A stretch of 63,196 nucleotides of DNA, the filler included, from Rhabdomonas costata (lineage: Eukaryota), in assembly GCA_019059605.1 (NCBI GenBank). It is 34 parts of 34 records of this genome, joined end to end, with 100 filler letters (N's around TTAATTAATTAA, not from the genome) between each part and the next. Parts side by side here need not be neighbours in the genome. Positions count along the whole stretch, not along the records: positions 13,028 to 14,791 come from JAHMHO010009425.1; 33 more parts are not named here. One strand, 5' to 3'. Both the position numbers and the translations under genes were made by a program. This document shows, one piece after another, positions 1-63,196 of this stretch. The notes beneath the pieces are model-generated. The model searched no databases. It was not told where the DNA came from and was given only the letters and a program-made list of their open reading frames with translations. Each line of letters starts with the position of its first letter. The stretch's first letter is position 1.

Positions 1-6
1 GTGTTG

Positions 7-143
7 TTGTATCGCCCCTCCGCGAGTTTTCCGCTGGCCAAAAATTCAACCAACAAGCCCCTGTACTTTCTTGTATTAAGAAGTTGAGCGGGGGCGAGAG
101 GAGGGACATAGGCAAGCGGAAAACTCGCGGAGGGGTGATACAA
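7..143. repeat. Inverted repeat with 33-bp arms (MITE-like)
   Basis: 7-39 TTGTATCGCCCCTCCGCGAGTTTTCCGCTGGCC is the reverse complement of 111-143 GGCAAGCGGAAAACTCGCGGAGGGGTGATACAA with 2 mismatches; spacer 71 bp. Confidence 0.85.
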
Positions 144-1763
144 AGAAAAACACGAACTCACCAGCCGCAGTGCAAGATCAATGCAAAGCAGTCGAAGCAT
201 AGTGCCAGAAGTAAGAGGGCACATCAAGTCAAAGCAAAAAAAAATACATGAAAGAAGCCAGCTCAGAGCTGTGCAGCTTCTTCACTTTCACAAGTTGCAT
301 TGTAGTTGATTACTTCTCCCTTCTCTCTTTCTTGCCACCCCACCCGCCCACTGCCTCACCCCGTCCCGTCCATCATCCTGCACCCAGAGGCGTCCGATTG
401 ACTTGCGTTTTTGTGGAATTGGGCTGTCGGTTTTTTGTACGGCCCACTTCCTCACAGTTTTGTTCCTTCTGCCCGAGAAGGAAACAAAGGCCTCAGTGAC
501 ACAAGAAACATCTCAGCACCCTTCCCGAGACACGAAAGGGTGTACGAAGAAGCTCACCCCACAGAAACACTCAAGCATAGTCAAGACGATGTCACCGCCA
601 TCCACTCTCATGCAGGTGCGGAGGGCAGGTGCTAAAATTTCACCTCTCAGCTCTGGAAAAAAAACACGTGTGCATCAGTAGTCCGAGAAGAGCACAAGCG
701 TAAGAGTACATGAGAGCACGAGAGGATAATCGGCAATCGATACAGATGAAAACCTGTGTGAGCAGAACGAACCCTACACACACAGAAGTGAGGGTAGAGA
801 GACGGGAAAGGTGATGAGAGAAGAGGGGTGGACAGGACAGGACAGAAGTCCCAGCATCTATGCTAGGGACCGAAAAGGTGGCGCCTTTCGAAAAAGAGCA
901 CGGCTGTACAAAAGTGGAGCGTCACCCCTCCCTTCAACCGAAAAAAAATGATGTGCCCACTCTGGTGAGAAGACTTCACCATTCAAAAGGAAACCGGGGG
1001 GCATTTGCTCCACACGCATTGCAGTTCACGGTTAGGTGAGCTCAAGTTGTGGTGTGGTCTTCCATCGCGGGCCAGTGGTATGTGGTCACTGCGAAAGTCA
1101 CACAACGACGATATTCCACCGGAAGAGAGGAGAGTGCACGCCTCGAAACCCCAATTCAGAGAAGCCGCAAAAACACTCGCGTTGAAGTCCCTTTCTTTCA
1201 GGCGCCAGGGGTAAAACAGGGGTAAAACATCAAATATTCCAATAATAGTGTGGTGGCGAAGATAATCGACGCGTGGTTCCATCATTAAGCGTTGGTCCCA
1301 GGCTGCGTCCAGGTCGAAAAGGCTTCCTGTCCAAAAACTTTGGGTCTTAGCCAGTTCCATCCCTCTGTCTTAGCTCGGGCAGTCGCACGTGCTGACTCCG
1401 TCGGGGAGCTTCCGTCCCTCTGATTTTCAGCTCCTTCTCCCATCAGTATGCAGTACCCCACACACATATCAAAGAATCGGCGCAAAGGGCCGCGGCTTCT
1501 AGAAACAAACCCCTTTGTACATACGGGAAAAAACCGATGCTGCCGCTGATGAAAGTTGTGTCCTTGCCACAACTGCAGCAGTAGAAAATTGCCTCGTGTA
1601 CCCTTTGCAAAGTTTTGCACCACACATGCATACGCACACCTCGGTTGCTGAGGAAGCGAAAAGAAGGAAAACATGAAAATTACTGCCTTTTGCCCTCTAG
1701 GAAAAAATCCTGCTCAACTATACTCCATGCCAGCTTTGGTACGAGTTTCGTTCCCACACACCC

Positions 1764-1863
1764 NNNNNNNNNNNNNNNNNNNNNNNNNNNNNNNNNNNNN
1801 NNNNNNNTTAATTAATTAANNNNNNNNNNNNNNNNNNNNNNNNNNNNNNNNNNNNNNNNNNNN
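1764..1863. other. Artificial contig-joining spacer (first of 33; 44 N + TTAATTAATTAA + 44 N)
   Basis: The same 100-nt block recurs every ~1.86 kb, and TTAATTAATTAA gives stops in all six frames. Contigs run 1-1763, 1864-3625, 3726-5488 ... 61436-63196, all ~1.75-1.77 kb. Confidence 0.99.
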
Positions 1864-3625
1864 GGTTTTGGTGTTCTGCAGCACAATGGAGCACGGCGTA
1901 CACTTGATGGACACCCCGCGCTGCTGCTCATCGATCCGCACGTCGGTGTGACGGCCCTCGGTGTGCAGGAGGTAGTCCATGAAGGTCGTCTTGCCGTGGT
2001 GCAGGTGCCCGATCAGTGCCACGTTGCGCACGAACTGCGGGTTCTCGGTCAGCCCTGCGTATTGGAGGAGGGAGGAGGAGGAGAGTCGAGCCACCAAACC
2101 GAGGCGCTGATACCCAGCGCAGCCAGGAATGGGGGAAAAGGTCACTCCTACACTACTCGGTGTTTATTTTGTCCGCGTCACCTCAAAAAGTCACAACTAA
2201 CAAAAGCGATCGGTTGCGCTTTTTTCAAGCTGATTTTAACCTTCAGCTGCCACCTCTTTAACTTTTGAGATGACACGGGCCATATTTCGAAAGCGATGGG
2301 GCTCCGGACCCGGGCGCGAGCGAGCCATTCTGAGCGATTTGCAGAGCTGAGTCGGGTTTTAACCTGCTGCGTAGCTTGTGCTGGGGGTCAACTCGCACCC
2401 CCAGGACTCGTCGCCGCTCCCATTCCGAGAGGGAAAATGCAAGGAAAGAACCATTGACGGCGCCGGTTTTTGTTTTCGAGGCCTTTTCCATTCAACAAAC
2501 GCGGGAGAATGGGGGAGGACTCCAAAAATCGATTGAAAGGCATTCCCCATATTAAAGCAGGATAGATGTATTTAGCTCAGGCTGCCACACTTTTGCGTTG
2601 GCCTCTTTCCCAGACAGCAAAGGCAACGAGGACGACTGGTCAGTGCACTTTTCGATCCACCCGTGGGAAGGACAAGAAACCACATCGATTCCTTTGAGCG
2701 GGAATCGTTCGATAAACCCCAGTTAAAGCTCAGAAATCAGAAATCATGAAAGAAAGGTTAGGTCGAGGACATGAAGAGCATCAGGACCAATCATGAAGGA
2801 GTGGGCCTGGGACTGGTCCCCCTTCGGGGGCTTCACGGGCATGTTGAACTGCTTGATCTTTACTGGGGCGATCACGGGCTTATCCAGTGGCTGAGTGTCC
2901 TCTTCTTCTACTCGCACCTCCGCGTCGCCGTACAGCTCCTCGGCGTCGGGGTAGAATTTTTTGTCCTCGTGCAGAACAATCTGAAAAGGCGCATGTGAGA
3001 ATGCACATAGGTGCTGATTGCTGAGGTGTCCAAAGGACTCACCTCACATACAAATCCCAATACTTGCAAGGAGATACCATCAGATGGAACGACCCCCCCA
3101 AAAACTCAACCAAAAAACAACAAAATAAAGACATCTGTGCGTTTCTCACTCTTGCACGCTCAGGATGATGCTCACAACCCACCAAGGAACGGGAATTGGA
3201 AGGAGTGTGGGTGGGGGGACAAGGCATAAGGCATGCATTAGGGAAGTAGAGCTGCAGAGAAGGTCATCGCGACAAGTGTCCGAAGTTGAAGGCAGCTCAG
3301 CCAGCAAATAAGAGCTGATGAAGCAATTGAACTGACCCACGGAGGAGATCAGGGGAACGTGCAGCTCATAAAACACCTCAACGTAAAAAACGTGATAACT
3401 CCATCACAGGGTCCGTCTATCGTCTGAAGAGATTATTCCCTCAACCACACACACCCCTCCCAGCGGCACACACAATCATAAGCAAAACCAAAGCAGCCAG
3501 TGGGGTGCACCTGGTTCAGCTGCTCTCCCCCGTGGGCCCCGTCGGCCGGGACAAGGGCCATCTCAGGCTCCCCGGGCCGCCCACCGGCTGCGGTAGTGTC
3601 TTCCTCCTCGTCGTCGACCACTTCA
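1864..3625 (-). CDS. EFTUD2: U5 snRNP 116-kDa GTPase Snu114/EFTUD2, N-terminal part (exons 3625-3511, 2980-2788, 2054-1864)
   Basis: Spliced via two GT-AG introns it reads ...EQLNQ|IVLHEDKKFYPDAEELYGDAEVRVEEEDTQPLDKPVIAPVK...SFMIG|LTENPQFVRNVALIGHLHHGKTTFMD...EQQRGVSIKCTP. This contains the Snu114-specific N-terminal motif (LHEDKKxYP...EEDTQPL) and the GHLHHGKT P-loop; intron phases are compatible. Confidence 0.95.
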
Positions 3626-3887
3626 NNNNNNNNNNNNNNNNNNNNNNNNNNNNNNNNNNNNNNNNNNNNTTAATTAATTAANNNNNNNNNNNNNNNNNNN
3701 NNNNNNNNNNNNNNNNNNNNNNNNNGGGTTGGTGGGATACTCTAGCTCTATTCTGTTTTTTTTGCTTCGCTGCTCCCCTTGCATTTTCAGTCTGTGCGGC
3801 TCAATGTGACCAGCGCATACGCAAACAGTGACAGCTAGACAAAGAGACACTGGCACGCACATGTGCACTGTGTGTCTTGTTGCGAAG

Positions 3888-3995
3888 GGTGTGGAGGAAG
3901 CTGCGGTGTTTGCGGGGCTTCCCAGACATGTACCTCTGCGGGGCAGTGCCAGTGCGTGCCGAAGTGTGGGCAGTGCGGGCCCGACGGCTGTGGAG
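3888..3995 (+). CDS. Exon of a Cys/Gly-rich extracellular repeat protein (CGPDGCGG/CGGSCG type)
   Basis: aag|...|gtgtgt, 108 nt, phase 1-1; encodes GCGGSCGVCGASQTCTSAGQCQCVPKCGQCGPDGCGG. Confidence 0.7.
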
Positions 3996-5702
3996 GTGTG
4001 TTTCCGAACAGCTGTACGGGCACGTGTGTCTGTGTTTTTGTTCGTTGTTATTTTTGGATTAGGTGCATTTTTCTCTCATTTAGCGATGCTGCAGATGCTA
4101 TTCTTATATTTACTACCTGTGTGCTTCGCTCGGGATGGCGTGGTGGGCGACAGGTGAAATATGAGCTTACCAAAGGTCGACAACCCTGGAGAGCACCATC
4201 AAGTGGGTTGAGACAAAGTCAGGGCGGAAGTGTCCACCAAAGAACGCGGGTGCCGCATCATGGCCCTGGCTGTCGACGGTGCTTGCAGTAGGACATGCAG
4301 CGCAGTCGAAAAATGAGAGTAAATATCCAAAGATGGGAGTAAGGTGTTCCCCAAAAAAGACGTTGAAATCGACAGATGCAAGGACCAAAACCCCAACACC
4401 ACCGGCGCTCCGGAAAGGTGGTTGGCAAGCGCAGACTGTTGCAGGTTTGATGCGTGTGCTTTCATTGTGCACTTTCCAAGGACCAAGCAGGGTGGCCAAG
4501 GAAGGTGAAAAGTTGAAAAGAACAAACCCTGCTGACGCAAAAACAAAAATATGGCAGCATGGCTGTGAGTGCAAGAAGTGGGAAGTAACGTTCCGCCCTC
4601 TCCAACCCGCTGGTCTGTCTGCTTCCCGGTTTGACTTCGAATTCCCCACCCTTATGCGTCTGGTGGGATATCACACTGAAATAGGTCAGAATGGTTTGCC
4701 CCATCAGCTCCACCGCACCACTCATTTGCCAGATTTCCACCACTTGACCGGCCTTCTGACGGTTTGGGCTGCAAATCAGAGCGCCCGGCTACCGTCCGCA
4801 GCAAAACCCGGAGCAAGGGGATCTTGTGATTAAGGAGTGGGTCGAAACATAAAGGAGCCCCTTGTTCATCCTCTTACCTTCATTTTCCTTCGTTTCTCGC
4901 AGTTACTCATCACTGATCCACTGATCCTAGGGCGAAAGCTACCGAATGGATCAGCAACAGATTGTTCATCGTTTTTACGTAAATGCGCAACGGCACTGCT
5001 GCACAGGGCACTGCTGAGGTTCAGCACGGCATTGAGCACAGAATAAGTGGGGGAAAGAGTTGCAGTGGAGGAGATCAAAATGTCAATAAGAAGAAGAAAG
5101 GGACACCAAAAACGAGGAACGCGATTCACGCAGGAGGAAAAATGCAAAGTGCACGGATGGAGGAATGCAAACATCGAAATTATTCGAGTGATTCTTTTAC
5201 AGTTAATCTTCTTTGGACAAAATATCGCCACGTTTTGATAACCAGAACCCTGACCCGTTACTCCTAAAAGTACAGGAAAGCAAATAACCGGCTAAGGTCA
5301 AAAATCTTCCCGCGGTAAAAAAACCTTCCCGCAAAGAGGAATTCACAGATGAACACACTGGAACTGCTTGCAAATGTCGTCTTCAGTAGTTACACGATGT
5401 CGGACAGCAACCAGAAGCAAGAAATACACAAAAAGAAGATCTCTTTCAAATTGAACCGGAAGACCAGCTCCTGCACTCTAGAGTTGAANNNNNNNNNNNN
5501 NNNNNNNNNNNNNNNNNNNNNNNNNNNNNNNNTTAATTAATTAANNNNNNNNNNNNNNNNNNNNNNNNNNNNNNNNNNNNNNNNNNNNTGTGTTTTTTGT
5601 TTACGGCGACAGATGAGGCGCTGAAATGAGAAGGATAGGGCTGTCACTCTGGTTGTGTTGTGTTTGTGTTTGGGGTGGTGAGGGTGGCGCGACGAATCAC
5701 AG

Positions 5703-5820
5703 ATTTTGGGAGGGAGCGGTCTGCTCGGAGTGCCAGGCCGGGTACTACGGTGCGGGCTGCCAGAGTCAATGCCCCGGTGGGGCATGCAACCCATGCAGCT
5801 TGCATGGCACTTGCTCCGCG
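5703..5820 (+). CDS. Exon of a laminin-type EGF/EGF-like repeat surface protein
   Basis: cag|...|gtgtgc; encodes FWEGAVCSECQAGYYGAGCQSQCPGGACNPCSLHGTCSA (CxxCxxGYYGxxC...CSxHGxC pattern). Confidence 0.8.
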
Positions 5821-6199
5821 GTGTGCCACCGCGCTTTCACCCCCCCCCCCCCCACTGGGGTGGATTGAGTTTTTTGTTGTTCTTTTCCTGTCATTAGATG
5901 AGGGGACAACCACTGACCTGCGATAGTTGGCTCTACAGCCTGCAAGTTGTTTATCTCCGTGGGAGGGGACACTGAATGCTCTGACCAAATGAGGTATTCG
6001 GATCACAGATAAACTGATCCCGCCTTTAAAGAGAAATTCAGGCGTGTTCGTGTGTGCCTCACTCTCCCGATCTAAGCCGATGAGGTAATCATGTCATGTA
6101 TCGAAAACAGCAACAGCAACAGCGGAGGCTGATGTACCGGGTCGTTGACAATAACTGATAAACCCGAATTACCCGTGCCCGTCGGGAGTGAGCAAGGGA

Positions 6200-6800
6200 A
6201 CGAAGGCATTGTTGCTTTCAATTACTCCCACGGTTTATTGGGGAGGATCTTGCGACCGCTGCAGGTGGCAAGTAGTAACGCAAACGAGACTGGCGGCAAC
6301 GCCCTGGGAGATGAAATCACTGGCACGTTCTCGTATTGTCTTGTTGAGCATGTCGGCGACGAGTGATGCCGGTGGTATGCCACAGCCAACAAGCGTAGGC
6401 GTGTTCCAGGGCGGCTTCGTGACTGAGAGGAAGAGTCCATGTCTCTGCCCCATAAAGTGCGATGGGACGATCATGGTCTGATAGATGCGTGTCTTTAGAT
6501 GAGAAGTTTTGGTGTTCGAAAGACGACGGAGGAGGCTGTACTGGATGGTCTCTAGCAGGTGCTGCTCCAACAGGTCCTGTGCGTGTACATGTTTCCCCTA
6601 TCTTGATCATCTCTCCAGGATCGTCTGATAGAGTTCTCTGAGATCCGGTTCCGAAAGGCTTATGCCGCCTTGTGACTCTGCTATCACCGTTTGCAAGCGT
6701 GCCGTAAAGCTTGCTTCAACTGACTGCATAGATGTGGGTTGCCCGAGACAGTACTTGGCCTTGGATTGTGTTTTTCGCCTCGCGAGTGGAACGGACTCGT
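6200..6800 (-). mobile_element. Decayed non-LTR retrotransposon (RTE/CR1-like) RT C-terminal region; boundaries approximate
   Basis: Two overlapping minus-strand frames join as LKTRIYQTMIVP / IALYGAETWTLPLSHEAALEHAYACWLWHTTGITRR. LYGAETW (about 6457-6437) is a characteristic LINE post-RT motif. The region is frameshifted and has stops. Confidence 0.65.
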
Positions 6801-7524
6801 CGATTCTGAAGCTGAAGGGGCCATTATTTCTCGGTCATGTATCTTGACTTCTGGGGCTTGCTCTGGAGAGGTTGGCGGCCGAGACCACCCGTTGTAGGGA
6901 CGATTTAAGGTGAGTCTAGTGGGTGTCGAGACCCTCAGGGAAATCGAGGGGATTGTTGCGCAGATCATGTCGAAGGGCTTCGCGCTCCTTGTCGGGGAGT
7001 TGGCAGGTGTTAGCCCTGTCAATTCGTGCAGTCCAGTGGGAAGCTCGAGCGAACCAGGGATACTAGGTTTCTATTCTGGTGAAGAGGCGGGCAAAGGGAC
7101 GGTCGAGGCGCTGTTGACGTGTTGCCCGTGAGTGTCAAGGCAATACCATCTCTTCTTACACCCTTGGCACCGTTGACACACGGGAAGCATCATTGTGGGT
7201 TTTGAGACCTCACCCCAGGCCGTGCTGACGAGGGCGTTCACACCCCTTGGGTTTCCTGCACCTCAATGACGAGAGTGCCGGCTCTGGGGCGTAGTAATAT
7301 ATAATACCAGAGTAGCCAAGTGGCTGTCGTGAGCGGGTGAGTGAATTCGGNNNNNNNNNNNNNNNNNNNNNNNNNNNNNNNNNNNNNNNNNNNNTTAATT
7401 AATTAANNNNNNNNNNNNNNNNNNNNNNNNNNNNNNNNNNNNNNNNNNNNTTGTGTCACGCAACTTGTCATATTGAGGTTCCACACTACGGTGCATTGCA
7501 TTCCCTGTTTGGTGGGAAACGCAG

Positions 7525-7697
7525 TGCAGAAGAAGCGCGAGAAGGCCACAATGGATGCGCAGCAGGTCCCCCACGACAATGCCCTGCTGCAGTCCAAGCT
7601 GCTGCGACTGAAGGCCCAGCGCCGGAAGGAGCGTGAGACGCAGAAGGCCAAGGAGGCCGAGAAGCTGGCCGCCCGCGAGGCCGGCGTTACCCTCTGA
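7525..7697 (+). CDS. Terminal exon of an unknown K/E-rich coiled-coil protein
   Basis: cgcag| acceptor, GC3-rich codons, QKKREKATMDAQQ...KEAEKLAAREAGVTL-stop. Confidence 0.6.
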
Positions 7698-8264
7698 CAC
7701 ACGGAGTGAGTGCGTCCGTGCCTTACTGTCCGAGACTGTGGGGAAGCGATTCAGCCTCCCGATGCACTTACTCGGTGGCCTCAACCGGTGTGGTGACAAC
7801 AAGAGACGTTGGTGCCGTCCCCATCCAACGTCTCCCCTGGCAACGCCACCCACTCTTGTCCTTATGGTTTGGTGCAAAGGTCGTGCTGATTCAAGGCTGT
7901 TCTAGGGGAAAGGGGAAGAATTCAGTTCTTGCGTCTGAGTTTATTCAATGGTATCCTCCCCTTCCCGGTTCCCATCACACTCGCAGCAAAATCGGGTGCA
8001 TTCCTGGTGGTGGAAGGGTTCCTTAAATGTCCAATTTAATTTTGCCCCCTTTCTATTGCGGTGGTTGCGGTGCCAGCCTTTAATTTTGTCCCCAGCTTCT
8101 TCAATGCCTTCAAAGTATTCAGTCGCATCGCTTCTCCAATTGCCTTCCTTCAGACTTTTTTACGCACTTCCCTTTTCCAACCCTTCACGTGCCAAAGAGA
8201 GAAAGGTGCTTTCTCGCTTCCACCAGCACGCACTTGCCGCATCCTCACGCGCTCTGCACGGAAA

Positions 8265-9213
8265 ATGACTTCCATGATGTCCTCCACCGGGGCGGAGCGC
8301 TCGCACACTGACGACTGGAAGGGCAGCGGTGCGAAGCAGACTCTCTTCCCCAGCCTGCCCGCTGATGTCGAGGTAAGCTCCTGTGTGCGTGTATCTTGCC
8401 CGCCCGAATCCGTCAGTTGTAGCCGAATATTATTCTAGCACGGGGATTAGGCAAAGTCTTCCTTTACCTCTGGTTGGTGTGGTTATTTTTTCTGAAGGAG
8501 ATCAGACATGTTGATCCACTGCCTCTAGATGCCATTTTTATAGTTTAAGATTATCTACCGTTGAGCAGCATCAAATGTTAAACGCCTCGCATGGACGCTG
8601 GAGTGAGACGAAAGAGTGGTCGCGTATCGCGTTGCCATGTCACGCCACCTGATTCACCGAACGAGCAACTGCTGCCCCGCTTTGCAGCATTTTGACCCAC
8701 CCTCCCCACGGAAGCTAAGCTCAAGCGGGTGCTTGGTTTCAAAGCGATTGACAGTTTTGGTTAGTGGCCCATAGGTGCTGCATCTATGGAAACCCTGGAG
8801 GGAGAGTAAGGGTCGTCACGTGGTTCGCGAGTAGAAGCGAGAGCCAGTTTTCCCTTCGTCAACCCGACAATAGGACTCTCATCCGCACGTCCCCTTGACT
8901 ACTGCAACAGGACTCAAAGTTAACGCATCGCCTGTTTTTGCTGATGTAAGCGTGTGCGGCCTCCGATCGCTGCGCTGCGTTGGCTTTGTGGGTTCGTTGG
9001 ATATCGCTCCTTCTTCAGAATGAACCTCGTGGACCTTGACCACCGTCAATTCTCTGCCATGTTTTTTCAGGAGAGGCTCAGTGCGTCCATTGCGGAGGTT
9101 ACCCTCGCCGATGTGCCAGGCAAACGCAAGGGCCATCCTCTGTACACCACCTCCAACGGCGACTACGGCGTCCGCAAGACTGCTACAACCACCGGAGAGT
9201 TGGCCAACCACCA
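8265..9213 (+). CDS. Small protein, likely PIERCE/DUF4490-like ciliary microtubule inner protein (exons 8265-8372, 9071-9213+)
   Basis: ATG follows a long pyrimidine tract plus AG. GAG|gtaagc ... ttttcag|GAG joins in phase 0. Contains HPLYTTSNGDYG, resembling the YxTSNxxYG motif of the DUF4490 family (family call from motif memory only). Confidence 0.55.
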
Positions 9214-11601
9214 NNNNNNNNNNNNNNNNNNNNNNNNNNNNNNNNNNNNNNNNNNNNTTAATTAATTAANNNNNNNNNNNNNNNNNNNNNNNNNNNNNNN
9301 NNNNNNNNNNNNNGGTGGTGGGTACCAAGAAACCTGCTTCCCATTGTTTTGGGTGACCCAGGATTTTTCCTGCCTGTTGTTTTTCCTCCTTGTGGGTGTG
9401 CCCCGATGTTAGTCCGCTTTGCTTGGGTCGAGCCCTGTGACGGGCTGATTTCACCCCTCTAGGAGTTTCATCGGTGCCTTTCTTGGCCCTGGCCAGTTTC
9501 GTCCCCCATTCCGCCCGCTGTTCAGCAATTACGTAGCGGCGTCATGAGCAGCAAAGGCTGCTCAGCTGATTAGCAAGGACAACATAAGAAAGTTCTGCGA
9601 GGGTTGCGGAAATCCGAACAGAACGGGTTTATACTTCTTAACTTCTAGGGTAGGTGGAAACTACTTGGTCAGGTGATTCTGGCGTAGTGCGGCCTTCGCC
9701 AACCACGTTGGGCGCCAAGCACGTCCATTTGGGATTATTAGTTTTTGGAAAAGCGGAGGGTTCCCAAGCGTCTTAGAGGCCGCTTTTGCACGATATTGCA
9801 AGGGCTTTACCGTTCCAGGTCTTCCTGAGGAGCGTTCGCTGCTTGACTGTCATTGGTATTGATCAACAAAGGGGAGGAGAAGGATTGAAGATGGAGGGGT
9901 GGGGGACGAAACCGGCCAAGGTCCTTTTTCTCGCTCGAGGTATATACGGATTGTCGCACCAGGATGGTGCCAGTCTTTGCACGTCTCTCATTCTCACACA
10001 TGCTCCGCTTTCTTTGTCACTCACGTTCCATACAAAGTAACGGGCTGTCTGCGTGGGCTGAGCCTTGGATTCTTTGAGGTTCTTCCCCGTGCATGTTTTT
10101 CTGTGTTAAGGGTTGTGTGGCTTTCTCTCCTGCTGCACGACTCTTTTTTTTTCTGGTGCGACTGCCCGGCTTCACGGGGCACTCGCCCGGTTCGGCGGGA
10201 ATTGCACAGCGGTGAGAACCTTCCACCTGTTGCCTTTCGTGCTTCCCCTGTTCAGTGTGCGGAAGTGGATGTGGAACATCATTGAAAATAGGGAAGAAGG
10301 AAGATGTGCTGTGGGTGCGGACAGAGATCAAAATTTTATTCAGTCACCGGAAACTGGGCAGCGGGCTCTCAGCGCGGCTATTCCATTTCAGGGTGTTCGC
10401 AGTGTGTCCCATTGAGGTTGATTTGGTTATTTGTGGTTTCCCTCGTATGCGTAGGTCGTCTTTTAGGTCGGGTATAAAAAACTTGTCACCTGGCAGGATC
10501 GTTTGTCTGTTGGTCTCAGCCTGCGAGAAATGAAGTGGGAGGCATAATTCGACAACCAAGGCGCGGATCCCAGCTGCAGCGATCAAAGCGCGAAACGCAA
10601 GCCAAAGGCGGGATAGAACAACAGGAGAACAACAGGGGTCAACTGTCCGATTCTGCTCTTTTTCACGCCAATCCTTTCCTTATAAATCCTCTCGTCAGCT
10701 ATGTCGTCCCCAAGGCATCCAAAAATTCAACCGATGGACAAATCGAAAACCCACCATGTTCATCAACTTATTTCCTCTTTGAGATTTTCGGGTGATATGG
10801 CTGAAACGTGGAGGAAAAAAGCACATAAGACGGAATCCTGCGTATATTGCCTATGCTCCATTGCCGTGCTTTCCTGTTTTGCGGCTGCTCTTTTGGCGCT
10901 GCCTTACGGCCTCCTGCTCATAACTCCACGCTCTAATTCCTCCTCCCTCCACTCTCCGTTTGTGCTCAGCGCGCCCAACACCAGGAGCAACAGGCGGGGG
11001 TGTTCCAGCATCCAGTTGCAGTCAAATTGCTCGGTAACCACATGGACCCATTTTAATGCACCCCCCCCCCCCCCCANNNNNNNNNNNNNNNNNNNNNNNN
11101 NNNNNNNNNNNNNNNNNNNNTTAATTAATTAANNNNNNNNNNNNNNNNNNNNNNNNNNNNNNNNNNNNNNNNNNNNTGGGGTGTTGCACGGCTGTGTTTG
11201 CAGGCGCGACTCGCCCGTCCCCCCGCGGGTCCGCCTGCGCCTGCAAACACAGCCGTGCAATACCACACCTATCGGAAACTGCAACGCGTCAGTTGATTTT
11301 CTTCAAGCACAGAGACTCTCTCAAGTGTGTTCGAATCGAAAGCGATTCAAGGAAGTAAAACGTACAACGAACAAACAGGTTTAAAAGGAATTCGTACCAA
11401 ACCATTGCGCATGCGCGGCTCGCGTTTGTGACTGCAGGAATCGTGAACGGTGAAGAAAGGGGCTACCATACCAAACTGAACCATGACACTTTTTGCCTAA
11501 GCTTCGAAAGGAGTGGGAGCCACTTCTTCTGAGGAGGCAAGAAAACCAAAAGAAAAGTGGCAAAAGAAAAAAAGTAAGAGAAGGAAGTCGGGTGGGCCCA
11601 C

Positions 11602-12826
11602 CTTTTCGTCATAGAGAGCTTCGAAGATCTTCCACACTTCCTCCGTGAGCACCGAAGCGGAGGCCTGAACACAACGAGAAAGCAAAGACAACAACCGTCA
11701 CAGACCCCGAAACACTTCCCGACGCACCCTACCGGCAACCCAAAGTTGTAGGGAAGAGCAGGTAACCACGACACACGGCCTCTGCACAGACCCCCAGCAG
11801 TGAGCGTCGATAGAACTCCAAGACTTTCTCCCAGCGGTGGGACAACGAACAAGTTCCCTATTTGTAGTTGGTGGTAGTGGGGTGGCCAACCTGGTCCGCC
11901 TCCGGCTCCCGCCTCCCATTTGACTCCTCAGCGCGGCGCTGCCACTCGCTCAGCTTCGTGTCGATAAGCTTCACAAGAGCCTCCGCTTTGGGCCTATGTG
12001 GTTCCGAGCCGCACAAACACAGAGAGAGTGAGAGAGCGGGCGCCACCGACGCTCCACTGTTCTTTTCATTGCACCACAGACGAACAGCTCACTAAAGGAA
12101 ACCGCGTCTAGGAAATGAGCGGGGCAAGAAATACAAAGCTGAGTGACTTGCGCAGCAGAAAACCTTTGGAAGCAACAAAAAAATCGCGCAGGAAAGGGAA
12201 ACGACAGCCGGAAGGGGGCCGAGGGTGTACCTCAGGGCACGCAGCTCCGAGGAGCTCATGATCCCGATGCTCTTGGAAAGCTCCTCGAGAGCCTGAAATG
12301 TCAAAATAAAAAGAGAATCCACAGCGCTTCAGAAACCATAAGCAGGAGCCGAAGCAGGTCCGGGGTCTTCTGTATGTACAGTGGGCCTTCCCAAAATTTT
12401 GGAGTGACTGAAACAGGTCCGTGGGAAACGTGCAGTCCGGAAAGGGAGCATAAAAACTCGGCTGGCAATGACAACGAAGTAGCTTATGGAGAACCACCTA
12501 TGGGCGAAACCAATGTGGAGGATCGCGGTAAACCTTTCTGCGAATAGTTTTCAACCCTTCTGCATGTGGTTTGTCAGGGACGGGTTCGCAGGTGCAAAAT
12601 ACCCCAGTCAGAGATGAAACCGGTTGCCAATTTTGTCAAGGAGATACTCTTTTGAAGAGGGGAGAGGCAAGGATTCGAGTTTGCTCGAAAAGCTGCCGTG
12701 CAAAATGCGACATGAGTAGAAGCGCAATCAAATCTCACTCACACCGCCAACCCCTCAGCTATGGTGGACTGCTGCTGCTGCTCGGCAGAGTCCTGGCGAG
12801 GAGAGGCCTTGACGTGTTTCCCGTGC
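11602..12826 (-). CDS. Four internal exons of an unknown helical protein (12826-12745, 12292-12231, 11993-11891, 11664-11602)
   Basis: All boundaries are GT-AG and the phases chain consistently: HGKHVK...EGLA|ALEELSKSIGIMSSSELRALR|PKAEALVKLIDTKLSEWQ...EADQ|ASASVLTEEVWKIFEALYDEK. Confidence 0.7.
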
Positions 12827-13180
12827 CTGCAGTGTGACAGAAATCAGAAGGAGAACAGTCCGAGGTGCAAAATCAGAGAACTAAAATGCCAAGGGAATGG
12901 TATTGCAAATCTGCATTTGTCGGGGCGNNNNNNNNNNNNNNNNNNNNNNNNNNNNNNNNNNNNNNNNNNNNTTAATTAATTAANNNNNNNNNNNNNNNNN
13001 NNNNNNNNNNNNNNNNNNNNNNNNNNNCCAGGACATCATACAGTGTCAACATGAGCAATAAAAGGAGCCTTAAAGAAAAAAGGTTCACTGCTGAACGTGT
13101 GCCAGACGTGTGCGCAGAAGCTTTGCTATTCCAAGTGTGCGTTTCACCCCGCAATTATACCCACATTAACTCGTTCACAG

Positions 13181-13363
13181 CCCTGGTGTGCTCCCTGCCC
13201 TGGTCGCTGCCCTCGGGATATTCCTACGCTGGTAGCGGGTGTGGCCCGGGGTATGTCAATGCCTCGAGCTGCACCGGACTGTCCTGCGCTTCTGGCTACC
13301 CGGGGGATGTGAGGGTGAGCTGCGACATTACCTATTGGACGTTCACCCTCTGGGGCTGCTCCG
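13181..13363 (+). CDS. 183-nt phase 1-1 exon encoding a 6-Cys Gly/Ser-rich module, inverted relative to the neighbouring gene
   Basis: ttcacag|CC CTG GTG TGC...TGC TCC G|gtgttc; LVCSLPWSLPSGYSYAGSGCGPGYVNASSCTGLSCASGYPGDVRVSCDITYWTFTLWGCS. Confidence 0.8.
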
Positions 13364-13555
13364 GTGTTCACTTCTGTGGTTTTCCTTTGTAGTGGACATT
13401 AAAAAGAAGCTCGTGCAAGTTTTCCCCAGGACGCGAGAGTTTTTATTTTACTTGCCTCCTTTTATTGCGCTGAGCCACCGCAGTGAAAAGACGATCTGCG
13501 AATTCCTTAGCAACTCACCACCCTCATCCACACACTCAAGAACTAATCTCCACAC

Positions 13556-14791
13556 CGCTGGTACACCCCGACAGCACGATGGCTCCCCGGGAAGAGCTGC
13601 ACGTCTTCGTGACGGTGCCGCTGTAGCCCGAGCCGCAGGAGAGCCCGCCACAGCTTCCCGGGGACACGTACCCGTCACAACCGCTGCCCGAGTACGCATA
13701 CCCCGAGGGCAGCGGAAAGGTCAGCGCACAGACCCAATCTGACACAAGCAAAGACTTGGCAAAACCCTAACCCTAAACCCAACTCTTCTGCAATTTCTGT
13801 TTACCGAATCACTTCTTAATTTTTTACACAAATAGCGCCTCTGACAAAAAAAAGAGGGCGGGGGAAACAGCATCCAGATGCCCACCAGCACAGCAGTCCG
13901 TCCACGAGCATGGGGTGCTGGCGCACGATGTCTGGTAGGGCATCAGCGAGAACCCAATGCTGGTGCACGTTGACGAGGCAAAGTTACAGCACAGCTGAGC
14001 TGGAAGAGAATGTGTGTGCGGGGGGGGGGGGGTTCAAACGAGTCGGAATTCAGCCACCAACGAGTAGAAAACGGAATTTACACAAGCAACCGGGTTTAGC
14101 AAGGAAACTAGGTTTGCCCTACAAACCCTCGAAAATCACATGAGCTGACCCCTAGTCAGCTGCTACCCGTCTCAAAAGGAGTGCCCCAGCCTCAGGTGCA
14201 CAATTTTGTGCATTACGGTTTCTCAAATGGGGAGAATCGCATCGGAGGCATCGAAAAACCGGAGAACAACTTCAAGAGTTCTCGATCTGTCCACACACCA
14301 CAGCAACAACGCATCACGCATGAGTTATCCCCAAAATACACGCGCATCACTCTCGAACCAAAAACAGAAACAAGATTCTGCACCAAAGCGTTGAAACAGC
14401 AAAAGGAGACCGCTACAGTTGTTGCTGTAGAAACTGCTGCTGGGCAAAGTTGGAAACATGGCCTGCAAGACGGAGGAGCTGAAGGACACGAAGTTACCGT
14501 ACACGCTGCCACTGCTGATGGTCCCTGTCGAGGACACACTGCCACAGATGGTATTGCTGTAGAAGTAGAGGTAGGAAACACTGCTCAGGAAGTTCAGGGT
14601 GACGCCGGTAGGAAAGGAATTCGAGTTCAGCGAAACTGATGAGAAGGAGCCCGTGGAGCTGGAGAGAGTGATGCTAGGACTGGAGGTTGTGGCGGTCTGC
14701 TGAGACTTGAAGGCTTTGGAGCTGGAGCGGGGCGAGCGAGCGGTAGAGGTGAAGGTTCCCGTCAACTTCATTGCAGACCGCCACACACCAC
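13556..14791 (-). CDS. Modular surface protein: LRR-like Ser-rich exon (14791-14411), small Cys module exon (13999-13886), 6-Cys module exon (13738-13556)
   Basis: Three exons join in phase 1 with GT-AG introns: ...SLNSNSFPTGVTLNFLSSVSYLYFYSNTICGSV...YSNNCS|AQLCCNFASSTCTSIGFSLMPYQTSCASTPCSWTDCCA|DWVCALTFPLPSGYAYSGSGCDGYVSPGSCGGLSCGSGYSGTVTKTCSSSRGAIVLSGCTS. The middle exon is not in the ORF track. Confidence 0.8.
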
Positions 14792-14989
14792 NNNNNNNNN
14801 NNNNNNNNNNNNNNNNNNNNNNNNNNNNNNNNNNNTTAATTAATTAANNNNNNNNNNNNNNNNNNNNNNNNNNNNNNNNNNNNNNNNNNNNGGTTTTGTG
14901 TTAACGCTTCGGCTTCGTCTGCGTTTGCGATGCTCGGTTTTTGTGGTCGTGTTTCTTTCGTTCACCGCTGCACTCCTTCCTCTCCGCAG

Positions 14990-16146
14990 GTGCTGTGCAA
15001 GAACATCAACGTCAACCTGAACGAAATTATTCAGCTGATTTACAAGCACAAGGACAAGTCCAACCTGCCACGCCTGGAGGTGCATCACCTGGAGTGTTAG
15101 GGATCTCGTCTCGTTCTCATCCGGGGCTTCTCGACGGCACGATTTTAATTTTCAATTTGAATTGTAATCAATTTGAATTTTTGAGCTTTTCAGCCCGATT
15201 CAGACTTTCCTTCCTGCTCTCATCGCATCGAACGAAGCCTGATGGACCGTACAAAGCCTGATGGAGCAAAGTTTCAAGAATCAACCGCGGTCTTCGGGGG
15301 CCGGTTTGTTTTTATTGACTTGCAGGCGATCCGAGCAAAGCTGGACACAGCAAACTCCACCGACTTCATGGCCAACAGGGACCCGATTTCCGTTTCCGCT
15401 CCCCACCGGACTGTCCAGGACATGGCACCGTCAAGCTTCGCTCAGTACAACCAGGGTGCGGCAAACCCCTCCTCCCTCCCTCCTCCCTTCCTTCCTTGTT
15501 GTGGCCCTACAATATGGGAGGTTTACACCCCATCAGACCGGATTGCCGAAGATCAGCTAGAAAGATATTCTTTTTCGCTGCTTGGTCTGGTTATCCAAAG
15601 TGGGGTATCCTAAAGTTTAAAGAACAGGAAAGGCTTGCTTTTTATTTTAGCACTGTGATGGTGTTGTGGCATGCTCGTTACATGACTTGCTGCAGAATTG
15701 GTCCACCTGCTACTGGCGTTGGTGCGTTTCTGGCGTTGCCGCGATATCGGCAATGTGATGCGGCGAATGTGAGTGAGTGGTTGGGTAGCTGCATCATTTG
15801 CCTTGATTCCCTCCCGTTGCCAAACCTCCTCTCTTCTGGCTTGAAAACAGCGAGGAGGCCGAATGCAAACCTCAGGCTTCCTTCGCCGCGCGGGACGAAG
15901 ACTACGCACGACTGCGCACACACGTCAGAAAATTGCGGGAAGTGGGGTTTGGGTGTGGGGCAATGGGTTGTCTCCCACACACACACACACACAGGTTTTG
16001 GCGGGTTCACCCCGCAGCCCCCCTCTTCCTCTGCCGCGGCTTCCGCGGATTCCTCTGTGGCTCCGCCTCGGCTCGCCTCCCCTTCGCTCACCCAGGGTGC
16101 CTCAGGGGCACTGGTGCCCGCGGGCTCCACAGCCCCCCTGCCTGCG
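14990..16146 (+). CDS. Three internal exons of an unknown protein (14990-15079, 15326-15455, 15995-16146)
   Basis: GT-AG boundaries with compatible phases: VLCKNINVNLNEIIQLIYKHKDKSNLPRLE|AIRAKLDTANSTDF...QYNQ|GFGGFTPQPPSSS...PLPA. Confidence 0.65.
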
Positions 16147-17055
16147 GTGTTCGGTTTGTGTGTATGCATTTATCCCTGTTATCCTCTGCGAGGTTGCGCC
16201 TTCGCCGCGCACCTCGAGTCTGGTGTTTGCGTTTTCTTTTTTAAATTCGGACGCACAATAGCGGTGCTAGGAAGCTTCCTTCTCGCTTGCGTTCGGTAGG
16301 AGCCGCTGTATTTGCGAACAAGCTGTCCCAGAATCCAAGATGTTCAGGGATGGATCTGAAACATAGCACTCACAGCTCTCAAACTTACCCTTTGTCAAGC
16401 CCAAGGCAACCCAACTCTTACCACTTTAAGGATATTTTCCATATACGCATATTGGCAGTGTACTTAATATTAAAACTTCGTACCACCCCAACCCATAAAT
16501 TCGGTGAGAGGGTGTGACTCATTTGTCTTTTGTGTTTTCCCCTCGCGGGCTGCACACGCGTTTTCTATGCTGTAGCGTAATTTTCTAAATGATACTGAAG
16601 GTGTTTCGCGCGCTTTTGCTCTGTGGCGTGAAACATCTGCAATGTTCAAGCTGANNNNNNNNNNNNNNNNNNNNNNNNNNNNNNNNNNNNNNNNNNNNTT
16701 AATTAATTAANNNNNNNNNNNNNNNNNNNNNNNNNNNNNNNNNNNNNNNNNNNNCTCCCCCTTCAAAAGGAACTTCACACAACAATTGAAGGAAGTCAGA
16801 TCCCATTCGGTCCTGTAAAGTAGTGCTTGCGCTTGTAAATGGACGGGGGTGGTGTTCCAATCGTGGTGCTCGTCAAAAGCGAGCCCTGCCTGTGCCAATG
16901 GTTTAAGGGTCGGTGCATCGGTCCCCAAAGGCCTCAGTGCGTTCAAACATTCAAAAGAAATGACAGCCAATCACCCGCCGCAAAGGTGAGAAAAGATCCT
17001 ACAACCGACTCTGCAGAAACACGAAGAGGCGACCCCCGCCTCCCGAGCCAAAAAC

Positions 17056-17858
17056 CTGGAGTGCTGCTCGGAAACCATCCAGGACTCAAACGCCGACCAC
17101 AGGATGGAGGTCGCGAAGCCCCCCAGCAGGCGCCCCAGCATCAGGATGGGAAAGCTGTTGAAGTGCTTCGTCACGCAGCACAGGGAGTAGATCACCCCGT
17201 AGGTGATGCAGTTCAGCCGGCGGCCGTACTTGTCGGCCAGGGTGCCGGCGAAGGTCCCGAAGATCATGCTGGAGCCAAACCCCGCAATGAACAGCACGCC
17301 GTTCATCGTGCGGTCGAAGCCGTAGTAGGAGTACAGCCGGTACACGGTGGGGCCTTGCAGCCAGTCCCCGGTCATCATGATCAGATACACCACCAAAAAG
17401 ATCAGCTGAGCCCGGGAATAAGGCGCTCCTTCCACCCCACCCTCTCTCCTCCGCTTTTGGGGGCACCACTTTCAGGGCTATAGTGAGATTCGCCAATTCA
17501 CAATTCACCAATGGCGGACTTGGGAAACAGATACAGTGGAAGGTTCAGTTTCAATGGCAGGGCAACTGAAGGCAATTGAAACAGAAGCATCAACGTCATC
17601 CCCGAAGCACACGCCCATTCGTCCGCGTCCGACAAATCCGCATCCCAAAGCGCACCCCCTCTCACCTTCCCTCGTATGTATCTTCTCGCAGCGTCCGGAA
17701 AACGGACCCCCCACCAAGCGCACCTGGAAGCGGCGAAACGAGGGGGAGGTGGCGATCTTCGTCTCGCGGGGCTTGCAGAAGGTCAACAGAAGGAACAGCA
17801 CAGCGGTGCTGGCGAGATACCAGTGGTATATACTCATCTTCGCGATCAGCTCAAGCAT
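17056..17858 (-). CDS. MFSD5: MFS molybdate-anion transporter MFSD5/MOT2 (DUF791), 5' part (exons 17858-17724, 17405-17056)
   Basis: ...SPSFRRFQ|LIFLVVYLIMMTGDWLQGPTVYRLYSYYGF...LFIAGFGSSMIFGT..GTLADKYGRR...GRLLGGFATSILWSAFESWMVSEQ. DWLQGP and SAFESW are family hallmarks; the intron is GT-AG, phase 0. Confidence 0.92.
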
Positions 17859-18616
17859 ATCTTACCGATGTGTTGCTAAGAAATCTCAGGCAGACCGTCT
17901 CCCTCCACCACGTCCGGAAACGAGCGAAAGAAAGGTCAAAAGATCTACGAAGGATTGGGAAAAGGAAAGCAGAAGCGATGGTGTCAAGGAAACGGTCAAG
18001 GAATCTTCGTCACGGTACCCAAGGATGTTGGAACACACGCACACTATGGAGCAGGCTTGGTCGAGACGCATTTCGCTCCTGTGGGTTTGCGTTACTCGAC
18101 GATTACCCCGAAGCCCACAGTGAAGAAACATGTGTGACGCACGGTGCGTCCGTCTCGCATGCGCAAATTCCTTCGCGGAGTATGGGCGTGGCAGTGCCAG
18201 TGGCAATGTTTCCACCGCCTGAAAAGTGCACCTCAAGCAGGTTCCTCTTATTCCATCACAACACAGGGGGATGTGCTCAAAAACATTCCCGGTATAGCCC
18301 TCCCCTCTGCCATCGCACAGAAGTCAATGCTTCGATCGGCATATTTCACATCCAGAGCTGACACTGCGACCAATAAAGTACAGAGTGAGGTTGTACGTCC
18401 ACAAGGTACACGTCGATGGCGGTGGGGGGGGGGGCAACACAGGCACCTGGTTTGCAGCACTCCTCCTGCTGGCACACCGCCGCGGCGCAGAAGACGGAGC
18501 TGAGGTTTGCTTTGGGNNNNNNNNNNNNNNNNNNNNNNNNNNNNNNNNNNNNNNNNNNNNTTAATTAATTAANNNNNNNNNNNNNNNNNNNNNNNNNNNN
18601 NNNNNNNNNNNNNNNN

Positions 18617-18650
18617 TGGTGTGGTGTGGTGTGGTGTGGTGTGGTGTGGT
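18617..18650 (+). repeat. (TGGTG)n pentamer microsatellite at contig start
   Basis: About 7 direct copies of TGGTG. Confidence 0.85.
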
Positions 18651-21253
18651 GGAGTGGGGTAGGGTGTTGTGGTTAGGGTAGTGGGTATTGGGGTGTGGGC
18701 TTGGTGGCGGTGGTCTTGTTCTTGGAGAGGGTTGGTGCGTGTGGAGTTCTTGCGTTGGGGTCATGGTGTGTGTAGTTGGAGGGTGTGGTGGCTCATTGGT
18801 CGGCCTAGGCGGCCTCCACTTCGCACCGTTGGCTACCTTGGGGTTCTCTCTGGCATCATTTTGGTCCCCTGCATCGCCCCTTCACTTCAGTTGACATCTT
18901 GCGTCAGAATTCCGGGTGGGTTTTATTTTCTACGGTTTTATTTTTCGCTTTGGGTATTTGTAAACGGAGTGAGTGGTGGACTGAATATAGTGAAGGACAT
19001 CACGAACGGAGTTGGCATCTTCTTCTAGGGGTTCCTATCGACACATTACGAAGGAATATGGAGCACCACCGAACATCGCGGTGAGAGCGTCGCCGGTAGG
19101 CGGTCTTCTCTATGATTGGTAGCCATCATCCCCCACCCCATCTTTCATCTTCTTCGGAGGGATGGCACTAGCGTCTAGATCCCGACCTCTCAGTAAGTAG
19201 TAGACATTTAGGGAGAATACGACACGCAGTGGAGTATGTGACCTGCCTCTCTTCTTCTTTTGGGGGTATCAGCACATCTATTAGTGGATTATTAGCGGTA
19301 TTCCTACCTTCCATCTTCATACTTTCATACTTGGTGGTGGGTTCCTGGTGTCTGCTATGGGCGGGAGGGTGCCGTTTGTGTGAAGGGTGGGGGTATTGCT
19401 GCAATCAATTGCTGCAATTCAAATGCCCGAATACCGGCCCCAGAAAAGCCCGAGCCCAAGGGGCCAAGGCGGGTGCGCGTTTACGGAGCTTAGGGAGGAA
19501 ATCGTGCAGCGGTGGGAGTTAAATTCGTATTAAATTCGGTACAGTTGAAAGCGTTGAAGAATTCGAGACTTTCGGAGTTGTTCAAAGTCCACTCACGCAC
19601 GATCAGCTCACACGCATTCGGTCTGCGCATACTTCCCAAGGTGTAGTAGGGAAGTTGGGAAGCTGCGCTGCCCCTTGGTGCCTCGTTCGAAGTTTTTTGG
19701 GCAGCTTCTCGCCCCACGCGGCGGAGGGTGTACAGCACCGGCAACGCACTTCTGGTGTCCACGCTATAAAGGGGGGGGGGCTGCTAACAAACCAAACCCA
19801 ATTTTGTCGCTGTAGTATGGCAAATTTATACAGCATCACTTCACTAACTTTTTGCAACTTCTCACACGCTGCCATAAACACTGTAGATTTTTCAAAAAAA
19901 AAATGTAATCATTTTTTACACATACAAAGCTATGCCGATAGCCGATACTATACCGTACTACATTGTATGGAGAGAGGGACTGCGCCGTGGACAATGCGTG
20001 CATGCCCTGAAACTCTCGGCCAACTGGCCTTCCGCTGTCGTGGAGTTGGCTGAGCAGGCCAAGGATACCCGCTACGCTGCGCTGTGCGAGCAATCGGGCT
20101 AGCATACGGTGACACGGTGACCCTTTACTCGAACTTCCACCGCCAACCTTGCCCGCCGGTTGTTTGTCCATTCTTTTGCCTGCTGTTTTTTTACTCTCAG
20201 GGCTGGAGATTAATCTGAAGTTTCGCACGTTCCTCTCCTTTTCCACCACACTCACACATTTATATCTCTCATTCCCTGTGTTCCGGAACCCACCTCGCTC
20301 CTTTTCTCTTCCCGCCCACCATGTCCTCGGAGCCAGATCCTCAGCGGCGGCGCACCGAGAGCCCCCCCAAAGTGGGNNNNNNNNNNNNNNNNNNNNNNNN
20401 NNNNNNNNNNNNNNNNNNNNTTAATTAATTAANNNNNNNNNNNNNNNNNNNNNNNNNNNNNNNNNNNNNNNNNNNNGTGGTGGGTGTGTTTGGGTGGGGG
20501 TGGGTCACTTGGTTTTTTCGCGACTTCTGTCTGCTTGCTTGTTTTTGGTTTAGCTTTCTTTTTTTTTCGAAGTGAACTGCTCACATGGTGTGTCTGCGGA
20601 GGAGATCCGCAGGGATTTGCGAGCTGTGGACTGCGGAAAAGGGCACAATCGGGGAGGGTACCTACCTACCTCTGTTTTTTCTGCATAGCGGAGCCGGTCG
20701 AGGGGGACAACAACACCCATTCACAGGGCAGACGTACTTGTGTAATGTAAAGAGAGACCCAGGAGGTGAGGCCCCGTGGGGCGCAGCCAAACAGGGTGGT
20801 AGCAGTACCCTGTCCAGATGCAGACTGCAGCTATAATCGCCTGGCGGCCTCAAGAGCGAGTAGCCCAGTGATCTGAGCACAACCTTCAGATTTTGTCGAT
20901 AACGAAACTCACATGCTCTCACACGCAGCCCGAATTTGATTATCATTTTGTCGGATAATTGTCGAAACACACACGTATTCAGTCACAAAAAAGGTCAAGG
21001 GAAGATTCCCTTCCAAGCCAACACTGTAACTCCCTCCGTGTGGCACTGCTTTTTGTCAAACTTTTTCTTGCAGTTCTTGCGAGCTTTCTGGTTGCTTTCA
21101 AACTCGCATTACTCTCCTCTGTAAACCACTTCATTACACTGGCTGCATCTTTGTAGCTTGAGGTTGCGTCCTGGGGATCGGGACCGAGTCGCGGGTTTTG
21201 CTCTGGCGGTGGTGGCGGGTGTGGAGGATGCACCCCCTGCCTCCGCTTCGGCT

Positions 21254-21662
21254 ATGCCCGCGCGGTACAGCCTGCGCTGGTTCCTTAGGGTCCTGGGAAC
21301 GGCGTTAGGGGTGGTTGTGGTGGGCCTTGTCGTAGTTGGTTCGGTCCAGGTCAGCAACCCCAGCACAACTCTGGTACTGCCGGAGCGATCTGTGGTGAGT
21401 CGTCATGGCGCTGAACCTGACGCGTCTGGGCGTCCTCAGCCCTTAGCATTACCTCACAGTCGGACAACCTCGGAACAGATCTGGAAGAGAAACCCACTCT
21501 TGCCTCCATCTTCGGCTGGACATGGCCAGCTCTCATCTGGAGCTCCGGTGGATGGTACCCCACCCCCAACTGCGTCTCCTCGGCTTGCTGACGCCGGTGG
21601 CAGCAGTCAAAGTGGTGGTTATGGCCGCTTGGAGGAGCGCCAAGAGCTGGCGTTTGCCGAAG
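21254..21662 (+). CDS. First exon of a probable type II (signal-anchor) membrane protein
   Basis: MPARYSLRWFLRVLGTALGVVVVGLVVVGSV: basic N-terminus, hydrophobic helix and Pro/Ser stem. Candidate donor GAA G|gttggc; the 3' boundary is uncertain. Confidence 0.5.
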
Positions 21663-22441
21663 GTTGGCGTTTGTCTGCTCTTCGGCCTGCTTTTCCATGC
21701 AGCGTTGTGGCTCGCTTCACGCAGCAGGTTCTTTTCCTAACCACAGAAAATGGTGGGTTGCGATTCGCATTGAAATTTCATTTTCGTAGCTAATTCTGTA
21801 GCTGCCGCTGTGACGACCTACCGTGAGTAGTGCATTTCCCAAAACAAGTGCGCTAGTACACAGGGGGCAAGTCTCACACCTCTGAGGAAATTTTACTGCC
21901 TTAGCTTGTAAGAACGTTTGGCGTTGGGTGAAAATTGTTCTTGGGTGTTGTATGTTGTTTCAAGTTTTGTCTTTCTCAGATTTCTGCTCTCTTCGCCTTA
22001 CGTTGGAGCTGGGTGGTAATATCTCCTCGCTCAATATTTCGGTGGGTCTGGGGGCTCAGTGTCAATTTTCCTGCTGGTTTGCAATGTTGGACCGTGTCCA
22101 GTCTGCCTCCGTGTGGCATGGATGCTTAGGTGGGTGGGTATGAGTGTCTTTGGGACTGGGTGTTGCGTCCTGCAGCGGCGGTGCAGTGGCTGGCTGCACA
22201 TCCCTCGGAGCTCGCCCTTCCCGACTACCCCCCCCCCCNNNNNNNNNNNNNNNNNNNNNNNNNNNNNNNNNNNNNNNNNNNNTTAATTAATTAANNNNNN
22301 NNNNNNNNNNNNNNNNNNNNNNNNNNNNNNNNNNNNNNGTTTGTGGTGAAGTGAGGTGAGGAAGTTTTTTCCAGCAGCGTCTGTCATGATTGTTTTTTTG
22401 TCATTATTGTCAGCTATGCATTCTGTTCCTCTCTGGCTTAG

Positions 22442-23557
22442 GTACTTAGTCGAGGAAGCTGAGGTGGACAAGGAGAAAGTCCGGGAGGACGGCTCCTCGG
22501 TGTGCGCTGCCAGCCATTGACGCTCACCCACCCTCATTGTGGTTTGGTATGTGGTGAACGGTGCCATTGCAGTCAAAGAGCAGAGGTGGGTAAAAAGTGA
22601 GCTTTTTCCTTTGGAGACATCCCCCGGTGCAATACACTGGGTGGGTGGGGGGCGTTGAGCCTTTTATGGTGTTAATTGGTGACGCACGAGACTTGGAACC
22701 TGGACAGGTTAAAGGGAGGGCTTTGGTGACCTGGCGATGAAAGTTTTCCCTGGAGATTACACACCAAACTTATTTTAGTGGCGAAGGCCCAGAGCCGGCG
22801 GCAGGGGCAGGGAAGCTGTCTGGGGGTGGCTTACGCACCAATGCGAGCATCAGGGTTTTTGAGTGGGCTGGCCTTCCAGCCTGGTTTCCCACCACACCGT
22901 AACTGCAAACAACCGTTTAGAGACGTTAAAACTTTAAATCCCCCCCCAAAAAAAAATGCTCCGGACCCTTTCTTTGAATTTCATCGGGTGTATAATTCCA
23001 CGGAAGGATTTATTTCTGTCTTCTCAAGGAGGCACCTCCAATGTTTAGGGACCAAGGGATTATTTTTGGGGTGATCGCGTTTACCACGGGGTCTCGTCCG
23101 GAAGTCCCCTTTTTCCGCAACAGGAATGGCATGAAAGGTTCTGCTTTTCCTTCCCATTTCTGTTGTTCTTGTGCACATTATGGCCGTGCAAGGAATACTT
23201 CTGAAACCACCACTTTCAGTGGTTTCTTTTGCGCAAAGATATTCAATCGGCCGGACTCTCCGCGGTTTGGTGCGATCTGCTGTATCCGTTTGATATTTTT
23301 GTAGTGCACAGTCGACGGGACTCACCGTGTGGGCGTCTCGCTTGGCAGTAACGATGACTGTTGTGGGGACGAATGAGTGAGTTAGTGTCGAATATGGGGC
23401 TGGGTACACGGCAGGCCCTGTACGCCGCAGCGGTTAGCGGGCACCTGGACGTCGTGATGTATTTGCACGAGCAGCTTTGCCAGGCTGATCGCCCCCGCAG
23501 CGACGGCTCCAGCCCATTGTTCGCTGCCGCCCACAACGGCCACCTTCACGTGGTCAG
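22442..23557 (+). CDS. Ankyrin-repeat protein (exons 22442-22499, 23415-23557)
   Basis: YLVEEAEVDKEKVREDGSS|ALYAAAVSGHLDVVMYL...RSDGSSPLFAAAHNGHLHVVR; canonical ankyrin consensus; GT-AG intron in phase 0. Confidence 0.9.
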
Positions 23558-24378
23558 GTCCATTTATTTGCGTTTGCCACTGCTGTCTTCCTTTACTCTG
23601 AATTGTGTTTGTATTCAGTGTTTACATATGCCCGCGTGCAAAGAAAAGATACATCTACGAAGAACCTCCCTGTGCTCAAACACGGTTAGCATCAAGGTCA
23701 CTCGTCGTCGTTGATCTCGAAGTGCTTGCAAGTTTGGATGGAGGAAACGAGGGCGGCGGGACTCCAGGCCATGTCAAAAGTGAGAAGTGAGAAATGACGG
23801 CTTATGTCACAACCAAAACATCGGCATGCCTCAGAAAAAGTCACCTGAATTTAGCAGCTTCCAATGCATACAAAACAACTGTGCTGACGTGGTTTACAAA
23901 CTGAGACTTTTTTACTATCCCTAAAACCCCTGGAAGTCCAAAAAGTAACATTTGGGTAACTCTTTTTTTCACTCTCACTTTTCGGGTCACGGGAACGTTC
24001 ACGCCTGTGGAAGTGCGTCGGATGCGACCTCAGCCTTGCACGCCCCTTTCTTTCCGTTCAGGGCCTTCTTGTTCGGCTCGTCACCCTTCCCACAACCCCN
24101 NNNNNNNNNNNNNNNNNNNNNNNNNNNNNNNNNNNNNNNNNNNTTAATTAATTAANNNNNNNNNNNNNNNNNNNNNNNNNNNNNNNNNNNNNNNNNNNNG
24201 TGCATTTAGTAGTGGCCCGCACGTTACTTCCGCAGTAGGGATGTTTTGGGAATTGGGCTGTGGATTTGATTGGTGATGTGGATCAGGCTCTGGAAGTGGA
24301 GTGTTTTTTGGGATTCGACGGAGATGACGATTTTATTTGGCCATGGGGATTTTGAAATGGTTGGTGGCTTGGAGGGTT

Positions 24379-24439
24379 GCCATGATGTGTTTAAAACAAA
24401 CCTATGACCGCTTCATGATGTGGCAACTGCGCTGATGGC
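24379..24439 (+). ncRNA. Candidate box C/D snoRNA (repeated at 24972-25032 and 25566-25626)
   Basis: GCCA-TGATG(C box)-tgtttaaaacaaacct-ATGA(D')-ccgcttca-TGATG(C')-tggcaactgcg-CTGA(D)-TGGC. All four boxes are in order with a GCCA/TGGC terminal stem; 61 nt; identical in all 3 copies. Confidence 0.7.
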
Positions 24440-24683
24440 GGGAGCTTGGGAGAAGCCCAGAGGATCGTGTTTTGAGCTTTGGGCGAGGACTCAGGCTGTT
24501 TTAGTTTTTGCCCGTGATGGGATGCGGTCGCTGTTGGAACGAGCAGCTTTTCTGATGCCGCTGATCATTTTTCTCTTCCAGGAAGCGATGCGAGTTGCTC
24601 CTCTTTTGTTTGGTGAGCAAGCGCTTTGTTGTGGTCAGGATTTGCACGATGGATCTAAATTTGACCCCACCCCACCTTCCTCC

Positions 24684-24766
24684 CGTTCCGCCCTGTCTCC
24701 GCACCGCTTTCGGGTTGTGGGGCACAGTCCGCCAGAACGATGCGGTATGGCGGAAGCGCGAGAAAT
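24684..24766 (+). ncRNA. Candidate single-hairpin AGA-box (H/ACA-like) pseudouridylation guide RNA (one per repeat unit)
   Basis: Lower stem TTCCGCC/GGCGGAA, internal pocket CTGYCT/TAT, upper stem CCGCA/TGCGG, apical GGGTTGTG/CACAGTCC. AGA at 24761-24763 lies 15 nt from the base of the upper stem. Confidence 0.5.
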
Positions 24767-27700
24767 TGAGGTTTTTTGTTTCGGGCTATCTTGTGCATTT
24801 AGTAGTGGCCCGCACGTTACTTCCGCAGTAGGGATGTTTTGGGAATTGGGCTGTGGATTTGATTGGTGATGTGGATCAGGCTCTGGAAGTGGAGTGTTTT
24901 TTGGGATTCGACGGAGATGACGATTTTATTTGGCCATGGGGATTTTGAAATGGTTGGTGGCTTGGAGGGTTGCCATGATGTGTTTAAAACAAACCTATGA
25001 CCGCTTCATGATGTGGCAACTGCGCTGATGGCGGGAACTTGGGAGAAGCCCAGAGGATCGTGTTTTGAGCTTTGGGCGAGGACTCAGGCTGTTTTAGTTT
25101 TTGCCCGTGATGGGATGCGGTCGCTGTTGGAACGAGCAGCTTTTCTGATGCCGTTGATCATTTTTCTCTTCCAGGAAGCGATGCGAGTTGCTCCTCTTTT
25201 GTTTGGTGAGCAAGCGCTTTGTTGTGGTCAGGATTTGCACGATGGATCTAAATTTGACCCCACCCCACCTTCCTCCCGTTCCGCCCTGCCTCCGCACCGC
25301 TTTCGGGTTGTGGGGCACAGTCCGCCAGAACGATGCGGTATGGCGGAAGCGCGAGAAATTGAGGTTTTTTTGTTTCGGGCTATCTCGTGCATTTAGTAGT
25401 GGCCCGCACGTTACTTCCGCAGTAGGGAGGTTTTGGGAATTGGGCTGTGGATTTGATTGGTGATGTGGAACAGGCTCTGGAAGTGGAGTGTTTTTTGGGA
25501 TTCGACGGAGATGACGATTTTATTTGGCCATGGGGATTTTGAAATGGTTGGTGGCTTGGAGGGTTGCCATGATGTGTTTAAAACAAACCTATGACCGCTT
25601 CATGATGTGGCAACTGCGCTGATGGCGGGAGCTTGGGAGAAGCCCAGAGGATCGTGTTTTGAGCTTTGGGCGAGGACTCAGGCTGTTTTAGTTTTTGCCC
25701 GTGATGGGATGCGGTCGCTGTTGGAACGAGCAGCTTTTCTGATGCCGTTGATCATTTTTCTCTTCCAGGAAGCGATGCGAGTTGCTCCTCTTTTGTTTGG
25801 TGAGCAAGCGCTTTGTTGTGGTCAGGATTTGCACGATGGATCTAAATTTGACCCCACCCCACCTTCCTCCCGTTCCGCCCTGCCTCCGCACCGCTTTCGG
25901 GTTGTGGGGCACAGTCCGCCAGAACGATGCGGTATGGCGGAAGCGCGAGAAATTGAGGTTTTTTNNNNNNNNNNNNNNNNNNNNNNNNNNNNNNNNNNNN
26001 NNNNNNNNTTAATTAATTAANNNNNNNNNNNNNNNNNNNNNNNNNNNNNNNNNNNNNNNNNNNNGGGTTTTGGGCTGCGCCCGCCACACTGCTGGAAGAG
26101 GTTGCCGGACAACCAGATTCATCGGGAGTTTTCAGAAGGACCCCTGATGCAGCCGCTGTCGCTTGCGCCAACGTTGCAGCGCAAGAAACCGGCGGCATCC
26201 TCCGCTGTGGCTGAACTGCGGAGGATAATGGAGAAGTTCCCGACTGGGCTGGAGCTTCCTTTTGTAACGTTGTAAGCTGCAAAAGCGTTCATTGGTGTGC
26301 AAGCTGTGAGATTAGCCTGGGCCCTGGAATGCGGTCGTTTCTTTGGGGCCTATTGTGTTTCTTTCGCTGATTTCAAGGCTCCCCTGAGTTCTGGTCATTT
26401 TTGAGGCCTCGGTGTTTTTCGACGCCTTACGCACATTCGTGCCTGTGGTTGCTTTATTATTTGTTCTCGGGAAAAACGGAGGTCTTCGCTTGCCATACCA
26501 AAATGTTGCGCATTTTTTGCCAGTGGCCCGTGCGTGGGCAGCCGATGAGCTACACTTCAGTTCTTTTAACCTGCTATTCTAACGCGATACTAAGAATAGT
26601 AACACCCCAAAACTCAGAAAAACTTGTTCGACCGACATAGTTCAACCTGGAGTCGACAGACCCTGTATAATTGCCATTGTCTTCAGCAAGATGATTCAGC
26701 AAGAAGATTATATGGTTCTGCGACTCCCCTTGCCGTCTTGGCTCGCACCCATATCAAGAGAAGGTCTTGTTTTGCGTTGCTACGCGCCGCAGGCGACAGC
26801 CGCGAGAAAAGTTTCGATTTTTGCCACCCCGGAAATGCTGCCGGGGGGTTGTACTGGTATGTTTTCTGCTTGGGGAGCACTAGACAACAAAAAAACAAGA
26901 ATTCTGTGGTTCTGAGTTTACGCTGTAACGTACTTTATTTTGTATAGTATAACTAAAGCAGGTAACACCCCAAAGTTAGAGAATGATGGAATTCCGATAT
27001 GAAGTTTTTTCTTGGTTCAAGTTACCTGTTCCCCTGTGGCTCCAGGCGCCATGAGGTAGTGTGCCACTATGGCCCCATGTTGCATGCCGATGAGCGGCCT
27101 GTGGGCCACAGGCAGAGATGTTTGAGGATCGAGAGGTTTGTTCAAGTGGCCCCTGCGCAGCCTCGCTTACGGGGTCCTACAGGGGCATCATTTTACAGCT
27201 CGCCGGCAGCTGTCCACTTCCCAGCCATGCAGGCGTTGATGCATCCGCACAAAACAAGCAAGTAGCGGCGCAGTGTCATGGAAAGCAGCCAATATTAGAA
27301 AAAAAGCAGCATCCACGCGGCAATCATTAGTGACGACTGCACAATCTGCAAAAAAAAAACCTACAAGATCTCAGTGAACAAGTTTTTATTGGCAACGCTG
27401 GAACAGGGAGTGGCAAGGATGCGTACGGTAAACTTCGGTGTCGCCCCAACAGAGTCATCTAACGCGTTGTGACGACCCCAGACCAGACCAGCGTGGCTAC
27501 ATGCGACGACGTGATCGCCGAATACGTCAAGAGGTTCCCCACAGTACTCGCACGGAGACCCCGCCGCTTCAGGTGGGAGAAAGGGAATTCCAAAGTGGAA
27601 TTGCAGCAGCAGTCGGTATTCGGCGGCACCGAAGTGATTATTATATAATATGCGATACTATATTTCATAGTCCCCTGCACCCAAGCCATTCTCCGATTCC

Positions 27701-28062
27701 ACCAAAACCCAGCTGCGGCAGATTGGTGCTTCGCGAGCAGTATTCTCGGAGTGTTAGGCTCACCCCTACACATGTGTGTTCTCCCATTTTTTTGTACACC
27801 GTGAAGTGTGACCGTGCACAAAAAACNNNNNNNNNNNNNNNNNNNNNNNNNNNNNNNNNNNNNNNNNNNNTTAATTAATTAANNNNNNNNNNNNNNNNNN
27901 NNNNNNNNNNNNNNNNNNNNNNNNNNTTTTGTTTGTCCCTCGTTTATGTTGTGGTTTCATGCATAAATTATTGTTATCTTCGTTCCACACCGACGGCTGA
28001 GTATCGAGTGCTCCAGTGCCGTTGACAGTTGTTTTTGTTGAGTTCCACAATCCTTTTTTCAG

Positions 28063-29169
28063 GCCGCTGCATTCGTTCCTGCCGCCGCGACGGCAATTGC
28101 CTCGGCCGCTGTTGTGTGTGCAATTCTTATCGCTGATGCGGAGGCCGAGGCAATAGCCTCCGCGCAGGAAGAAGAGCAAGAGGTGCCGGCGGAATCTCCG
28201 GAACAAGGAGAGCCCCCCGCAGCCACTGGGGTGCCCCCTCTTGTGGTGTCCTCGAGGAGGAAGACGACACGCTCGAAGAGCCTGCTGGAGTCCGCCCGGG
28301 GCTGGGCCATGGAGCGGGCCCAGATGGCTCAGCTGCTTCGGGAGGAGGCTGCGCTGCGCGAAGGTGGTACCCCAATACCGGTGGCAGGGTTTCCGAAAAA
28401 GTTGTCATTGGGTCGTCTGAGCTGTTTTCTGAATTTCCCGGCTGTTCGCGTTGGAATATATCTTTTATTTTTTTATCTGCACGCAATCATCAGCCACCGA
28501 TGCTTGTTTTCTGCGGCTACCACAGTGTGCCAGAACTTTTGAGTCATTTTTGTGCGGTTCATGCCGTCTTATCTCGGGACTTCTGGTTGCCACACCCCTC
28601 TCTTGGTAAGCTGAAACCCCGCTAACCTGTTGCCGCTTTCTTCGGCCTTTCTTTTTGGCGGTGTTGGGTACTCGATCTGTTGTACGTAGGGCAGTGTGCT
28701 TTATATCCGATATTTGCATATCAAGCCATTGATCCATGCAGAAAAAATGTCTGCTTGAGCCCCCGCCGCATTTGATCAACTCCACCCAAAATGCGTTCCG
28801 TTTGGTTGAAATCTGAAAGCTAATTTCGTCTTTGTTGTGGACCTGAAGCTCTGGGTCTAGGATTAGGGTGCCTGCAGACCTTCCGCTGTGGTAGTTGTGG
28901 AGTCCCTGTCACTCACGGGCTTTCACTTTTGGCCTCCCCCCCCCCACTCCTTCCGACAGATCTCTGGGCTGCCGAGGCCAGCGCGCGCTCCGCTGTGGTG
29001 TGCCAGGAGTGCGTGGGCCACGCCGAGGCCCTCCGGCGCTCCCTGGCCTGCGAGTTTTTGCGGCAGTTTACCACGGGCGCTGCGCGGGCGCTGGAGGAGT
29101 GGGCTGAGGGGTACCTGGCCCAACTTGCTGAGGGCTTGGGCGCACAGGCCGAACGCCTTCACACCGCAG
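28063..29169 (+). CDS. Two exons of an Ala/Glu-rich helical protein (28063-28363, 28960-29169)
   Basis: ttttcag|GCC...GAA G|gtggta and ccgacag|AT CTC...GCA G|gtttcg join in phase 1: ...QLLREEAALRE|DLWAAEASARSAVVCQE...; GC-rich codons. Confidence 0.65.
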
Positions 29170-31194
29170 GTTTCGGTTTGGGGGTCAAAATGGGGTCAAA
29201 ATCAACGGTGAAGGGGGTAGCAAAAAAATTTTCACATACATCTTGGTTTTGCGTTGGTTGGGATTTTTTTGGAGGTCCTCTGCAGCGGAAATACTCCAGA
29301 CCTGCTCGGGCGTAGCCCTCTAAATCCTTGTTTCCTTTTACAAAACAGTACAACACAGTTGATTTTGGGAAGTGGGCTGTTGCATAAAACATACCAGCTG
29401 GCTTCACCGTCTACTGTCGTTGGCACATTGTCACAGACATAAACTTTCGTTTTCTCCTTATGGCTCGGGAACGTTTCCTTTGATTGACAGTCAGGTTCTC
29501 ATGTACTCGCTGAACGCAAGACTTTCACAAGCATATGAGACTGGTGCCTGGAGTGTGGCGAAGAAGGCACGTGAGGTGAGGTGACATATACAGTGTGGTC
29601 AGAAATTTGTAGAGTGCCCAGATACTAGAACCACGTCACTTTGTTCTAGTCCTTTCCGCGGGGAAAAGGCCACACACACACACAAACANNNNNNNNNNNN
29701 NNNNNNNNNNNNNNNNNNNNNNNNNNNNNNNNTTAATTAATTAANNNNNNNNNNNNNNNNNNNNNNNNNNNNNNNNNNNNNNNNNNNNCAATGGAGCAGT
29801 GCGGGTAGCCGTTGGAAAAGAGCCGCTGCGCGACAAAGACTCGGGACCTGTGGGGCAGAAGGGAGGTTGCCAATGTGGTATGTTCGGCTGTGAGCCGGTA
29901 CCCCACAGCACCGTTCCAAAGCTGCCTCTCGTAAGCGCCTAGGCCAGCAGCGCGTGCGCCAGTCAGTCCACAGTGGTCACCAACAGTCAACCAGGCAACA
30001 GCCAGCGCACAGTGCGCCCAACACACAGACGCGCTATTTTACTAGGCCTGTTCTGTCTATCTTTCTGATATCTTCTACCTTCTCACTCAAAGTTCCTTTG
30101 CATCCCTCAGATGCTGTTTTGGTTCTCCCTTCCTTCCAACTTCCGCCTGTAAATTCTTGTGCATGTGTGTATTGTATTTGTCAGGGCAAGCCGGAGGATG
30201 CTTTTGTTTCGATGGTAGGTTTTATTGCCTCGCTCCACTCATCCGCCTGAGGGGTGGATGCCACTCTCCTCTCCACCGCCGCTGAAGCGGCCCCGCCGTG
30301 GCAGAACCCCACCCCCTCGTCGGCATCGCTCCCCCGGCCGCTCGTACGTGACGGTACAGCTCCCAACCCACTCGATACACCTCGCATCGTTGCAGAATAA
30401 CAAACACAGACTCGGGCACACGTGGCAAATTGTCTGCTGTCTGAATGAAGCGTTTGCTTCCTCAAGCAGTGTGGCAATTTCAGTATGTTGATGTGCCAAT
30501 TCGGAGCTGCTCGCTGCTCTGTAACACCCGCTGGTTCGGATTGCGCTTCCTGGTGTTTTCGGCAGTTTTGGTGAAGTCGTGAAGCCGGTCGCCTGATCGT
30601 GGTGGAGGTTGATTGGTTGATAACAGAAACGTTGTGGAAATCAAATGATCTGGGGAAATAAAGTCATTGAGATTGAGCCGTTCTGTGATGGGTTTCTCTT
30701 TCAGCCTCCAAATCGGCTTCCGCCACCCAGCTACCACGCCTTCGACCCGGCTGAAGCGGGGTTTGCGTTTGCTGGCTTTACATTTTTCACAGAGAACGGC
30801 GTGGCCGTGGCTCGGTGCTTTACTGTATTTGGAATCACGCTTAACCTCAACCCAAAAAAAGGTTTCTGCTCAGAATAGGATTATAGGGATCCTGTAGCGA
30901 GTGTTGTGTGCTAGGGGTTTCAGGGAGATCCTTTCTTGACATCCATCTTTTCATATGTGCAGCTGCATTGTTTTGGTGTGGTTGCGGTTCCAACCTTTTT
31001 TTTCATCTCCAGCAGCGAAATGGCCTCAACTCACAAAAAAACATCGTTGGTGCAGCAAAGCCCTTGTTTGCACATGACGCAAAACCAGGAAGCTTTCTGC
31101 AGCTGTCCTTCCACCCCATAACTTGTCCCGCAAATCCAGAATCATTGCTGTGCGCGCTGTCTCGTTCGTGCTTCGTTCCTTGCTGGGGCCGCAG

Positions 31195-31526
31195 GCTTGA
31201 CCTCTCCTTTCGGCGTCGCGCCGTTCTGGAGATCCCCGAATGGACCTCCCCTCCCCTACCCTCGCGTTCCGACGACTACCCAGACGACCCACACGAGGAC
31301 CAGGAAGGTGTTTACGCAGGGCAGCAGCCCTTCGAGGACCACCATGGGGCCACAGGCAGCGAGTCTGGGGAGGCCCAGGCCCAGGCGCCAGTCCAGTTGG
31401 TGCTGCAGGGTAACGAGGAGGAGGCTCCCAACTTCATCCCCACCTCCTTCGCGGCTGTGCTGGTGGTGGGCAGCGTCAGCCCCGACCTGCACCCTGAGCA
31501 CATCCACAGCGTGTGCTTGCGCTACG
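31195..31526 (+). CDS. Exon of a possible RRM (PTB/hnRNP L-like) RNA-binding protein; possible upstream mini-exon 30185-30214
   Basis: cgcag|...TAC G|gtgcgc. The exon ends VLVVGSVSPDLHPEHIHSVCLRYG (RRM beta1-alpha1-like) and starts RLDLSF (beta4-like). The mini-exon GKPEDAFVSM is RNP1-like. A linking exon was not found. Confidence 0.45.
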
Positions 31527-32211
31527 GTGCGCTGCCTCCCCACCAACACANNNNNNNNNNNNNNNNNNNNNNNNNNNNNNNNNNNNNNNNNNNNTTAATT
31601 AATTAANNNNNNNNNNNNNNNNNNNNNNNNNNNNNNNNNNNNNNNNNNNNTGTGGTGGGTGTGGTTGGGTTGTTGGTGCTTCACGTAAGAAATTCGGTTT
31701 GGTTTGGTTTGGTCCCTTTCTTTGCTCTGTGTTTGCTGTTTGCTGCTTCATGTTAACTGGCCATGTGAAAAGATGTGGCAATTTTGTTTCTGCGTTTCTG
31801 TTTGAAGACACTTGTTACTGCCATTAACCTTGGGTACGGCTTCCAGTCTATCTGGAGGTTGTTCACATGCTTCCTCGTTTGTTCCCACCTTTCGCTTTTG
31901 GCTTTTGGTGAGTGCTCATTCAGCACTCCCTCCCACCACCTCCATCGCCACCATCACAAGTACCAAATGACTGACTTGCTCTCTTCTTCGCTGCTTTCGC
32001 TCTTTTTCAATAAGTTGCCTATTTTTTGAGTTTGGGCTCACATGGGGTTTTGGGCTCAATTGGGACAGTTTGCAGCCAACACCGGTCACTTCAGCAAGTT
32101 GCCAGCTTGAAAATAGCAGGCCTTGGAGTTCTCTGGTGGAACCTGTGATGCAATGCGCGGTGCCTTAGCGGTGTCCCTTTTTCACGGTGTATTTGTGCCT
32201 GCCGTCGCCAG

Positions 32212-33058
32212 GTTGTCGTGATCGGGGCGGGATTTATTGGGCTGGAAATGGTGGAGCAGCTGCACCGCATTGGCAAGCGGGTTCACCTGGTGGAGAAGGC
32301 GCCCGCGGTGCTCCCCCAGGCGGACGAGGAGATGGCGGAGTTCCTCCATGGCCCCCTCATGGAGAAGGTCCACGTCACTGTTGGGGACGGCCTGGCTAGA
32401 TTCGAGCCCATGGACAAGAGCTTGAAGGTGAGCGCGTAGCAGCAGTGAGATAGAGATAGTGTGCAGCAAGCCTCCCAAAAGAAAGAAAAGATAAGGAAGG
32501 TGAGAAAAACGAGTTTTACTGGGGTTTGGGCGTTTTGCAACTTATTTCCCCTCCCCTCCTCGCCACGAAGCATTGTCAGCCGCTTCAACTCAAATCGGAA
32601 TGATTTGCAGTCAGTTTTCCCCCCCGAGCCTCGAGCGTCCCGTGAGGGAACCCTTCGCTCAGCTTTCTCCGACAACATGAAGACCGTGTCTTGTTGATGA
32701 ACAGTCACCGCAAGTTGTTGTAGCGGCCGCCACAAAGCAGAGAACAAGTGCAAGGCGTCTCTCATTTTTTGGGCGACGCGAATATCTTCCTTTGGGGCCA
32801 CGGCTACAGGTGGTTCTCGAGTTGGGGAAAGGGATCGAGGCTGACCTGGCCATCCTGTGCATTGGAGTCAAGCCGGAGTCCCAGCTGGCTCAGGGGGCCC
32901 AGCTCAGCGTCAACCCCCGAGGATACATCGTGGTCAACGAGTTCATGCAGACCAGCGACCCCTGCATCTACGCCGTCGGTGACGTGGTGGAGACCCAGGA
33001 CATGGTGTTCCCAGAGCGCAGGGCCACCGTTGCCCTGGGAAACATCGCCAACATGCAG
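32212..33058 (+). CDS. CoA-disulfide reductase / NADH oxidase family flavoprotein (exons 32212-32427, 32810-33058)
   Basis: VVVIGAGFIGLEMVE (NAD-binding GxGxxG) ...DKSLK|VVLELGKGIEADLAILCIGVKPE...GYIVVNEFMQTSDPCIYAVGDVVE (FAD-binding TxxxxIYAxGD) ...ALGNIANMQ; GT-AG intron in phase 0. Confidence 0.9.
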
Positions 33059-33950
33059 GTCCTCTTCTTTCTCTTTCTGCTCCTCCTTTTTTTTTTTTTT
33101 CGTCCTTCACGTTCATGTTTTCAAGACCTGAGGAGGAGGTGCACCCCGTTCATTTTTCAGCATTGCTGCTTGAAAAATCAAGTGTGTCATGAATCACTCA
33201 ATCTGGAGGGGTTGGAATGAAGCGGGGACACAACTGCATTTTGCGACACTCCCCGACAACGTTTTTAGGGGTACATATGTCAAAGGGTTCTTGAGCCGTG
33301 GACATCGTGGAAAACTGATGCTGACTCCCCCTGAGACATTTCCACCGCACTCGCAGAGGATACGTGCATCACCACAAACCTCTTCAGGGGGGAAGGGGAG
33401 GTCGCAAAATGTNNNNNNNNNNNNNNNNNNNNNNNNNNNNNNNNNNNNNNNNNNNNTTAATTAATTAANNNNNNNNNNNNNNNNNNNNNNNNNNNNNNNN
33501 NNNNNNNNNNNNGTTTGTTTTTGTTCTATTTTGTTGTCCGTTTCTTACTTTCGCATACAGAGGGTTTGTGTGCAGTGCGGAAGGAGAGGCTCTTCTCCTT
33601 TCCTCCGTCTTCTATTACTCTACTACCTAGCTGTCTCGAATTCAATCTTCTCCACATTCTCTTCAACATCAATTAAGTTCAGAGGCTGTCACTGAAAGAA
33701 GGCAGTTCTCAAAATGTTCGATTCATTGATTCAGCTTCGCATCATATGTGCTCATTCAAAGAGAATAGCGTTGCCTGCAGTTTCTGCTTTTTTCCTCATC
33801 ATTTACTGGCATTGAAAACTTTCTTTTTGGTCTTGTTATTTAAATCGCATTCCTCCCATGTGCGGTCTGTGCAGATCTTTGTAGCCTCAGCACACCACTG
33901 AGCTGGACACAGCTGACCGCCCCGCGGTGTCCCTTACGGCCCCGCGACAG

Positions 33951-35274
33951 TGTGTTCTACTACGGGGTAGGCTTTGGCGGGGCCTTCGGGACCGATCCTA
34001 GCCTCAACGGCGTTCTGAATGTCCCCGCCAACGGCTCTGTGCGGGGAATGATCCGCCGCTTCGCCGTGGGAGACGGGGAGGGGCCCCTGGCCTATCCCAT
34101 CCCTGCGGAATACGACAACTTCACCAACCGAGTGGCTGGGCTGGACGGGCTGTACTACCCCTTCGTCAGTGTCAACGGGAGCTCGGTGGCGGAGGTTGAC
34201 AATGACCTGACCCGGCGCCTAGCTGAGCTTCGCAACCAAGCCTACTCCCGCCAAGGGAAGTCCCGCAGCACCTTCGCCCCGATGGACTACACTAGCCTTC
34301 CGTCGGGGGGTTTTGAGATGGGGCCGATGGACTCCAACCAGTGGAGGTGCTCACATGCCCACGCATGAAGTAAGCTGCTCCCCGGAAGCAAGTTTCGGGG
34401 GATGTGACTTTTGGTTTTGTGCTCTCTCAAAGCGTACAACGTAGAAAACAAACGTTGAGTCGGTGAAAACAAAAAATTGCTCAAACTTCTCATTAAATCA
34501 CGTGAAATATGGGCGAGGCCTAGCGTCCTCACCTCGCTGTGGCTGTGGACGCTTCCGGCTTGCGGAATGATGCGCCGTTGTCTTGGAAGGGAAGCCTTGC
34601 CGTGAAGAACAGCACTCTCGCCAATTTTTGCTAAATAGAAATAGGGCTTTGCGGGTTGCCTGTTACGCAGCAAAGTGCCGTTGTCACAGGTGGTTCCCCT
34701 GGAGTCTTCGAATCGGAATTGGAGGGTGGTGGCGTGGTTGCGCAGGTACGTGATCCGAGTGAACCACTACACCCAGCAGTACATGAATCCCCCTGTGGGG
34801 TGCACCGGGGTCCCCACACAGATAGTGACGGCCAATGCCCTAATCGCAGCCATGACTGCGGTGTGCATGGGCAAGCTGTGTCTGAATGGGTGTATTTTCG
34901 GATACTTTTTGAAGATTTTTATGCTGAAAATTATACTTTGACATCTAAGCATCAGCAACAGAAGGAAGGGTTCGGAAGGATTGAGGCTTTTTTGCTTTTG
35001 TCCGAACAGATTGATCCTCCGCCCAGACTCGATGCTCCGCGGAAGCCCTCGAAGTAGACGATGTGATGCTGTGGTGAGTCATGGGATACAATCTCCACCA
35101 TTCTGTCCCCGGGTTTGTGTGCGTGTGTCCGGCCAGGTCATCATGGAAGCCAAGGGGTTCCTCCTGAAGACTGGGCTGGTGGGAATGGCCTACCTGAACC
35201 AGCCCTCCGACATCAACCTGATGGAGACCCTGGGGTCGTTCTTCTTTCCGATCATCTTCATCTTCCCCATCCCT
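33951..35274 (+). CDS. Membrane protein, probably ABCA-subfamily transporter ectodomain into TM2 (exons 33951-34346, 34746-34860, 35137-35274+)
   Basis: Phase-compatible GT-AG exons. An ectodomain rich in N-glycosylation sequons (NGS, NFT) is followed by GLVGMAYLNQPSDINLMETLGSFFFPIIFIFPIP, resembling the ABCA ECD1-TM2 junction. No ATPase motif is present in the contig. Confidence 0.55.
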
Positions 35275-35829
35275 NNNNNNNNNNNNNNNNNNNNNNNNNN
35301 NNNNNNNNNNNNNNNNNNTTAATTAATTAANNNNNNNNNNNNNNNNNNNNNNNNNNNNNNNNNNNNNNNNNNNNGGTGGTTGTGCCCCTACCAAATTACC
35401 GGTAAGCATTGGCACTGCGGCAAGAACAACACTGCCGGGACCACCACACAGCTGCTAGAGTGTAGTGTCTCTGGTCACACAAGGCCATGTGAAGTGCTCC
35501 AACCTGTGGTCTACGTCAATGGCTCAACCTATGCCACTCGGTTTCACGTGAGAGCCTACGCTTGAGCAACATGTGCCGTTCGCGTATAGCATTCGTGTCA
35601 TCTTCTCCGAGTGGCCTTCTACGAAACGTACTCCTACGTTGCCAACGTCATAATGTGGCGGCGGATTGTGTGCCTATAATGCCGTACCATTTGTGTGGTG
35701 GTTCGTGTTTGTTTTAATAGAAACCACGGCTCTCAGATGCTTCCAGGTGGTGTTACAACATAATCTCAACTTGATATGACAGTCTCATTAAATCTTCAAT
35801 GGTCTCCTCACGTGACATCACGTAAGACG

Positions 35830-37129
35830 TCTAAGAAACAAAGGCAGACACAATTCCAGAAATACACACACCACAGAAACCGTCCCTCCACTCCACGCTA
35901 ATCCTCACCCACCACGACGGAAGAGCAAACTCACCACCATCACACTCCACACTAACTATCCATCTCCTCAAAACCACACCCACCTACTCACCTCACATGC
36001 AATCCAGAACGCCAAGACCACACACGTCACCACCACCTTGAACCACACATCCCTCCACTCCACAGTCCTCCACCACACCGCACACACCACCATTCTATAG
36101 CATCCACACACACCACAACCTCCAAAAACTCTACCTCCACAACATACAGCACCGGATACACAAACACCAACACCTACACCTCCTACAGCATCAGCACCAA
36201 CGCCATCCAACTCCTACGCCAATACCCTACGTACCAACAAAAAATGAGAACACACGCAAGAGACCCAACCCCGAAACAAATGCCAACACCAGAGTACAAA
36301 TTTTGGGGTGCAAAGTCGGACAGAAAAGGACGTAGCAGCAGAGAAAGAAACACAGCAGCAGATACAGACAGATTCAGCACCAACAGGAAGGCCACCATTG
36401 TAGAGAGTGTACAGAATCCAACATGCAACAAATCCACCAAGCGAAACCGAGGCCACGTCAATCGCTACAAAAAAACGCATAAAGTACATCAAACCAAATC
36501 ACACGCACTGGAGACAAAACACGACCTAACCCACCCACCCAGCACCATCTCACCACCACCACCACCAATGGCGACACACTACTCCGAAGACGCAAAAAAC
36601 CACTACGACAACACAGCAAGCTCCGTCACCTAAACGTACACCAACCAACTCCGACCCACAATCATACAAATCACATGGAGTACGCAAATATTCCAACACT
36701 CCAAAACAACAAAAACAACAGCGCAATACACCACCGCACCAATGAAGCCACACACGTACGAAACCCACACCCATGCACTACAGAACCACAAGCACCCTCC
36801 CAATCAATGGACACAACACAAAAACGACCACACTCCAGCACTGGCACCACCCATCGTATCTAACACACCCAGCAACCAAGAAGACACATGACCACCAACG
36901 CACTCTCCATACTCCGCAACACCGACACCCCCACCAGCACCCACCAACACACCACATGTACCATATGCCTACCATGTACAACCAGTGGAACCAAAATCAC
37001 TGTCATACAGAACACCATCGTAGAATGCGTAAACGTAAACGCAGGAAGGCCCACACAACAACACAAGCACCACACTACATCTCCTTGCATAGATCGTCTA
37101 CACAACATCAAAGCACACGCAAACCCCAC
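35830..37129 (+). mobile_element. Strongly A/C-skewed tract, possibly a decayed non-LTR retrotransposon
   Basis: The plus strand is markedly depleted in G and T over 1.3 kb. Broken frames give IPYVP...EYKFWG (KYLG-like) and CTIC...RLHNI. Motif matches are weak. Confidence 0.3.
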
Positions 37130-37757
37130 NNNNNNNNNNNNNNNNNNNNNNNNNNNNNNNNNNNNNNNNNNNNTTAATTAATTAANNNNNNNNNNNNNNN
37201 NNNNNNNNNNNNNNNNNNNNNNNNNNNNNGGGTGTGGGTTGCTCAAAGCTATTATGCCCCTCCAGCTCTTTTTGCTTTGAATTTATCAAGTCAGTCCACC
37301 CCAGCGAAATAGGCACCACCATGAAAAAGGCCGCTTTGTGTTATACACACGTACACACACGCATCAGCTGTTGGTACACTTGGGGCGCTGCCGGTGTGCC
37401 AAGTGCAAACCAGCATTCCATCCCACTTCGGTGCAAGCGTGAAGTACTCGTGGCCCCTAACGTTCGGTTTTCCTAGCAGTCCCGGGCGAAAGGGTTGTGG
37501 GAAGTCTCCCAGCGAATGGTATGAAGATTTGAGTCGAGCCCCCATTACCGGTGACCCCCGACGACTGGTGCAAGTCTGGAGGCAATCAGTAGAGTATTGT
37601 TGCCCCCGAACGACAAAAAGAGAAATTCATGTTCGGACGCGTGTACCTCCGTTGGTGGCAGTCACCTGCCCGCTCTTCTTCAGTTCCTTGCTTCCTAGGC
37701 TTTTTCCTTTCCCCACATCAACTTCGCACCCGGAAACCATATGCCCGACCCGCGCAG

Positions 37758-38969
37758 CTCCGTGTGGAAGCCGGAGTGTGGGTTGGTGGTGGACTCTGTT
37801 CCCGAGGCCCACGTCTCTGAGGTCTCCGCCTTGTCACTGAGCCCCACGGACGACGTCCTGGCCTCGGCTTCTCTGGACACTACAGTCTGCCTCTGGAGAG
37901 TGGCGGAGGAAGGCCTGCGGCGGCAGTCGCTCGCCAGCCACGACCACGACGACGAGGTGCCTCTTCCTCTTCTCGTGGTGATCTAAAGTTCTAAGTGTAG
38001 GCACTCACGAAGATACGCTTGTGTGTATCAATACTATACGTGGTTTGGGTTAGATTTGGTTGGATTGGGACGATCAGAAAAACAATATATGCAACCCTCC
38101 CGCTTTGCGATTCCAACCAGAGCCTGCGATGCTTTATTACGACCTCAGAGCCTAAATGCCATTAATGAGCCTTCGAATAGGCGCCTAAACGCCCGCTTCG
38201 GTAGTATACTGCACGCAGTGGCTGTGCTCGTCTTCCGCCCTGAGCTGGGGAACCATGTGCCCTTCTCATTATGCTCTGAGTTGCTCGATCTCGCCTCGTC
38301 ACATTCCCAAGCAGTGTTCACCATTGAAATGAAGACTAACCCACGCCAGCACCGTGCAGGCCCCCCCCTTTTTTTTCTAAACGCGTGCACGCCTCTGAAA
38401 TAAAAAGGTGAGCTGCCTGCAGATCGACCCCTCGGGGCGCATGGCTGTGGCCGGGGTTGCGGACGGCTGTGTCGTGCTGTACGACCTCCGAGACATGGCT
38501 CGGGCAGCAAGCCGCTTCTTCCCCCACTCCGCCTCGATTGTGAGCTGCTGCTGGCTGGACAGCCGCCACTACGGTCCCCTGTCACTCCCAGCCCTCTGCC
38601 CGTGTCAGACCTTCCAGAGACCCGAAGTCTTTTGCGAGAAATGTTTCACCATCTTGCGGTTTTTTCAGCGCACATCCGCGTTCAAAAGCGGACTTGCTTT
38701 TTGGTATTTGTGTTACGGGGTTGCTACTTATTTGGTCTGGTGCACCTGTTGTTTGTATTGCTCCGCTACTCCATGGCGTTCTGTATGGACTTTATCAAGT
38801 ATCTGCGTTTTTATCCATTTTCATTTATTTCTATTTCTTCGCACTCTCTTTTTATTATTTACGCCTCCCCCCTGGTGCCCTGGCGCTGTTCTTGGTTTTC
38901 TTTTGCACAGTTACGGCCGGTCTGGACGAGCAGCTGATGTTGTTTTCTGTGGGGCAGGACACCCCTGAG
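37758..38969 (+). CDS. WD40-repeat protein (exons 37758-37956, 38408-38573, 38911-38969)
   Basis: AHVSEVSALSLSPTDDVLASASLDTTVCLW...HDDE|VSCLQIDPSGRMAVAGVADGCVVLYDLR...HSASIVSCCWLDSRHY|VTAGLDEQLMLF; three consecutive WD40 blades, GT-AG, phases compatible. Confidence 0.9.
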
Positions 38970-40279
38970 GTGACATTTCCCACAACCAACNNNNNNNNNN
39001 NNNNNNNNNNNNNNNNNNNNNNNNNNNNNNNNNNTTAATTAATTAANNNNNNNNNNNNNNNNNNNNNNNNNNNNNNNNNNNNNNNNNNNNTTTCAAGGAG
39101 GTTTTTTCCGGTTATGATAAAAGCTTTTACTCAATAGCTTGGGACATCTTCAAACTTTAAAAAGTCTAAGAATAAATTTCTTGCTACACGATTCCGCAAG
39201 TTTGATTGCTTTTGGGCTCTCAGCCATCCACACCGGCCCATCCCACTTGCGTTGGCAGGCCGTCAAGGCCATGCCTTATCTTCCAGCCTCCAGTACCAGT
39301 TTCCGTCGCACGAGGATTTGTTTTAATCCCAGCTGGCTTGATACGGTCGTGTCTTCCACCCCAGCTACTGCTTTTGACTACTTAGCCGTCTTACTCCCCT
39401 GGTGCGTCGCCTCCGCCCCTACGACTTCTCGTCCACAAACATCCGCATTTCCCCAGCCAAACACACCATCCCGGAAGTATGGCGTGCCGTATATATTTCC
39501 CTCTACCACGTTGCAACATTTCTATCTGGGTAAATTTCCTGGTAGCCTCTCTTCAACGTCTTTAGTGCGCTTGCATACGCCCGTGAAATTGTCCCATCCT
39601 CCCTTTGCCAGAGTTTTACGTGGCACGTCTTCCGTCGGTCTGGCTCCACCTCCATCCTCCGTCTCGGAGCCTCTCTCCCCTCAATCGCCCTCTTGTGTCG
39701 ATGGAAAAGCCCGGGATCCCTGCAATCCTATGTTGAGCCCACGGCACCCCTCCTTCACTCCCACAACTCTCTCACTTTGGCGTCGCTCTGAGCCGACCCA
39801 TTTCCACTTTATCCACACTACCATGCCATTGATCTCGCTGTGGCCCAGCAAAGTGTTTTGGTACACCGCTCTCCACACAAATCAGTACTCTTTTTGAACC
39901 ACTGATTTCGAAGACCACCCGTCTTTTTCCACAAGTTACACCGTCTCAGCTAGAAATCGCCGCACAAAAGCTGCACACAATCCTCCACGGTTGCGTAAAC
40001 GCATCCGTACTGTCGCGGATGCTGCATACCATCGATTCCACTCCAGGCGCCTGAGACTCGTTTGCATTGGTCAGACACAACTCCCTCCGACTAATGAGGC
40101 AATTTTGCAGGGCTTGGGACCATGTGGTCATGCAACTCTACCGCTGAGCCTGTGGCTTTCCCATCGCCTTCCGCTTCATCTCCCTTCCCATTATCCTCTT
40201 CTTGCCAGCAAATCTCCCAACCGCCACTCAGCCTTTTTCCAGACTGTTCCGCTTCTGTTATCTCCAATTCCTCCCATCC

Positions 40280-40810
40280 TTATTGTTATCCAACTTTTCT
40301 TACTCACAAGTCCGCGGTTAAGGCTCGGCTGATTGGTGACATTCGTTTCTGTAACTCCATTTCTGTTTCAATCATTTAAAAATAACCAGCCTTTTCTTTA
40401 CCACAGCTGGAATCACTGTTCACATCACGCTCCGGTTTTACTCACTATTTTACCAAACTGGACATCGAAAATTGATTCTGGTACATTTCTCTCCGATCCG
40501 CTGTGAGCGGTGCATTTACTCTTCAATCTCCTCTTGGAATACTCTCTTCTCGGCGCTTACATTTTGTCTGTACCTGGTCTCATCTCCTTGCTCACTCATA
40601 CATTCAGTCTCTCCTTGAAACTCTCCAACGCATTCTCCCGCTCCCGACTACATTTCAGTACATTGACGATTTTCTTCTCTCACACGCTGACCACTGCTTC
40701 CTCACCTTTTGCACGCACTATGCTGCGCACCTCCTCCAGAGCGCTGGCTTCTTGCTGAAGGAGAAGAGTTCTTTAACTCCCTACCAATATCATCTGGATA
40801 GGCAAACTGA
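40280..40810 (+). mobile_element. Decayed reverse transcriptase, DIRS/Ngaro/TATE-like (tyrosine-recombinase retroelement type); the rest of contig 39091-40852 is probably the same element
   Basis: Ordered motifs: FLTHKSAVKARLIGDIRFCN, FTKLDIEN*FW (in-frame TGA), FQYIDDFLL (YxDD), LQSAGFLLKEKSSLTP and, after a frameshift, IIWIG. Confidence 0.75.
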
Positions 40811-41242
40811 TCGAATACTCTCCACTCCCTCTGATTTACAATCCACCCCACCNNNNNNNNNNNNNNNNNNNNNNNNNNNNNNNNNNNNNNNNNNNNTTAA
40901 TTAATTAANNNNNNNNNNNNNNNNNNNNNNNNNNNNNNNNNNNNNNNNNNNNGGGGGTTGGGTTTAAGTGCGGTGCCGTTTCGTAAAAGTTGAGTTATTT
41001 GGGCTTTCCCCAAGTCATCGGTCTTTGCGCCTGGTGGTACGTGCTCCACTTTGGTTGTCTCACAACCGCATTCGTACCACAATATGAACATGCAGTTGGA
41101 CACTATTCAAATAGGTTTAAAATGCACAAGAAACGTTCATTGTGTGAATCTTGTCGTCCTGATCGGCTGGAAGTCTATGGCTGGTGAGGTTGAGCGGCGC
41201 TCCGGCCGGAAAAATGGGTCCGCGTGGTTTTGGGAGGATGGC

Positions 41243-41284
41243 GCATGCACCGCTTGCATGCCCAGATTTTCTACAAAACAAGTG
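41243..41284 (-). pseudogene. Degenerate CCHC zinc knuckle, possible gag remnant
   Basis: HLFCRKSGHASGAC fits x-X2-C-X4-H-X4-C with the first Cys replaced by His; the contig shows no exon structure. Confidence 0.3.
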
Positions 41285-42902
41285 CGGCGCAGAATTCGGC
41301 TCAATGGGGATTGCGAAATGAAACCCAAACGGTTCGAAGAGCGAAGCAGTAAGAGAGATAGCTTTGGGAGACCCGACCAATATCATGGAAGGTGGCGTAA
41401 TGTTTTTGTTGCGCGCCCACTCCTGGGAAAGTAGGGGCAAAGGAATTAAGGCTGAATTCAGACATTAAAACGGTAGTGAACGTATTTGGTGAAAGGGTCG
41501 GTCAGGGACGGGCCGGAAGGTGTGTAAACGAATGCATTTAGAAGGGAAAAGATTGCCCGGACCACCTGAACCACCTGGGATGGAAGTCTCCATAGATGGC
41601 CATAAGGAAAGCCTACCCGAGCGAAAGGGAAGCGCACGTGTGCGAAATAATGTAGACGCTAGCGGTATGCCGGTTATTGGAAATCGGCAAAGTTGCTTGT
41701 TGGTGGTAAAGTTGGAGGTAGTGTTTGTGTCATGTCTCATTTTAAGCGCGCATGCGAACGCGCAAGTTTTTGTGTCTGAATTGTTTGGTTTTTTATTGGA
41801 TTACCAAAAGCGTGCATGGGAGATGAAAGCAGAAGTCGGAATGTGACAGTGTATGAATAAACTGAACGAGATGCGCATGCGCTGCGGAAAAACATGGACC
41901 TCTTTTGAAGCGGGGGTAAATAATGGGGGCTGGGTGCAAACGAAGCTCACTACACAACTTGTTGGGCACGTTTGCGTCCCAGAGTGGTCCGATCCCTAGC
42001 TGAAAACTGAGAGACTTTGGGATTGTGTATAGTGATTCCATGGGGATCTTTAGACGGAAAGTGGGTAATATTAGTGTTTATAGTCAAGATTTCATGGAAA
42101 GAACATACCAGATAAACCACATGAAGTAAACATACAGCAAACGATACAGCATAATTGACAATATTATCATAATAAAAGGCACACCTCAGCAAAATAGCCT
42201 CCGCTCAAAGATATAGAAGAATGCATGGATACAGACAGACACTAAGACTATGCTATGTAGGCAACAGCGCAGAAACTGTAACGAATGTTGCCATGTGAAG
42301 ATCAGGAGCTGATAAATCAGCCTAAGTCGCCGCATGACTTGGGATTAATTGAGGCAAAGACAACGCCTTTTTTGTTTGAAAGCGAACTGGAAGCTGATAT
42401 CCATCTTAACGCAATTGCTGTAATTTACTCGTACCAGTTGCCGGGTATTAAAGAAATAATATACAGTGAGAGGCACTCAAAATTGTTCACCAAATTATAT
42501 TTTCATTCAGGATTTCACAAGATCACGCAAATTGAGAGGATAGCATTCAAGTTTTATACAAACTACTGGGCGTTCCAGTTTCATTTATGCAGTTCTGGAT
42601 GTGCAATGCTCCAGCAATGTTTAATAGAACCATGTATTTGTTGCGACATGATCTGAGATTGATATGACATTGGAAGCCGAGTCTGGAAGAAAGAGCGTAT
42701 ACACAAACAAACACNNNNNNNNNNNNNNNNNNNNNNNNNNNNNNNNNNNNNNNNNNNNTTAATTAATTAANNNNNNNNNNNNNNNNNNNNNNNNNNNNNN
42801 NNNNNNNNNNNNNNGGGGTGTTGGCGTACATGCGTTTGTTGATCTACTGCTGTGTCAATTGGCGATGATGGTTTGCTGCAGTGCTTATCTTTTCGGGTGC
42901 AG

Positions 42903-43743
42903 GGCTGGGCCCGGGGCCTCTCCTGGACCTCCGGCAGCGCCCAATCCAAAGCTCAAGCGCAGCCTCAGTGAAGGTCTGTTACCTGAATTTGTTTTTGTTT
43001 CATAAATCTCGTCATACTGGGATTTTTTTGCTCACATTAGGGTGGTAAGTAGCGATTTGGTTTATGATGGCGCATTCTCTTCAGCTCATAACCGCTCGAG
43101 GTTCACATCGGGCATAGATTTCACCCTCCTTGTGGCATTTTTACCCTTCCTGAAGAAAGCACCCAAGGGGATAAACCTATTCTCTCCGTTTTTTTTCTGC
43201 GCAGCTGACACTACCGATCTGGACGCGCGGGGTACAGACCCCCACGCGGAGGTTCCCGGCAGCCGTGGGCGGGAACAGGACCCGGACAAGCAGGTGTGGG
43301 CACTGGATAAAATTGCACCCGCGCACTCCTCCCTCTCTTTGTGCCCATGCGCATTCAGTAGTTTCCGTGCTATCCCGGACATAAGCGCCAAGCCCATCCG
43401 AGCCCACAGATGCTCACAGTCCGCCTTCGCTGCCGAAATATACTTCAGCAACGGGAAGCTATTAGCTAGATTAGCTAGATGAGCGTAGAAATGGTCCACT
43501 GGTCATGAGAGCGACTCTTTCAATTTTAGGGTGGGTTTGACGGGAACGGTCCGCATTACGATCATTAGTTTTGGCAGGCTGCGCACGTGCACTTTTACAT
43601 TCAGTGTGGTGGACACACGCACAAACGCATGCGTACAGCACCGAAGAGAGCAGAGGCAGAAGCAGCACGAGGAGTTCCTTGCCTTGCTGCGCGCCCAGAA
43701 ACAGCAGGCCCGCTCCGGGGCCATGCTGGGGGCTTCGGGACAG
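42903..43743 (+). CDS. Three internal exons of an unknown low-complexity protein (42903-42973, 43205-43293, 43639-43743)
   Basis: GT-AG, phases chain: ...PKLKRSLSE|ADTTDLDARG...DPDKQ|HRREQRQKQHEEFLALLRAQKQQ...GQ. Confidence 0.6.
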
Positions 43744-45476
43744 GTGCATGGCCTGCTCCGCAGGCGCCACCATCCCTATTTTGCTTCTTCCGAAAAACGA
43801 GTAAGCAGACGGTCAGTTGTACAGTTTGGTGACTGATGCCCCTTAAATCATTGGTACACTTTGAAGCATTTTCCCAGAATATCATAACTGTCTCACTTCT
43901 GCACTGCAACTACCTCCAGAGCACTTTCATTTTGGAAACCCCCGTTTCAAAATGCGATGCCATTGTGAATGGCAAACCCCACCTCGTCTGCTTCTCTGCT
44001 GCGCTTCTTTTATGCCCAGCTCCCGCGCACGCCCTCGTTTCCTCTCCCTTCTTTTATGGTTGGCAGGTACTCCCTCTCTCCAGGATCTTGGGCAACACCC
44101 TCTAACCCCTCTAATCCCTGTGAGTGTCGGCTCACCTCCAAAGTCCTTTCTTTTTGGTGATTACCTCAGGGAATCATCATTACCGTGGCCGGTGCCTCCC
44201 CCCCCCAAAAAAAAAACACAATCGTGGGCTGTCGACTATGGAGGGAAACTGTAACTAGAGGAGACTAAATCACATGGCATGCCCGCATAAATGGGGTGCC
44301 AGTGTTTATTTGAGGAGCAAAATAAGCACAGACAAAAAGAAACATCAAACAAACAGCCACGTGGTGGTGAAGAGGAGGAAATTGGGGTGTGCAGTCGGTC
44401 TCTGTTTCCGCAATAATCAGAAAAAAAATAGACGGGCGACGGAAAGGAACGGAGACGCCATATCAGAGATCCTCGGAGTGAGAGAAAGAAGCGCACAGAA
44501 GAGAGAGTTTTCAAAAGGAAAGCCAAAAAACCTCGTGACGCCCGTTGGCAAACGAATGGGCTCTGAAAAGCAACNNNNNNNNNNNNNNNNNNNNNNNNNN
44601 NNNNNNNNNNNNNNNNNNTTAATTAATTAANNNNNNNNNNNNNNNNNNNNNNNNNNNNNNNNNNNNNNNNNNNNGTTGTGGGGGGGGTCGTGATTCGGCA
44701 TTCCCAGCGCCCGGAATATACTTTCGAGCTGTTTTAGCCTTTTCCTGGAGGCACAGGAAATGGTCCAGCTTCCCCTGCGTCCTTGCCTCCCTCTGTTCCT
44801 GGTGTTTTTACAATCTATTTTTTTCGCGCGGATGCCGCTCACTGACTTTTCTCTGAGAGCAGAAGACTGTGGCAATGGACCTGAGTTGACGCGGCACTAC
44901 CAGTACTTGTATTGGTGAAACTTCACACTTCAAGTGAATGAATGACTTGGGGGGGCCTTCGCCTGGCTTGAAGGTGCAAGAAGCGTTCAAGGTGAAACCG
45001 AAAAATGATTGCACTTGCTTACGGCTGCAACGATCAGAGTAAAGAGACGGCACAGGGGATGGAGTGCCATGGGGTAGGACGAGGACGCTGCGGACCTAAT
45101 TGTAGTTGAGGATTGAAGAATGACCTTCAAGCTCAGGTCGTCCAACTCAGCAAGCGAGCTTTTCGTGGCAGAAGAGCCGGCCGCTAAACTCCACGTCGGA
45201 GAACATCCTGAAAACTGCATGGGGCATCCGACCTACGTACGTCGTACATGTATTTGTGCCAGTGCGAGTGGGTTTTTGGAAGAAAGTGCACAAAATTCTG
45301 GCTTTTTCTGCATGGAGTGTTTGTTTTCACCGTCAAATTGCTGCGCCCAGATTTACTAACACCCTTTCATTCGTGGTTGTTGCGTGTACTGCGGTTCTTT
45401 TGGTGTTCCACCTACTGTTTGACCCTGAGGGGTGGGTGGATGTGCTGGTGGTTCCGCCGTGAGCAAGACCTTTGCT

Positions 45477-46414
45477 ATGAGTGCCAGCACAAATGGCCCC
45501 GAGGAGGGTCTCTCGGCGGATGTTCCTGTTGAGATTTCGGAGCCACGGCCTCGAGTCACGTTTGCGAAGTCCCCTCTTCGATCGCCCCAGGGGCAATACG
45601 CAACGCTGGAAAAACCTCCTTCGGCTTCCAGTGGTCCATCACCTACCTTCACGTCCGTTGTTAACGCTACGACAGGCCCCTCCTTAGCCTCTGGGCCAGC
45701 AGGGTCCTTGCTGATCAACACCACGGCGGACCCCCACGCCACAATGTACCCCAGGCGTGCTGTCTTTTTATTGGAAGAGGGAGATAGGCAAAGAGGAGGG
45801 ACATCATCGAGTTCGGACCACCTGTTTTCATTGGTCGCTGGTAGAGGCCCTACCGCAAGCTGGGCAATTGCGTGGTGCGGAGATTATTTTGATCTTGCAA
45901 TCTTGCCCTTGCACACAATCTGACTTTTTCGGCTATGCTTTTCTGAGCAACTGCATGCGAAGCGAATTCAACACGCGTGCAGCATATGTAGTAGCAGACT
46001 TGAAGATCGTCTTCTAGGTTTGAGTGCAGAAATTGTTGTTTCTATTAATCTCTACTGGTGTGTCTGTGTGTGAGCAGATCGGGAAGAGAAACATAAGCCG
46101 TTTCTAAGTCCTATCTCATTGTGCGTGTGCCGAAACAATGCTCAGCTGCACTTGATACATACATAGCACGAAGCCGAAGAGGGAATTATCTGCCCTTCTC
46201 CCGAAGGTACATCGGCTGTGCATCGGCTGTTTCGGCTGGCTTTTAGTTGGCTGTTGTTTTTAATTTCCCTGTTTTGGTTGTTTTTTTGGGGGGGGGGGTG
46301 CTTTTTCCCTGTCGTGCAGCTCCAGTGCTGTGAAGCAGGAATCGGATTTCCGGAGGCGGTGGCGAGCTACTCCCAAGAGGACCGTGTGCATCAGCTTCAC
46401 TCTGCTTGCCGCAG
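45477..46414 (+). CDS. Small membrane protein, possibly TMEM134/TMEM230 (DUF872)-like (exons 45477-45754, 46320-46414)
   Basis: Disordered N-terminal exon. Joining at CCC AG|gcgtgc ... gcag|C gives SSAVKQESDFRRRWRATPKRTVCISFTLLAAG, the start of a TM helix. This requires a GC donor; the family call is tentative. Confidence 0.4.
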
Positions 46415-46753
46415 GTGTGTGCACTACTTGAAGGTNNNNNNNNNNNNNNNNNNNNNNNNNNNNNNNNNNNNNNNNNNNNTTAATTAATTAANNNNNNNNN
46501 NNNNNNNNNNNNNNNNNNNNNNNNNNNNNNNNNNNTCTCAATCCCGTCCTGAAGCGCCCTACCTCCGCTCTCACGCGTTTTTGGTGGCGCAGCCTCCTGT
46601 AACTCCTTCGGTTTTCGCCTTCCCGCCCATTGCATCCCGTGGTGCTGTGCTGTTGTGCTCTGTCTTGCCTTCTGGGTTGCTAGAAAAAAGGAGGTTTCCG
46701 CAAGGAAACTGTTAAAGTAATTACTTCACATCACAAGGAGATATGAACAGAAC

Positions 46754-47643
46754 CTCTTCGCGAAGTGAAGCCCCCTCCCCAATTTGCTGCGTCAGCAGGT
46801 CCTTTAGGCTCGCCGCAATGCTGTCGTGGGCGGCGCGCTTGACCTGAAAGTTCGAAGTCAATATACATGGCAGTAAAAATACCGGAGGAGTCACAGAGAG
46901 AATCACAGAGGAGTCACGGAGAGAATCACATTGCCACAGCACAGCGAAGGCTGGGCATCAGATCCCTCCAAGTCAAAGGAAGTGGCCCGTGAATATCAAA
47001 AAGCAGCAGAAAGGGGTGCTGCAGCAAGATTGGTGTTCAAAAAGGCACCCCCTGGGGCCCTGGCGAAACCCCCCGCGAAGGACCAAAAACACACCTCCTC
47101 GCGAAGCGGAGCTCCCTCCGCAATGTACTTCGCCAGCAGCGCCGTCACACTTGCGGTGGTCTCGTGGGCACGCCTGACCTAACCACAGCCAAGCGACAAC
47201 GGGAAGAAAATACCGCAAAACCAAATTCGACTGAGGCGACGGCACCTTTACGGGAATTGAGCGGGCAGTGTCTCTCTGTGTGGGTCTCAGTGCGTCGACT
47301 GTACGGCACTGGCGTACCGCAACTCATCACAAGAAGATGGGAACAAAACACTAATTCTCCTCAGCGGTAAGTGTATGCCTCTGATGCCGTAGAGGTGCCG
47401 TAGAGGATGCAAGCATAACAAATATACCTCTTCGCGGAGAAGGAGGCACTCACGGTGCGCCACGGCCAACTCCGTGGAAGAGGCCCTCAGTCGGACCTTC
47501 AGCTCCGCTTTGGCTGCCTTCATTGCCTCCAGCTCCCCCTCTAATTCACTGATCGTACAGAGCTGGTGCGAGGCCACCGCAGTGCGGAGCTGCTGTGCCG
47601 CGGTGGGGTGGGGGAGGGGCTGCTGCTGCGGCTGCTGCTCCAT
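46754..47643 (-). CDS. Coiled-coil protein with duplicated exons (47643-47428, 47178-47095, 46843-46754)
   Basis: All phase-0 GT-AG: MEQQ...ECLLLREE|VRRAHETTASVTALLAKYIAEGAPLREE|VKRAAHDSIAASLKDLLTQQIGEGASLREE. Confidence 0.75.
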
Positions 47644-48808
47644 TGTGATGGGCTTGCGGGAAGAGAGAGAAACAACTTTGGAACGAGAAAGACAATACAG
47701 GCACACACAGCAACACTCACAAAAAAAACGGGTGCGACCAAGTTGATGGAAGCACACAGAACACCCCATGATTTTTTTCTCGCCTGCTTTCGAAGTTCCC
47801 ACTCATGGTACTCGTGATTTAGGAGGTTTGAGAGTCAACTTGAAGTTGTGAAGAACTGCGTGTGATTAGGACATCGGCCACAGCTGCCGTTTCACATCAG
47901 CATCAGGAGTTCCGAAGGTGCTAGTGCGTGCCTCTCTGTTCTCGACGAACCTTCAGCGATTGTGGCGCGTCCAATGGAGCTGGGTATGCTGACTGAGGTG
48001 GCACACGCATCCTCGTCAATAGCCTTTGGGTGTGCTCCCGCCCCACAATTCCTCCGCCATGGGACAGCGTGTGAGCAACAAGAACCTTCTCAGAATAAAA
48101 GCCAGAGGAAAGAACGAACATGAACCATGGAGAGCACATCGTAAGGAAGAAAATTATAACGAAACAACGAAAGGAGACCCTTTAAGCCACAGGGAGGAAG
48201 ACCAGGGGATGGGGATTCATCAGATGAAGGCACACACTGCACCACCACGGGTTGAGAGAACCGTGAAAGGACGAGTGAGCCAGAGCCACAACCCACANNN
48301 NNNNNNNNNNNNNNNNNNNNNNNNNNNNNNNNNNNNNNNNNTTAATTAATTAANNNNNNNNNNNNNNNNNNNNNNNNNNNNNNNNNNNNNNNNNNNNCAT
48401 CGTTGAAACTTTCCCTTCGTCTGCATGACTGCTCCGTGAGACGAGACGAGAGCGCAGTGGGGCAAGATGGCAGGCGCTTTACCGGGGCACCTGCAGCATC
48501 GACACTCTGGCATTCCAGTGGCAGCCACGAGGAACAAAAGTTGAGCTCAGGGAAAGACCAATGCCATCTGTACATCTGAATGCCCAGGTCGCGGCTTTCA
48601 GATTTTCGGCGTTGGCCCCGTTCACAGCTTGGTTCTGCCCGCAGTGAAGCACATTAAGTGCATCGTGGGAACGATCACAAGAAAATGAAATCAAGGTCTG
48701 CTGCCGTTTTGAAATATGACTCCGCGAGAGCCGCATTGTGACGCAGTGTGCGTTTCACATTTTAAAGAAGAGTACCCCTCCCTCCTGCCTTCCCACCATC
48801 CACCTGGC

Positions 48809-49883
48809 CTGAAAGATGGCCACGCCACCAGGGTGGGGCATCGCCCCGTTCGCTCCCGAAGCCCGCACGAAGGTACTCACATCGTACACCGCGCCGTCGA
48901 TCAGCAACCAGAAGTCAGAGTCACTCTGGTGCCTACGCGCCCCATTCACACGTAACAAGTCCCATTCACAAGAAAGGATAGGAGGTTCTGCGGGTGCTTC
49001 GACTTGCTACGCTGCTGAAAACCAGAGTGGAGTTCTTCCCTGTTACCATTCACAACAGACGGGATAAAGCAGAAGCTAATGGCGATGCCCAGGAAACGTT
49101 CATCTCATCGCAAACAGTACGATGAGAAATCCAAAACGTCAAATTAAGTGACGAGTGAAATCCGACCGTCCCGACCGTACCCCACACATACCGAAGGAAC
49201 TCCTCCCACGAAAGCTTCACCCCCCGGGCACGCTCAAGCCGCTCCTCTTCGGACCGAAAGAAGGCCTGCATCGCCCCTACCTGCAGCGCGTCTGCAGCAG
49301 CCTTGCACTCCTGTGGGGTGAGAGCGTAGGGCGATAGGTAGCGGTTGGCTAGAGGTTCGAGGTTCGAGCGAGACGTGCCGCAATTGTGTTGAGGATCAAC
49401 GCTTTCTTTTCAGATTTGTTGCCAAGAACACTAAGGCTGACTGTCCAGGGGCTTGTTCAACTCAGCGGTCAAGAATGCGAAAAACAAAACGGGGGCTCCT
49501 TTCAGATTCTAAAAAGATGGGCTTCAGGATGGACGAAACTCAACTTAACGAACACAAAGAGAACGCTTTGATGAGGACAAGGATCACGGAATTTGCTTTT
49601 ACCACCCCCAAGAGTGACGCAGTCGCAGGACACACAAAGAGAGGGCCTGCAGCTCGGCAGGGGCATAGGCGAACCCCTTCCCATCAAACATCTCCGTGAA
49701 CCGCACTGCCAGCTCCAGCGCGGCATACTCCACTGGGACCTCCAGGGGACCCTCAGGGGTAGCCTGCAGTAGAGCCGCTAGCACCGTTGAGTGCTTGAGC
49801 AGCGGGCGGGGAACCTCGAGCTCCTCCCCGTCGGAGCTAACCAGGGTAACAAGATCCTCCTCCTCTGGAGCCGAAGGTTCCAT
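48809..49883 (-). CDS. Skp1/BTB(POZ)-like domain fused to a cytochrome b5-like heme-binding domain (exons 49883-49647, 49310-49192, 48932-~48809)
   Basis: VTLVSSDGEELEVPRPLLKHSTVL...LEVPVEYAALELAVRF...ELQ|ECKAAADALQV (Skp1/POZ-like) ...KLSWEEFLR|HQSDSDFWLLIDGAVYDVSTFV...HPGG (cytochrome b5 motif). Phases 0 and 2 are compatible; the first intron is GC-AG. Confidence 0.8.
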
Positions 49884-50268
49884 TTGGTGTAAGCAGCGAA
49901 AGACCACCAAAGGAAAAGAGAAAATATCAGAAGACAGATGACAATGACAGAATACGTGAAGATCTGCGACAACGGCGGGCTACGTGTGGAAAGAGCGGCA
50001 GTGCCCACAGTGAGCTTTCGGCGGATACAGTCAAGTTAGAACCACCGCGGAGGCACGGGGCTTGAGGATCCTGTGATATGCTATGCATGGTTGTCTGTCA
50101 GTAAGAGTTGGCTTCGCTTAAGTCCTCCGGCCTTTGTGTTTGTGTCAGCATTGAGCACNNNNNNNNNNNNNNNNNNNNNNNNNNNNNNNNNNNNNNNNNN
50201 NNTTAATTAATTAANNNNNNNNNNNNNNNNNNNNNNNNNNNNNNNNNNNNNNNNNNNNGGGGGTTGTT

Positions 50269-50384
50269 TTGTACGGATTGCTTTTCAAATGGGACCGCAT
50301 TCTATTCGCGCAGTGCCGCACGATCCTGATGGTGCGGCACTGCGCGAATAGAATGCGGTCCCATTTGAAAAGCAATCCGTACAA
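50269..50384. repeat. Perfect palindrome: 53-bp arms, 10-nt loop
   Basis: 50269-50321 is the exact reverse complement of 50332-50384; loop GATCCTGATG. Confidence 0.95.
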
Positions 50385-50682
50385 GACTACCCTGCAAAGC
50401 ACAGCCATGCCCTCCGTTATGGTCTGCAGGGCCATGCTGCCAGCGGCGCTGGAATTGCTCGGTTCAGCTCCTCAGCAGGTCCAGTAATTTTGTGAACGTA
50501 GAGTGAGTGATTTGAGAAAACTGTGACACAACATGAATTAGAATTAAAGTATTAAAGTCATTCGTTCCCTTGCCCGTTACCAGCGGTATGTCCCCTACAG
50601 AGTCGACCTTGCACTTCCTCAAACCAGACATCGACGGCTTTTCTTTCCCTTGGGCCTCACGGGTCCTGGTCTGCCTGTGCAG

Positions 50683-50767
50683 ATTCTTAGCGGACTGGTG
50701 TTCCTGCACAAGCTGAGCATCTTGCACCGTGATATCAAGCCCACCAACATTCTCGTCAACTCGTATG
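50683..50767 (+). CDS. Ser/Thr kinase exon (subdomains VIa-VIb), STE7/MAP2K-like
   Basis: gcag|ILSGLVFLHKLSILHRDIKPTNILVNSYG; HRDIKPxN catalytic loop. The donor is either G|gcgtgc or GGC|gtgctg. Confidence 0.85.
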
Positions 50768-53055
50768 GCGTGCTGCCTGGTCTTAGGGACTTCAGGTTCC
50801 CTGAATGCCCCACGGCAAAATGGTTCAGAATCCCTCTGATCTGACCCTGATCTGATCCCTCTGATCGGACCCGTCTGGGAAGATCAAGCCTCGCCCCTTC
50901 GCGCACCTGGAAAGTTACGTTTCCAAAAGGATGCACTTCAGTCTCAAAGTTCAGACTTCGTGGTCACAATTTAAAAAAGGGGGGGCTACCGCGCACCAGG
51001 CGAATGATATGTGCATGTCGAGCGCATAGCGCGCCCGCTAATGTGAAGCCAATGTGGGGTATGTTCCGGGGTCTTTCTGGCTATAATTTTTGTTGTGTAC
51101 TCTTCGGGAGATGAAGGCTGAATTACATGCACCCTGCTCATTCCCGCGGCTGCAGGGCTTTCCACTCGCTGACAGCTGAGTGTATCTGCTGGACATGTGA
51201 TCTGCGTCGGGAATCGCGGGTTTTGGGGGGTGCACTGGAGCCCGCGCACGTTGCACTGCCACCACTAGCGGCGCGAGAAGAAGCACTTTGATGGATTTAG
51301 ACACCGCAGACACCGCACCTCAATCATCCCTCAGAGAGCAAATTCCCTAGCGTCGGACCAAATCACCCCATAGTCTTGGCTAGGAACGGAAGACAATCCC
51401 ATCCCAGGGTGCTGCCCAGCCCAGCCACGGCCAGGTTTTTCGAAGGAGCCGCGTCAGCACTTTTCTGTTGGGTGTGTCAAGGCCCAATTAGAAGACAGCG
51501 GTCCCGATTGTGCCGAATAAATTAAAAACACAGTATCTTGCCGCTTGGGTTGTTGTGGGTTGGATGGCGCTCCTGGACTGGCACCGTCTTGCTGAAACTT
51601 GACCCCAAGTTGAGGAATGTGACGGCGGCATAAAGCCGGCACAAGGAAACCGTCAATCATCCCGTACTGCCGCCACTGCCCCCCCTCCAGCGCCTTCTGC
51701 CCCTCTGACGCGGCTTGGAGTCCCGCACGCAGTCCCTCGCTTCCTGAACTGGCCCGCCTCGGCAGCGTCCGGAGCTATGGAACATCACACCGCTCCCGCT
51801 CCCGTCGCAGCAGTGTCGAGGCACTCTCTGGAGAGCCACTATGCAGGATGCAGGAGCCCCTCCACCGAATACGCTCTCTGGAATACCCCCCACACCATTC
51901 TGTTCAAATGCCCTTGCGTCTATGACGGGGAAATTAGAGAAACACTGCGAAGGGAACGGAACTCAGGCGCCCGAAGCTGATGTGATAGGCAGATCAACTC
52001 TTTCTCCTGACGCCTTCCGNNNNNNNNNNNNNNNNNNNNNNNNNNNNNNNNNNNNNNNNNNNNTTAATTAATTAANNNNNNNNNNNNNNNNNNNNNNNNN
52101 NNNNNNNNNNNNNNNNNNNCCAACGCAGTGTGCTCCATGTATTGAGCGCATGCTCTTAATTTAATCCGAAGTTCAGACTCTGATGTATACTCATCCGCCA
52201 GCAGCAGCTTTGACATGCATCCAATGAATCTGCTCGGGAAAGGCTGCCAAATGGTTGTTGGGGTTAGGGGGTAACAGGTACCGCTTTTAGCAGAAAACTG
52301 CCTCGAAATATGTGCTAAATTAACTCAAAGGTCAGGCAAAACATGCCAGCACTCTCAAAATGACTTGGGTGGGGTATTCCTTACCAGCGCCCTAGATGAT
52401 TTTATTTGGATTGTTTCTTACTTAGCTGGGCAAAATTACTGCTGGCTGAGGACTCATCAGTGGATGGCATATGGGGGACGAGTAGAACAGCATTATTGCA
52501 GGGGTGAAGGTGAAGGCCAGGGACGCCCCAGTCCCCGCCGGGCGGCTCGGGCGGATCCTGACCTGCGGTGCCTTTAACTACTTTTAAACATGCTTCCATT
52601 GAAAAATTGTTACCTCTAGTAATGGTTTCCAATAGTAACCCCCCCCCTCACATACACAGACTCAAACCCAACCTCCCGAGCACCGAAGGGGAGCAAAAAG
52701 AGGAACAATTTGGCATGAGTAACCTCAAAAGTGTCGATTTTTGCTTCCAGCTTTATGTGGGGACCAGGCAAAGGTTATCTGCCCGTTTCTGAACTAGCTT
52801 TTGGTGCCACCATACATGGCTCACGCATTTTCACTACGCTGCCCTGTGTGTCGCCCGCTGCAAAGCGAAGGAGAGGAGCAAAGAATTGTACAATGATGAG
52901 GCTGACCAGCGCTTTCCCTTTTTTTCCTCGGAAAGAGGTGGCTTCTGTTCTCCATCCTACCCGCACTGCTTCTTCACTCTGTGCGTATGCCTGTATCCTT
53001 TTTTCCGTCTCAGGTTTAACCTCTCTCTTTTTTTGTCGGCTTTTTTATACCAGGA

Positions 53056-53470
53056 ATGGAAAATTTTCGGTTGTGGATATTTTTGGTGGTGATTGCGCTG
53101 CTGTTCGTTGCCGAAGTGTACAGCATTGCCCCGATTACTCAGTCATGTGTTCCAGGGAATTCTTCGGGCTTCCGGCGAAAGTTCGCCGCACGATATGCTC
53201 GACGCCCGATATTTTCTCGTAAAATTCCGTGCAACCTCACAGACGCCGAGGCAGAATCTATGTGCCAGTGCCCTGCCGCGCCGGTCTTGCAGGAGGCCTC
53301 CTCACGACTTTCGGAGGTGCAGCGGCAGTCAGGGTGTCCCGTGTGGAAGCTGGTGACCCGCTGGGGGGATGGTGTGCTGCGATTCCAGAAGCGGGCGAGG
53401 CAGGGCTTCTGCGAGACGACGGGTGCGTGGGGGAGCGTGGAGCGGGGAGTGAGGGCAGAAACGAACCCAC
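53056..53470 (+). CDS. Possible signal-anchor/secreted protein, first exon (3' end uncertain)
   Basis: MENFRLWIFLVVIALLFVAEVY hydrophobic N-terminus after a pyrimidine tract plus AG; open frame with NSS/NLT sequons; no family recognised. Confidence 0.4.
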
Positions 53471-54049
53471 GTACCGGTGGTATATCACAAGCAACAGTTG
53501 CAAAACAGCTCGTCACGCATGCGTGTGGACACACCCAAAGCTACCATCCGCTTGCTCAACCTTGTCGTGTCCATAGACTGATGCAAATCCTAGCGTGCGC
53601 AGATAAAATCTTGTCTTGTCTCATTGCGCGGCAGCCCTGCGCCAGCAATCAGAGAGGCACACCTCAGCGAACTCGTGAACTCTTCATAGCACATACATTA
53701 CAAACTGCGGAGGGGACTTGTTGCACAGTAAGAAACAGAAGTACATTAAAAAGAACCTGTGTTCACATGCAGGCTGCAGACTTTCCCAACTATTATCACT
53801 CATATTCACCGTCTCTTTCTCTCTCTCTCTCGCTCGCTCAGTAAATCATTCTCGTGATTACATCCACACAACCAAACCCANNNNNNNNNNNNNNNNNNNN
53901 NNNNNNNNNNNNNNNNNNNNNNNNTTAATTAATTAANNNNNNNNNNNNNNNNNNNNNNNNNNNNNNNNNNNNNNNNNNNNGTTGTTGTGGTACTAGACAA
54001 GGAAATGTGTGCAGACAGTGCACTCCCTGCTGGATTCTGCCGAGTGCCG

Positions 54050-54560
54050 GAATTGAACGGTCTCACTCCTACTTGGACGATGTTCTGACCAGATCTTGCT
54101 CGATACCTGGGAGTCGTCCAGGCCCAAGGTGAGGCCGTCGGTCTTCGTCTCAATCCCGGCAAATGCCGGCTATGGGGCCCCGGGTCGACCTCATCTCCTG
54201 ACTTTTCTGAGCGGACATCCCTATTCAGCGTTGGGATTCTGGCCTTCGAATCTTGGGTGTCCCTGTCGGCTCTCAAGACTTTGAGACGGCGGTAATGCGC
54301 GCTTCGGCCAACAACCTCAGCAAAGCCCTCGTTGAGCTCTCCAGCATTGCCTGTCCACATTCGGCGTCTCTAATCCTCCAAGAATGTTTGGCCAAAATGG
54401 CCTACCTCCTTCGGACCTTGCGATTTCCGGTGGAGTCTGGCCGCGTCGACCAGCCACATGCGCTCCACGTGGGGCTGGAGTCCCCCTGCACCCTTCCGAT
54501 CCGCTTGGGTGGATTCGCCTTGCAAGATCCCGTGCAGCTCCACCCCTCAAGCAGCAGTTA
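54050..54560 (+). mobile_element. Decayed non-LTR retrotransposon RT, CRE/SLACS-like; boundaries approximate
   Basis: Ordered motifs across frameshifts: SYLDDVL, VGLRLNPGKCRLW, LRILGVPVGS, SLILQECLAKMAYLLRT, LPIRLGGFAL. Confidence 0.75.
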
Positions 54561-55532
54561 CTGCGAAATACTCCAGTACCACGGGCATTCAGTGCCCTAC
54601 GTCCCCTCGCTCACCCTCTCCTAGACTCCTGGTCGTCGCAGAGCTCTTGGACGGCCGTCGCCCTTCCATCCTTCTTTCTACTTTATCCGTCATCCGAATC
54701 TTCTTTACTCTCCGTCCTACTTTTGCACCTAGATTCTTGTTCAGCTGTCCCTGATTTCCCCCGGGGTTTCGCCCCTTCTTCTTCCCTGCCTTCCACCTAA
54801 TTTATTGTCGGTCGGTTTTTCTGACGAAAACAAATTTCAAACTGTACATAGTGCCCCTTGTTTTGCTTCTCCGTTTGCACTGGTTTACCGTTCTATTTCT
54901 CGCGTTCCTTCTTGTATTTTTCTTCGGTGTCACCGCGCAGCGCCTATAGTTGTGTTCCAGTCTGCTTGCGTGTAAATCAATGCTGGTTTTCCTTGCGTTT
55001 CTTGTAAAAGCTGTTTGGTCCAGACCCCTGCTCCAACAAGAGTTCGTATCTTTCCATAAGTGCATCTTTCCAGTATCTTTCCATGAGTGACAGCGGTGTG
55101 GCGAATTGTTGTTTGCGGTGGAAAACTTTCAGAACGTTGCTCCTGGTTCACCTGGCCATCAAGCGGGCCTTCAGAGCTACCGGGATTATCTTGTTGGTGT
55201 GCTGCGTGCTGTCCATTGGGCTTGAGTCATCATCCCCTAAACCTCGCTTAATCGTGAACAACACACCAGTTCTTCTACAACCGAAATGGCCGTCCACCAT
55301 TTCAAAATGAGACTACCTTCTGAGCACCACAAGTGGGGAAGTACCTCGAAGAGCGCGAGTCTCCCACCAATCAGCAGGGATGGGTACCCGTTGAAGATGA
55401 TCTCTCTCCCATCCGCTGAAAAAGATTGGAGATTGGTGCACTTTGTTTCACCCATTGCAGGCTTCGTCTGGGTGTGAACCAGAAATGTCACCCCAGCAGG
55501 GATTCGAATTGGAAAGAGACTCGTGTAGCGCG

Positions 55533-55536
<4 letters not shown>

Positions 55537-55590
<54 letters not shown>

Positions 55591-55600
55591 ACACACACAC
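55537..55600 (+). repeat. (CA)n microsatellite
   Basis: About 30 CA units with one interruption. Confidence 0.95.
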
Positions 55601-55852
55601 CCTCCACATCCCGAAATTTGTGCGCGGTCAACACCAGAAACCCAGAAACCGTAAAAACCGACTGTTTCCTTCGGAAACTTTCGTTTCCCGGGGCCCAGGA
55701 GAAGGCGACGGGAGGAAAGGTACACAACTGTTTTCATTTTCACAACCAAAACNNNNNNNNNNNNNNNNNNNNNNNNNNNNNNNNNNNNNNNNNNNNTTAA
55801 TTAATTAANNNNNNNNNNNNNNNNNNNNNNNNNNNNNNNNNNNNNNNNNNNN

Positions 55853-57211
55853 GGTTTGGTGGGGAAGGTGGGGAAGGCCGAGGCCAATGGGGGGTGGTTC
55901 ACCCAGGTGACGTTGAGGTTGTATTGGGACACTCCGGTGACACGGAGGTAGTCCCCAGGGCAGTCCGTGACGGTGAAGTTAAACGTATCGATGCCCCAGG
56001 TCAACGGGTCTGGCTTGTACATTACGATGTGAGGAGGTGCAAGGTACGCTGCGGCACGGTCGTGGGTGCCAATCAGCTTGATGGCATCCACCTCGAAGAA
56101 GCTGCGGAAGGCGCTGCAGTCGAATTCCAGTCTAAGCACATCTACGGGGAAGGGGGTGCCGCAAATGGGGATGAAGTTTTCGACTGGCGCGGCGGGGTCT
56201 TCGGGAAGGGCGCTGCCCATCCAAAGAGTAAGCCACGCAGAGGCGTTGTACGGGCTGGGGGTCCGGACCCGTACAAGCTCCCGGGGCCCGACATTCTGTT
56301 ATTGCGGGAGAATTGTAAAGTTGGTGGGGTAACTTGTTGGTGACTTTTAGCCTTTCTTTTTGCTCTACACCACTAGGAAAAAAGCAAAAGCGAAACTTTT
56401 CAAAGGAGTTGCCGAAAACAATGAAGAGAAAGGTCACACCGATCTACCAGTACGTTGGTAACGCTTGGCATGAGGAACACAGACCAAAAAGGGGGTGCGC
56501 CAAAAATAGAGTTTCCAGTATGGAATTTAATGTGCACAATAAAATCATCGAGAAGCTCGTCCGTGTCCAATCGGTCCCTACAGTCTCACAGTAAGACAAA
56601 GAGAGAGAGCGCGTCCAAGCGGCCGGCAGACCAGTGCCACAAACCCTTTCGAACTGACACGGCGGCTGTTTCAATCGCCGTGCGGATGGAGACTTGGGTC
56701 TCCTCAGCCCTCAGGTTCCCAGGACGCCAGCGAGCTTTCCGATTGCACCCAGCAATGATTGTAAAGGAGCATATTGCGACCCGAAAAGCAGTTTTTGGTG
56801 ACGTCACAGCAGTCTTCAGCCATTGTGGGCGCCTGCCCAAAGAGAGGAAGAGACAGAGAAAGGGATTTCGCTCACCTCAATGACAACCAGCCCCTGTGGA
56901 TAGAGCTTGGCCGGGAACTTCACCGTGATGAACTCCGTGAACGTGTACTGCGAGTCCAAGGTGTCAAACGAGTTCACGGCAGGGCTCCAGGAGGCCGAGG
57001 AATCCCCAAACGTGAACACCTCCTGGGGGCCTACCACCATAGCGGCGCCGTAGTAGGGCAAGTTCTGCGTGAATTCAGAGCTGAAGTCCAGCACCTCGGA
57101 GACCCACAGCTCAGCCTGCATCATCGCGGGGATCAGCGCGGTGACCGCAACACCGCCGTGATACAGCGTGCCTCGAGAGGGCAAGGAGCCCAGCACCACC
57201 GAAACCACGTC
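55853..57211 (-). CDS. Large extracellular protein: FBXL4-N/pappalysin-like beta-sandwich domain nested in a cadherin/Ig-like repeat (exons 57211-56876, 56295-55853)
   Basis: DVVSVVLGSLPSRGTLY...WVSEVLDFSSEF...VGPQEVFTFGDS..SWSP...EFITVKF..KLYP..LVVIE|NVGPRELVRV...WLTLW...VLRLEFD...FEVDAIKLIG...VMYKPD...GIDTFNFTVTD...VTWVNHPPLA; GT-AG intron in phase 0. Confidence 0.75.
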
Positions 57212-58548
57212 CTTGGGATGAAGAACAGAAATCACTTCGACACAAACAAACAATTAGGGCGTCAGGTGAGGCACGGACGCGATGCAGGGACGCCCATGAC
57301 ACTCAAGAGTCATGCGATCAAATGGACCATACTGAGCAGAGCACCCATTTCACCCACTCAGTCGATTTGAGCGCCTGCAGAGATGTGCTTGATCAGCACC
57401 ACTCAACACTTGGCCGATCTTCTTTCTAATTTATCACTTGAATTAATTTCCCCAATAGTTGTTGCTCGATCCACGTTAATCCAAATTGCAAAACCAACTC
57501 ACCGTGCGCCGCGGGGTCCCGAGGAAGCAGCGTGCTGCGAGGTCAAATCCGAAAGAAAGAAAAACAGAAAACATGGCACGCACATTATTTGCGCCTAGCG
57601 CACCCCCCACCCCNNNNNNNNNNNNNNNNNNNNNNNNNNNNNNNNNNNNNNNNNNNNTTAATTAATTAANNNNNNNNNNNNNNNNNNNNNNNNNNNNNNN
57701 NNNNNNNNNNNNNGTTTTGTTGGACGATTTCATAATAGGGATGTGGGGCCTTTTCTGGCGAGCGTGGTGCCACGGTGTTCTCAGAGTATATTGGAATCAG
57801 CTGTTTCAGTTGTTTGGAAAAGTTTTGTTTTTGGGTCTCCCGCGCCATCCACAGCGAACATCGAGAGAGTGGGGAGTTTGGCTTGATTTCATGCTCGTGG
57901 GAAAAAACGGGGCGTCCGAAACTCGCCCAAGCGGAAAGTGGAACCATTCACTGGTACACTGCGCATGGGGAATGACAAAAACGATGGCTGCGATGGCGTA
58001 CACTGGCTCCCGATTATGCTCGATAGCGCACGATGCGGCTCGGAAAAAATGGAGCCTGCAGCTGAAGCTGACCTGTGCCCTGGCTGTGCGTTATGTACAA
58101 TCTTCACGAGTTGAAACACTCTTTACCGAATATCTGGAGACTAAATTCGGACATTTCTAACGGCCAGAGTGACGTTTTGGAGCACGCATGACCGCGCGCG
58201 ATGACAAACGATGGCGCAGAATGGCGACTGACAGCCACTCAAGCGTCAATGGGGTTCGCTGGAGCACCCTGGCTGCGATGTCGACCGATACGGATTGAGC
58301 ACGCACAATAGAGCTTCCGCCATAGCTCGGTGCCAATCCAAATTGTGCTACAGTGTGAGTGAGTGAGTGTGAGTGAGTGAGTGAGTGTGTGTGCGTGTGT
58401 GGAAATTTCATCGTTTCTCAATGAAAGAGTTGCTTTGCTTCTGATATGCGTTGTTCTTTTTCTCGATATTCTGCCACAGTGACGGACGGTGGTTGTGTGC
58501 TGGTGTGGTGGATGTAGGGAGAGGGTGGGGGTTGAGGGAGGGGGGTGC

Positions 58549-58932
58549 CTGTGTAGAGGGACCATTTCCCGGCCTTCTCCCCGGAGCCCTTCTTGGAGCC
58601 AAGCAGCCTGGCGTCGCGGTACACCGCGAAGTTGGGGTGGTAGGGGTACCCGGCCTCCTCGGCCTTCAGTGCCAGCAGGGCGGCCGTCTTCAAGCGGTTC
58701 GTCAGCAGGGCAAAGAGGTAGGGCGTGGCCCCGGTGCAGTCCCGGGCCCGCAGCTGCTCCTCATTATACTCAGAGCCGCGGAGGTACTCCTCAATCTTGG
58801 TGGCACTCGGGGGGACGTCCGCGGTCAGGGCCTTCCAGATCCCCTTGGTGTGCTCCGCGGCGCGCTGTTTCAGGATCCTCCGCTCCTTGTGCTCGTCAGC
58901 GCTCTTGTACTTCCAGGGCTCCTGCCGACCTT
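58549..58932 (-). CDS. Ankyrin-repeat exon, resembling the N-terminus of TRPV-like channels
   Basis: ttcag|...ARDCTGATPYLFALLTNRLKTAALL...SLYT G|gcaccc; GC3-rich, 384 nt. GxTP ankyrin motif plus terminal LYxG as in the TRPV ankyrin finger; the channel call is tentative. Confidence 0.55.
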
Positions 58933-59405
58933 CTGAAGAGCCCCCGCCCACCCCGATGCCCTTTTTGCATTCAATTCTGTATGAAGGCTGAACAAGGTTA
59001 AAACTACATACAAGTGGTCTAATCATACCAATAATACCTACTACCGACCCAATATAGGTCGGGGGAAGGGCAACCACCTGTTCCCCTCTGCAAGCCTCCG
59101 GACCTGCACCTAACGCCCTGAGTCACCTTGGAAACGGGAGTGGGGAGGGGGGAGCACTTACTTCGGCACACACACACATGTATCTTCACCATATTCACTG
59201 GGTGACTATGGGAACGGAGCCGGAGCTGAACCGGAGGACCTGGCAGGGGCACCATAACATGAGCTAGACCGGTTATGGCTTGCATGCTTTCGGAACAGTT
59301 CAGTTGCAAAGACACAGAAATCACAGAGAAAAGTGGAACGGAACGGGCACCGGAAGAGGGCAACGGCGGGGTATTTATCCACGCTTGAGGCCATTTAAGG
59401 GCCAT

Positions 59406-59470
59406 TTTGGGGTATTTTTGAGCCCTTTTTGCCTTTACACAAGCTTGCAAGGGCCCAAAAATACCCCAAA
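59406..59470. repeat. Inverted repeat with 22-bp arms at contig end
   Basis: TTTGGGGTATTTTTGAGCCCTT (59406-59427) vs AAGGGCCCAAAAATACCCCAAA (59449-59470); 1 mismatch. Confidence 0.85.
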
Positions 59471-60659
59471 CACCNNNNNNNNNNNNNNNNNNNNNNNNNN
59501 NNNNNNNNNNNNNNNNNNTTAATTAATTAANNNNNNNNNNNNNNNNNNNNNNNNNNNNNNNNNNNNNNNNNNNNTTGGTGTTTTGGGAAGGTAGATGGTA
59601 TTCGGGTAACGTTCAGTGCTGGTGGCGGTAGTGGGTGAAAGCGGGGGTGGCTCCTGGTTTATGGGTTGTTTAAGTGCTCGTTGCAACGGCTCGGTTGGTT
59701 CAAAATATGACGGGTAGATGCGGTTGGAATGACGCACCCATGGGAGCACCTCCTCAAGAAAAGTTTGGGGGATGGTGTAGGATCCAGTTCCCTCCAAGTG
59801 GGGTAGGAATCGTCCGAAGAGGGCGAAATTGGTGGGGAGGGTTCACGCGGTTCAGAAGGGATGAGTTCGCCTTCAAGAGATGGTGATGGCGAGTGTTCAG
59901 CAAGATGTAAGGTAGGAGTAGTGTCCCGTGGGCGCAGGATAAGTGAAGAGGTGGGGGGAACTCTGTGATCGGCGGCGGCTGTTTTGGAACTGGGGTTAGT
60001 GGTTAGTGGTTGCACCACAGGTTGTGCTCAATGCTCTTCGGCAATTTGTGGCAGTACAATGGTAGCTCGTTTTGTTGGGGGTATATGGTGAGGTCCTACC
60101 AGCAGGGATTCGTCGTAATCAAAGGGATCAGGTGGAAACAATGGTGAGCGCGGTTGTGGGTAGGGATCATAAGAGGAACAACAGTCAGTTTGTTCACGTT
60201 GATCGGAGTGAACATAATATGGAGTGGACGGCATAACCACGGAAGTGGAGTGCTCCCCCGCTGGAGCCAAACACTCCCCCACTGAAGCTGAAGGAAGTGG
60301 TCAGTCTGGGAAAGAGTGGGCTGTGGTGGTAGCGGTGGGTAATTTAAAAGGACATGGAAAGGTACCATCAAATGGGGAGCAAAGCGACGAGATGCGGGAA
60401 GGATGTGAAGGGGATGTTAGCGCGATGTTAGTCCCTCGGCGTCGTCTCACAGGAGCGTGGTGGTGGGTTATCAGACTCATCTTCTGAGGCGGCGGGGGAG
60501 GGTTGCGGTGGATGTGGCCGGAGTTCGGGTGCATCTTATACGCCGCCACAAGCGATCCCAAGACTTCCGCCGTCACAAGCCTTCCGACAAAGCGGTAAAC
60601 ATCGGTTGCAGGTGTGCGTAGTGCGGGGGTTATGTAGGTTTTGAACTTCCATAAGTCTC

Positions 60660-60940
60660 CAGTAAAGGGCTTATTTCGGTGCAGGAAGGTGCAGCCCAGC
60701 ACGAGAATGGGGCTATAACTCCGGAAAACAGCCGAGCTGGCCTTTTGCAGAGCAACACCGAGCAACACATGGACGTGGGTGTTAAAGGTGAGAGTCGACC
60801 AATTGGCCAGTCGCACTGAAATGAGGTGCTTCAGTTTTTTCAGCGGTAGCGGGAGCTCCTTTACAGTGTTGTCACGGATGAAACATTCCGAGGCGCCCGA
60901 ATGGAGAAAGGCAAGGACTCTTTCCAAATCTACGTGGTAG
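60660..60940 (-). mobile_element. Decayed LTR retrotransposon (Ty3/Gypsy-like) aspartic protease; the surrounding contig is likely the same element
   Basis: RVLAFLHSGASECFI (catalytic DSGA mutated to HSGA), ISVRLAN, ILVLGCTFL: retropepsin motif order. Confidence 0.7.
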
Positions 60941-62595
60941 GAAATGCAATGGTTTGGCTCTGGTGGTTCGTGTCTGTCACTGCCAAAATCTGCTCGACCT
61001 AATGGTTTAGGAAGCACCGGGAAAGGAATGTTAGAGAAGGTTGGTTTTACGGCAGGTTCAGTGGATGACTTCCGACTTCCGTGTCACTGTCGTAACGGAC
61101 GTTGCTGACAGTGCTGGTCGGTTCCCATCACATTTTCCCTCTGTTTTTGGTGTGTACTCCGTCAGGCTCACACATGGTGATTCCTCTAACTACTACAACT
61201 CACTAACTGGACTACTGTACAATGCGCAACACACGCAATAAAGCAGGCAGCTTGTTGGAGGCAACTCATTGTCAGACGATGACAGTAGGTGTTCTTCTGA
61301 CGACTCGTTCAACACTGACCCATCTCCGGAACTGGNNNNNNNNNNNNNNNNNNNNNNNNNNNNNNNNNNNNNNNNNNNNTTAATTAATTAANNNNNNNNN
61401 NNNNNNNNNNNNNNNNNNNNNNNNNNNNNNNNNNNAAGACCTCGCCGTTCAGACGTAACATTGTTTCTGCGCGTACGTATGGCAACAAATCAGGCTTCAA
61501 GGGAAGCATTCGCTGGGAGCAAAAGTGGCCTTATTAGGGATTTTCGTGAGCAACAGTACAACAGTACAACAAAATTGAAAGAAAGTACAACGCTCCCAGT
61601 GCAAAAAGTACATTTGGGGAACACCGCAAAGGATATGAAAACAGATCAGCAGCCATAGCAAGGTAATCAGAACAATTACAACAAGAGAACAATGCACACA
61701 TTCTTTCGAATTAGAAAACAAGCGAGACTGGAAGCATCTTTCGCAAAAAGAACGGCTGTAAATGAATGATAGAACTATAAGGGCAACAAAAATATCAAAG
61801 ATTAAATATCAAAGATCGTTTGCCTTTGGAGATAAATTTAGCCACATGTCGAGTTTACAGGAAGTTAGTCTACACAAGGGAATTCGGACTTCGACTGTAG
61901 ATCAGTTTCGTGCAGTATAGTCATACTTATTCCGCTTCACAGCCGATCCCATCCCGTAAGCGAAAAGAAGCTTCTGCGCGCAATCTGGAGGAGTGGAAAA
62001 GATTGAAATCGGCGAGTTTTTCGAGAGACGGAGAGTGGAGAGAATGTGGTTTCGATCCTTTCAGGGCCAATACGTGACCTTCACAAAACAGGTTCCCTTC
62101 TCTGGGAAGAGACCGGGGTGGCAAAGCTTCACGCAAAACTCCGTCTCCACCCCCGGGACCAGGCTTGAAAACTCAACCTCTCCTTCGCCTGTGGAAAAAG
62201 AACGGCCCAAAGGGAATCCCCGCAAAACCTTCAAGACTCAGCAGACAGTTTTACAGCAGTTGAGCAAAAACGACAATGGATCATTCTCCCCTCAATTTGC
62301 AGCGAATTTGCTTTAAACCAACTTTGAACCGTTTTTGAACGAAAACGTCCTCAAACTCAGCAGCCACCAAAAGCACCCAGGAATGCGAATGACCGGTCTT
62401 AAAAGAGGGAGGGCGCACAGGCAGAAGGCCAGGAAAGCAGAAAGACTGCGCAGTTATCTCAAGATGAGGGTGGAACTGAAAACCACCAAAATGGAGTGAA
62501 AAAATATATTCAGATTTTCATGGATTTAAAATCTTCCAGAAACTGGAAACGAACTGTTGGGGCCTCGAAAGGTCCCACCTTTCCGAAAAACACAC

Positions 62596-62842
62596 CCAGC
62601 TTGATCTTCCCTCGATTGTCGTCCAGCACGCGAATGTGCAAAGGGCCTGGCTCTTGAGGAAGGTTGTCAAACACAAACTTGGGCGTCGGATCCCACAGAG
62701 GGTTGAGAGTGTTCTTGGCTGAAGTGCTGCGCTCCTTGACACCGTCAACAGTAAACTCGACATAGGGGCAGGCCTTGTTTGTGGAGCCTACGTTGTAGTC
62801 CTTCAGACCCTCGCACCTCAGGAGTTTGACGGTAAGAGACAT
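62596..62842 (-). CDS. C2-domain protein, first exon
   Basis: MSLTVKLLRCEGLKD...PYVEFTVDGVKERST..KNTLNPLWD..FVF...LHIRVLDD...LG|gtgtgt; the ATG is preceded by ctcctttctttcaag. Confidence 0.88.
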
Positions 62843-63196
62843 TGTGCTTGAAAGAAAGGAGTCTACGAACGTGTCAAAGGGAAGGCAGAAGCTAAGATAC
62901 TAGGAAATTAACTGGATCCACCTTTGCAGGAACTGGGATATGGGCGACAGGCACACAAAATACGAGACAAAAGGAAAGGTAACCAAATTCGAGCAAAACC
63001 AAAAAGGGAATGTGGTGAAGTTTAGAGAGAAGTGGGCAGAGAGAAGACCTCCGAGTGATGATAAAAGGGAGCAGCGGAGGGGTAATCCGTTCACCGAGAA
63101 GCGGCCAGGCTTGAGAGTATCCGAAAACACGCTGAAGTCAGAAACGACCTCTACCAATGCAAGGCCTTGTGCGCGTGGTGTGCACGTGCGTTTTCA

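What the first reader, a model, noticed from the sequence alone, without database searches (positions are those of the whole stretch)
13181..13738. Paralogous 183-nt cassette exons facing each other on opposite strands inside a modular LRR-like surface-protein gene
Seen: exons 13181-13363 (+) and 13738-13556 (-) are both exactly 183 nt, both phase 1-1, both stop-free with intact AG/GT sites. They encode the same 6-Cys module (LPSGYxYxGSGC..GYV...SC.GLSC.SGY.G.V...C......L.GC, about half of residues identical by hand alignment). Their donors point at each other across only 192 bp and their intron flanks are unrelated. The minus copy splices in frame to two upstream exons (LRR-like and a small Cys module), so the next intron of that gene must contain an antisense paralog of its own exon. 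Inference: flipping the plus copy would add or swap an in-frame module, as in an inversion-switched (shufflon-like) exon cassette diversifying a surface receptor. Other explanations are two interleaved paralogs on opposite strands, an RNA-duplex exon-skipping device, a fixed inversion, or an inverted amplification chimera. I found no recombination-site inverted repeats within the contig.
Basis: partly seen in the sequence, partly recalled or inferred. Interest (0 to 1): 0.72.

Follow-up and report, generated by a model that had tools for sequence, protein, structure and literature searches.

The report
Flipped Sushi-like module exon in gene
Two related 61-codon exons for a Sushi-like protein module really do face each other on opposite strands of a small unplaced contig, most likely because a 0.4-kb piece carrying one exon was turned around between two 13-base inverted repeats; that points to a small inversion, and nothing yet shows a genetic switch.

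Summary
Exons 13181-13363 (+) and 13738-13556 (-) are both 183 nt, phase 1-1, open and AG/GT-bounded. They are 53% identical in protein and about 71% in DNA over 97 nt, and their flanks are unrelated. Both match a profile of 117 modules from 23 protist proteins equally well (40.9 and 42.3 bits). The module is a divergent Sushi/CCP-like repeat. In relatives it forms co-oriented arrays, one module per phase-1 exon.

New here: a perfect 13-nt inverted repeat (13055-13067 / 13456-13468) brackets the plus exon. About 0.3% of equivalent placements in the other 33 contigs are bracketed this way. Flipping the 388 nt between the arms would give a canonical A-B-C-P array with a 213-nt intron.

Best reading (0.4): a one-off small inversion of an exon-bearing segment, tolerated because the exon is symmetrical. 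Rivals are two convergent paralogous genes (0.25), an artefact (0.12), a programmed inversion switch (0.07) and an RNA-duplex device (0.04).

The window is 34 unplaced contigs of about 1.76 kb joined by linkers. No genome or reads were available, so orientation and transcription could not be tested. "LRR-like" for the upstream exon is unverified.

The parts
13028..14791 (.). The contig that holds everything (1764 nt). The window parts on either side are other unplaced contigs behind N/TTAATTAATTAA linkers.
13181..13363 (+). Exon P: a 183-nt, phase 1-1 Sushi/CCP-like module exon with 6 Cys, acceptor ttcacAG and donor G|GTGTTC.
   Evidence: Family profile 40.9 bits. GC3 0.78 against 0.45-0.46 GC in the flanks.
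13556..13738 (-). Exon C: the paralogous 183-nt, phase 1-1 module exon and third exon of the minus-strand gene, with acceptor gtgtcAG and donor G|GTGTGG.
   Evidence: Family profile 42.3 bits. GC3 0.83.
13886..13999 (-). Exon B: 114 nt, phase 1-1, a small Cys-rich piece (7 Cys in the 37 residues translated).
   Evidence: No Pfam match. Similarity to P0004 is not significant, E 0.13.
14411..14791 (-). Exon A: a Ser/Thr-rich open frame running off the contig end, with donor AGCG|GT.
13055..13067 (.). Left arm of the perfect 13-nt inverted repeat (GCAATAAAAGGAG), 113 nt upstream of exon P.
13456..13468 (.). Right arm of the 13-nt inverted repeat, 92 nt downstream of exon P and 87 nt from the end of exon C.
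13068..13455 (.). The 388-nt segment between the arms: exon P with its own splice sites and intron flanks. This is the candidate inverted segment.
   Evidence: inference
13364..13555 (.). The 192-nt spacer between the two donors, 45% GC. It has no coding signal and no similarity between its halves.

Best explanation
The contig carries part of a gene for a modular, probably extracellular, protein.

**The gene family.** It is built from divergent Sushi/CCP-like modules, with one module per symmetrical phase 1-1 exon. In relatives these exons lie head to tail on one strand. Here the minus-strand gene reads exon A, exon B, exon C. What would be the next module exon (P) lies 192 nt further on, but on the other strand.

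**The proposed event.** P sits in a 388-nt segment bracketed by a perfect 13-nt inverted repeat. I read this as one small DNA inversion of an intron-exon-intron piece. The 13-nt repeat is either the microhomology that mediated the inversion or the duplication left by staggered breaks. The inversion may be fixed or allelic. An allelic inversion would also explain why the contig stayed unplaced.

**Why it is probably recent.** The arms are still perfect, and P keeps its frame, its 6 Cys and both splice sites.

**Why it is tolerated.** P is a symmetrical exon, so the minus-strand mRNA can splice from exon C to the following exon and stay in frame, simply lacking one module.

**What is shown:** the two exons, their homology, the family, the repeat, and the geometry of the flip.

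**What is inferred:** that an inversion happened, its recency, and the exon skipping.
For: 1. Both exons are true family members with near-equal scores (40.9 and 42.3 bits) against a profile of 117 modules from 23 proteins.
2. Relatives carry up to 18 modules in tandem on one polypeptide. The one independent genomic relative, L001, has two co-oriented 174-nt phase 1-1 module exons 340 nt apart.
3. A perfect 13-nt inverted repeat brackets P, with arms 113 and 92 nt from the exon.
   - Any 13-nt inverted repeat occurs in 27 of 1000 dinucleotide shuffles of the contig and in 6 of the other 33 contigs.
   - A bracket of at least 13 nt with the same geometry occurs at 112 of 40708 placements (0.28%) in those 33 contigs. 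All 112 come from a single repeat.
   - The motif occurs nowhere else in the window within 2 mismatches.
4. Flipping gives a 213-nt intron, within the gene's own range of 147-411 nt. It also gives an in-frame junction with a 5-residue linker between Cys residues, as in the family.
5. No other plus-strand coding-like frame lies in the 1.43 kb downstream of P, apart from frames antisense to the minus exons. P therefore does not look like an internal exon of a normally spaced plus-strand gene.
6. P has the same GC3 (0.78) as exons A-C (0.75-0.83), against 0.44-0.50 GC in the non-coding parts.
7. P and C are old paralogues. pS is 0.65 and pN 0.33 (ratio about 0.29), and 17 of 32 identical residues use different codons. 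Each is as close to foreign modules such as P0004 module 6 (57% and 53%) as to the other. The pair is therefore two array members, not a fresh inverted copy.
Against: - The chance estimate for the repeat rests on one background event and was made after looking. With 3-4 equally meaningful placements it is nearer 1%.
- The repeat is only 13 nt and A/T-rich, and it contains AATAAA. The similarity does not extend beyond the core: for 20-nt flanks, 233 of 2000 shuffles do as well outward and 1568 of 2000 inward.
- No un-inverted allele, outgroup orthologue, read or transcript could be examined.
- Only 153 nt lie upstream of P, so upstream plus-strand exons cannot be excluded.
- Each exon, if left unspliced, reaches a stop within 6-9 codons and is followed by poly(A)-signal-like hexamers (sequence). 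That also fits two convergent gene ends.
- P is only slightly more aberrant than C at conserved family columns: about 7 against 4-5 rare residues. There is no clear sign of decay.
Confidence: 0.4

Rival explanations
1. There are two separate paralogous genes, or a gene and a gene fragment, on opposite strands lying tail to tail. Exon P belongs to a plus-strand gene whose earlier exons lie beyond the contig's left end. P and C are either the last coding exons of convergent genes or exons of interleaved genes. The 13-nt repeat is coincidence.
For: - P is intact, has good splice sites and has coding-type GC3.
- dN/dS of about 0.29 shows long protein-level constraint on both copies.
- If unspliced, both frames stop after 9 (P) and 6 (C) further codons. 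ATTAAA follows on the plus strand and AATAAA on the minus strand within about 10-70 nt.
- From general knowledge, inverted neighbours are common in multigene families.
Against: - It leaves the bracket of about 0.3-1% chance unexplained.
- No further plus-strand exon candidate lies in the 1.43 kb downstream, although this gene's introns are 147-411 nt.
- Relatives end in hydrophobic tails or go on with more modules, not a few residues after a module.
- In relatives' genomic ORFs the module ends at GC-x-G followed by non-coding-looking sequence, that is, at a donor.
Confidence: 0.25
2. The arrangement is an artefact. It does not exist in the organism and arose in a chimeric clone, by template switching during amplification, or by misjoining of paralogous reads in a low-coverage orphan contig.
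For: - The contig is one of 34 unplaced pieces of about 1.76 kb.
- 4 of the 34 contigs carry self-complementary stretches at or near a contig end: 7-39/111-143, 11177-11267, 50261-50392 at 94%, and 59406-59470. These may be fold-back artefacts.
Against: - The exon arms are only 71% alike, so this is not a fold-back copy.
- Both inversion junctions are present. The sequence outside one 13-nt arm is not the reverse complement of that outside the other, which a single template switch would give.
- By general knowledge, 13 nt is too short to misjoin reads in an assembler.
- All four exons are frame-intact.
Confidence: 0.12
3. It is a programmed, reversible inversion switch. A site-specific or repeat-directed recombination flips the 388-nt cassette between the 13-nt arms. 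Cells then make the protein with or without module P, diversifying a surface receptor.
For: - An invertible-looking segment with perfect inverted arms brackets one exon.
- Both orientations would be in frame because the exon is phase 1-1.
- P is fully intact, as expected if it is regularly used.
- An orphan contig is what a second orientation would leave in an assembly (inference).
Against: - No recombinase, second orientation or second such cassette was seen. The module occurs nowhere else in the other 33 contigs.
- The arms are not themselves palindromic core sites and show no extended site structure.
- My two literature searches listed no natural eukaryotic nuclear exon-inversion switch. 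They found only an engineered Cre design, seen as a search listing.
- One event explains the data equally well.
Confidence: 0.07
4. It is an RNA-level device. The minus-strand pre-mRNA contains exon C and, downstream, the antisense of P. Their pairing controls splicing of exon C or feeds a small-RNA pathway. Alternatively, the 13-nt arms loop out the antisense segment.
For: RNA 13770-13150 (minus strand) folds at -258 kcal/mol against -234 +/- 4.3 for 20 shuffles (z -5.5), with C paired to antisense P in the minimum-energy structure. The longest ungapped arm is 59 nt at 75% complementarity.
Against: Any inverted paralogue pair gives such a fold, so it is a by-product and not evidence of selection. 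The conservation between the copies is at protein level, with synonymous sites near saturation, and not at the level of pairing. No transcript data are available.
Confidence: 0.04

Closest known systems
Sushi / CCP / SCR repeat (Pfam PF00084) proteins with one module per phase 1-1 exon
   Same: - The module is about 60 residues and all-beta. The model has pLDDT 93.6.
- Its only structural neighbours, 33 chains at Z 2-3.4, are almost all complement-control-type module proteins by title.
- The relative P0027 matches PF00084 at 6.7e-40 and carries 13 of my modules.
- Tandem arrays and symmetrical phase-1 exons are the same as in animal CCP genes (recalled).
   Different: - The window's two modules get no Pfam match at E<=10, and Foldseek finds nothing.
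- They have 6 Cys rather than 4.
- The conserved Trp of Sushi is usually Phe in this family.
- The named relatives come from protists: a dinoflagellate transcriptome and a EukProt entry, named by their sources.
Small inversions flanked by short inverted repeats or inverted duplications (microhomology-mediated or staggered-break inversions; recalled from the literature on Drosophila and human structural variants)
   Same: A sub-kilobase segment lies in reversed orientation relative to the family's usual order, with a short perfect inverted repeat at both breakpoints.
   Different: The ancestral, un-inverted state is inferred from relatives and not seen at the orthologous site. The segment carries exactly one symmetrical exon with its splice sites.
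Bacterial invertible elements (fim switch, Hin/Gin, and the Rci shufflon, which swaps C-terminal exon-like segments of a pilus protein; recalled)
   Same: A short segment bracketed by short inverted repeats, whose orientation would change the protein made. In size it resembles the 314-bp fim element with its 9-bp repeats (recalled).
   Different: This is a eukaryotic nuclear gene with spliceosomal introns. No recombinase, second orientation or multiple cassettes were seen, and reversibility is untested.
Engineered Cre/lox inverted-exon ('genetic switch') alleles
   Same: An exon placed in antisense orientation in an intron between inverted sites, silent until flipped (PMC6415906, seen as title and abstract start in the listing).
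   Different: That design is man-made, with 34-bp lox sites and a supplied recombinase. Here there is only a natural 13-nt repeat and no known enzyme.

Membership tests
Sushi/CCP/SCR domain (PF00084) | Matches the Pfam model above its gathering score | tested here: not met
   Neither window module matches any Pfam family at E<=10. The link is indirect: relative P0027 scores 135.7 bits on PF00084 and holds 13 modules of my family profile.
Sushi/CCP/SCR domain (PF00084) | Small beta-sandwich fold shared with solved CCP modules | tested here: inconclusive
   The model has pLDDT 93.6. Foldseek against the PDB gives no match. VIA-align wide gives 33 chains at Z>=2, best 3.4, nearly all CCP-module proteins by title, but Z is low. 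Atlas feature hits to Sushi clusters score 0.86-0.87, which is a lead only.
Sushi/CCP/SCR domain (PF00084) | Four conserved Cys and a conserved Trp before the last Cys (recalled definition) | tested here: inconclusive
   The family has 4 invariant Cys plus 2 at 65%. The position before the last strand is Phe in 55% of modules. P has Trp nearby and C has none. Disulfide pairing was not examined.
Site-specific DNA inversion switch (shufflon / Hin / Fim type) | Invertible segment bounded by inverted repeat sites | tested here: met
   Perfect 13-nt arms at 13055-67 and 13456-68. The bracket has about 0.28% chance by placement in the other 33 contigs. There is no extended site structure.
Site-specific DNA inversion switch (shufflon / Hin / Fim type) | Both orientations coexist in a population | not testable with these tools
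Site-specific DNA inversion switch (shufflon / Hin / Fim type) | A dedicated recombinase | not testable with these tools
   Only 1764 nt of linked sequence exist. Their open frames were not searched for a recombinase, and the rest of the genome is unavailable.
Site-specific DNA inversion switch (shufflon / Hin / Fim type) | Orientation changes the product | tested here: met
   Worked out on the sequence only. The flip puts P after C in frame (G+CC = Ala) with a 213-nt intron. No expression data are available.
Fold-back / inverted amplification chimera | Arms near-identical, and sequence past the turn is the reverse complement of the sequence before it | tested here: not met
   The exon arms are 71% identical in DNA. 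The flanks outside the 13-nt arms are unrelated: 233 of 2000 shuffles do as well.
DNA transposon / MITE carrying an exon | Terminal inverted repeats with a target-site duplication | tested here: not met
   The arms could serve as terminal repeats. However, the bases directly outside them (…ATGA on the left, GCTG… on the right) are not a duplication, and there is no other copy in the window.
Leucine-rich repeat protein (exon A) | Matches an LRR model or fold | tested here: inconclusive
   No Pfam match at E<=10, no homologue, and a single-sequence model with pLDDT 36. One or two L..L.L..N.x.G-like stretches can be seen by eye only.

The most novel reading that the evidence does not exclude
The 388-nt cassette between the 13-nt arms is a natural, reversible invertible exon in a eukaryotic nuclear gene. 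Flipping it adds or removes one Sushi-like module from a surface protein. It would be a eukaryotic counterpart of bacterial shufflon or fim-type switches and a natural version of engineered Cre inverted-exon alleles.
Probability: 0.07. Interest if true: 0.9.

Novelty: new member of a known kind. Interest (0 to 1): 0.35.

Why it matters
If it is a simple inversion, it shows in a small way how symmetrical module exons make modular surface-protein genes tolerant of rearrangement. It also flags a widespread protist Sushi-like module family that Pfam does not recognise in these two copies.

If both orientations coexist in cells, it would be a natural DNA-inversion exon switch in a eukaryotic nucleus. 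My two literature searches found no example of that. One PCR or a look at long reads would settle it, so the claim is cheap to test.

Tried and rejected
**Unavailable**
- Whole genome: none is held.
- Cluster-member look-up: switched off.
- Earlier scan notes: none by place, sequence or words.

**Searches for more family members**
- A word-based protein search with exon P against longer proteins found nothing. The same search with exon A also found nothing.
- Of the 25 hits of the exhaustive search, I dropped 4. P0001, P0005 and P0012 are fn3 proteins by Pfam, two of them with a Por secretion tail. P0022 was dropped for the same partial match pattern without a Pfam check.

**Searches for more related loci**
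- The first alignment was too diverse.
- The metagenome scan gave one locus, L001.
- The prokaryote genome scan gave none.
- The viral scan gave 3 loci with 17-residue matches that hold no module by my profile.
- The base rate of inverted neighbours in this family could therefore not be measured.

**Readings considered and set aside**
- Transposon reading: no target-site duplication.
- A longer degenerate repeat around the 13-nt core: not significant.
- A possible hydrophobic C-terminal exon on the minus strand at about 13135-13028, in phase after exon C: GC3 is about 0.5 by hand count, against 0.75-0.83 for exons A-C and P, and the acceptor is purine-rich, so it is not proposed.
- Exon B as a relative of the pre-module region of P0004: E 0.13, not significant.

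**Other null results**
- The bacterial promoter/terminator scan, the Rfam scan (best E 0.62) and the tandem-repeat scan gave nothing relevant.
- PDB sequence search with P0003: no hit.
- Literature: searches listed no natural analogue. One search led to PMC4501334, where the passages shown mention Sushi only as the apical sushi protein. One search was seen as a listing only.
Full report
**Setting.** The 63-kb window is not one stretch of genome. It is 34 contigs of 1751-1772 nt, each separated by 44 N, TTAATTAATTAA and 44 N. This looks like a bin of unplaced contigs sorted by size. The finding lies in contig 13028-14791 (1764 nt), and only this much sequence is physically linked to it.

- Exon P (13181-13363, +) has acceptor ttcacAG and donor G|GTGTTC. 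Exon C (13738-13556, -) has acceptor gtgtcAG and donor G|GTGTGG. The donors are 192 nt apart.
- Both exons are 183 nt and open in the frame starting at their third base (phase 1-1). Each encodes 6 Cys.
- They share 31 of 59 residues (53%). In a tblastn of each against the whole window the other copy scores E about 2e-13, and nothing else scores below E 1.
- DNA identity is 69 of 97 (71%) over the first half of the exons.
- The similarity stops at the exon edges. Neither the upstream introns (37 of 200 shuffles as good) nor the two spacer halves (43 of 200) are related, whereas for the exons 0 of 200 shuffles reach the score.
- On the minus strand, exon A (14791..14411, open at the contig end), exon B (13999..13886, 114 nt) and exon C join in frame with phase-1 junctions and introns of 411 and 147 nt.
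- All four exons have GC3 of 0.75-0.83, against 0.44-0.50 GC in introns and spacer.

**What the module is.**
- An exhaustive profile-free search with exon C found 25 proteins at E<=1e-3. I dropped four. Three are fn3 proteins by Pfam, two of them with a Por secretion tail. One (P0022) had the same partial match pattern and was not checked.
- The rest are proteins with up to 18 tandem copies of the same module of about 58 residues. Several have a signal peptide and a hydrophobic C-terminal tail. One has a module, a membrane span and a RING finger.
- Source names place P0002 in a dinoflagellate transcriptome and P0004 in EukProt.
- A profile built from 117 modules of 23 of these proteins scores exon C at 42.3 bits and exon P at 40.9 bits.
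- Pfam does not recognise the window's two modules. However, the relative P0027, which holds 13 modules of my profile, matches Sushi PF00084 at 6.7e-40.
- An AlphaFold model of exon C with a 14-row alignment has pLDDT 93.6. Foldseek finds nothing in the PDB.
- An all-against-representatives alignment gives 33 chains at Z 2-3.4. By title these are almost all complement-control-type module proteins. Atlas feature hits also point to Sushi clusters, at scores below 0.9.
- I therefore call it a divergent Sushi/CCP-like module with an extra Cys pair. It works like a Sushi module, but membership by the Pfam model is not met.
- "LRR-like" for exon A could not be verified. Exon B has no significant relative.

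**How relatives arrange the module.**
- The transcript-derived relatives carry modules head to tail in one polypeptide.
- The single independent genomic relative I could fetch is a 1280-nt metagenome contig (L001). It has two co-oriented module exons, each 174 nt, phase 1-1 and AG/GT-bounded, 340 nt apart.
- Several short hits are plainly open frames read across one exon into intron-like sequence, ending at GC-x-G.
- So one module per symmetrical exon, in co-oriented arrays, is the family norm. An inverted neighbour is the exception.
- I could not measure how rare it is. The other 33 contigs hold no further module, and scans of prokaryote genomes and viral contigs gave nothing real.

**Age of the pair.**
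- P and C are old paralogues. pS is 0.65 (near saturation) and pN 0.33, a ratio of about 0.29. Of 32 identical residues, 17 use different codons.
- Each is as similar to foreign modules of the same 6-Cys subtype as to the other. For example, P0004 module 6 is 57% identical to P and 53% to C.
- They are two members of an array, not a fresh inverted copy. That alone rules out a fold-back amplification copy of one exon.
- P carries somewhat more residues that are rare at conserved family columns, about 7 against 4-5 for C. It keeps every Cys, Gly and Tyr of the core.

**The new element.**
The repeat finder lists a perfect 13-nt pair, GCAATAAAAGGAG at 13055-13067 and its complement at 13456-13468.
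- The arms lie 113 nt upstream and 92 nt downstream of exon P, so they bracket exactly that exon and its splice sites.
- Any perfect inverted repeat of at least 13 nt occurs in 27 of 1000 dinucleotide shuffles of the contig, and once each in 6 of the other 33 contigs.
- With the same geometry (a 183-nt interval with 153- and 192-nt flanks), a bracket of at least 13 nt occurs at 112 of 40708 placements (0.28%) in those contigs, all from one repeat. The figure is 0.5% for at least 11 nt and 2.7% for at least 10 nt (rates).
- The motif is not a common element. Within 2 mismatches it occurs only at these two sites in the window.
- The similarity does not extend beyond the 13-nt core in either direction. 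The bases outside the arms are not a target-site duplication.
- Because the sequence outside one arm is not the reverse complement of that outside the other, the structure is a complete two-junction inversion geometry. It is not the product of a single template switch.

**What a flip would do.**
- Inverting 13068-13455 would place P on the minus strand, downstream of C.
- The intron would be 87+13+113 = 213 nt and would use P's own acceptor.
- The junction codon would be G+CC (Ala), and the linker between the flanking Cys residues would be 5 residues. Both are typical of the family.
- The gene would then read A-B-C-P and continue off the contig.
- Conversely, on the plus strand nothing coding-like follows P for 1.43 kb, except frames antisense to the minus exons. 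That is hard to square with a normally spaced plus-strand gene.

**Weighing the readings.**
- *Small inversion (0.4).* I favour a single small inversion of an exon-bearing segment. The repeat is either the mediating microhomology or the footprint of staggered breaks (mechanisms recalled, not tested). The event is recent, because the arms are perfect and P is intact. It is tolerated because skipping a symmetrical exon keeps the frame. An allelic inversion would also explain an orphan contig.
- *Two opposite-strand paralogues or a gene fragment (0.25).* This fits P's integrity and the nearby stops and poly(A)-like hexamers. It leaves the bracket and the lack of further plus-strand exons unexplained.
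- *Artefact (0.12).* This remains possible for an unplaced low-coverage contig in an assembly where 4 of 34 contigs have a self-complementary stretch at or near an end. The usual artefact signatures are absent here.
It gains the bracket but nothing else. No recombinase, second orientation or further cassettes were seen, and my two literature searches listed no natural precedent.
- *RNA-duplex function (0.04).* It rests on a fold (z -5.5) that any inverted paralogue pair would give.

**Verdict.** The best-supported explanation is an ordinary small inversion in a modular gene. The switch reading is cheap to test and would be important, but it is unlikely on present evidence.

Noticed in passing
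whole window; linkers e.g. 12928-13027 and 14792-14891: The window is 34 contigs of 1751-1772 nt joined by N44 + TTAATTAATTAA + N44 linkers, apparently a size-sorted bin of unplaced contigs. Adjacency between contigs means nothing.
   Followed up: yes
7-39/111-143; 11177-11267; 50261-50392; 59406-59470: Four contigs carry a self-complementary stretch at or near a contig end (94%, 76%, 94% and 74% identity between arms). They may be fold-back artefacts of library or assembly, or real hairpin-forming repeats.
   Followed up: partly
24200-25964: This contig is a tandem repeat with a period of about 593 nt, about 3 copies at 99.3% identity.
   Followed up: no
14688-14700 and 14773-14785: A second perfect 13-nt inverted repeat lies in the same contig, inside coding exon A, with 72 nt between the arms. 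It is unexplained and may be chance.
   Followed up: no
13765-13782 and 14020-14032: A telomere-like CCCTAA/CCCTAAA stretch lies in the intron between exons B and C. A run of 13 G lies in the intron between exons A and B.
   Followed up: no
L001:1-1280: The related metagenome contig has its first 107 nt identical to its last 107 nt (period 1173 nt). The two-exon module unit is therefore either tandemly repeated or was assembled as a circle.
   Followed up: partly
protein P0008 (relative, not in the window): One relative combines a signal peptide, a single module of the same 6-Cys subtype, a membrane span and a C-terminal RING-H2 finger. This is a receptor-like E3 ligase layout.
   Followed up: no
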